The position numbers and the translations under genes are program-made. This document shows, piece after piece, positions 1-50,232 of a DNA stretch of 50,232 nucleotides. The DNA comes from Octopus bimaculoides. Its lineage: Eukaryota. Location of the stretch: the NCBI RefSeq assembly GCF_001194135.2, contig NC_068998.1:12543946-12594177 (forward strand), written 5' to 3'. Each line of letters starts with the position of its first letter. Position 1 is the stretch's first letter. The notes beneath the pieces are model-generated. The model had not been told where the DNA came from. It did not search any database and saw only the letters and a program-made list of their open reading frames with translations.

Positions 1-43
<43 letters not shown>

Positions 44-220
44 TTATATACATGTATGTGTGTGTATCTATTATGTATATAGAGAGAATGAGAGGGGGAA
101 GAGTGAGACAAAGAGAGAAAGAAAGTAATGATATAAATAGATTAGAAAGATGTACACACACACATAAAATGTAGAATATATATATATATATAAAGTTAAA
201 TAGGTATCATATATATAAAT

Positions 221-259
<39 letters not shown>

Positions 260-315
260 CAGTGAAATGTATATATACATAAAGAAAGAGAGAGAGAGAG
301 AGGGAGAGAGAGAGA
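1..315. repeat. Compound CA/TA/GA/TACA microsatellite field
   Basis: Direct reading. Similar fields occur at 459-660, 1724-1915, 2750-2821, 3565-3630, 6455-6730, 10670-10860, 12780-12990, 19905-20031, 27860-28200, 30270-30500, 43345-43602 and 44570-44730. Confidence 0.9.
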
Positions 316-335
316 TGCATGCATATACATTTGTG

Positions 336-455
336 TCCGTGTGTGTCCTCTACTACCGTTTGGCAACTGGTGTTGGTGCGTTTGCGTCCCCAAGGCGGCT
401 TCCCAGCATGGCCGCAGCCTAGGGACTGAAACAAGTAAGGGATAATAGGTAAGAG
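336..455 (+). mobile_element. SINE family E, 3' part with internal deletion
   Basis: Reverse complement aligns to 672-900, 35006-35220 and 43131-43345 (CAGCATGGCCGCAG, GACTGAAACAAGTAA tail). The segment between GCGTCCCC and AAGGCGG is missing relative to those copies. Confidence 0.75.
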
Positions 456-597
456 ACAATATATATATATATATATATATATACATACATACATAAATAT
501 ATACATATATACATCTATACATATATGTATGTATATATACATACATACATACATAAATATATACATATATATATATGTATGTGTATATATATGTGTG

Positions 598-658
<61 letters not shown>

Positions 659-671
659 CTAGCTAGCTAAC

Positions 672-900
672 TATCTATTTATTCTTTTATTCTTTTACGT
701 GTTTCAGTAATTTGACTGCGGCCATGCAGGAGCACCGCCTTTTAGTCGAAGAAATCAATCCTTGGATTTATTCTTTGTAAGCCTGGTACATATGCTGTCG
801 GTCTGTTTGCTTAACCGCTAAGTTACGGTGACGTAAACATACCAACATCGGTTGTCAAGCGATGGTGGGGGAGACAAACAAAGACACACGCACGTTTATA
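672..900 (-). mobile_element. SINE family E, 3' part
   Basis: TATTCTTTTA tail repeats, GACTGCGGCCATG and CCGCTAAGTTACGGTGACGTAAAC are shared with 35006 and 43131. It runs into a CA/TA microsatellite at ~880-1040. Confidence 0.8.
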
Positions 901-987
901 TATATATATATACACACATACACACACACACACACATATACATATATATATATATATATATATATGCGTATACATATGTGTGTGTAT

Positions 988-1039
<52 letters not shown>

Positions 1040-1179
1040 TATTTACATTATTTACATTTGACCGATATTTGTTCTCATTTTGTTTGTTGTTAACGTTTCG
1101 GCTAATACACCTTCCAACCTTCATCAGGTGTCTTGCGGAAATTTCGAACCTAGATTCCCATTCCTAAGGTATTTCTCGA

Positions 1180-1185
<6 letters not shown>
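1040..1185 (-). mobile_element. Penelope-like element terminal (pLTR) relic with hammerhead-like core
   Basis: Minus strand reads GACAC-CTGATGA-A-GGTTG...TAGCC-GAAACGTT, the CTGATGA...CGAAACG signature of Penelope-like termini. Confidence 0.55.

Positions 1186-1275
<90 letters not shown>
1183..1275. repeat. (TTA)n microsatellite running into an assembly gap
   Basis: Direct reading: about 30 perfect units. Confidence 0.95.
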
Positions 1276-1723
1276 NNNNNNNNNNNNNNNNNNNNNNNNN
1301 NNNNNNNNNNNNNNNNNNNNNNNNNNNNNNNNNNNNNNNNNNNNNNNNNNNNNNNNNNNNNNNNNNNNNNNNNNNNNNNNNNNNNNNNNNNNNNNNNNNN
1401 NNNNNNNNNNNNNNNNNNNNNNNNNNNNNNNNNNNNNNNNNNNNNNNNNNNNNNNNNNNNNNNNNNNNNNNNNNNNNNNNNNNNNNNNNNNNNNNNNNNN
1501 NNNNNNNNNNNNNNNNNNNNNNNNNNNNNNNNNNNNNNNNNNNNNNNNNNNNNNNNNNNNNNNNNNNNNNNNNNNNNNNNNNNNNNNNNNNNNNNNNNNN
1601 NNNNNNNNNNNNNNNNNNNNNNNNNNNNNNNNNNNNNNNNNNNNNNNNNNNNNNNNNNNNNNNNNNNNNNNNNNNNNNNNNNNNNNNNNNNNNNNNNNNN
1701 NNNNNNNNNNNNNNNNNNNNNNN

Positions 1724-1771
<48 letters not shown>

Positions 1772-1777
1772 TATGTA

Positions 1778-1809
<32 letters not shown>

Positions 1810-2762
1810 CGTGTGTACATACATACATACATATACATACTTACATACATACATACATATACATATACATATACATACGTATATATATATATATATATAT
1901 ATACATATATACATGTGTTTGAAGAGATGTCGATGTGTCTTCCACTACGTAATGAGCGAATGAAAAAGCAGCTTGAAACCAATGTCTATACTTCAAAGAA
2001 TGCATAGAAAAACAACTTGTGAATTTTGTTTACAGTTAAAACTGAAATATCACCTACTATAAGACACTATAAGTTATCATGTGTGTAGGTACTAACAACT
2101 TTCTTTCCTTTTCCTCTCGATTGCTATACTACTAACGTTCTATGTGAACAAAGAGAAAAAATTAATTGAAAACCTCACTTTCCATTAATTTCTTCCAGAC
2201 TATAATTAAATTGCATCGTAAAAAACGTTTCGCTTCATAAAATGTGTAATCAAAATATCTCAAGTCATGTGATTCTAATGATTTCTAAAAAGAATGAAAT
2301 AGTGCTGTACACGAATACATTTTGTTAACCTTTTCACACATAAAAAATTAATGTTTTATGTTTAGCTGTTTCTGTTTATTTGGAGGCACAAAGCACATAA
2401 AATTGACTGCAGGCGGTGCTGGCGATTCAAATTAAACTTACCTTACCTTGCAATGCCTAATACCATTGAATTTTTAAGGAAAGCTTCTGACGGATTCGAC
2501 ATGTCACCACATGCACAGGTACATGATATTCTTTTATTCTTTTACTTGTCTCAATCATTAGACTCTAGCTATGCTGGGTAACCGCCTTGAAGGTTTTAAC
2601 TGAACAAATCGACGCCATGTAGTTTAGAAGCAAACTTTTTAGCACACAACCACGCCTGCCCCTATAGATACATAATCACGCTAATATATTTATACACAGA
2701 ATTTTTTAGAGTTACATGCACGCATACATAGCTATTCCCACATGCAATTCATATATATATAT

Positions 2763-2821
<59 letters not shown>

Positions 2822-3564
2822 NNNNNNNNNNNNNNNNNNNNNNNNNNNNNNNNNNNNNNNNNNNNNNNNNNNNNNNNNNNNNNNNNNNNNNNNNNNNNNN
2901 NNNNNNNNNNNNNNNNNNNNNNNNNNNNNNNNNNNNNNNNNNNNNNNNNNNNNNNNNNNNNNNNNNNNNNNNNNNNNNNNNNNNNNNNNNNNNNNNNNNN
3001 NNNNNNNNNNNNNNNNNNNNNNNNNNNNNNNNNNNNNNNNNNNNNNNNNNNNNNNNNNNNNNNNNNNNNNNNNNNNNNNNNNNNNNNNNNNNNNNNNNNN
3101 NNNNNNNNNNNNNNNNNNNNNNNNNNNNNNNNNNNNNNNNNNNNNNNNNNNNNNNNNNNNNNNNNNNNNNNNNNNNNNNNNNNNNNNNNNNNNNNNNNNN
3201 NNNNNNNNNNNNNNNNNNNNNNNNNNNNNNNNNNNNNNNNNNNNNNNNNNNNNNNNNNNNNNNNNNNNNNNNNNNNNNNNNNNNNNNNNNNNNNNNNNNN
3301 NNNNNNNNNNNNNNNNNNNNNNNNNNNNNNNNNNNNNNNNNNNNNNNNNNNNNNNNNNNNNNNNNNNNNNNNNNNNNNNNNNNNNNNNNNNNNNNNNNNN
3401 NNNNNNNNNNNNNNNNNNNNNNNNNNNNNNNNNNNNNNNNNNNNNNNNNNNNNNNNNNNNNNNNNNNNNNNNNNNNNNNNNNNNNNNNNNNNNNNNNNNN
3501 NNNNNNNNNNNNNNNNNNNNNNNNNNNNNNNNNNNNNNNNNNNNNNNNNNNNNNNNNNNNNNNN

Positions 3565-3633
<69 letters not shown>

Positions 3634-3727
3634 TTATATACATATATAATTGTATGTACGTATGTATGAATATATGCATGTGTCTATAAATATATATATA
3701 TTATAATATTATTATTATTTTATTATG

Positions 3728-3812
3728 CTAGCCAGGCTCATGGACCCGGTTTCCCGGTTTCTATGGCGTATGTGTTCCCCCCAGCTAGACGAGACGCCAG
3801 TCCATCGCAAAG
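3728..3812 (-). mobile_element. SINE 3' fragment with V-domain-like motif
   Basis: Minus strand reads CGATGGACTGGCGTCTCGTCTAG, resembling the V-SINE central motif GATGGACTGGCGACCTGTCCAG. Confidence 0.5.
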
Positions 3813-4039
3813 TTACTCAAGAAACAGGAAGAAAGAGTGAGAGAAAGTTTTCTTTCTACTTCACATATATGCACTTATTTGAACTGTTTAGAGTGAATAA
3901 ATTTTTACCAAATTTTTACCGTCTGAAGTGAGTTGTGCTCGAAGATCAGTGTCTGCGAGTTTTGGAAGACAAAATCTAGTTACCGATCCATTATTTCGAT
4001 TCCAAACAATGATAGTTTAACATGCATATCTTTAGTAAC

Positions 4040-4240
4040 TGTTATTTTTTTTTCTCAAATTTCATTGCTGCTGTGCGTAAATAACTGGAGGTTGTCAAAT
4101 TTCCTGTTGGTGAGGAAGGTTTTAGTTTTGGACAATGCACCTTCTCATCCAAGTGGTCATCACCTTATCAGTATCGATGAGAAATAGGTACATGTTGTCA
4201 TCTTTCAAACGTTATCTCTGTGATCCAAGTACAATCCAAG
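4040..4240 (+). mobile_element. pogo/Tigger DDE_1 transposase remnant
   Basis: Translation KVLVLDNAPSHP...LISIDEK (LDN at 4128-4136) matches the pogo/CENP-B-like LLLDNAPSHP motif. A stop follows, and no TIRs were found. Confidence 0.65.
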
Positions 4241-4582
4241 CTAGTGCTAACGAAGGCACATAGACGAATTTCGGTTGGAGGTAAAACAGGGCGATCTTCA
4301 TAAAGACACGAGAACAAAGAACTCCCTGTGACAATTTTTTGGCGCTGTACTGCTTGAATACAGACGGTATGCACATTTTAAAGCATAAAGGGTGTTAGGT
4401 AGGCACGTCTGCAAGTTTTGAAAGACATAAACTCTTCAAGCTACCGGTGCATTTTTCCCATTCCAAAAATCATAGATCAACATGGATATTTTTAATAAGA
4501 GAAGTCAGGAACTACCGAGATTCCAGGGATACTAAAGTAGCAAAGGCTAGCGCTGAAATTTGCACAGATAAGAAGTAGATTG

Positions 4583-5185
4583 GGATCTTTTTTAAAACGG
4601 GGGCCACATTTTTCATTAATGTTTTACGTAGTGTTTTTGGTACCGAAAGACTTTCAAACTTCGTATACTTATCTATTTTGTGTTATAGAACAGAAAAATA
4701 TTTTTGTATCCGAATTTATTTCATGTAAAAAATTGTCTTATTTCGATAATTTCAACCAATCACTGACAAGTATTCAGTTGTTTACATTTACTCCTTTGGC
4801 TCATTAAACGATGTAAAGCGTATTTAATCTCCATACCTTCGTTTTATTTGCTTTTTTCATTTTAAATTTGCTTTAACCCTAACCCTAACTCTAACCCTAA
4901 CCCTAACCCTAACNNNNNNNNNNGTTAGGGTTAGGGTTAGGGTTAATTGTTTCAGAATCGTTTGTTTATGTAGTCGGCACTTAATGTATATCGGCTGAAT
5001 GGACGTCAGTGATTGGTTGAAATTACAGAAATACGACAACTTTAACATGGAATAATTTATGGATTTCTTTTTTTTTTTAAGAAGACTAAGAGAAAAAGAT
5101 GTTTTATATGACACATTCTACCAGTGTTCCAAGTTTCAAAGTGTTTCGTTAATGAAAAATGTGGCCCCCGTTTTAAAAAAGATCC
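4583..5185. mobile_element. Non-autonomous foldback DNA transposon (MITE), Merlin-like, with telomeric-repeat core
   Basis: Perfect 37-bp TIRs (4583-4619 and 5149-5185), 8-bp direct repeat GTAGATTG at 4575-4582 and 5186-5193, and a second internal inverted block at ~4716-4787 and ~4983-5055. Confidence 0.85.
4874..4946. repeat. Interstitial head-to-head (CCCTAA)n / (TTAGGG)n arrays
   Basis: About 6 CCCTAA units (one variant CTCTAA), a 10-N gap at 4914-4923, then about 4 TTAGGG units. Confidence 0.9.
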
Positions 5186-5394
5186 GTAGATTGCTGTCAG
5201 AAGATGGCAGAGGAACGGTTGATGCAGAAAACCGTTGGGAATTTGGCGATAGGTGCTTTCAAACTTCAGACTTGATCCACTTTCCAACTTGTCAGACTGG
5301 TAACGCCAAAGAAAAAGAGCAGTAACCTCGCCTCCAAAAAGAAGTTCATATATGTGTTAAGGAGGTACGAGCTAACAGGCAATATGATTTACGT

Positions 5395-5480
5395 GCTTGG
5401 TCTTTTAGTTAGCCTGGTGATCGAGCAAAACATTTGATAGTGGTGCCCTAGAATGGTCACAGTCTGACGATAAAAACCAG
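5395..5480 (-). mobile_element. SINE-like family C, degenerate 3' fragment
   Basis: Loose similarity to the reverse complement of 41200-41262 (GATCGAGCA, TTTGAT). Confidence 0.35.
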
Positions 5481-7044
5481 TAAAAGAAATTGAATAAAAT
5501 GATATTGTAAATGATACTCCTTGTTGTTTATTATTATTAGTTTTTGTCAAAGGAGTTCGAACATACAAAGACATAACCTTGTAGATTTGTTTTATGATAG
5601 TTAAATAGGATTAGGATTTTAACAGACTACGACAAGTTCTAATTTACAGTGAAACGTATTTATATTTCAAGGTACGCTGTTAATATGGTGTCTGTGGGAA
5701 CAGCGTGAATATCTTTGGTTTTTGTTTGAATTCGGTTATGTAACTATCGATTAAAGACTTCTGAGGAATTGAGGAGTTAGTCACGTGGTAATGCTAGATC
5801 AGAGAAAGAAAGAGGAAGGAAAGAAGAAAGAGAAAGAAACGGAAAGAAAGAAACATGATCAGAGGAAGAGTGTATATATGTATATGTGTGGAAGTGGGTG
5901 AGGCGGGAATGAGAGATAGATGCTTCGGGAAAATGGAGTTAAACACTGAGAAAATTCGGAGTAACAATAAGGACGATTGCTAATGCAAGAGAATGCAAAT
6001 CAACAGGAGGAGGAGGAAGAGGGGGAAGAGGTCAAAGGAGACACTTTCTGCTTTGAGAGAGAAAAAGAGAGAGAGAAGGGGGAGGAAGGGGCGGAGATTG
6101 AGGGAAAGAGAGAGAGAGGGAGANNNNNNNNNNNNNNNNNNNNNNNNNNNNNNNNNNNNNNNNNNNNNNNNNNNNNNNNNNNNNNNNNNNNNNNNNNNNN
6201 NNNNNNNNNNNNNNNNNNNNNNNNNNNNNNNNNNNNNNNNNNNNNNNNNNNNNNNNNNNNNNNNNNNNNNNNNNNNNNNNNNNNNNNNNNNNNNNNNNNN
6301 NNNNNNNNNNNNNNNNNNNNNNNNNNNNNNNNNNNNNNNNNNNNNNNNNNNNNNNNNNNNNNNNNNNNNNNNNNNNNNNNNNNNNNNNNNNNNNNNNNNN
6401 NNNNNNNNNNNNNNNNNNNNNNNNNNNNNNNNNNNNNNNNNNNNNNNNNNNNNNNTATATATATATGTATGTATGTATATATATATGTATGTATATATAT
6501 TTATATATATAATATATATATATATACATATACATATGTATACATATACATATATATATATAAAATTATAGGCATGCTTATTTACACACATATATATATA
6601 TATATGTGTACATATATATACATACATATATATAAGCTTATATGCATACATATTTACACACACACGCACACACACACACACATATATATATATATAATGT
6701 ATGTATTTATGCACATGTATGTATGCATGTAAGTATAAAATCACATTTTTTCCCTTTTCCCTTGATCTCTCTATCAATCTTATTTTAGTATGTTTTTTTT
6801 TCTTTCCTAAGATCAATATTTCAGTAGCAATCACTTTTCACTATACCAGACAGTTACATTTACTGCTTAAAAAGCCTTTGCCAAACACATGATACGAACC
6901 TTTGCATCATTGACTTTAATGTTTATACAATTCTCTACCATCAAAAATTGTTGTTGACATAATCTTCTGACATCGTAGTAATATTTAATGTCATATTCCT
7001 TCACTTTGCCACTAAAATCTTGGAACTATGGTGTGGAGTACATA

Positions 7045-7180
7045 TGTGTGTGTGTATTGCGTGTGTGTGTGTATTGCGTGTGTGTGTGTATTGCGTGTGT
7101 GTGTGTATTGCGTGTGTGTGTGTGAGTGTGTGTGACTATACATACATACATACATACATACATACATACATACATACATA
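7045..7180. repeat. (GT)n-ATTGC ~17-bp tandem unit x4, followed by (TACA)n
   Basis: Direct reading. Confidence 0.9.
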
Positions 7181-7265
7181 GGCGGATTGTACCGAAAGTA
7201 AGGCAAATTGCACTTGATGGAGCAACTCTTATACAATTCTTCATCGAAGGCAACTAATTGGTTCC

Positions 7266-7990
7266 AAGCAGAAGGAGCGTGCCGTCTTTGAGTTCATGAT
7301 GAAGGGGTGCAGGCTGTTCGACATCCAGAGAATGCTACACGTTGTTTATGGAGATGACGCCATTGACAAGAGCAATGTGCACAGATAAATGCAGAAGGTG
7401 AATAATGAGAAAAGCAGTATTAAGGACAAACCACGCGGCTGGAGAACACTGACACGAATCGCCAGCTAGTGTGAACAGCCGACCCCACAATCTGTCAGCC
7501 TGCTGCTCAACTCATTGACGTCACAGTGATGGTGGAAGATTTTGGGTATCGGGGAGTGTATGCAAAGTGGGTACTTCGGCGGTCGATACTCAATTTGAAA
7601 GCGATAAGTGCGAAAGTCTGCTCTGATCTGCTGGGAGCTTTTGAAAGTAATGAAGATTCATTTATTATCCGATCTGGTGACAGGGGCTATCTTTATGAAC
7701 TTTAAGCCTGAGCAATTCAAGAGCCAACAACTGATGCAGAAAGTCATGGAGGTTTTGATGATGACAAAGGCGTCAATCTCCATGATTTTCTGGATTATGG
7801 CTGTACTGTGAATAGCGAGTGGTATATTGAGCCACTCCAAAAGTTTAGAGAATCTATTAAGAAGTGACCGAACAGTTACCATGAAAATGCTTGACTACAT
7901 TTCTGGCAACAAACCAGACAATCGGCAAATTAGGCCGGTCAGTGTTGTCTCTCATCTGGCAACCTCAGTCTGCCAGCTATTCGATCTAAT
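7266..7990 (+). mobile_element. Degenerate mariner transposase remnant
   Basis: Frame-hopping translation: KERAVFEF...IQRMLHVVYGDDAIDKSNVHR*...IKDKPRG (HTH region), GYRGVYAKWVLR (WVPR-like), LVTG...KPE, MIFW, LQKFRESIKK, KLGRSVL. Many stops and frameshifts. Confidence 0.75.
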
Positions 7991-8169
7991 CAGTGTACAC
8001 CTGAAACTTTTTTCCATTTTCCCTTTTGAAGATGATGTTCCGTGTTTGAATTGTGAAGGTATCGTACATCATGTATATTGATGTTATGTCTCATCTGCTT
8101 TTGGTTAATATTATCTTATAATGTTACACCTAACTGCATAATGTGCATCATAATATCTACTATTCACCG

Positions 8170-8390
8170 AAGGCGACGAACTGGCAGAAACGTTAGTACG
8201 CTGGGCGAAATGCTTAGCGGTATTTCGTCTGCCTTTACGTTCTGAGTTCAAATTCCGCCGAGGTCGACTTTGCCTTTCATCCTTTCGGCTTCGATAAATT
8301 AAGTACCAGCTGTGTACTTGGGTCGATCTAATCGACAGGCCCTCTCCCCCAAATTTTCGGGCCTTGTGCCTAGAGCAGAAAAGGAAAGAA
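8170..8390 (+). mobile_element. tRNA-derived SINE family B, full length
   Basis: AAGGCGACGAACTGGCAGAAACGTTAG head, B-box-like GAGTTCAAATTCC, GAGGTCGACTTTGCCTTTCATCC body. Possible TSD CTATTCAC at 8160-8167 and 8397-8404. Confidence 0.9.
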
Positions 8391-9166
8391 TATGTGCTAT
8401 TCACAGAGTACATCTAAACAACTGTAAAGATATCTCATGTAAAATTATGAAACACGTTATCTTATTATATTCCATACATTTATGATTGTTGTTCAGTACA
8501 CATGTATAAGTAATGTCTATATTACATATTTATAAATACATATATGTGTGTGAGTGTATGTGTACATTTAACCATTTAGCCATATACATTTAGCCATATA
8601 ATAATTAGAAATGTGTATTTATGTGCTGTCACGCCAACAACTGAGTAGGGAATTGGGAGTCTGTAAAATGACAAACAGAAGTGATTGATAGTAAGTACAA
8701 TGAAAGTGAGTGACAAACACACGGGGATTCAGAAAGAATTAGAAAATTAAAATGAGTGCGAGTTAGAGAAAAAAGTTAGCTTTATGTAGCACACTGATCA
8801 GTAACAACGGGGGAGAAAAGAACAACGAAACTGTAACTAAAGTAACAATATCCTCAACATGAATAATGTATCATTTTCTTAAATATAGACTCGTCATTTT
8901 ATATATTGCTTTAGGAATTTCCATTTAAGCGTACAGAGGCAGTAAGCAGTAGAAAACAAATTTAAGTAAAAAGGGTGTAATTTTTAACGGCACATGTTAT
9001 GTGCTTGTATACTGTTGAGATCTATAACTTTCGGGGAGGTTCAGTATCCAGATGATCAATGAGAGGCCCTGTAAAGGATGTACCATGTGATGTCTCCGGA
9101 TGAAGGTCAGTCATGTAGAGCTTTTTCTGTCCGTGTACGTGGAGGTACGCACATCTTATGTAAATA

Positions 9167-9382
9167 TTGATTTGAAATTTTGACACAAGGGTAGCAATTT
9201 CGGGAGAGCGGGTAAGTCGATTTCAACGACCCCTAATACTCAACTGATACTTATTTATCGACCTCAAAAAGATAAAAAGCGAAGTCGACCTCGGCGGAAT
9301 TCGAACTCAGAACATGAAGACGAACAAATTGCCGCGAAGTATTTCACCCGGTGTGCTAACGTTTCTGCAAGCTCGCCGCCTT
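9167..9382 (-). mobile_element. SINE family B
   Basis: Reverse complement aligns along the length of the 8170 copy. Confidence 0.9.
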
Positions 9383-9619
9383 TATGTTAAGTAAATATTA
9401 CCGTGAAATCAATGGCAGTTAGGCCTGTATACTTTCTTTTAATAAATATCATCCGATGGTGTGAGAGTAGCTCTATAGATCATAGTATTTAAGAGGGAGA
9501 ATATACCCCTATTCGGCGCTTAGTGGGATTTCAAGTCATAGATTCGCGTATGGCGTGGAAAAGGAAGCCGTTTACATCAGTACGGACTCCAACCACTCAC
9601 TAACTCTAATTAGAAATAT

Positions 9620-9854
9620 TGATTTCAAATTTTGGTACAAGACCAGCAATTTCGAGCAAGGGGGATAGTCGATTCCATTGACCCCAGTGTACAACTGGTA
9701 CTTATTTTATCAGCCCCCACCCCACACCGCCGAAAGGATAAAAGGCAAAGTTAACTTTTTTGGCAGAAGTTGAAGTCAAAACGTAAGAGCAGTCGAAATG
9801 CCGTTAATCATTTGATCCGGCGCAGCAACGATTCTGCCAGCTCGCCGCCTTGTG
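9620..9854 (-). mobile_element. SINE family B with 13-bp TSD
   Basis: TSD TAATTAGAAATAT at 9607-9619 and 9855-9867. Confidence 0.9.
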
Positions 9855-10039
9855 TAATTAGAAATATAAACACAGGCCTCAGCAAGAGAATCACTAATTT
9901 TCGACCAGTAGAGAGATTTTCAACACAGCCAGACATCTTAATGAAGCATTAGTGAAGAGAGCCTTCATTGAAAAGTTAATGTATTATAGAGAAGCCTCAT
10001 CACTTTACAAACGGGAAGAGATAGAAATAGAGAGACAAT

Positions 10040-10293
10040 TTAGATCCCACCACCACCACCACCACCACCGCTTCAGTATATGTTTCCACCAAAGTAAGCT
10101 AGAATCTTTTATCTTTAATTAGTAAATATTTCTCAAGCACAAGTACCACATGCGTGTGCATGTTAGAAATTAATAGTGTATATATATCCTTGTTTAGTGA
10201 TTCACATGTGTCCTTTCTTTTGACGAACATGTTACTGTAGATGCTGTTTTCACTACTACTACTACTACTACTAAAATGTTATCCTCATCCTCG

Positions 10294-10329
<36 letters not shown>

Positions 10330-10350
10330 CTATCATCATCGTTGTTGCTG
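10040..10350. repeat. (CCA)n, (CTA)n and (CAT)n trinucleotide tracts
   Basis: Direct reading at ~10047-10068, 10251-10273 and 10297-10340. Confidence 0.85.
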
Positions 10351-12833
10351 TTGTTGTCAAGGTTATTAGTTTTGCACTATGTACTCACGCTGTTTCTGCT
10401 TTACTTCCATCCAGCTTGATGTGTTTCGAATGGTTGCATTCTGTGGAAATTCTAAAGCAACAAATGCGGCCTAAATGAACTACTGCCCCCTACATTTGTA
10501 CTGAGTACTTCTCCAAATAGTTACTTAACTGTATATGTGTTGAGTGTATGAAGGAATGATTCCATAAATGGCTTGTTTGTTTTCCTATGTGTTCGTTCTG
10601 TTGTCTGTAAACAAAGTCCGTTTTGTTTTTATATTCCCGTTCATTTTGCTAAAGTCCTGTACCCGAATATGCATCTATATACATATATAGATGTAGGTAT
10701 GTACATATATGTATGTATACATGCATATGCTTATATATCATTTGTATTATATATATATATATATATATATATAAACAATATATATATATATAAACAATAT
10801 ATGAGTATATGCATATATATGTACATGTATGTACATACCTTCATCTACATGTACATATAGATACATATCTGGGTACATGACGTTGCAAAAAAACATGGAC
10901 AAAATGATAAACAAGGTACAAAAAACAAGCAAGCCACATAGAGAACATATCCTTCATCAGCTGCCACCATTAAAACNNNNNNNNNNNNNNNNNNNNNNNN
11001 NNNNNNNNNNNNNNNNNNNNNNNNNNNNNNNNNNNNNNNNNNNNNNNNNNNNNNNNNNNNNNNNNNNNNNNNNNNNNNNNNNNNNNNNNNNNNNNNNNNN
11101 NNNNNNNNNNNNNNNNNNNNNNNNNNNNNNNNNNNNNNNNNNNNNNNNNNNNNNNNNNNNNNNNNNNNNNNNNNNNNNNNNNNNNNNNNNNNNNNNNNNN
11201 NNNNNNNNNNNNNNNNNNNNNNNNNNNNNNNNNNNNNNNNNNNNNNNNNNNNNNNNNNNNNNNNNNNNNNNNNNNNNNNNNNNNNNNNNNNNNNNNNNNN
11301 NNNNNNNNNNNNNNNNNNNNNNNAACACAGATCCATTTAATGCACACTAAATATCATGTACGGTACCAAGAACACATAATATTGATTAACTCGTAATATT
11401 GAACTAAAAAAAAATAATGCGGAAAGTTGAAGTTATTATTATTTTGGAAATACCGGAGCAAGCAATGAAAAATATTATCCCCAACGGTGAGTTTACTCTG
11501 CAGGAAGGAGAGATCCATTTTGAATATTTGCTATAATTATTTAGTAATTTCATACCTGTTTCTCTAATTGCATAGTTTTATAACTTGCTATTTTTTTTTT
11601 TTTTGAAATATAGTTTTATTCATTCCATTACTTCAATTTTTCTGACAGAGATGCGTTCCTCAAATGACAAATCAACGGAGAATATTTTTATAGTTCGTGT
11701 TTGAAATCTCGAGACCCAGAACAGTGTTCTACCCAGCATATCACAACAGCGAATCAGTCACTTAATTGATCTACTAGATGTAAACTAATAGGACCAATCG
11801 AAAGTTTGCATCACATTCTTCACTCACCAATTTAATGTCATTCAGACTAAATTTTAAATTGTATTTTTCATCACGTGTAGTTTCGCTTATATAATCATGG
11901 CTACATTGATGACAACAACTACACCAATACCAGTACTATAGTCCTACCACAACTGTGAGCTAAGACGATGTATATATTCCTACTTCACTTGGTCTTTGCC
12001 TTTAAATTATGATGTACTCTAGTGTTATGGCAAATAACAGAGGAATAAAGTACATTCAAACTTTAGCCACTTTTCAGCAAAACAGCTACTACAATAGGCA
12101 ACATTTTATAGCTCCAACTCCACCCAGCCCCAAATAGTTGTCACATCCAACAATGGTTATTCCGATTCCTTTGATGGTAGTTGATTCTGAATATATTCAA
12201 AACCAGCCAAAATCTGCCATACACATTTATAAAAATGTAAACAAACCGACGCAGCCATCACCACCATCACCCAGCTCTCATATATTTTCGTATACCGATC
12301 CGACAAAGATAATGTAGGATAATTACTGTTTAGAATTTTTTTAAACGAGTTTGAAAACAATTTTTACAGTTTCTCTCACAAGTAATTTGTTTACGACAGA
12401 CGGGGAACAAACAAACCAATCACATTATAAACGTTATTAACGATATCGCTAAGGGCTATATATTAAAAAAAAATGTGATAACATGTGTTGAGATATCAGT
12501 ACATGCCTGTTTATGGCTACTGTTATACGAAAGAAACATTTGAGATATATTTACGGAGCCTCGATATAGGCAAGCTAGAATGGAGTTGTTAGCGCCTTGG
12601 GTAAAAAGGGCTAAGTATCTTTGCATGTAAATGCCATCCACCTTGAATCTCATCTCGGTTCGAGGAGACAAAAGCCTTGGTTTCAAAATACTAAATTAAC
12701 ACACAAGCATGTATATATATGTATTAGTGGGAATATATGTGCACGTACATGTATAAGTATATTTTTGTTTGTATGTTTATGCATGCATATGTATGTGTCT
12801 GTCTCTCTCTCTCTCTCTCTCTCNNNNNNNNNN

Positions 12834-12870
<37 letters not shown>

Positions 12871-13299
12871 TTAATATATCTAAGTGAATAAGTGAATATA
12901 TGAGAATATATGCATATGCCTTTACCTGTATGTTGTGTGTATGTATATATGTATTTAAGCAAACACACGCACACATACACACACACACATACACATTTTG
13001 GGGGAAAAATTAAAGATATTACTTTAAAATATTACTTAAGTGATAACGCAATTTCATTAGTGAAGTTATTAGATTGACCTGATTTGGTGTTTAAAACGTT
13101 TGAAATATTTCCACGAAAGCCGGATATAAAATTAAAAACGTGATCTTGAAATAGCACGTTTTTGCACATGCCGCTCGCAAGTTTAATTTACAAGAAAAAA
13201 AAAAAATACTACACAAAGGTAAACACTTCACAACTTTCAAATATTTTTAAAAAGAGCGGTCCGAGTTCGTTCCCTAGCATAGGAACATTAATTTTTCTA

Positions 13300-13381
13300 T
13301 AGGTGCAATCACGATTGTATAGTTAAAAAGTTTGCTTTACAACCGTATAGTTTCGAGTTCAGTTTTACCGAGCAGCACCTT
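13300..13381 (+). mobile_element. SINE family E, degenerate tRNA-like 5' head
   Basis: AAGTTTGCTTTACAACCGTATAGTTTCGAGTTCAG resembles the reverse complement of the head at 43940-44004. Confidence 0.5.
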
Positions 13382-13720
13382 TCAGCTTACATATTGTAAC
13401 AGGCCCTTAAGAACTCACTCCAAAGCATTCATTTAGTCGATCGTGGTGTAAGTTCATAAGGGCCTGTTACAATATGTAAGCTGAAAGCTTTCACTTGATA
13501 TCTCTTGTTTTGGAGACAATTAATCTTTACAAAATGTATAGGAGTAAATCAAAGCAAAGTCAAAATATAGTCAGTTTGACATTATTTTGATCTACTCCAA
13601 TACCTTCTTAATAAGATTAGTTGTCTCTAAACTTATAGGAGATATCAAGCGGAAGCTTTCAGTGTTTGGACTATTTACGTATTGTAACATGTCCAAAAAC
13701 ATTCACTGAGTTGATCGTGC
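13379..13720. repeat. Compound foldback: two overlapping palindromes, MITE-like
   Basis: Arms 13379-13415 and 13451-13487 match 36/37. Arms 13481-13504 and 13639-13662 match 22/24, with further nested inverted blocks. Confidence 0.8.
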
Positions 13721-13794
13721 CTTCAAATCATGACATCTGAGAAAGCGAAAAGACTATATGTTTATATGTATGGTGGCTTGTATTTCATATCATT

Positions 13795-13884
13795 GCACCT
13801 TGGGCAAGTGTCTTCTACTATAGCCTCGGGCCGACCAAAGCCTTCTGAGTGGGTTTGGTAGACGGAAACTGAAAGAAGCCCGTC

Positions 13885-13890
<6 letters not shown>
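13795..13890 (+). mobile_element. SINE family E central domain
   Basis: GCACCTTGGGCAAGTGTCTTCTACTATAGCC...GACGGAAACTGAAAGAAGCCCGTCG followed by (TA)n. Matches the reverse complements of 35235-35300 and 43860-43930. Confidence 0.85.
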
Positions 13891-13934
<44 letters not shown>

Positions 13935-14308
13935 GTATGTGTGTGTATATGTTNNNNNNNNNNNNNNNNNNNNNNNNNNNNNNNNNNNNNNNNNNNNNNN
14001 NNNNNNNNNNNNNNNNNNNNNNNNNNNNNNNNNNNNNNNNNNNNNNNNNNNNNNNNNNNNNNNNNNNNNNNNNNNNNNNNNNNNNNNNNNNNNNNNNNNN
14101 NNNNNNNNNNNNNNNNNNNNNNNNNNNNNNNNNNNNNNNNNNNNNNNNNNNNNNNNNNNNNNNNNNNNNNNNNNNNNNNNNNNNNNNNNNNNNNNNNNNN
14201 NNNNNNNNNNNNNNNNNNNNNNNNNNNNNNNNNNNNNNNNNNNNNNNNNNNNNNNNNNNNNNNNNNNNNNNNNNNNNNNNNNNNNNNNNNNNNNNNNNNN
14301 NNNNNNNN

Positions 14309-14343
<35 letters not shown>

Positions 14344-14547
14344 ATGTATATATGTATATATGTATGTATGCAAATATGTGGTATGTATGTTGTGATAGGA
14401 AACAAATTTGGTGAATTTTAAATAGGGAGAAATAGCACGCAGATCTAAAACTAATTATTTTGTAAAAAAAAAATTTTTTTTTAAACTATTGTCTTTAATT
14501 AAGTTATTCTCAACGGGTAGAAAGATACTTTTCTGAACATGTAAAAA

Positions 14548-14745
14548 CAGCTTATTCTGAATGTGTAAGAATAAGTCAATTTGTATGTATGGAAATAAGC
14601 TATTTTGTATGTATAGAAATAAACTACTTTGCATGGGTAGAATTAAGTTTATTGTATATACGTGGAAATAGGCTATTCTGAATATGTATGAATCAGCTAT
14701 TCTGAATATTTAGGAATAAGCTATTCTGAATGTGTGAAAATAATA
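14548..14745. repeat. Degenerate ~22-23 bp minisatellite (AATAAGCTATTCTGAATGTGTA-like), ~8-9 units
   Basis: Recurrent GCTATTCTGAAT and GAAATAAGCTA. Confidence 0.8.
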
Positions 14746-14760
14746 CAAGGTTTTTCGAAC

Positions 14761-14820
14761 AACAGTAATTAAAACATTGAATTCAATAATACAGTATTAA
14801 AACATTGAATCCAATAACCA
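14761..14820. repeat. ~29-bp tandem duplication
   Basis: ACAGTAATTAAAACATTGAATTCAATAAT followed by ACAGTATTAAAACATTGAATCCAATAACC. Confidence 0.85.
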
Positions 14821-14879
14821 AACTAGCAATACAAAATAACCGGCACTATTAAACGCAGAAATACCATTCTCAAGATGCT

Positions 14880-15175
14880 TGCTCTTGTACAGATATTTAG
14901 AGCACTTTTAGACCGCATTCAAAACAAGTGCATTAAACTTATTGGTAAAAATTCCTACAAGTACATCACAACCTCTAGCTTACAGATATGCAGGTCCTCT
15001 TTCTTTCTCTCTCCCTTCATCTCCTCTCTTGTATAGTTACAACAGTTGTATCCGCTACTCTAAACTAGATTCAGACATTCATCTATACATATCAAGCACG
15101 CATTTTGCGATTAACACTCAAATAAAATTAGTTATACGCACGAATAAACATTCAAAGAGGTTAGTTGCCTAAAAT
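14880..15175 (+). mobile_element. CR1/L2-group LINE ORF2 C-terminal fragment
   Basis: LLDRIQNKCIKLIG, then frameshifted QPLAYR...PLSF and IRTNKHS, resembling the post-RT LDRVQ...LQPL..RR..SL motif series. Confidence 0.5.
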
Positions 15176-15639
15176 CGTGTAGTTTTGATAATTATACTCA
15201 TACATTTAGTCAGCCCATAACTTTGTGACATGAAAAAAGTTGCCTAAGATTTTTGCACAAATTGACTACTGAAAATTAGAGGAGACATCAATAGAGGAAG
15301 AGAAACGTACCTTAAGAAGTTGGCAATAATCAACCTAATAACAGAAGTTCTAATACAAATGCTGATGAACTGGCCTCTCAAGTACATATATATTGCACGT
15401 CCTTTAAGACAGCATGAGCTTAAAATACTTAAGATGCCGTAACATCATTGATTTATTTCTATGACTGAAAATTAACGGGAACTAAGGGTTTGAAAAACTA
15501 GTAAACAAGATAAGCTACAAATTTTAGAAAGTAACATTTGGTTGACAGTAGTCAAGTACTTTCAGTTTTACTAAAAAGCAACAAACCTTGTCAAAGAGAC
15601 ACGCTGTTCAAAAGCGCATTTAACAAACGGTGATTACTT

Positions 15640-15785
15640 CTGATTCAGACAAAAGGCCATAAATTTTGAGGGAAGCGGGTTAGTCGATTACATACAACTA
15701 TTACGAAACGATGAGAAACAAAGTTGATCTTAGTGAGATTCGAACTCAAAACCTAATGTCCCGGAACAAATGCCGCACTGCATCT
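15640..15785 (-). mobile_element. SINE family B, degenerate and deleted
   Basis: GTCGATTACAT and AAAGTTGATCT...ATTCGAACTCA match minus-strand B copies. Confidence 0.55.
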
Positions 15786-15829
15786 GCTATTATGTGTAGG
15801 ATGTATCCTGTTTTCTGGTAAGATTTTGC

Positions 15830-15970
15830 TGCTTTTTTTCCTAACTCTAGATGAGTTCTAATCGAGACATCTCATCTTTTATTCAAACATGACAGCATTA
15901 TCAAACAGGTTCTTCTTTTAAGACGATAAAGTGAGATTTGAGAAAGGTTTGGCTTTTTTTTTCTAGCGGG
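15830..15970 (-). mobile_element. SINE-like family C fragment
   Basis: Reverse complement GCTAGAAAAAAAAAGCCAAA...GTCTTAAAAGAAG parallels 21005-21060 and 41068-41125. Confidence 0.5.
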
Positions 15971-16539
15971 AAGTGTAGGCATTGCAACTACAGGTGTCTA
16001 TTAGAATTACTTACAGACACTTGGTTAAGTCGACCACATTCTCTGTACTGAGAAAGAACTAATAACAATACTGTCGTATTGAATATGTTAAGAAAATTGA
16101 AACGCAACACAAAGTCATTCTACTGCTATCTCAGAGTTTCTGAAATATTGATATTTGTAGATGTTATCATTCCAGAAGGAAAAACAAATTAAAATAAGTC
16201 CTTGTGAGATTTGATCTCAGAGATATGGAATTCTCAAATACGACATACAACATAATGCTCTTCTTCCTCTTCGACCCCAACCTACAGAAGGTTTTATCGA
16301 TGACGTCGTTATGACAACAGAAAAAACCCCCAGATAAAACAGTTCCATGAGTAATGAATGTAACCTCTTGCGATATTAAGAAATTCTACAAAACTGTAAA
16401 CGTTCATTATTAAGCATTCGTACTCGCGATTAAAGTGCATCTTACTTTTTCTTTATTGAATCATTATCAATAAAGTCTTTATTTTGCTAGCATCTGGTGC
16501 CTAATTGAGAAATATTATTGGATTGACAAAATGCCGTGC

Positions 16540-16680
16540 AGCATTTATTCTGGCATTGAATTAAAATTCCACTAAAGTCAACTTTGCATTTCATCCTTTC
16601 AAGATCGGTAAAATAAAGTACCAGACAAGTACTGGGTTTATGTAATCGACTAATCGCTCCCTCTCAAAATAGTTGTTCAT
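16540..16680 (+). mobile_element. SINE family B, 3' part
   Basis: AAATTCCACTAAAGTCAACTTTGCATTTCATCC...GTAATCGAC. Confidence 0.7.
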
Positions 16681-16719
16681 GCGTTTGAATCAGAAATGCT
16701 CGCCGTTTGTCGGATGCGC

Positions 16720-17225
16720 TTTTCCACAGCTTGCCTTTTTAGGTCGAGCAAAACCCATGACAAGGTGAAAAACATCCAGAATGTCGTCAAGCAATCGTAG
16801 CCTTCTACTAGTTGGATTCTGCGGTAGGTAGAAGTTAAACGTTGATGGTCCATATAAGATTAGTTGTGGCAAAAGCGACGACGTTCTATGGGAAACTCTG
16901 TGTATTAATGAAAATTAACTGGCTGGTAGGCTCTGGAAGAATTTCCGGCCAGACCCCATGGATAATTTCAAGAAAACTTTGGCCTGGCAGTGCTACAGGA
17001 GGGTATTACCGGTTCGAGATAACCTTCACAGGCAAGGAGGTGCCATCATCAGGGGTCGTCCAAGATGCACGTAGAGTGACAAAATTGCTCTGCATGCTCT
17101 CGTCCAGTTCCAGAGCATTGCTGATTTGTAGAGTTATGTCCGCTATTATTTGTAGAACGCATCCAGCTATCAGCTGTGTCCATAGCAAACGTTTTTCCTC
17201 CGACTTTCTTTGTGTTGGGTGAGAC
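16720..17225 (+). mobile_element. L1/Tx1-clade LINE ORF2 fragment (zf-RVT region)
   Basis: Frame starting at 16877: DDVLWETL...MDNFKKTLAWQCYRRVLPVRDNLHRQG...RPRCT*SDKIALHALVQF, a decayed LPVRD..R...CPRC...E...H...C zinc-binding domain with in-frame stops. Confidence 0.75.
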
Positions 17226-17307
17226 TGAAAGGACTAAGGAGAGTTATCATCAACTTTGGCAGCTATCATCAACTTATTCATGTTTCATTTGAAAATAAAA
17301 ATGTAGG

Positions 17308-17436
17308 CATCTAGATATTTGTGCAAATGAAAAATACAAAATACTTCATTTTTGCAAAATAAAGGAAGAAAATGATCAGTTACGAAAGGCAAAAGAAGAA
17401 CGTTTTATAAGAATTCTAAACCCGAAGCTAAACTGG
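17308..17436 (+). mobile_element. Penelope-like GIY-YIG endonuclease C-terminal fragment
   Basis: HLDICANEKYKILHFCKIKEENDQLRKAKEERFIRILNPKLN. R..KE..FI....P.LN is the typical end of PLE GIY-YIG domains. Confidence 0.7.
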
Positions 17437-17554
17437 AAATGCTCAGCACCGCTGCTACTTAAAGCAACTACCTCTATACGAATTAACTTACAACACATGC
17501 ATATAATATGTGGCCCATAAGTTAGCAGAATCTTTACCTTGCTGGTCCCAATGC

Positions 17555-17715
17555 ATAGCGGCATTTCGTCCGTCTTTACGTTCTGAGTTCAAATTCCACC
17601 GAGGTCGACTTTATTTTCATCCTTCCGAGGTGGATAAAATAAGTGATAGCTGTGTTCTAGGGGTCGATATAATCGATTAGCCTCCTTCCACTAAATATCA
17701 GCTCTTTCGCCTATA
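17555..17715 (+). mobile_element. SINE family B, 5'-truncated
   Basis: TTACGTTCTGAGTTCAAATTCCACCGAGGTCGACTTT...GGGGTCGATATAATCGA. Confidence 0.85.
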
Positions 17716-17764
17716 GCAAAAACGAAATGATATGTGGTCTTTGTGACTGTATAACCACGATGGA

Positions 17765-17900
17765 TCGGCAAAGATTTTGGTCAATCGGCAGAATCGTTAG
17801 TGTTTGACAAAATGCATTGTAATGTCAATTTATGCTGAAGTTGAAATCTATACAAGATCGCATTTGCCATTTATTCTCCTGGGGACTATAAAATAAATAC
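17765..17900 (+). mobile_element. SINE family B, highly degenerate
   Basis: GGCAGAATCGTTAG head plus a loosely matching body. Confidence 0.45.
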
Positions 17901-17984
17901 CATTTAGGTAATAAGGAGGGGATGCGATGTACTGTATTCCTAACCCGACACGAGAATCAGGTGCCCTTTATAAAAAAATCATCA

Positions 17985-18316
17985 GCAGCAACAACAACAA
18001 CAGCAACTGCAATAATAGTAGTAGTAATAGTGGTAGTAGTAGTAGTAGTAGTAGTACTGAGATGACTTTTTCTTCATGGTGAATAGCTTCTAATTATTTG
18101 TGTTCTTGCTCCCTCCTACCTCCCTCTCTCTTTCACTCTTTCTCTCTTTCACTCTCACTCTCTCTCTCTCTCTCTCTCTCTTACTCACTCTCACTCATTT
18201 ACACACACTCACACATGCGCCTTTACTCTTTCTGTCTGTCGGTTTCTTCTCTTGACTCTTTTCCTAACCTTCTTGACTCTCATATTTTCCTAAGCGTTTC
18301 TTTAATTCTCTCTATC

Positions 18317-18358
<42 letters not shown>

Positions 18359-18556
18359 ACTCTGTATCTCATTTACTCTCACTTCTCTCTCCCCCTTTCA
18401 CACGTGCCTTTTCTCTTTTAATATTTGTTGGTTTCTTGCCCTGTGTTCCTCTCCCCAGCCCCCTTGTCTCGTTTCTTCCTCAACATTTCTCTATTTCTTC
18501 TTCTTCTTCTTCTTCTTCTTCTTCTTCTTCTTCTTCTTCTTCTTCTTCTTCTTCTT
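17985..18556. repeat. (CAA)/(TAG) tracts, then a CT-rich polypyrimidine field ending in (TTC)n
   Basis: Direct reading; (TTC)n at 18496-18556 abuts a gap. Confidence 0.85.
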
Positions 18557-19726
18557 NNNNNNNNNNNNNNNNNNNNNNNNNNNNNNNNNNNNNNNNNNNN
18601 NNNNNNNNNNNNNNNNNNNNNNNNNNNNNNNNNNNNNNNNNNNNNNNNNNNNNNNNNNNNNNNNNNNNNNNNNNNNNNNNNNNNNNNNNNNNNNNNNNNN
18701 NNNNNNNNNNNNNNNNNNNNNNNNNNNNNNNNNNNNNNNNNNNNNNNNNNNNNNNNNNNNNNNNNNNNNNNNNNNNNNNNNNNNNNNNNNNNNNNNNNNN
18801 NNNNNNNNNNNNNNNNNNNNNNNNNNNNNNNNNNNNNNNNNNNNNNNNNNNNNNNNNNNNNNNNNNNNNNNNNNNNNNNNNNNNNNNNNNNNNNNNNNNN
18901 NNNNNNNNNNNNNNNNNNNNNNNNNNNNNNNNNNNNNNNNNNNNNNNNNNNNNNNNNNNNNNNNATATATATATTCTGTCTTTTTACTCTATCTTTCTAT
19001 ATATCAACTTCCAAATGACGAAATTCAAGAAATACAAAAAGTAAAGAATTGAATATCTCAAAGTGTATTCTTCATCAGATGCAACTGTCATCCGGTACAT
19101 ATGCCACGGCACATGCCAGTACTCGCCTTTCAATTTAAGGTTTCTCAGAGAAAACTGTCCATCTATTCAGACAAAATTTTTATACACCAGAAAGTCGCCC
19201 ATCTTTAAACTAAAGGCTGATATAAAAGTCACTTTATAGCGTCCGCATTCAACGAGTTCCATTGTCTCCGACTTTCATTTTTGCATTATGACAGGTCTTT
19301 AATGTCAGCTAGTCGATCATTACAACGATACCACCCAACACACGATTATTCTTTTATGTTGTTCTTATTGTCGTTATTGTGTTTTTATTGATGCAGTGGT
19401 GGTGGTGGTGGTAGTGGTGGTGGCGGCGGAGGTAGCGGTGCTGTTGTTGTGATGTAATAAATGTTGTGGCTTCTGTTGATCTTTTTAACTCCAGCGTGTT
19501 GCTCTTACAGCTGAAGTTCTGGCTGGTACTGTAGCTGTTATCTTACGTAATGCTACTATCTACACATTGTATTAACATTACTACTACTACTACTACTACT
19601 ACAGACATATGTATATGACAGGTAGTAATCTTTTGTACTATAGGTGCAAGACCTGAAATTGGTGGTATGTTGTGGAGTGTGGGGCTCTTCGAATATTCTT
19701 GGGTCTAGTGTTAAATTAGGGTTTCT

Positions 19727-19858
19727 TTTCTAATCGGCCCCGAATAGATGAGAGGAAAAGTCGACTTAGGTGGAATTTGAACTCAGAACATAAAGACGGA
19801 CGAAATACTGCTAAGCAATTACCCGACGTGCTTAACGGTTCTGCCAGCTCGCCATCTT
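19727..19858 (-). mobile_element. SINE family B, 5' half
   Basis: AAAGTCGACTT...GAATTTGAACTCAGAAC...TCTGCCAGCTCGCC. Confidence 0.85.
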
Positions 19859-19903
19859 GGCATACATAATAATACACACAAATGTATGTCATATGCGTGT
19901 ACA

Positions 19904-19944
<41 letters not shown>

Positions 19945-19953
19945 CTCTCTCTT

Positions 19954-20031
<78 letters not shown>

Positions 20032-20435
20032 NNNNNNNNNNNNNNNNNNNNNNNNNNNNNNNNNNNNNNNNNNNNNNNNNNNNNNNNNNNNNNNNNNNNN
20101 NNNNNNNNNNNNNNNNNNNNNNNNNNNNNNNNNNNNNNNNNNNNNNNNNNNNNNNNNNNNNNNNNNNNNNNNNNNNNNNNNNNNNNNNNNNNNNNNNNNN
20201 NNNNNNNNNNNNNNNNNNNNNNNNNNNNNNNNNNNNNNNNNNNNNNNNNNNNNNNNNNNNNNNNNNNNNNNNNNNNNNNNNNNNNNNNNNNNNNNNNNNN
20301 NNNNNNNNNNNNNNNNNNNNNNNNNNNNNNNNNNNNNNNNNNNNNNNNNNNNNNNNNNNNNNNNNNNNNNNNNNNNNNNNNNNNNNNNNNNNNNNNNNNN
20401 NNNNNNNNNNNNNNNNNNNNNNNNNNNNNNNNNNN

Positions 20436-20478
<43 letters not shown>

Positions 20479-20599
20479 CGCAGCAGTGGTCGACCATTGG
20501 TTTGATTTGAGCAATCTCTAGAAAAAGTTTCCCCATTTTCCTCGGATCACGGTTGTACCTTTTAAAATATAGAAAGGGTGAAGAATGACATGCTAAATA

Positions 20600-20700
20600 A
20601 TGAGTCTCTTATTACCCCTCAAAATCGGACAGTCATGGGCGCAATACCCTTTATCTGCTCAACTAAAGCTAACCAAGGGTCAAACATCAACAAGAACTAG
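20600..20700 (+). mobile_element. SINE-like family C, 3' fragment
   Basis: TCTGCTCAACTAAAGCTAACCAAGGGTCAAACATCAACAA parallels 41222-41265. Confidence 0.5.
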
Positions 20701-20806
20701 TGCCGTTCACTTGATTGGATGTCTTTTCAGGCACAAGACACAAGACACTCAACTGCACCGAAGCTTCAGATTTATTAGAGATGTATTAGATTTAGAAAAA
20801 TGACAA

Positions 20807-20850
20807 AGCTACTCTGAAGAGCTGCAAGAACAGAGAAAAGATAACTAGCT
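20807..20850 (+). ncRNA. Decayed minimal type-I hammerhead ribozyme motif
   Basis: AGCTACT-CTGAAGA-GCTG-caagaa-CAGA-GAAA-AGA-TA-ACTAGCT. Stem I pairs 6/7 and stem II 3/4. Confidence 0.45.
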
Positions 20851-20989
20851 TAAGGGCAATTTACAAATATTGAGTAATAATATTAACTAAAATATATATT
20901 CTACAAATAATAAGGAAGGTAAACATTATTTTGGGACATTGGATTAAAGTGAGATAATTTTTTCTGGATTAATGTTCAACACCCTTAGT

Positions 20990-21080
20990 GTCCATCATCC
21001 TTGCGCTGCTAGAAATAACAGCCAAATATTCCAAAATGAGACCATACTGACTTAAAGAATAAATGTATAAATAGGACAAC
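20990..21080 (+). mobile_element. SINE-like family C, 5' fragment
   Basis: CTAGAAATAACAGCCAAAT versus CTAGATATAGCAGTCAAAT at 41069. Confidence 0.5.
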
Positions 21081-21090
21081 GTCCTTTGTA

Positions 21091-21319
21091 TATTGGCTTC
21101 AAAATTTTGGCACAAGGCCAGCAGTTTTGGAGAAGAGAGTAAGTCGATTACTTCGCCCCCTATCTCCACAGTGCACTCAACTGGTATTTATTTAATCGAC
21201 ATCGAAAGGATGAAAGGCAAAGTCGAGCTCGGTGGCATTTTAACTCAGAACGAGAAGACGGACGATATGCCGTTAAGTATTTCGCCCGGCATGCTAACGT
21301 CTCTGCCAGTTCGCTGCCT
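21091..21319 (-). mobile_element. SINE family B, full length
   Basis: Full-length reverse-complement match to the other B copies. Confidence 0.9.
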
Positions 21320-22034
21320 CAATTGTCCCATGTCTTTTAAGAATTGCATGGTTCGGGTTGTAACGTCTTTGATTATAATTGTTCCCGGTCAGGAATCAAC
21401 TTGGATAAAGATAAGTAGACTCAATCGTTGCCCTAAGACTTCGTGTAATGCCGCGAACAGAATGCGAACCATCACATCGTTCAGCTGGTTGTCCTGGTAT
21501 TCTGTCATCTCAGCATCGATGCTTATCGTTTAAACTTCAAGTAAATGCTAAATATGATAAAATAGATATCCATATTTTAATTATTTCTTCAATAAACTAC
21601 TTATTAGCACGCACAATGTCTAAATGAGAAAGTGCATAGGGGAAATGAAATAAAATATTACGGACATTTGGAATGCGGTATTCAAAAAATAAAATTAGAG
21701 AAAATATATTAATTCAAAAATAAGATAACGTAATGTATTTTTCGTCTGTTTTACTTTTTTTTAAAGATAATTATTTATGATTACAAAGGACTAGTGTTGT
21801 GTGATGTCAAGTAAAACAAATAACAGGTACCATAAACAATCAAAATATTGTTTTTCATTTCCAAGGAAACCAATGAGTATAGAATTGAGGATGATTAATA
21901 GACTTATTATGATGAGAATTTGTAATTTATACCAAAACTTATTTGTATATTTTTTTTAAATATTGCAACTGATAATTAACAGCTCAATCGCTGCTTCACA
22001 GCATTTATGACAGAGTACACACAGAGAGACACGC

Positions 22035-22086
22035 ACACATGTATGTATGTATGTATGTATGTATGTATGTATGTATGTATGTATGT
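22035..22086. repeat. (TATG)n microsatellite
   Basis: Direct reading. Similar tracts at 24100-24190, 37640-38010 and 43520-43560. Confidence 0.9.
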
Positions 22087-22234
22087 ACTAGATGACTCTT
22101 ATTGTGATCAGTTAGGGGTTGTTCATAGCATTAGACGAAAGTTATAACAATATCATAAGCGTGTTTGAGAGAACACAAATTTTGCGAGCAATAGCTGCTT
22201 CATAGCATTATCTGTACTTACAATAAGCGGATTT

Positions 22235-22380
22235 ACATGCAACACGATTCTGTGCAATTTCGTTTCCCAAATTCCATTACGAGGTCAACACGTTGCTGTG
22301 ATAGGAAAATACTTGTTCGAAGCGCTGCACAGTGAGACCGAACCAGGAACCGTGTGGTTCTTAACAATACAACCATGTCT
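22235..22380 (-). mobile_element. SINE family E, degenerate head and centre
   Basis: Reverse complement AACCACACGGTTCCTGGTTCGGTCTCACTGTGCAGCGCTTCGAACAAGTATTTTC. Confidence 0.6.
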
Positions 22381-22600
22381 AAAATAAAAATTAGAATATA
22401 CCATAGTAGAATGGCAGTAAGAAAAATTTCTGCACGGCCAAAACCATGACAGATCTGAGTCACGTGGAAATAGATCAAATAACTCGACATGCAATCCGAA
22501 GTCCAAGGCACCAAATTGAAACCTCGAGCTTGTTTTGTCGGGAAGGCGATGTGGCAGTAAGACGTCCGTTAAAATCTACTGTAAACATATAATGAAACAA

Positions 22601-22819
22601 AATATTGGTTTCAAATTTTGGTGCAAGACCAGCAATTTCGGGGAAGGGTGTAAGTAGATTACATCGATGCCTGTGATCAACTGGTACTTATTCTATCAAC
22701 CCCGAAAGGATTAAAGGCAAAGCCAACCTCACCAGAATTTGAATTCAGGGTGTCAAGATGGAAGAAATGCTACTAAGCATTTCGCCCGGCGGGCAAACGA
22801 ATCTGCCTACTCGCCGTCT
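22601..22819 (-). mobile_element. SINE family B, full length
   Basis: Full-length reverse-complement match to the other B copies. Confidence 0.85.
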
Positions 22820-24156
22820 GTATTAAAAAAGTCTTAATTACAGAATACGTGGTAACAGTAAATAGATCAACGGTCACAGTATTTCTGGCAGCTCTGTTTT
22901 AACTAGAATATATACATAACAAAGTTGGAAGCTTGGTACAATGAATGCTCTGGATGCATTAAGAAAGGTGACAAAATACAAACCAGTTAGGATGAACTTC
23001 CCCTGTGAAAAACATTCAAATCGGGGTTAGGTTTTGGCGGTCGGGTGTTTTCCAAACATAAACGTGACGTGATTCTACCTGAGTATCGAACGGCTAAAAC
23101 ATTAATTTAAAACGACTACACAATAATGAAATAAATTAAAGCGAATTTCATCTGTTGTGCCATATAAGTTTGAACAATTGTAATGTGCAATATAACACAA
23201 ATAAAAGAACAATACTAAATAAAAGAACGACTCTGAACAAAACAATCATAAAAAGGAACACGTTGTTGCTACTGTGGTTATATAATTATAGAAACGAATA
23301 ATATTAGAGAAGCGAAGACAATATATATTAACTCAATGTTGATCGTGAAAACAAGATTTAAAGAGGAAGTGGGAAAAATAAAAGTGAGGAAGGGGAAATA
23401 CAGTAGATACAACATTTAGTATTCCATAACTTATGGTCGCCTGCTTATCTTTAATTAGATTTTTCGACTATTTTTGACCATTTTTCCCATAGCGTCTCAT
23501 GTTTTCGACACGTGGTAACTGACATCTTTTCAGAAATCGACTATTTTAACTTCTCAGCGTATATTGCCTGTGTGTGCATGTGTGAGTACGTGATTGTATG
23601 TGTATGTGCGCGTGTGTGTGAAAGTATGTGTTAGTGATTGTGTGAGTAGGAGAAAATGTTTTTTATCATGTTTTTTTTGTTTTGTTTTCTTTTTGTGTCT
23701 TTTTTCCTAAAACAAATGTCAGTGCACGTAAATATACACTTTTAGTTATATAGATGATGAAAAATACCCCCAAAGCAGCATTCTGCATAGGAAATATAAT
23801 TATAGTAACTTAATACATAAGATAGGGAGTTGAAAACTTCGATCTACTAAGATTATAATTACAATTCATGGATAAAAACTGCATTGGAGAGATAACTTCA
23901 ATAAGATGAGTTGGTGTATATTTTGGCCTACATAATACAGTTTGAAGAAAATCTTGTCTTTAAAGCCAACTAGTAAGAATAATGAAACTGTTTTCGTGTT
24001 ATTAGGTTTCCTCAGCAAGTGATCCTTACAGGTATACACACAAACACATACATGTATATATATATATATGCATACGCTTGTACGTTCAAGTATGCAAACA
24101 TGCAGACATGAATACATACATATATACATGCATACATGCATACATACATACATACA

Positions 24157-24187
<31 letters not shown>

Positions 24188-24668
24188 GTACGTAGGGGAA
24201 CAGTGATTTCAAATATTAATGATACAGCTAAGAAAAATATTTTTGGAGAGTGTTCTACATACTTAATGCATTAGGGTCTCACATGTATGAAACAGTGAAT
24301 GAGAAAAGATATCGATGATCCGAGATTATCGAAGCGATTAGCGGACAAAAATTAACTCAAGTGGTGGTTTAAAATTTGTAAAATAAAATAAAATAAAATA
24401 AAATAAAATAAAATAGTAGATCTAAAATATTTAATCAACTGATCTTATTGAGTTACATCCCTTGTTTGTTGTTTTCAGATTTTAAATATATTTAGAAGGA
24501 ATGTTTCTCCTAATGCTGTATTTGTATTTAGTTTCCAGAACACTCTCCAAATATAAATATTTTCTTTCATCCTTTGACTTTATATTCATAATCAGCATCA
24601 CTTCATTTCTTTTATGTCTATATGTATTGAATATTCTTAGTTTTGCTAAATGAACAGAATATGCTGCA

Positions 24669-24705
24669 CTGATGAGATCCAATAAGATCAAAATGTACCT
24701 GTTGC
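24669..24705 (+). ncRNA. Decayed hammerhead-like motif
   Basis: CTGATGA-GATC-caataa-GATC-AAAA-TGTA. Restoring two CpG transitions gives CGAAACGTA. Confidence 0.3.
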
Positions 24706-25814
24706 TTTCATGAGTTGCTTTTCAAGACGGGATTCATTTCAATGTACATTGTTTATATTGTGAAAGATATTTCCGTCATCTTATCTCGCTTGTCGTTTTA
24801 GATTTTAAATAGCGATAGAAATGTTTTGATCAACGTCAACTAAACTGAGTTTCATATGGGCCCCTTCTGCATTTCGTGTGTGAGACTCTACAGCAGTTGC
24901 ATTGTGTTGAATATGCTTTGTTGAAGACATCCAATACAACGAAACCTGTGTCTTGCAGTCATCGTTAACGTTAAAAGCAAGACCCTCACTAATCTGCATT
25001 GACTCTATTCATATATTACTGAAATAGTTCAGGACAGGGAGAAATAACGCCCTTACTGTTTCAATCTCAGGTTCCAGCATGTTGATGAGATTCTTATTTG
25101 CTCTTGAATGTATTCAAATCTAAATCTCTAAAGCATGACTTAATTAAGCAGAGTAATAAAAAGGGAGGTTTTCAGATTTTCGATTACACATATACATATA
25201 GCCGCATATACATCTTTAAAATATGATTTTTCCATAATTAACAAAAAAATCGCTAAATAGCATCATCTGATTAACTTGTTATTTTGATTTTAGAATTTAA
25301 ACCCATTGCCTCCCATAATTCTATTAACTGGAATTTTTTTCATGAAGCTTTGATTTCTAGCATAAAACAGCCTTAGAAACACGCTGGAATGATCAAAATA
25401 ACATTTCAAAATAACATTTTAAATAGAAATAAGCGAGATATTGGGTGAAAAATTAGCAAACTTCATTTGAATATCAGAGAAATATACATAGTAGATATAG
25501 CAAAAAGGTTAAATATGTGTAAATATTGACAGATAATTACGAAATTTGTAATTTTTAAGTAGTCTCATATGAGATCACTGTTAGATAATGGGTTAAAAAT
25601 CATCGGGTGTGTTGCTTGGATTCTCTGTTTATGTTTTTCAACACCTTGCGTTATATATGCACGACACAAACGCATTTGTGTTTCATATGCAGAACACCCA
25701 CCTGAGGTATTTTCCCCTTGCCATATTACTTAGAGTCTTAGAATGTTGGAATGGCATAATCGCCAGAGCTTCGGAAATAATACTTCATGGCAATTTGTCC
25801 CGGTTCTTTACATG

Positions 25815-25950
25815 CTGAAATCTCACCGAAGTCGACATTGAGTTTCATCCCTCCGGAGTCAAGAAAATAAAGTACAAGTGAAGTACAAGGGGTTTCGATG
25901 GTATCGCTTTAATCTCCATCTCAAAATTGCTGGCCTTGTGATTAAATCAG
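25815..25950 (+). mobile_element. SINE family B, 3' part
   Basis: CCGAAGTCGACATTGAGTTTCATCC...AAAATTGCTGGCCTTGTG. Confidence 0.65.
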
Positions 25951-26250
25951 AGACTATATTACTGGTATTCATGACCAACGTCAATACATTCTCTTTCCCT
26001 CGCCCTCCCTCTATATCTCTCTCTCTCTGTACATACAAACACTCCCCTCCATACACAAATACACACTCGTGTATGTACGCATGCATGTATGTATATATAT
26101 ATATATATGTAATTATGTGCACATGTAAATATGCTTCGAAGACAATCCGACAACATATACTTCCGAATTGGCGCATATACAGACACATACGTAGAAACAT
26201 GCATTTGTACATATGCACATGCAACGCATGTCCTTGCACACGATCAATGT

Positions 26251-26256
<6 letters not shown>

Positions 26257-26301
<45 letters not shown>

Positions 26302-26311
26302 NNNNNNNNNN

Positions 26312-26354
<43 letters not shown>

Positions 26355-26526
26355 GTAGTGTGTGTGTGCGTGATTGTGTGCGTGCGTGTGCGTGTGTTGT
26401 TGTGTAACTGGCAATTATCTAAAAGTCAATTGTTTGACCTTTCAGTCATCAGACAGCAGTATCTATCAGCAGGGAGGAGATCAGCTTCATCATTCACTTA
26501 AAACTGATTTACGATTATTATTATTA

Positions 26527-26587
<61 letters not shown>

Positions 26588-26589
26588 CA

Positions 26590-26622
<33 letters not shown>

Positions 26623-26659
26623 NNNNNNNNNNTTATTATTATTATTATTATTATTATCA

Positions 26660-26714
<55 letters not shown>

Positions 26715-26745
26715 CATCATCATCATCATCGTTGTTGTTGTTGTA
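26257..26745. repeat. (GT)n tract, then a long (TTA)/(TCA)/(GTT) compound tract
   Basis: Direct reading; each tract contains a 10-N gap. Confidence 0.9.
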
Positions 26746-27343
26746 TTTTGTTATTGTTGTTCTTATCATTCAATGACGTTCTCTCTACTATTACAGTTGA
26801 CGTTCCAGTGAATTATTGCTGTTGCAGGCTCTTTTACTCTCTACTCTACTAAATAATTGTAGATGGCCGATCTTGGACATTAGATAACCACACACAGACA
26901 CATGCATATGTGTGTGTGTGTGTGTATGTGTATGTGTTTTTGTACACGTGTGCTTGTGTTTGTATAATTATAATTATAATTATAATTATATATANNNNNN
27001 NNNNNNNNNNNNNNNNNNNNNNNNNNNNNNNNNNNNNNNNNNNNNNNNNNNNNNNNNNNNNNNNNNNNNNNNNNNNNNNNNNNNNNNNNNNNNNNNNNNN
27101 NNNNNNNNNNNNNNNNNNNNNNNNNNNNNNNNNNNNNNNNNNNNNNNNNNNNNNNNNNNNNNNNNNNNNNNNNNNNNNNNNNNNNNNNNNNNNNNNNNNN
27201 NNNNNNNNNNNNNNNNNNNNNNNNNNNNNNNNNNNNNNNNNNNNNNNNNNNNNNNNNNNNNNNNNNNNNNNNNNNNNNNNNNNNNNNNNNNNNNNNNNNN
27301 NNNNNNNNNNNNNNNNNNNNNNNNNNNNNNNNNNNNNNNNNNN

Positions 27344-27409
<66 letters not shown>

Positions 27410-27559
27410 CATTCAATAACTCATCTATGTATTTATGTATGTATGTATGTATGTACGTATATGCGTGCATATTTGTTATCGAAAGTATAACCACTTTTAA
27501 ATGTTATCTATTTTATTAATAACTTATCGTATTGGAGATATCTCGCCTTTATGGCTTGT

Positions 27560-27760
27560 TTCGAACATGTAACTGGTCTACTTCTATATTCATAGATTCG
27601 GTGAATGTCCGTCCACACATGTAGCAATTATACTTAGAAGACTGTTTAGATTCTCCTTCACAGACGAAGCACTGTACAAAGAAATCTATTGAATGTAATA
27701 AACTCTATCAATAACGGAGATAAAAAAAGAACCTTTTGAAGAAGCTAGTATGGACAACGC
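27560..27760 (+). mobile_element. Possible Penelope-like RT-thumb fragment
   Basis: FYIHRFGECPSTHVAIILRRLFRF...EALYKE and a nearby NNG resemble PLE IH..S.HP...R....E...NGY, but only weakly. Confidence 0.3.
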
Positions 27761-28866
27761 TATAGAACAGTATAGACCAAGCTATAAAGAAGTATGGAAA
27801 AAGTTATATAACGGCATACATCAAGCGATGTTACTAATACATAAAACACTACAAGTAGATGCATATACGCACACATATCTACGTGTATATGTGTGTGCGT
27901 AGGTGTGTGTGTGCAAATATATGTAGATATATATGCATATATGTAGAGAGAGTAAGAGACACGTTGCTACAGATATATATAAACATATATATAAACATAC
28001 ACAAACACACGCACACATATATATGTATATGTGCATGTATATGTATATGTATATGTGTGTATGTGTGTATATATATATACACACACACACACACATACAC
28101 ACACACACAAACACACACACACACACACACACANNNNNNNNNNNNNNNNNNNNNNNNNNNNNNNNNNNNNNNNNNNNNNNNNNNATATATATATATATAT
28201 ATATAGGGATAGATACGTACTCAAAATCACGAAAAGCTACCACTGAAAGGTCAAAAAGAAGTGGCGAACGCGTAAATGGCCCCTGTTATATTTTACCACC
28301 ATTCATAGAATCATGAAGCTATCACGGAAAACTCCTCTCGTCGGCCCTGCTAGCAGATTACATAGCAATCCAGTACGGAGGATTATAAACGCAGAGTTCT
28401 ATGCAGCTGAAATCCAGGAGACCCAATCGATGAAATTATTTCATGAGGACTATATAAACCACGAGAATTCAGCTGGTATGAGAGATAAATATATATTTAA
28501 TCACTTGTTATCCGCAAGATTACAGCTGTTTCGCAGCCTTCATTGTGCAATAAATCTATGATAATTTATTTTACGTCTCCACTAATATCCATACTACGCA
28601 TTGTACAATACAATAGTATATTTTCAATTAATGCCGATAAAGGAGACTTGCTCATTAGATCACCAGAGTAGAAGTGTTAATGTAACCATTATGTTCAAAT
28701 GATCTGATGCGCTTTCCCTATTAGCATTGTTTTGAAAATATACAATTGCATATTGGTGCAGACATATAAAATATTTCATTATACACTAAAGTTATTATTA
28801 CATAATGGAGGCTACGAAACGATCGTAATCCAGTAGTTAGATAAATATATTCATCTTTCATACCTA

Positions 28867-29130
28867 GCCGAAGTATTATGGTTAGAGTGTTGCACTCCCG
28901 ATCGCGAGATCATAGTTTTAATTCCTAGACCGAGCGGTGCGTTGTGTTCTTGAGCAAAATACTTCATCTCGCATTGCTCTGCGATCACTTCGACTCCCGA
29001 CGCGTGGTACACTGTGCACCTATTCAGGCAACGTCAATTTGATAGCGAGTGTCAGCTGATGTACAGCGCATACATTTGATGACTATAAGCAAATCCTTTG
29101 TGCAGGTCGTTTGGCTAAAATTCGAACGGT
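28867..29130 (+). mobile_element. tRNA-derived SINE family F
   Basis: A-box-like TGGTTAGAGTG, B-box-like GTTTTAATTCC, and central GTGTTCTTGAGCAAAATACTTCAT shared with the 29655 copy. Confidence 0.75.
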
Positions 29131-29282
29131 GGAGTCCATCATATATGTGTGTGTGGGGGGGGGGGAATTTAACTGGTGACCACCGCTGCTGCTGTCGCCA
29201 CCTGTAGTCGTTTTCAGCTTCAGAGGTAGACAGAAATAAGGTTTGGTAAGAAATTGAAGATGGTGGGGGGAAACTATATACA

Positions 29283-29327
<45 letters not shown>

Positions 29328-29328
<1 letters not shown>

Positions 29329-29530
29329 AGGGCATTACTATACAATAATGCCTCACGCTATGAGGGACTCTAAGGTCAGACTACCATAAAATCACATTTT
29401 TACCGAATGCGAGGAAATGCAACTCGCAAAGCCAGCCGCTTAAAACCAGACTGAATTATAGATCATGATTTCGTAGTTATTGTAGTATTATACAACCTCT
29501 ACTCGTCAGTATGATATGGTCAAGATAAAT
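29328..29530 (+). mobile_element. Unclassified dispersed repeat (AAGGGCATTA family), copy 1
   Basis: Matches 34447-34515 and 48776-49010, from AAGGGCATTA to TATGGTCAAGAT. Confidence 0.7.
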
Positions 29531-29654
29531 ATAGGTAAACAGAAAATCCACATGCCAAACGAACACCGTATATGTATATGTATATATATATGGGTGTACA
29601 CGCGCATATATATTCTATATACAAGCGAATGTCGAGGTATTATAGGTACTACGT

Positions 29655-29795
29655 GTTTTTGCCCGCTGAGTGGACTGGAGCAACGTGAAATAAAGTGTCT
29701 TGCTCAAGGACACGACGCGTCGGCGGGAATCGAACTTACGAGGAAATAAACAATCATAAGCCGTTTACTCTAACTTCTTAGCCACGCGCCTTCAC
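29655..29795 (-). mobile_element. tRNA-derived SINE (F-related), 5' part
   Basis: Reverse complement GTGAAGGCGCGTGGCTAAGAAGTTAGAG...AGTTCGATTCCC...GTGTCCTTGAGCAAGACACTTTATTTCACGTTGCTCCAG. Confidence 0.8.
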
Positions 29796-30580
29796 ACAGA
29801 GATAATAAATAAGAAATAAGATGAAAGAATGTAAACGAGAGTTATTTGACTCTCGGGATTGAAACTTGAGTCGAATAATCCAAATTACATGTATCAATTG
29901 TTATTTANNNNNNNNNNNNNNNNNNNNNNNNNNNNNNNNNNNNNNNNNNNNNNNNNNNNNNNNNNNNNNNNNNNNNNNNNNNNNNNNNNNNNNNNNNNNN
30001 NNNNNNNNNNNNNNNNNNNNNNNNNNNNNNNNNNNNNNNNNNNNNNNNNNNNNNNNNNNNNNNNNNNNNNNNNNNNNNNNNNNNNNNNNNNNNNNNNNNN
30101 NNNNNNNNNNNNNNNNNNNNNNNNNNNNNNNNNNNNNNNNNNNNNNNNNNNNNNNNNNNNNNNNNNNNNNNNNNNNNNNNNNNNNNNNNNNNNNNNNNNN
30201 NNNNNNNNNNNNNNNNNNNNNNNNNNNNNNNNNNNNNNNNNNNNNNNNNNNNNNNNNNNNNNNNNNNNNNNNTATATATATATATATATATGTGTATGTA
30301 TGTGTATATACATACATATATATATATATACAGGCACGCTCGCACACACTTACATATAAAAGAAAACATGTAAGGTATTGTTTCTAGGCATGACATGAGT
30401 GTATAAGTAAATGTAATACGTACGTACACACACACACACGCACGCACATACACACACATATAACACACACACACGCACACACACATATATATATACATCT
30501 CGTGTGTGTTTATGTGGAAAGGGATATGCACTTATGCCTGTAAGCCTCTATGCCTTCTATACTTTTGTACATAGTTTCCT

Positions 30581-30975
30581 ACACGTGTTTCGCACACGAG
30601 ATAACGACCATGTCAAAGAATCCTAATTAAAGAGAACATTACAATGTTTATGAGAATTGTTAATTCGGGTTGGAGACCTTTTATTAAATTCCCCACATAT
30701 TCTCTCGTCTTGCTTTTCTGATATTCTCTCTCAACCGTTGCTGTTGTTGTTGTTGTTGTTGTTGTTGTTTTTGTTTTTAATGCTTGGTTAATGTTATTTT
30801 CGATATCTTTTGATCTTTTTTTTTTAGTTTTCTCTTAATGTCCATCACAATGGGTTTTTCTTTTTTATCCAGTCATGAGCAACCTGTCGCGGAGAACCCC
30901 CCCCCCCAGAAAACAATGTAATAGCAACGAAATGTCAAATATCACGTGATGTAATGTTTTAATAAATTTCCAAAC
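30581..30975 (+). repeat. Diverged direct repeat, copy 1
   Basis: Colinear with 33204-33580. Confidence 0.8.
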
Positions 30976-31039
30976 AAATCTAATTTTTTTTCTCATTTTT
31001 GTCATAATAATGATGATGATAACATTATCATTATTGTTG

Positions 31040-31080
<41 letters not shown>

Positions 31081-31954
31081 NNNNNNNNNNNNNNNNNNNN
31101 NNNNNNNNNNNNNNNNNNNNNNNNNNNNNNNNNNNNNNNNNNNNNNNNNNNNNNNNNNNNNNNNNNNNNNNNNNNNNNNNNNNNNNNNNNNNNNNNNNNN
31201 NNNNNNNNNNNNNNNNNNNNNNNNNNNNNNNNNNNNNNNNNNNNNNNNNNNNNNNNNNNNNNNNNNNNNNNNNNNNNNNNNNNNNNNNNNNNNNNNNNNN
31301 NNNNNNNNNNNNNNNNNNNNNNNNNNNNNNNNNNNNNNNNNNNNNNNNNNNNNNNNNNNNNNNNNNNNNNNNNNNNNNNNNNNNNNNNNNNNNNNNNNNN
31401 NNNNNNNNNNNNNNNNNNNNNNNNNNNNNNNNNNNNNNNNNNNNNNNNNNNNNNNNNNNNNNNNNNNNNNNNNNNNNNNNNNNNNNNNNNNNNNNNNNNN
31501 NNNNNNNNNNNNNNNNNNNNNNNNNNNNNNNNNNNNNNNNNNNNNNNNNNNNNNNNNNNNNNNNNNNNNNNNNNNNNNNNNNNNNNNNNNNNNNNNNNNN
31601 NNNNNNNNNNNNNNNNNNNNNNNNNNNNNNNNNNNNNNNNNNNNNNNNNNNNNNNNNNNNNNNNNNNNNNNNNNNNNNNNNNNNNNNNNNNNNNNNNNNN
31701 NNNNNNNNNNNNNNNNNNNNNNNNNNNNNNNNNNNNNNNNNNNNNNNNNNNNNNNNNNNNNNNNNNNNNNNNNNNNNNNNNNNNNNNNNNNNNNNNNNNN
31801 NNNNNNNNNNNNNNNNNNNNNNNNNNNNNNNNNNNNNNNNNNNNNNNNNNNNNNNNNNNNNNNNNNNNNNNNNNNNNNNNNNNNNNNNNNNNNNNNNNNN
31901 NNNNNGCTACACCTCTATCGTTCCCTCTTTTTTTTTTTACCTTTATATTCTACA

Positions 31955-32010
31955 TTTTGTCCTTCACGTTCTGAGTTCAAATTTCGCTGGGGTCGACTTC
32001 GCCTTTCTGA
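31955..32010 (+). mobile_element. SINE family B fragment
   Basis: ACGTTCTGAGTTCAAATTTCGCTGGGGTCGACTTCGCCTTTC. Confidence 0.7.
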
Positions 32011-32014
32011 TCAC

Positions 32015-32380
32015 AAGCAGAAGTAGTGGGGGAGTATCATAGCCATGTGCTGAGAGGAATTCTTTGGGGTTTTGGATAATTCACTTCTGGAAACATGGTT
32101 GTTCCATTCAACATCCTTAAACAATCTTTATCCAGGGACCTTTTGAGCGGAATGGGCTACTCAACCTGAAGAAAATTCTAACTAGGCCCCACCTGCGAGG
32201 TCATGCGCTGTTTATCTTGATATGAGATCAGCATGTCACTCACATATGTTTGTGATGCATGTGCCTGGTGTACCCTTATCAGACGAGTAGTCATGATGAG
32301 TATACTGAGCTTCATATATTTTACCCCAGTGTCAATTTGATGGTATGTTCTGCTCCCTCACTCTATAACAATAATAACCT
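32015..32380 (+). mobile_element. Probable retroposon 3' region (unclassified)
   Basis: GC-richer non-coding segment ending in a short AAT-type tail. Classified from recollection of octopus repeats only. Confidence 0.35.
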
Positions 32381-33203
32381 AAATATCACCAATAGAATCT
32401 GTATTAATATTCCAACTCAAGACAAAAATGGATACACTGATATTGCATTCCGGTATCAATCACTGGATGGCTTGATATCATTGTTGAATTATACATTCAA
32501 TCCGTCACCTACTTAGTCAAACTATCTGAGCCTTGATTTTCTTTTGGGGAATTCAACTTATTCAGGAATTGGGGGAAGGTCTTTAATCTGAGGAGAGTCA
32601 TTGGTCACTTCCACATTTTACTACCATTAGTATTCGAGGCCTTGCAAAAAGGTCATGATGTTAAACATTTTCCTGTCACTTTGAACAAAACATAAAATAA
32701 TTAATAGCCACTCCCTTATTTCTGAAAAGAAACAGAAGTCAGTTGTTCAAGGTTCCTACACGGCGATAATGACATCATTAACTAAACATCAAACCCATGA
32801 TTGCGACCTACGATCAACTCTCGGAAATAATCACGGCAACAACAACAACCAATTCGTACAGATGTTAAAACTGTGAAGACCTTGAAACCGTGATGCAACT
32901 AGGAGTCTTAATGATGAGAAAAAAAAAACTGCATTGGAGAAGATATAAAATCATTAATAAAGAAATGTGATATATATATAGGTATGTGTATATATAATTA
33001 ACATAAAGATCTAGAGAGGGTAAGAGAAAGCGACTGGATAAACTAACAAACACGGAGACACATCGTACAAATACATGCAAAGATGCCTACAGATATAGAC
33101 TTACAAAAGCAAACACACACACACATACTAATACGCACATACATTCACATCCACGAAAACACATCTATCTTATCGTTTCTCTTATTGCGTGAATATATTT
33201 TTA

Positions 33204-33580
33204 ACACGTGTTACATACACGAGACATCAGCCATGTCAAAGAAGCATCTAATTAAAAGAGAACATTACTACGTTTATGAGAATTGTTCATTCGGGCTGGA
33301 GACATTTTAAAATTCCCACGTATTCTCTTGTCTTACTGTGATATCCTCCCTTTACAGAAATAGTTGTTGTTGTTGCTACTTTAATTATTGCTTTTCCTTT
33401 TTATGCGATTTTTTAATGTTATTTTTTGTTATTTGTCTTTTCTTTTAATGTTCATCGGAATGATTTTTAATCTTTTTTATCTGGTCGTGATCAACCTGTC
33501 GAGGAAAGAAAAAAAAATTGCAAAAACCAGTCAGATGTCGATATCACGTGATGTACTGTTTTAATGAGTTTTCGAACTGG
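33204..33580 (+). repeat. Diverged direct repeat, copy 2
   Basis: Colinear with 30581-30975. Confidence 0.8.
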
Positions 33581-34446
33581 CCTACTTTTGTTTTTTGCAT
33601 TTTTTTCTTGCTTTTGTTTGTTATTTTCAGTATGAAATAGTTTCTTACAGGTATACTTTCACGTGCAACCGGGGATGAAATAATTATGAAACAAAGTGTT
33701 GCTAAAATTCTCTCTAAAAAAAAATAAAATAATGAAAAATTTTTCGTTATCACGTGCATTTTATTCTTTCTTTTTTTTTGATTTTGGCGTATTTTCTTAC
33801 TTTTGTATTTTTTTTTTTAAATGAACTTTTCAGTTGTAACTTTATTTATTCTGTTGCTTTGTCCCAGAGCAACTCTGATCAAGAACACATTAATAAAGTG
33901 CCCTGAATACCCACACNNNNNNNNNNNNNNNNNNNNNNNNNNNNNNNNNNNNNNNNNNNNNNNNNNNNNNNNNNNNNNNNNNNNNNNNNNNNNNNNNNNN
34001 NNNNNNNNNNNNNNNNNNNNNNNNNNNNNNNNNNNNNNNNNNNNNNNNNNNNNNNNNNNNNNNNNNNNNNNNNNNNNNNNNNNNNNNNNNNNNNNNNNNN
34101 NNNNNNNNNNNNNNNNNNNNNNNNNNNNNNNNNNNNNNNNNNNNNNNNNNNNNNNNNNNNNNNNNNNNNNNNNNNNNNNNNNNNNNNNNNNNNNNNNNNN
34201 NNNNNNNNNNNNNNNNNNNNNNNNNNNNNNNNNNNNNNNNNNNNNNNNNNNNNNNNNNNNNNNNNNNNNNNNNNNNNNNNNNNNNNNNNNNNNNNNNNNN
34301 NNNNNNNNNNNNNNNNNNNNNNNNNNNATATATTTAATTCAATAATAGGATAAAGTCTTTTATAAGAATTTATCAAGTAGCTAGCATGAAAAAACCTCAT
34401 AAGGGAAAAATCTATCATTTGTTCCCTAAAATATATCTATTTATAT

Positions 34447-34515
34447 AAGGGCATTACTGTACATGAATGCCTCACGTTAAGAGGGACTCTAAGGTCAAAC
34501 TACCATAATAAACAC
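34447..34515 (+). mobile_element. AAGGGCATTA family, copy 2 (5' part)
   Basis: AAGGGCATTACTGTACATGAATGCCTCACGTTAAGAGGGACTCTAAGGTCAAACTACCATAA. Confidence 0.7.
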
Positions 34516-34972
34516 AATAAGAAAATGGAGAAAACTGATCAGCAAACAAACAAAATGGACCAATTCTCATCTTTATAGGACATTCGACATTGCTCCATCT
34601 ACTAGATCGAATGTCCTACGTAGATGACGAATATTATTTTCGTAATTCTTTCGAAAGCACCGACTGGCACTGGAAGCGGAAACAGCCGTAAGGATTGTTA
34701 TGTCATAGAAATGTTATGCCATATTTTGTATTAAGAAATAATTTACAGACGTGGTCCAATTTGTTTGTTTGTTGATCAAAATTTTTCTCCATTTTCTGAT
34801 TATTTAAATTTGATTCCTGATAAACTTTTGTTTATTCTGTTGTTACCTGTACCCTATGAGCATAGTGTTCCTGCATACCTATGTCCAGGGATAGCACAGG
34901 TAACTGATACCAATGGTAAATACGGATATTTTTTCCCCTTAGTTGGTTATTATAACCGCTAACTCTGCTTAA

Positions 34973-35005
<33 letters not shown>

Positions 35006-35010
<5 letters not shown>

Positions 35011-35370
35011 CTTTCATCTTTTACTTGTTGCAGTTATTGTACTGCGGCCATGTTGGAGTGCCACCTTGAGGGATCGTGAAAATCGACCCAGTACTTATGC
35101 TTTAAGTCTGGTATTATTTCATCTGCCCCTTTTTCCGATCCGCTAGGTTACGGAGACGTAATGAAACCAACAGTCAATGGTGGGGGAAGAGACACAGCGA
35201 CAAAGACATACACACATAGACATACGTACGTCAGGTTTCCACACAACTTCCATCTGCTATAATCACTCACAAGGCATTAGTAGAAGACACTTGCCCAAGA
35301 TACCGCACGGTGAGACTGAACTCGAAACCGCATGTTTGCAAAACGACCTTCTTAAACACGCGGTCGCACG
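35006..35370 (-). mobile_element. SINE family E, near full length with short internal microsatellite
   Basis: Tail at 35006, 3' domain, short CA-rich tract at ~35195-35230, central GACACTTGCCCAAG, and head near 35370. This copy links the head and tail domains into one element. Confidence 0.85.
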
Positions 35371-36610
35371 TAAAATGTTGCCATGGGGACACATCTTTCC
35401 AAGGAGAAGGTCATAGGCTATATGACAGTTTTATAGTATGAGTATTTTTATGAAATCAGACAAATCATAAATTGCAATTGTATTCATTACGATTTTGTTA
35501 TGTATACAAAATGAAAAAAAGAAAATTGTATGGAAAATAAATTTCAACTATTCGTAATCTGCATTATTTACTGCCATTGGGTTACTTGGAGCAAGCAAAT
35601 TGTATTTTTAATATTAAAATTCCTACTGAATGTCATGCTAAATTATTAATGAAGTATATTGGAACTGAATTGAACAATTTTCTTTGTATGACTGTATGGA
35701 AATATAAAATATATTTTCTATGGACTAAAATTAATTTTGCACATGTCCTTTAAAAAATGTTTGTCCCATTCTTTTAACCCTTTGCTTGTCCCGTGTATTA
35801 CAGGACATATTCCCCTAGCGTGCATGCATCATAAGATATACGTTCCCAATTGTTTTTTCAACCACTAGAGTAATTTTGGACTTCTGAAATGTAAATTTAA
35901 TATTTCTCAGAACGAATGAAACTAAAAGTCTGAAAACAAGCGTGGAATTGCTTTGGACAGGCAAAAAGTTAAAACATCTCACCATAAATCAGAAGTCGAT
36001 AAAACATTGTGCAACGCATCAGGAGTCGATAAAACAAAAGCATATTGTAAGGAGTGGTGGATTGGCGGATTAGTTACACTGTCGAACACAGTTCTTTGTG
36101 TTCTGAGTTCAAATCATGCCATCTCATTAAAGCAGTAACAAATGAAGTAACTGAGATATCTAAACACCTGATTGATTGACTGATTTGATTGATTGATTGG
36201 CTGGCGTGTTGGCTGGCTCGTTAGATGGATAGATGAATGGATAGTATCACCACTAAATCACGTTGATTGGCTTGCATACATCAATTAGAGTACACGAATA
36301 AACTTTTCCCTTTTCCTGTGCCTGACATAACTTTCTCTCTAACTCCCAGCAGTTTCAAGGACCCTGAAAACTAATAGGGGTCATGGACTCAGCCGTTCTA
36401 TGTCTGGTTAATCACAAGAACAAAGAAACAAAAAATTGTTTGGTAGTTACATACGCTATCACTTTTTTTTTCCTTTTTACTTAGTCATTTTGCTCCTTTA
36501 GATTTTTAATGGTAAGAATCCTGTCATAAATCATATCTGTTAAGTAACATGGAGCAAATCTCCTGGCAATCTTCACACACACACACACACACGCACACAC
36601 ACACACACAC

Positions 36611-36648
<38 letters not shown>

Positions 36649-37487
36649 CTATATCTNNNNNNNNNNNNNNNNNNNNNNNNNNNNNNNNNNNNNNNNNNNN
36701 NNNNNNNNNNNNNNNNNNNNNNNNNNNNNNNNNNNNNNNNNNNNNNNNNNNNNNNNNNNNNNNNNNNNNNNNNNNNNNNNNNNNNNNNNNNNNNNNNNNN
36801 NNNNNNNNNNNNNNNNNNNNNNNNNNNNNNNNNNNNNNNNNNNNNNNNNNNNNNNNNNNNNNNNNNNNNNNNNNNNNNNNNNNNNNNNNNNNNNNNNNNN
36901 NNNGCCATCAATAAAAAGAATAATTATCCAGTGCAGTAGATTGGCAGAGGTGTTAGAGTTCTAAGTAGAATCCTCTTTGACATATCAGTTGCGGCGATGG
37001 GATGAACTTGCATGCATGCGTAACTATTTATCTTTCACAACAAAAAAAAAAACAGTCTTTCCCAGGCCTACATTTTGCAGAAGAACTTTCGTTGCAATTG
37101 TTTCTCTAGTATATATATGTGTCTCTGTGTGCAGCTTTGTGTTCTCTGTGTATCTGTGTGTGCCCGTGTGTGTGTGTGTGTGTGTGTGCGTGTGTGTATC
37201 TCAGTAAATTGCGCGCCTTTATTATTCATAGGTATTATAGACTGCCTGTACATAACTCGCTCGCCTTTTTTGGACGTACACAAATGAACTATGGGTGGTA
37301 CTAAAATAAGCAAAGTTATCGAGGGAAATTTTTACATAACACACATTAACTGAAAATATTTATGTGGAAGAGAAAGTTTCAAAGGTCTGGGTCACCAGTT
37401 CATGTCCCATCACCAGCACTACACTGTGTGGACAGATTCAGATACTTAACTTTCACTTGTCCTGTTCAGTTAGTTATATAATTTGTA

Positions 37488-37620
37488 GGTTTAGTTCAGC
37501 CGCAGGTCAGCGCTGATCGAATAGACATACGATCAAAGACGTTCTTGACCGTCACAACCCTTGTTATCTAATAAATAAATTATCCAGGACTATTCGGCAA
37601 TGTACGCTTCCGCTTCTTTT
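37488..37620 (-). mobile_element. SINE-like family C, 3' part
   Basis: Reverse complement GTCTTTGATCGTATGTCTATTCGATCAGCGCTGACCTGCGG parallels 41210-41255. Confidence 0.6.
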
Positions 37621-37726
37621 TTAAACGGCGTTGCGTAATGTGTATATCTGTCTGTCTGTCTGTATGTATGTATGTATGTATGTATGTATGTATGTATGTG
37701 AGTAAGTATATATATATGCCTGTCTA

Positions 37727-37763
<37 letters not shown>

Positions 37764-37910
37764 ATGCATGTATGTATGTATGTTTGTATGTATGTATGTA
37801 TGTTTACATGTATGTTTGTATGTATGTATGTATGTTTACATGTATGTATGTATGCATGTATGTTTGTATGTATGTTTGTATGTATATATGTATGTATGTA
37901 TGTGAGTAAG

Positions 37911-37941
<31 letters not shown>

Positions 37942-38369
37942 GTCTGTATGTATGTATGTATGTTTACATGTATGTATGTATGTATGTATGTATGTATGTA
38001 TGTTTGTATGTATTGAGTGGTAAATCAAAGAAAGGGTTGTTTTCGTATTCGAATGAAGTTAATATAATGTATTTATGTATTGAATGTGTGTTTGCTCGAG
38101 AGAGCAATTGAGAACGACGAATATAATTAATGCATCTCCCGCTACATAATTTTATGCATTATACACACGGTTGCGCTAAGTATATTTCATTCCTATTGTC
38201 TTCCGTGTGAATAGGAAGAACTAAAAGCTGTTGGGATCTGATTAAGGTGACTTAAGTAGGGTCAAGTTCTGTCTGTTGTCAGTTGTCAAACTTGTCTTGG
38301 AATATGTTGATTGTTTAAAGAGTGAAGAAGACAAGAGTGTATCTCCCACATTATTCCTTTTTTCTACAC

Positions 38370-38434
<65 letters not shown>

Positions 38435-38530
38435 CCTACTTACCTACCTACCTAACTAACTAACTAACTAACTACCCACCTACCTACCTATCTACCTAAC
38501 TAACTATCTAACTACTTACTTAGCTATCTG
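38370..38530. repeat. (TATC)n-(CCTA)n-(CTAA)n compound tetranucleotide tract
   Basis: Direct reading. Confidence 0.9.
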
Positions 38531-38633
38531 TTTATCCAGTTAGCTTCCACTACTGTTTTATTCGCTAGCTTTATTAATAAAGGCGATGATTGACAATTTT
38601 TTTTTTCAAGGCAGAGAAATTACATGCTTCTGA

Positions 38634-39297
38634 ATAGTGATAACAGGTGATGAAAAATGTGTCTTTTCTGACAATGTTCAACGCAGACAAAGATAAATCT
38701 CCACAACCTCTCTCAAAGGCTGAGCTCCATTGAAAGAATGTTATGTTGCGTGTGTGTGGAATCACTGCAGTATTGTTCATTTTGAGTTTTTAAACCGCTA
38801 TCAAACACTTAATGCCGACTCATACTCTCATCAGCTGCAACGTCTGCATGAAAATATTTTAAGAAAATGTCCTGCACTCGTTAATTGTGTGAAAATGCCT
38901 TGCACTCGAAACATTGTGATTCTTTATGATAACATAAGACTACATTCAGTAAGAATCATGCAGGCTAAAATATTGGATTTGGGCTGGTCTGTTCTACCCC
39001 ATCCACCATATTTACAAGACCTTGCATCAATTGATTTCTATCTGTTTCGCTCTCTGCAAAATGATCTAATGGAGAAAAAATTTCCTCAAGAAGATCAGGT
39101 GAAAATGTATGTGGAAAACTTCTTCATGTGGAAGCTAGATGAATTTTACTAGAGAGGAATCAAAAAGCTACATGATAATTTGTAAGAGGTCATTCAAAAC
39201 AATTGCAAATATACTGACAAAATAATTCTTCGTAAAATGTTTTTCATGAGAAGAGGTATTTAACAAAATAGGAAGCTATTTATGACTCAAACCCAAT
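38634..39297 (+). mobile_element. Mariner (DD34D) transposase pseudogene, 3' half, with probable right TIR
   Basis: ITGDEK at 38640-38657, KAELH in a shifted frame, then ORF 38730-39152 with YDN...LGWSVLPHPPYLQDLASIDFYLFRSLQN (34 residues between the second and third Asp). A TIR-like end ...TTATGACTCAAACCCAAT lies at ~39297. Confidence 0.92.
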
Positions 39298-39784
39298 GTA
39301 TGTGTGTGTGTATACATACATACACACACACACACATTGACATACACATATTTGTGGAATTTGGTTACGACTTCCCTTTGACACAGTAATAAAGTGACGT
39401 CATCCATAAACCTGGATTTTGTATTTTGAGCCAAGTTATTTTTCTTCCTTTTTTCTTTCTTTTAAAATTCAAAAGCCATACATTATATTAATGCATGCTT
39501 GGCTGACAAATTAAAAAATAACGCTATTAAATTTCTTCTGCATACAACATTTAGAAGTGACTCACATACTTTTTATCAACAATTTATTTAAACATTGCTT
39601 TAAAATTATCCAGCGAAGAAAAATTGTGTTAAACACCAAATATTTTGTTACTTTAGCGAAAAGAAGAAAGATAAAAGTGAAAGTTTATTGGAGTAATCCT
39701 CAAAACCGTGATATCTGCAAATACCCAACTGAATCTAAGAAGTACTTTAAGATTTAACACATTTAGCCATGCACACTACATATC

Positions 39785-40415
39785 GTCAAGTCAGGTCTGA
39801 TGCAGAAGCATACACCGTTGCAGTGCGTTGCTGCATTCATCATTTGTCGGTATATTCCCGGCCTCTGCCGGGTGACATGTCAGGCACAGTCCCAGTCAGT
39901 TAGCATGTCTGCAAGATGCCTCCTCAGCTGCCGAGACCATGTTGCATGTGATCAACTAACACGAGCAGTCAACCCATCCTGATCCTCGGTGAAAAGAACA
40001 CGGTAGGCAGAGTCTAACTCGGAAAATCAAGCAACATGACAAAAACAGCCAGAACCGGCGCTTCTAAATCATATACTTAACAGAGGGTGTATCTCAGTTT
40101 CTGTGTAGGGCCGTTAGTTGGATACGAAATCCGATTAATGGTAACCCAACATCCTGCGAAGTGTCCTGGTAGTGAAGGAGTTCAGACGGTTCCTGAGGGC
40201 CCCAGACTGTGTCCAAGTTTCACAACTATAGAGCAAGACAAGGAGAGCCAAGGATCTAAAGACCCAGACCTTTGTCCCCCTGTACAGATATTGGCAACGC
40301 CAAACACGCTTGACTAATGAGTCCACGACTGCAGCAGCTCATCCTAGTCTTTTTAGGACTTCAGACTCGCAGATAATGCCACTACGAATCTCTGCCGAGA
40401 TAAGTGAAGCGGTCA
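39785..40415 (-). mobile_element. RTE-clade LINE, 5'-truncated 3' fragment
   Basis: FTYLG (40394-40408), EVLKRLG, VWRC..TKVWVF..LLYSCETWT..LRRMLGYH*SDFVSN, C-terminal RQLRRHLADM...AATHC, and a GACCTGACTTGAC tail. Confidence 0.88.
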
Positions 40416-40614
40416 ACAACTTCAATATTCTCACTCACTACAGGAGATGAGGTGGAGTTCTCCAAGAAGCCACATGTATTTAATTCTCCTTCGGGTTCAG
40501 GTTATTCGATAATTCCTTCACGGAGACAGTGTTTCTTACGTCTAGTAGCTTTCAGCCGATCTTGTCTCCCCAAGTTCTTATAATTTTACCAGTTAGCGGT
40601 GACCCAAACAATGA

Positions 40615-40633
40615 CACAGACATACAGGCAGAC

Positions 40634-40676
<43 letters not shown>

Positions 40677-40689
40677 TAGACAGATAGAC

Positions 40690-40727
<38 letters not shown>

Positions 40728-40730
40728 CAA
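40615..40730. repeat. (GACA)n/(GATA)n tract
   Basis: Direct reading. Confidence 0.9.
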
Positions 40731-41044
40731 TGTAGTAAATGTAGAATGACTCTAAGAAGTCTGGCAATGCTCTTATTATGCAGTGCTAACGTCTACGATG
40801 TTGATGATGATGACGATGAAGAGGAGAAGAGGATGAGGCGGGGAGGGAAAAGAGATGGTTGGTGTAGAAGAAGAGATGGAGATGGTGCACGAAGAATCAA
40901 ATTCTAAGAAAAGAACAAATCAATTAAATGATATGGGAATATATTTAAATAATGAAATAAGTTTCGACCTTCAAACATGAATGATTATCTGCAGAGGATA
41001 TAAATATATCTCACTATTTCGTATCGTATGAGCCGGCAAGGGAG

Positions 41045-41265
41045 GCAGCTGTACGTTCACTCGACATACTAGATATAGCAGTCAAATGTCCTTTAAACCG
41101 AACTCTCTGCTGGATTTTAAAGAAAGCAGAAAATGGAACACCTTTTACTTAATGTATTCCAGGCATCTTGGCAACGTTGGAAAAAAAACGACATGGTAAC
41201 GTCTGGAATGCCTTTGATCACAGGTCTGCTCGATCGAGTTTGGCCTGGGGTTAAACAACAGCAAA
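41045..41265 (+). mobile_element. SINE-like family C, most complete copy
   Basis: From CTAGATATAGCAGTCAAAT to GGAATGCCTTTGATCACAGGTCTGCTC...GGGGTTAAACAACA; fragments elsewhere in the window match it. Confidence 0.65.
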
Positions 41266-41689
41266 GTCTGCTACTACTGCAGTGAAGCACTTTGCATACT
41301 TTACAATGCCTCTATATAATGCACATTTGTTTAACATCAATTACTATCAAGATACGAAGAAATAATTGATAATCTGTCTATCTATGGAAAACTTGGCAGA
41401 TCCGTCTATTTTTTCCATTATTTTTTTTCTTTCAAACAATGCAATCATAACTTAATAAATAGATTTTACAATATATCATGTTATATATTATATGATAATA
41501 TATTATGTATGAAGATTTGAATTCTTTACATTATATTATATATGGAAATTTGAATTTAATATCAGCTCTTACCATTCACTATGGTCTTGGCAACAATTAC
41601 TTAGGATTCTTTCAACGTCATCTTTATTCTGCTCCAGTTTTTTTTTTTATGGATGAACGCTTTTTTATGCTTTAAGCAGATACAATTAA

Positions 41690-42040
41690 ATTGTTTGATA
41701 GCGATGATGATGATTATACTGGGAATGGTAGGAACATGGTTATTATAATGGTTATGGTGAATAATATCATTATGATTACGACAGAGAATAAGCATCAACA
41801 TGGCGATGGTCAGCGTTGTCTTCAGACTCACGAGCGCGATGGTGACGACGACGACGACAATGACGATTAAATTGAGAATGAAGAAGATGAAGAGGATAAT
41901 CATTATCTGACTTAAAATGACGATGGTGATGACAACGACGACGATGACAATGATAAGGATGAGGACGACGAAGACAAAGGCGATGAGCATCATCGTCAGA
42001 CTCACGATGGTGATGATGATGATGACAAAACAATGATAGG
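41690..42040. repeat. Degenerate (GAT/GAC/AAT)n low-complexity tract with an internal duplication
   Basis: CAGACTCACGA occurs at ~41823 and ~41997. Confidence 0.8.
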
Positions 42041-42344
42041 GAGGAGGAGATGAGAAAACGATGTGTGGGTGGAGGAAGACGAAAACACAGAAGAGGTTAG
42101 GAGGAAAAGGGGGGAAACTAGAATGAGTATTAAGTGTTGCTACTTCTTTAAATGAATGTTGACATTGAAAGGGTTTCAAATGGGAATTTGTAATGTTGTT
42201 AGTTCGAGGTATTTCCGAAAGTCATTAGCAATATAAGTGAAGCTAAATATAAATGATTGCTAAGAAATTGCTAACGTATGGCGATGGACACGAACAGCAA
42301 GTAGAGCAATAACTAACAATAGTATTAACCACACTAGGAATGAA

Positions 42345-42575
42345 ACACAGTAATAATTAACCAAAGTCATAAGTGTCCACAGAAATAACTGACCATAGTG
42401 GTAACAATACTGATAATTAAACATAGCAGTAATTAACCATAGTAATAATTAACCGCAGTAATGATTAATCACAGTAATAACTGACCATAGTGGTAACAAT
42501 AGTAATAATTAAACATAGCAGTAATTAACCATAGTAATAATTAACCACAGTAATGATTAATCACAGTAATAACTA
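42345..42575. repeat. ~15-16 bp minisatellite with a 92-bp higher-order duplication
   Basis: Units of GTAATAATTAACCATA type; 42384-42475 is repeated at 42476-42567. Confidence 0.85.
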
Positions 42576-42601
42576 ATTAGTAATACGTCGGTCATAGCGA
42601 C

Positions 42602-42820
42602 GACGGCAAGCTGGCAGAATCGTTAGCAATCTGCGCAAAAATGTTTAGCAGCATTACGTTCGTCTTCATGTTGTGAGTTCAAATCCCACTGGGCTCGACT
42701 TTTCTTTTTATCTTTCCGGGGTCGATAAAATAAGTACCAATTGAGCACTGGGGTCGATGTAATCGACTTAACCCGTCCCCCGCAATTACTGACCTTGTCC
42801 TAAAATTTGAAATCAATATT
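42602..42820 (+). mobile_element. SINE family B, full length
   Basis: Aligns to the other B copies. Confidence 0.9.
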
Positions 42821-42859
42821 TTATCCATATTAATATTTAGTAATTAGCTATATTAGTAA

Positions 42860-43078
42860 TAATGGTTTCAAATTTTGTCACAAGGGCAGCCATTTTGGGG
42901 GAGGAGATGTGTCGATTACATCGACCCCAGTATTCAACTGATACTTAATTTATCGACCCCGAAAGGATGAAAGCGAAAGTCGACCTCGGCGGAATTTGAA
43001 CTCAGAACGTAGCGACGGTCGAAATACCGCTAAGCATTTAGTCCGGCGTGCTAACGAGTCTGTCAGCTCGCTGCCTTT
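42860..43078 (-). mobile_element. SINE family B, full length
   Basis: Aligns to the other B copies. Confidence 0.9.
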
Positions 43079-43130
43079 ACTATAACAGTAATAATAACAA
43101 TAATTGACCACAATGACAGTAATACACTAG

Positions 43131-43482
43131 TAATCTTTTATCCTTTATTTGTTTCAGTTATGGGACTGCGGCCATGCCGGGGCACCGTTTTGAAGAGTTT
43201 AGTCGAACAAATCGACCCCAGTGAATGCTTAAAAAAAAATAAAGTCTGGTGCTTATTCTATTGGTCTTTTTCCTAACTGCTATATTACAGTGACGTAAAC
43301 AAACCAACAACGCTTCTCAAGCAATGGTGGGGAACAAACACAACCATATACACATACATACATGCATACATACATACATACATACATGCATACATAGACA
43401 TATACATATATATATGATATATATATACACACATATATATATAAACATATATGTATGTCAGTATATATACATACATACCTAC

Positions 43483-43547
<65 letters not shown>

Positions 43548-44004
43548 TGTATGTATGTGTATACAGACACACAAATATATATATATATATATTATATATA
43601 TANNNNNNNNNNNNNNNNNNNNNNNNNNNNNNNNNNNNNNNNNNNNNNNNNNNNNNNNNNNNNNNNNNNNNNNNNNNNNNNNNNNNNNNNNNNNNNNNNN
43701 NNNNNNNNNNNNNNNNNNNNNNNNNNNNNNNNNNNNNNNNNNNNNNNNNNNNNNNNNNNNNNNNNNNNNNNNNNNNNNTTGTGTTCCTTCCTGTTGAAGA
43801 GCGTAGGCTCGAAACGTAAATGACTTTGTCACCTTCCCGAGCGTTAAACTAATACTAGTTTTTCCACCTTCCAAATCCGCTTACAAGCCTTTGCTCGGCT
43901 GGAGGCTATAGTAGGAGACACTCGGTCAAAATGTCACGTAGTGGGACCGAACCCGATATCATGTAGTTGGGAAGCAAACCTTACGTCACAGCCCGCCTGC
44001 GCCT
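43131..44004 (-). mobile_element. SINE family E: 3' domain (43131-43345) and head/centre (43860-44004) flanking an expanded microsatellite, a gap and an insertion
   Basis: Both halves match 35006-35370 in the same orientation and order. Continuity across the gap is inferred. Confidence 0.7.
43785..43860 (+). mobile_element. Penelope-like terminal relic with hammerhead-like core
   Basis: CTGTTGA-A-GAGC-gtag-GCTC-GAA-ACGT-A at 43791-43818. Confidence 0.45.
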
Positions 44005-44084
44005 ATCAAATTTGTACACTGAATAGCCGTTGGCGTCACTCTTTCTTTAATACACAATGTCCGTCAGTATATCTTCGTGGCTTT

Positions 44085-44301
44085 AAGGTGGCGAGCTGGC
44101 AGGAAGGTCAGCATGCCGGTCAAAATGCTCAGCGGCAATTCGTTCGTCTTTACGTTCTGAGTTCGAATTCCACTGAGGTCGACTTTGCCGTACATCCTTT
44201 CGGGGTCGATAAAATAAGTACCAGATGAGCACTGGGATCGATGTAATCGACCAAACCCCTCTCCTTAAAAGCTCTGGCCTTGTGCAAAAATTTGAAACCA
44301 A
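44085..44301 (+). mobile_element. SINE family B with 12-bp TSD
   Basis: TSD TATATCTTCGTG at 44068-44079 and 44302-44313. Confidence 0.92.
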
Positions 44302-44578
44302 TATATCTTCGTGACTGGCAGTCACTGTGTATATTTAGAAGGTCTCTGTTGCACCTCTACCCATCATTGAGTTCGTAATTCATTGCTGAGAGAATGGTGG
44401 CGGAGTATCTCAATATGAATACAACTTAGTTATTGTTCCTTTCGTTTTGTCTGGTTCTTTTTTATTGTAGTCTTTCCCAACTTCGCCCATAATTTATTTC
44501 TAGTTATAGTTACAATTAACCTTAGCAGTTACTAACCATAGTAATAACAGTATCAGTAATTCATATATATACATATAC

Positions 44579-44628
<50 letters not shown>

Positions 44629-44676
44629 ATATATGCATGTACATATCTATATTTCTGTATGTACATACACCCCCCC

Positions 44677-44731
<55 letters not shown>

Positions 44732-46606
44732 GCATAGTACGACCGGATCGTCTAGGTTTATAAAATGTTTGCGCAACCGGGAACAGAAACAAGACGTAAT
44801 CTTCATGCATGACATCACATGACATCAAACATAATCATAAAACAAATAACTGATGTAATCTCGGTGCGGTCTGCGCTAATTCCCAACGGGGAAATAGAAA
44901 TCAATTCGATATTGACAAATGTACCAGACACATCATAAAAACAGAAGAAAAGGGAAGAGGAAAGTCTCTTTTGCCAGACGGAAAAAAAGTTGTAACAATA
45001 ATAGATTTAAGGTGAAACTATAAATGTTTCGGATTGGGTTGCTACAGACTGGGAAACTCAGAAGGAAAGGAATTACGAGTGAAGTTGCAAAGTCTATACA
45101 ATAAGAAAAAAAAACAAACAAGACAAAACAACCTGTGTGAAGAGATCAATAAATGAGTTAGTCTCATATTGATTTCTTCATACTCAGCGATAGATAACGG
45201 GTAGAGTTGCAACGATGCAGGGTAGAGGTACAACAAGAACTTTCTAAATATTCATAGCGAATTTCAACTATGAAGATATATTGGTGTAGTTTTCTATATT
45301 TAGGAAAGAGTGAAGCGGACGGCTATTGAACATCATAAATTTAGTAAGGCTGAATATTGCAATACTAATTTGTTATTAGTGGAGAAGAGAATCTTTTATG
45401 CAACTAGAAATGTGTTAGGAGAATGCAATCGAGAACAAGGAATTCAAGCAGAAGACACTGAAAATTGTTGCCTGAGCAAGTTCTCAGGCAAGCAGAAGGC
45501 GTTATTTAAAGCAGAAGGCGTTATTCAAGATGGATGAATGACATTATTTAAGATGCCATTATAAAAAGGGGAAAGGAACACATAGTTGCACAACATCCTT
45601 GAATTAGAGCAAACCCCTGTTGGAAGTAAACGTGTATAAAAGCCAACAAATCGGATACTACAAAATAAAAGAAAAATGTTATTGTTTAACGGGAAACCTT
45701 GTCAAGATGACTCAGAATGATTACGAAATGAATCGTGGTATGTTAAGAAACAGTTGCACTACGAATAGCGAATGAGATTAAAAATTAATTCAAACTAGCA
45801 CCAACCACAAATCGAAATGTTTCGTCCAAGAACTTGCTCCTCGTTCTTTGTGCAAGCGATCCCTCTTGGTCATGCTATTATTTTTTAGAAATTACAACTG
45901 CTGGAACAGATGTCTGTTAAAGACAGTAAAAAAAAATATAACAGTTAGTAAAATTTTCACGGCATTGTCATTAACTTTTTCAGTGCAGGTGCAAAAGATG
46001 TTGCGGTAGATGACACTGGTGGAGTTGGTTGATTGTTGGAACGTCGCCGCCGCCGTCACAAATTCTTGACTCGGAAATACAGAAAAACGATCGTTTTTCT
46101 CTTCTCTAATGTTTCAATAAAGGATACGTGGTGAAATATTTCTACCTACACCGCATTCTTAAGTTTGTTTATGCATTCTTAATATAATCTTTATTCTATT
46201 CATTTCGAAGGTTTTCTTTTCTTTTTTACTGTAGTTACAATTGAATTTGTGTTTTCCAGTTGTTGTTAATAGTTGTTGTTTAACGGTTATGGATTTGTTA
46301 TTGTTTTATTATTATTATTTTTGTTACTGTTTCTTTAAGTGAGATTGATATAAGCTTTTGTGCTTGTCAGCCTTTCTTCCGTTGATCATGATTTTGTTCA
46401 CACATTCACAAATATCGTTCGACTTATTCTATGCAGTTTTATGACAAGCATTTAACTTGTCTTACTATATCTATTGTATAACTTGTATGAGATTCTTGCC
46501 ACACCTATCATTTTTATATAACAACGTATTTATATATTCTCACACGTCTTGTAAACATTTTTTAACACGTGTTTATGCATGAATTGTAACTGGTAGCAAA
46601 ATAAAT

Positions 46607-46644
<38 letters not shown>

Positions 46645-46649
46645 TTTTT

Positions 46650-46802
46650 GAGACAAAAAAAACTAGAACAACACTGTACAAATTCAAATATATGGTACCC
46701 TAGGCATAACACCTACATGAACTTCTAACTTGTTGTCTCTTGAGGTCTCTGGGTGAGACTTGGATCCAACTTGTACAAATGGAAAGCAAAAGGCAAACAT
46801 AA

Positions 46803-46835
<33 letters not shown>

Positions 46836-46836
46836 T
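46650..46836 (+). mobile_element. Probable LINE 3' end with (AAT)n tail
   Basis: Complex segment ending in (AAT)n at ~46802-46836 and preceded by another (AAT)n tract at 46608-46645. Clade not determinable from this segment. Confidence 0.4.
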
Positions 46837-47349
46837 GTTGATGAGCTCACAGAAGAAAATATCTCCTGGTTGGTGGCAACGGTTCTCTTTCATATAGAGG
46901 TCAAACCCAATATTCTGCTGGTCTAGAGGTTGCAGAAGTAAAATTGGTCAGACCAGGGGATGGAACTACCGATCCAAACGGATCACATAATCTATCCTGT
47001 ACATAACCAACCATTGAGGGTATAAAGCTATGGTTTCTCTTATGTGGTGACGCAAACCATTTCAAGACTTTTTGTACACTGCAAAGAAGGCGAGACAGAT
47101 CAGCACTTCTGCCGACACCATCACCACAACAGCAACAACGCCAACAACATCAATGACCGTTACTCTATCGCAGTTCCTGGTTTCTTGTCACTATCATGTT
47201 CTTTGTGTATCTTTGAAGAGGGGCATAGTAATGGAAACTGTAAAGCAACAGAGTGAATGGCCATCTTCGATTAAATTAATGTGTATGAGCGTATGTATAT
47301 ATCAATGTACATGCATAATGCATTTTATATGCTTGTATGTGTGTATTAT

Positions 47350-47361
47350 ATATATGTGTGT

Positions 47362-47397
<36 letters not shown>

Positions 47398-47438
47398 ATA
47401 GACAGACAGGTAAATAAATAGACAGAAAGATAGATAGT

Positions 47439-47515
<77 letters not shown>
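47350..47515. repeat. (GT)n, GACA/GATA and (GA)n tracts
   Basis: Direct reading. Confidence 0.9.
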
Positions 47516-47517
<2 letters not shown>

Positions 47518-47539
47518 GTAGGTTATCATATTAAATAAA

Positions 47540-47790
47540 GTTAACATCTTCTTAATCCTGATGTCCAGATTGCAGATTTCTTCGAGTGCCCAGTCTAGGA
47601 TCCCAAATGGTACTGACATTGCAAAAGCATTATGTGACATGGTTTTATTGAATGCAAACAACTCTAACTTCCATAGCTTCCGAAGGCTAATGAAATATTC
47701 CTTTGTCACTCCAACTTTACTCAAAGGTATTTGTAACATTCATCAGGGGAAATAGTCAGGCTGTTGGTATCTATATTCTTTGCCTGGTCC
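47540..47790 (-). mobile_element. R4/Dong-like non-LTR retrotransposon RT C-terminal fragment
   Basis: ECYKYL* (47721-47741), then a frameshift to TKEYFISLRKLWKLEL.AFNKTMSHNAFA...FGILDWALEEICNLDIRIKKMLT. This matches YKYLG...KEY..R.RK.W.SEL...NK..A.N.FA...W...E...LD..TRK of restriction-endonuclease-type LINEs. Confidence 0.75.
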
Positions 47791-47950
47791 ATTATCGTTC
47801 TTCGTTTGGTTATCAAATATGAACATTTTGACCAAATTCTATTTCTGTGTCCCTTGAGAAAGTCGTGACCAGTTCTGTCTTTGCCTTCATACCCTTCCAT
47901 AGTTCAAGTTCTTCACATTACATCGATGTAATTACTGGTACACAGATACA

Positions 47951-47987
<37 letters not shown>

Positions 47988-48775
47988 ACACACACACACA
48001 CACAGAGAAACGTCATATTTGTAAACTATATTAGGAACACATTTGAACTTAATAGACATTAGCTTTCTAATTATGACATATTTATTTTTAAAATAGACAC
48101 TATAAATAATGTTTAGCGATATATTTATACTGCTGATAAGAAACTTGATTGTGAATTTATTGACAATTACTTTACAAACTTAGTAATGCAAAGCAATGTT
48201 ATAACTTAGTGATAATTATCTGGCGATTTATTTAAAAGTATTCCATTAACAGACAATACGTTCTGTCTATAGGTAAGGTTTGAGTAGTACGTGTGCACGT
48301 CGAAGTTAGTGTAGTTCTGGAAGATATACTGCTTTGCTCTCACCTGGTTTTGTTTATGTACAATAGCTGCGCATCACTACCGTCACAGAATCAAATCCTA
48401 CGGAAATTTAACACGTATCTTTGAGTTTATAACGTGCGTGTTTCTCTTGTGTATGCGTGTTTGTGTGTGTGTCTGCGCGCCTTTGTATGTATGTGCGTCT
48501 GTGTGTATATATGTATGAATATGCTTCCGTATGTGGGTGTGTCTATGAATACGTGTCTCTATAAATACATGTTTCCATAAATACACACACGCATATGCAT
48601 ATGAGTTTGTATATACGCACACACACACACACACACNNNNNNNNNNNNNNNNNNNNNNNNNNNNNNNNNNNNNNNNNNNNNNNNNNNNNNNNNNNNNNNN
48701 NNNNNNNNNNNNNNNNNNNNNNNNNNNNNNNNNNNNNNNNNNNNNNNNNNNNNNNNNNNNNNNNNNNNNNNNNNA

Positions 48776-49010
48776 AAGGGCATTAACTGTGTATTAATGC
48801 CTCACGCTATCGAGGGACTAAATAAGTAAAAAAACTACCAAAAGTAAGCAACATATTTACCGAAAGTGAGGGAATGCAGCTTTTCAAAATTTATCTCTTA
48901 AAAACATTTAACTCAACGGTAGACTACTGGTTTCTCAATCAAATACAGAAAAAACTGTGAAGTAACCTGTATTCTTTTGTTCATCAGTACACGTATGGTC
49001 AAGATATATA
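48776..49010 (+). mobile_element. AAGGGCATTA family, copy 3
   Basis: Matches the 29328 copy at both ends. Confidence 0.65.
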
Positions 49011-49136
49011 TATATACACATATATAAGTGCATGCATATTTTGACACACATTTTCATATTTCTATACACTCGTATATTTGCATTATATTTAATAAGCATA
49101 TGTGCTCAGTTGAATATACATGTATGTATGTATGTA

Positions 49137-49167
49137 TACATGGCCTGATCAATAAGTATTCGGACAA
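49137..49167 (+). mobile_element. Possible solitary mariner-like TIR
   Basis: TACATGGCCTGATCAATAAGTATTCGGAC follows TA and loosely resembles mariner TIRs. No partner was found. Confidence 0.25.
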
Positions 49168-50232
49168 CGGATAAATAGCTCTCCAATGGACTAAATATCT
49201 ATTATCTATTACTTCTACATTTTTATCACCGCTCATTATAATTTCGTCTATTCTCTTTCCATTTTTTTATCGTCTTATTTGATTTGTAGTAAAACACCTC
49301 TTTTTCTCACCATAACATCATAATTTATATAAATACACCAATTGTTTACATATCTTTTACATTTATTACTTACAGTCACCGTTAAAGTTATGGAACATTT
49401 AACTTTCAGTTTTAAAAAGTATATAACTAAACAACCGTAGTTGCTGTAACAATTGTAGTTTGTATAAACTTAACACATAATTGATTACCAAATAGAAATT
49501 CTTATATTTTCTTGCAGCAAGTAAATCATATAACTCCACCCATAAAACCGTATAGCTCTTTCAACTCCTAATCAATGATTCATTTTCCCTTTTTCTTTTG
49601 CGTGTATTTCAGTTTTAAGCTCGCTCTTTTATTTTAATTTCTGTTGTTAATGTTCCTTCCTTCAACGGTCTTCGATATATTTGTTTTGTTTTACGAATGT
49701 ATATTTTTCTATACTAGTCAGAAACTTGGTATTTTTGTTAGTTTTTCATCCTAATATTTCGTTCAATGAACCGCTAAAATCTTTTCAAAACATCAAATCC
49801 ATAAAACAACAGCAACAATAATTACGTCTTTAATTTCCTTTACTTCCTCCCATTAATGTATTATGGCTCAGACATATTGCATTTCAAATATATAAACATG
49901 ACTGAGTATATAAAACGTAAAGCTTTTACTTTTCTTCTTCGTTTCCTGGCTACTTTTGTTTATTTTTAATCAAAACAATCCTATTCTTAACTGTCTGAAT
50001 ACATTCCAGTTTCTTCTTTTGCACAACAGCTTATTTAAATGTCAATCACTTTTCAAATAACTACCATTTTAAATTATTCCGTTATTTTTCCCTTCAGTAA
50101 TGTTTAAAACGGCTTTTGGCACAATCTCATAGTAAAACCAATTCTCCCTTTGGCGTTTTCCCCCCACTAGAATTCGTATCGATTCTGTTTCAAATAACAA
50201 CAATATACATCCATATATATACATACATACAT

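What the first reader, a model, noticed from the sequence alone, without database searches (positions are those of the whole stretch)
4575..5193. Merlin-like foldback transposon with head-to-head telomeric repeats at its centre
Seen: perfect 37-bp TIRs beginning GGATC, an exact 8-bp TSD (GTAGATTG), a second diverged internal inverted block of ~70 bp, and inward (CCCTAA)n then (TTAGGG)n arrays meeting at a 10-N gap. The arms differ between the two inverted blocks. Established: Merlin/IS1016 elements have GG-starting TIRs and 8-9 bp TSDs, TTAGGG is the molluscan telomere repeat, and head-to-head arrays normally mark telomere fusions. Inference: here the fusion-like signature is part of a mobile element. 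Such a family would disperse interstitial telomeric sequence, possible telomere-protein binding sites and G4/cruciform-prone DNA through the genome. Perfect TIRs and TSD suggest a recent insertion.
Basis: partly seen in the sequence, partly recalled or inferred. Interest (0 to 1): 0.72.

Follow-up and report, generated by a model that had tools for sequence, protein, structure and literature searches.

The report
Foldback mini-transposon with telomere-repeat centre
This is a real, roughly 600-base non-coding "jumping gene" whose two mirrored arms meet at a pair of opposed telomere-type repeats; it is a neat oddity, but only this one copy could be examined, its centre is unread, and the repeats point the opposite way from a chromosome-fusion scar.

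Summary
A perfect 37-bp terminal inverted repeat (4583-4619 / 5149-5185) is flanked by an exact 8-bp duplication, GTAGATTG. It is the only such structure in the 50-kb window. The arms are diverged inverted copies of each other. They meet at (CCCTAA)6.7, a 10-N gap, then (TTAGGG)3.7.

The inverted repeat and duplication straddle the gap, so both contigs belong to one correctly oriented insertion. The repeat number and the switch point remain unread.

Best reading: a non-autonomous cut-and-paste foldback element (MITE) carrying an inverted pair of telomeric hexamer arrays as cargo.

- The arrays read 5'-(CCCTAA)n(TTAGGG)n-3'. This is the mirror image of a telomere fusion, and also of telomerase healing of the arms.
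- "Merlin" is only compatible (GG terminus, 8-bp duplication). Mutator-type foldback elements also make 8-9-bp duplications. No transposase of either kind lies in the window.
- No second copy was found, in the window or in any searchable collection. "A family that disperses telomeric sequence" is therefore untested.

Interest is moderate to low: a new member of a known kind with an unusual core.

The parts
4575..4582 (.). Left copy of the 8-bp target-site duplication, GTAGATTG
   Evidence: Read directly. Identical to 5186-5193. The bases beyond it differ, so the length is exactly 8.
4583..4619 (+). Left terminal inverted repeat, 37 nt: GGATCTTTTTTAAAACGGGGGCCACATTTTTCATTAA
   Evidence: pair I2, 100% complementary; 2 matches against 0 expected; the only inverted repeat with a flanking duplication in the window.
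4620..4643 (+). 24-nt stretch present only in the left arm, an indel directly after the terminal repeat
   Evidence: Gapped arm-to-arm alignment.
4644..4692 (+). Left proximal homology block, pairing with 5100-5148 at about 69% identity
   Evidence: local score 28 against 15.2 +/- 2.5 for shuffles; 1 of 1000 shuffles reached it.
4713..4789 (+). Left inner homology block, pairing with 4983-5058. Contains the perfect 21-nt core TAATTTCAACCAATCACTGAC at 4747-4767.
   Evidence: (pair I1), 14 and 43: local score 72 against 19.2 +/- 2.7 for shuffles (maximum 32).
4790..4873 (+). Left arm-specific spacer next to the array, with no significant counterpart in the right arm
   Evidence: distal part: 237 of 1000 shuffles did as well.
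4874..4913 (+). (CCCTAA)-type array, 6.7 units, with one CTCTAA variant at 4889-4894
   Evidence: (Tandem Repeats Finder, period 6, 94% matches).
4914..4923 (.). Assembly gap of 10 N at the axis of the palindrome; the sequence here is unread
   Evidence: one of four 10-N gaps, all inside simple repeats. The 22 nt on each side are exact reverse complements (pair I3).
4924..4945 (+). (TTAGGG)-type array, 3.7 units
   Evidence: (100% matches).
4946..4982 (-). Right arm-specific spacer next to the array
   Evidence: no significant similarity to the left spacer.
4983..5058 (-). Right inner homology block. Contains the 21-nt core at 5005-5025 on the minus strand.
5100..5148 (-). Right proximal homology block, directly next to the right terminal repeat
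5149..5185 (-). Right terminal inverted repeat, 37 nt, the perfect complement of the left one
5186..5193 (.). Right copy of the 8-bp target-site duplication, GTAGATTG
   Evidence: Read directly.

Best explanation
The feature is a single insertion of a non-autonomous, cut-and-paste DNA transposon of the foldback/MITE type. It is about 603 bp as assembled, plus whatever the gap hides.

Inferred mechanism. A transposase encoded elsewhere in the genome recognises the 37-bp termini, and probably also the 21-nt inverted core about 165 nt inside each end. It excises the unit and integrates it at a cut staggered by 8 bp. Repair of that cut produced the GTAGATTG duplication.

Structure (shown). The body is an old, diverged palindrome. 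Both arms descend from one sequence, but only the terminal repeat and the inner core have stayed identical. That pattern is what selection for transposase binding would leave (inferred).

The telomeric core. Two opposed telomeric hexamer arrays sit on the palindrome's axis. I read them as cargo. Most likely an ancestral arm carried a short interstitial telomeric run in the C-strand orientation, and that run was mirrored when the arm was duplicated in inverted orientation (inferred).

What it is not. The arrays are not the scar of a telomere fusion, and telomerase did not add them to the arm ends. Both processes give the opposite polarity.

Superfamily: open. Merlin and Mutator-type foldback elements are the two best candidates.
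For: - Perfect 37-nt terminal repeat with an exact 8-bp duplication, unique in the window.
- No coding capacity. The longest ORFs touching it are 75-88 aa, with no Pfam match and no relatives.
- The arms are homologous in inverted orientation well beyond the terminal repeat. The proximal block reached its score in 1 of 1000 shuffles. The inner block scored 72 against 19 +/- 2.7. The blocks start 146 and 142 nt from their own ends.
- As a single strand it forms a long hairpin, z = -14.7. That fold assumes the arrays abut.
- The arrays lie inside the duplication-bounded unit, and each is anchored to unique arm sequence. The left array has a private CTCTAA variant.
- The array order 5'-(CCCTAA)n...(TTAGGG)n-3' can be read directly.
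- Published ranges fit. Merlin has a GG terminus, terminal repeats of 24-462 bp and 8-9-bp duplications (PMC8101967). Most foldback elements are Mutator-type with 8-10-bp duplications (PMC4079207, PMC3169594, PMC5225508).
Against: - Only one copy is visible, so mobility as a family, copy number and constancy of the telomeric core are all unshown.
- No autonomous partner was found.
- The centre is an assembly gap. The arrays could be longer or be separated by other sequence, and the element could be larger than assembled.
- The contigs ran through both arms without breaking. In a short-read assembly this argues against a large family of near-identical copies.
- The origin of the palindrome by duplication of one arm is inferred from the arm homology alone.
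Confidence: 0.8

Rival explanations
1. One reading: the element is specifically a Merlin (IS1016-like) non-autonomous element, mobilised by a DDE_Tnp_IS1595 transposase.
For: It has a terminal 5'-GG, a 37-bp terminal repeat within the 24-462-bp range, and an 8-bp duplication. All three match the published Merlin definition (PMC8101967, read).
Against: These three features do not discriminate. Animal Mutator-like elements also give 8-9-bp duplications and are the usual home of foldback architecture (PMC5225508, PMC4079207). A Pfam scan of 114 non-repetitive stop-free segments of the window found no DDE_Tnp_IS1595 domain. No partner could be retrieved from any collection.
Confidence: 0.35
2. It is a Mutator-superfamily foldback derivative of the Phantom/FB/Muta type, mobilised by a MULE transposase.
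For: The arms are long diverged inverted copies, which is the foldback architecture. The 8-bp duplication lies within the 8-10-bp MULE range, and Muta1 makes 8- or 9-bp duplications in a yeast assay (PMC5225508). [quoted passage not shown]
Against: The arms lack the subterminal tandem repeats typical of FB, Muta and Tm1 terminal repeats. No MULE domain is in the window. Foldback structure has also evolved independently, as in Galileo of the P superfamily (PMC4079207).
Confidence: 0.3
3. It belongs to another superfamily that makes 8-bp duplications: hAT, P, Zisupton or Novosib.
For: An 8-bp duplication is the modal length for hAT and P. This rests on established classification recalled from memory and was not tested here.
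Against: The terminus GGATC does not fit the usual hAT start (YARNG) or the P start (CA...). A 37-bp terminal repeat is long for hAT. No hAT dimerisation domain or THAP-type transposase domain was found in the window.
Confidence: 0.15
4. The telomeric core is a relic of telomere biology acting on the element. Either a telomere-telomere fusion point was later captured, or telomerase added repeats to the inner ends of two broken arms during interrupted gap repair.
For: Opposed telomeric arrays are the classic signature of fusion-type interstitial telomeric sequences (PMC6410037). Deletion derivatives of transposons arise by interrupted repair. Telomerase insertion at breaks is documented (from memory).
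Against: Both processes put the G-rich strand 5'->3' towards the junction, giving 5'-(TTAGGG)n(CCCTAA)n-3'. The element reads 5'-(CCCTAA)n...(TTAGGG)n-3'. The terminal repeat and duplication fix the orientation of both contigs, so a scaffolding flip cannot explain it.
Confidence: 0.05
5. The centre is an assembly artefact. The hexamers at the two contig ends were mis-extended or belong to other loci, and the true element has no telomeric palindrome.
For: The assembly is a gap-rich short-read scaffold with 19 gaps and 11% N. The centre is unread. The last 22 nt of both contigs are exact reverse complements, so reads there cannot be assigned to one side.
Against: Each array is contiguous with unique arm sequence, and the left one carries a private CTCTAA variant. 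The arms are diverged rather than perfect mirror images, so this is not a foldback chimera from library preparation. The terminal repeat and duplication validate the join. A contig breaking exactly at a palindromic simple repeat is the expected behaviour.
Confidence: 0.07

Closest known systems
Merlin non-autonomous elements (eukaryotic relatives of bacterial IS1016/IS1595)
   Same: Terminal 5'-GG, a terminal repeat within the published length range, and an 8-bp target-site duplication (PMC8101967).
   Different: No DDE_Tnp_IS1595 partner was seen. Merlin elements are not known, in what I read, for foldback bodies or telomeric cores. Membership is untested.
Mutator-type foldback elements: Drosophila FB, Tetris, Meloidogyne Tm1, Aedes Muta1 and their MITE-like derivatives
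   Same: A body made of long inverted arms around a non-coding middle, duplications of 8-10 bp, non-autonomous derivatives, and frequent simple or tandem repeats inside (PMC4079207, PMC3169594, PMC5225508).
   Different: Those arms are built from subterminal tandem repeats, which are absent here. Their modal duplication is 9 bp. None of those papers describes a telomeric-hexamer palindrome at the axis.
Fusion-type interstitial telomeric sequence (human 2q13)
   Same: Two opposed arrays of TTAGGG-type hexamers at an internal chromosomal site.
   Different: The polarity is opposite: a fusion gives (TTAGGG)n(CCCTAA)n. The arrays here are tens of bases long and lie inside a transposon bounded by a target-site duplication.
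Transposable elements that carry telomeric repeats: ciliate telomere-bearing elements (TBE1/Tec) and telomere-attached Penelope-like elements (Athena, Coprina). Recalled from memory, not tested here.
   Same: Host-type telomeric repeats are physically part of a mobile element. Penelope-like elements are followed at their 3' end by C-strand repeats, the same arm-to-array polarity as here.
   Different: In those elements the repeats are at the termini and tied to the insertion or priming mechanism. Here they are at the centre of a terminal-inverted-repeat element and have no evident role in transposition.
Short interstitial telomeric sequences inserted at double-strand breaks by telomerase (primate and rodent studies, from memory; the review PMC6410037 lists the proposed origins)
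   Same: A short run of a few to about 25 hexamers far from a chromosome end.
   Different: Those are single, unidirectional runs without flanking transposon structure. Here there is an inverted pair within a mobile unit.

Membership tests
MITE / non-autonomous terminal-inverted-repeat DNA transposon (structural class) | Terminal inverted repeats flanked by a target-site duplication | tested here: met
   37/37 terminal repeat and 8/8 duplication. The only such structure in the window.
MITE / non-autonomous terminal-inverted-repeat DNA transposon (structural class) | Small size (under about 800 bp) and no coding capacity | tested here: met
   603 bp including the 10-N gap (593 read bases). ORFs are at most 88 aa with no Pfam hits and no relatives. 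Caveat: the gap length is only estimated.
MITE / non-autonomous terminal-inverted-repeat DNA transposon (structural class) | Multiple dispersed copies sharing the termini | not testable with these tools
   One copy in 50 kb. The host genome is not in the searchable collections.
Merlin superfamily | Terminal repeats begin 5'-GG and are 24-462 bp long | tested here: met
   GGATC..., 37 bp. Criterion taken from PMC8101967.
Merlin superfamily | Target-site duplication of 8 or 9 bp | tested here: met
   Exactly 8 bp. This comes from a single copy only.
Merlin superfamily | Autonomous relative with the same termini encoding a DDE_Tnp_IS1595 transposase | not testable with these tools
   None in the window: Pfam on 114 stop-free segments found only a mariner Transposase_1 relic. 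The rest of the genome is not available.
Mutator-type foldback elements | Long inverted arms making up most of the element | tested here: met
   Arms are homologous over roughly 210 nt of each side, with indels. Hairpin fold z = -14.7.
Mutator-type foldback elements | Subterminal tandem repeats within the arms | tested here: not met
   No tandem or direct repeat family lies inside the arms apart from the telomeric hexamers.
Mutator-type foldback elements | Target-site duplication of 8-10 bp | tested here: met
   8 bp. Range from PMC5225508 and PMC4079207.
Mutator-type foldback elements | MULE/Phantom transposase in an autonomous relative | not testable with these tools
   No MULE domain in the window. 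The genome is not available.
hAT superfamily | Short terminal repeats starting YARNG, with an 8-bp duplication | tested here: not met
   The duplication length fits, but the terminus is GGATC. The YARNG criterion is from memory.
Fusion-type interstitial telomeric sequence | Arrays ordered 5'-(TTAGGG)n(CCCTAA)n-3', with the G-strands pointing at the junction | tested here: not met
   The order is 5'-(CCCTAA)6.7-N10-(TTAGGG)3.7-3'. The terminal repeat and duplication fix the contig orientation.

The most novel reading that the evidence does not exclude
This copy is one member of an active or recently active foldback MITE family whose axis is always a telomeric-hexamer palindrome. If so, a DNA transposon would be scattering inverted pairs of interstitial telomeric sequence through a genome with TTAGGG telomeres. 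Each pair would be cruciform-prone, carry G-quadruplex motifs on both strands and offer duplex telomere-protein sites. That would give a concrete mechanism for the long-standing but weakly supported idea that mobile elements spread interstitial telomeric sequences (PMC6410037). It would also create dispersed fragile or recombination-prone sites.
Probability: 0.3. Interest if true: 0.6.

Novelty: new member of a known kind. Interest (0 to 1): 0.35.

Why it matters
If other copies share the core, this would be a clear sequence-level example of a cut-and-paste transposon carrying and spreading interstitial telomeric repeats. Reviews list that origin only as a possibility. The palindromic, G-quadruplex-capable centre would also mark each insertion as a likely site of replication trouble, breakage or telomere-protein binding.

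The polarity matters here. A break at the centre would expose C-strand 3' ends, which telomerase cannot extend. These sites would therefore not act as ready-made telomere seeds in the way a fusion-type site could.

As it stands, with one copy, an unread centre and no partner transposase, this is an ordinary transposon insertion with an unusual passenger. Its practical lessons are two. Opposed telomeric arrays in an assembly need their polarity checked before they are called a fusion. And a terminal repeat plus duplication can validate a scaffold join across a gap.

Tried and rejected
1. Other copies in the window. I searched with the terminal repeat at up to 3 mismatches, the 21-nt core and a sensitive blastn of both arms. 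Nothing was found beyond the element itself. One weak hit at 8406-8480 (E = 0.017) proved on reading to be unrelated AT-rich sequence.

2. Other copies elsewhere. Exact-pattern scans with the terminal-repeat core and with the 21-nt core gave 0 hits in each of viral contigs, metagenome contigs and genome contigs. These collections evidently do not hold the host genome.

3. Copies found through spurious ORFs. The 75-aa ORF running through the terminal repeat and left arm shares no 5-residue words with anything among 5.8 billion proteins. The ORF across the right end is not on record.

4. Identifying the host. The best hits to the mariner relic at 38.7 kb are only 52% identical and unnamed. Rfam found nothing.

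5. A paralogous empty site. The joined flanks match nothing else in the window.

6. A nested-insertion model, with an inner element carrying the arrays inside an older MITE. Rejected: the inner homology has no sharp ends and no flanking duplication.

7. An autonomous partner in the window. Only mariner relics were found.

8. Literature precedent. Seven full-text searches found no paper describing a MITE or foldback element with a telomeric palindrome. The library is partial, so this is weak evidence of novelty.

Full report
**What is in the sequence**

- The 37-nt sequence GGATCTTTTTTAAAACGGGGGCCACATTTTTCATTAA at 4583-4619 recurs as a perfect reverse complement at 5149-5185.
- Directly outside these two arms lies the same octamer, GTAGATTG, at 4575-4582 and 5186-5193.
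- The next base outward differs on each side, and the next base inward is not complementary. The parse into a 37-bp terminal repeat plus an 8-bp duplication is therefore unique.
- Allowing up to three mismatches, the 37-mer has only these two matches in the window. None occurred in 100 dinucleotide shuffles.

As a chance control I scanned the whole window for every exact inverted repeat of at least 14 nt, with arms up to 3 kb apart, that also has a flanking direct repeat of at least 2 nt. Of 47 exact inverted repeats found, this element was the only one to pass.

The centre holds TAACCC x6.7 at 4874-4913 with one CTCTAA variant, then ten N, then GTTAGG x3.7 at 4924-4945. These are the only telomeric hexamer runs in the window.

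**The gap, tested first as requested**

The window is a short-read scaffold with 19 gaps, amounting to 11% N.
- Fifteen gaps have varied, estimated lengths of 51-825 N.
- Four are exactly 10 N, at 4914, 12824, 26302 and 26623. All four lie between two runs of simple sequence.
- I infer that ten N is a placeholder for a gap judged very small or unmeasurable.

I cannot read what lies in the gap. Whether the two sides belong together is a different question, and that one is settled. The perfect terminal repeat, the identical duplication and the colinear arm homology described below all straddle the gap. They make sense only if both contigs are parts of one insertion in the orientation shown.

The last 22 nt of the left contig and the first 22 nt of the right contig are exact reverse complements (pair I3). 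An assembler cannot assign reads to one side of such a palindromic simple repeat, and that is a sufficient reason for the break.

Still unknown are the number of hexamers, the exact switch point, and whether any spacer or larger insert sits between the arrays. Reading frame is not an issue, because nothing here codes for protein.

**Anatomy of the arms**

A gapped alignment of the left arm against the reverse complement of the right arm, with shuffling tests, shows that the arms are homologous well beyond the terminal repeat.
- A 24-nt stretch directly after the left terminal repeat (4620-4643) is present in the left arm only.
- Next comes a proximal block, 4644-4692 against 5100-5148. It is about 69% identical, and 1 of 1000 shuffles scored as well.
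- Then comes an inner block, 4713-4789 against 4983-5058. Its local score is 72, against 19.2 +/- 2.7 for shuffles (maximum 32).
- Inside the inner block lies a perfect 21-nt core, TAATTTCAACCAATCACTGAC. It occurs nowhere else in the window.
- The inverted blocks found by the repeat finder start 146 and 142 nt from their own ends.
- The last 37-84 nt next to the arrays show no significant similarity between the arms.

With the arrays abutted, which is an assumption, the single strand folds into one long imperfect hairpin of -124 kcal/mol. Shuffles give -48 +/- 5, so z = -14.7.

'Foldback' is therefore a fair description. The arms are strongly diverged, apart from the termini and the core.

**What it is and how it works**

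The element has no coding capacity. The longest ORFs touching it are 75-88 aa, with no Pfam match and no relatives.

A small non-coding unit with perfect terminal repeats and a target-site duplication is the signature of a non-autonomous cut-and-paste DNA transposon.

The inferred mechanism is as follows. A transposase made elsewhere binds the termini, cuts the element out and inserts it at a cut staggered by 8 bp. Repair of that cut duplicates the octamer.

The contrast between 100% identity in the termini and the 21-nt core and roughly 30% divergence elsewhere in the arms is what selection for transposase binding at both ends would leave. This is inference from a single copy.

Zero changes across the 90 sites of the two terminal repeats and two duplications puts a 95% upper bound of about 3.3% on divergence since insertion. 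'Recent' is reasonable but only loosely bounded.

**The telomeric core and its polarity**

At a chromosome end the G-rich strand runs 5'->3' towards the end. Two fused telomeres therefore read 5'-(TTAGGG)n(CCCTAA)n-3' on either strand, as at human 2q13 (established knowledge; fusion-type sites are reviewed in PMC6410037).

Telomerase extension of the inner 3' ends of two broken arms, followed by joining, would give that same order.

This element reads 5'-(CCCTAA)n...(TTAGGG)n-3', the mirror image. The terminal repeat and duplication fix the orientation of both contigs, so a scaffolding flip cannot explain it.

The fusion-like reading, and a telomerase-healing origin, are thus contradicted by the sequence.

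The simplest remaining origin is that the ancestral arm contained, or abutted, a short interstitial telomeric run in the C-strand orientation. That run was then mirrored when the arm was duplicated in inverted orientation. The arrays would be cargo.

The polarity has one consequence. A break at the axis would expose C-strand 3' ends, which are not telomerase substrates.

**Which superfamily**

Merlin is defined by terminal repeats of 24-462 bp starting 5'-GG, duplications of 8-9 bp, and a DDE_Tnp_IS1595 transposase (PMC8101967). The element meets the three structural criteria.

[quoted passage not shown] - The mosquito Mutator-like element Muta1 makes 8- or 9-bp duplications in a yeast assay (PMC5225508).

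Against a Mutator-type assignment, the arms lack the subterminal tandem repeats typical of those elements. Against hAT and P, the GGATC terminus does not fit their usual starts (a criterion recalled from memory).

I scanned 114 non-repetitive stop-free segments of at least 55 aa, from all six frames of the window, against Pfam. Only a mariner Transposase_1 relic appeared. There was no IS1595-type, MULE or hAT domain.

The superfamily is therefore open. I put Merlin at about 0.35, Mutator-type foldback at about 0.30, and the others lower.

**Is there a family?**

I could not find out.
- The window holds one copy.
- Exact scans with the terminal-repeat core and the 21-nt core found nothing in the viral, metagenome or prokaryote contig collections.
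- ORFs running through the element have no counterparts in the protein collections.
- The mariner relic's best hits are only 52% identical. This suggests the host genome is simply not represented in those collections.

One indirect hint comes from the assembly. The contigs passed through both arms without breaking, which argues against a large family of near-identical copies.

In the other direction, the deep divergence of the arms alongside intact termini implies a lineage that stayed mobile for a long time. Relatives are therefore to be expected.

**Comparison and novelty**

The element works like any MITE or foldback derivative. What is unusual is a palindrome of host-type telomeric hexamers on its axis.

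Seven full-text searches found no description of such an element. The review of interstitial telomeric sequences mentions transposition by mobile elements only as a possible mechanism (PMC6410037).

From memory, telomeric repeats are carried at the termini of ciliate telomere-bearing elements and at the 3' ends of telomere-attached Penelope-like elements. That is a different position with a different role.

With one copy and an unread centre, I file this as a new member of a known kind. Interest is moderate to low, at 0.35.

The most novel reading not excluded is a family that spreads inverted telomeric pairs. I give it about 0.3, and it would deserve about 0.6 if true.

**Limits**

- The host is unidentified.
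- The centre is unread.
- There is a single copy.
- The binding-site role of the core and the origin of the palindrome are inferences.

The decisive steps are a genome-wide search with the terminal repeat, finding the partner transposase, closing the gap with long reads, and testing for an empty site.

Noticed in passing
window 4747-4767 and 5005-5025; 5002-5008: The perfectly conserved 21-nt core of both arms contains AACCAATCA (4754-4762), a match to the CCAAT-box (NF-Y) consensus as I recall it. In the right arm only, a near-CRE sequence, GACGTCA, lies 2 nt away. This could be a host-factor site, a promoter-like module or a transposase site. No test was possible.
   Followed up: no
window 4651-4662, 5256-5267 and 5280-5291: The 12-mer CTTTCAAACTTC from the left arm's proximal block recurs exactly in the right flank, 63 nt beyond the duplication, and again at 83% identity 24 nt further on (family D1). 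It may be chance in AT-rich DNA or a trace of an older related insertion. Unexplained.
   Followed up: no
window 7218-7864 (+) and 38724-39149 (+): Two decayed mariner-type transposase relics. The Pfam Transposase_1 match has E = 4.5e-07 at 38.7 kb and E = 1e-4 at 7.7 kb, with a weak HTH_48 match at 7.2 kb. They are unrelated to the element, which has an 8-bp rather than a TA duplication.
   Followed up: partly
window 8114-8413, 9184-9387, 16490-16663, 21075-21530, 42682-42843, 44067-44264; inverted pairs 8170-8299/9253-9382 and 42893-43077/44085-44269: A dispersed repeat of about 150-300 bp, with at least six copies in both orientations at 77-80% identity. It shows up as recurring pseudo-peptides such as YFIDPERMKGKVDLSGI. 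It is probably a SINE-like family. It has no Pfam or Rfam match.
   Followed up: partly
window 40138-40338 (-): A stop-free segment with ...LLYSCETWT...TLRRMLG..., which I recall as resembling the C-terminal tail of LINE reverse transcriptases. Only weak Pfam hits to domains of unknown function were found.
   Followed up: partly
window 3927-4184 (+): An 86-aa stop-free segment about 400 bp upstream of the element ends in VLVLDNAPSHP. This motif is reminiscent of the second catalytic-aspartate region of pogo/Tc1-type transposases. Pfam gave no hit, so it remains only a resemblance.
   Followed up: partly
whole window: The window has 19 assembly gaps (5639 N, 11%), most of them flanked by microsatellites on one or both sides. 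It also has 35% G+C, extreme microsatellite density, and a CpG observed/expected ratio of 0.92, so there is no CpG depletion. No protein-coding host gene or Rfam RNA was detected.
   Followed up: partly
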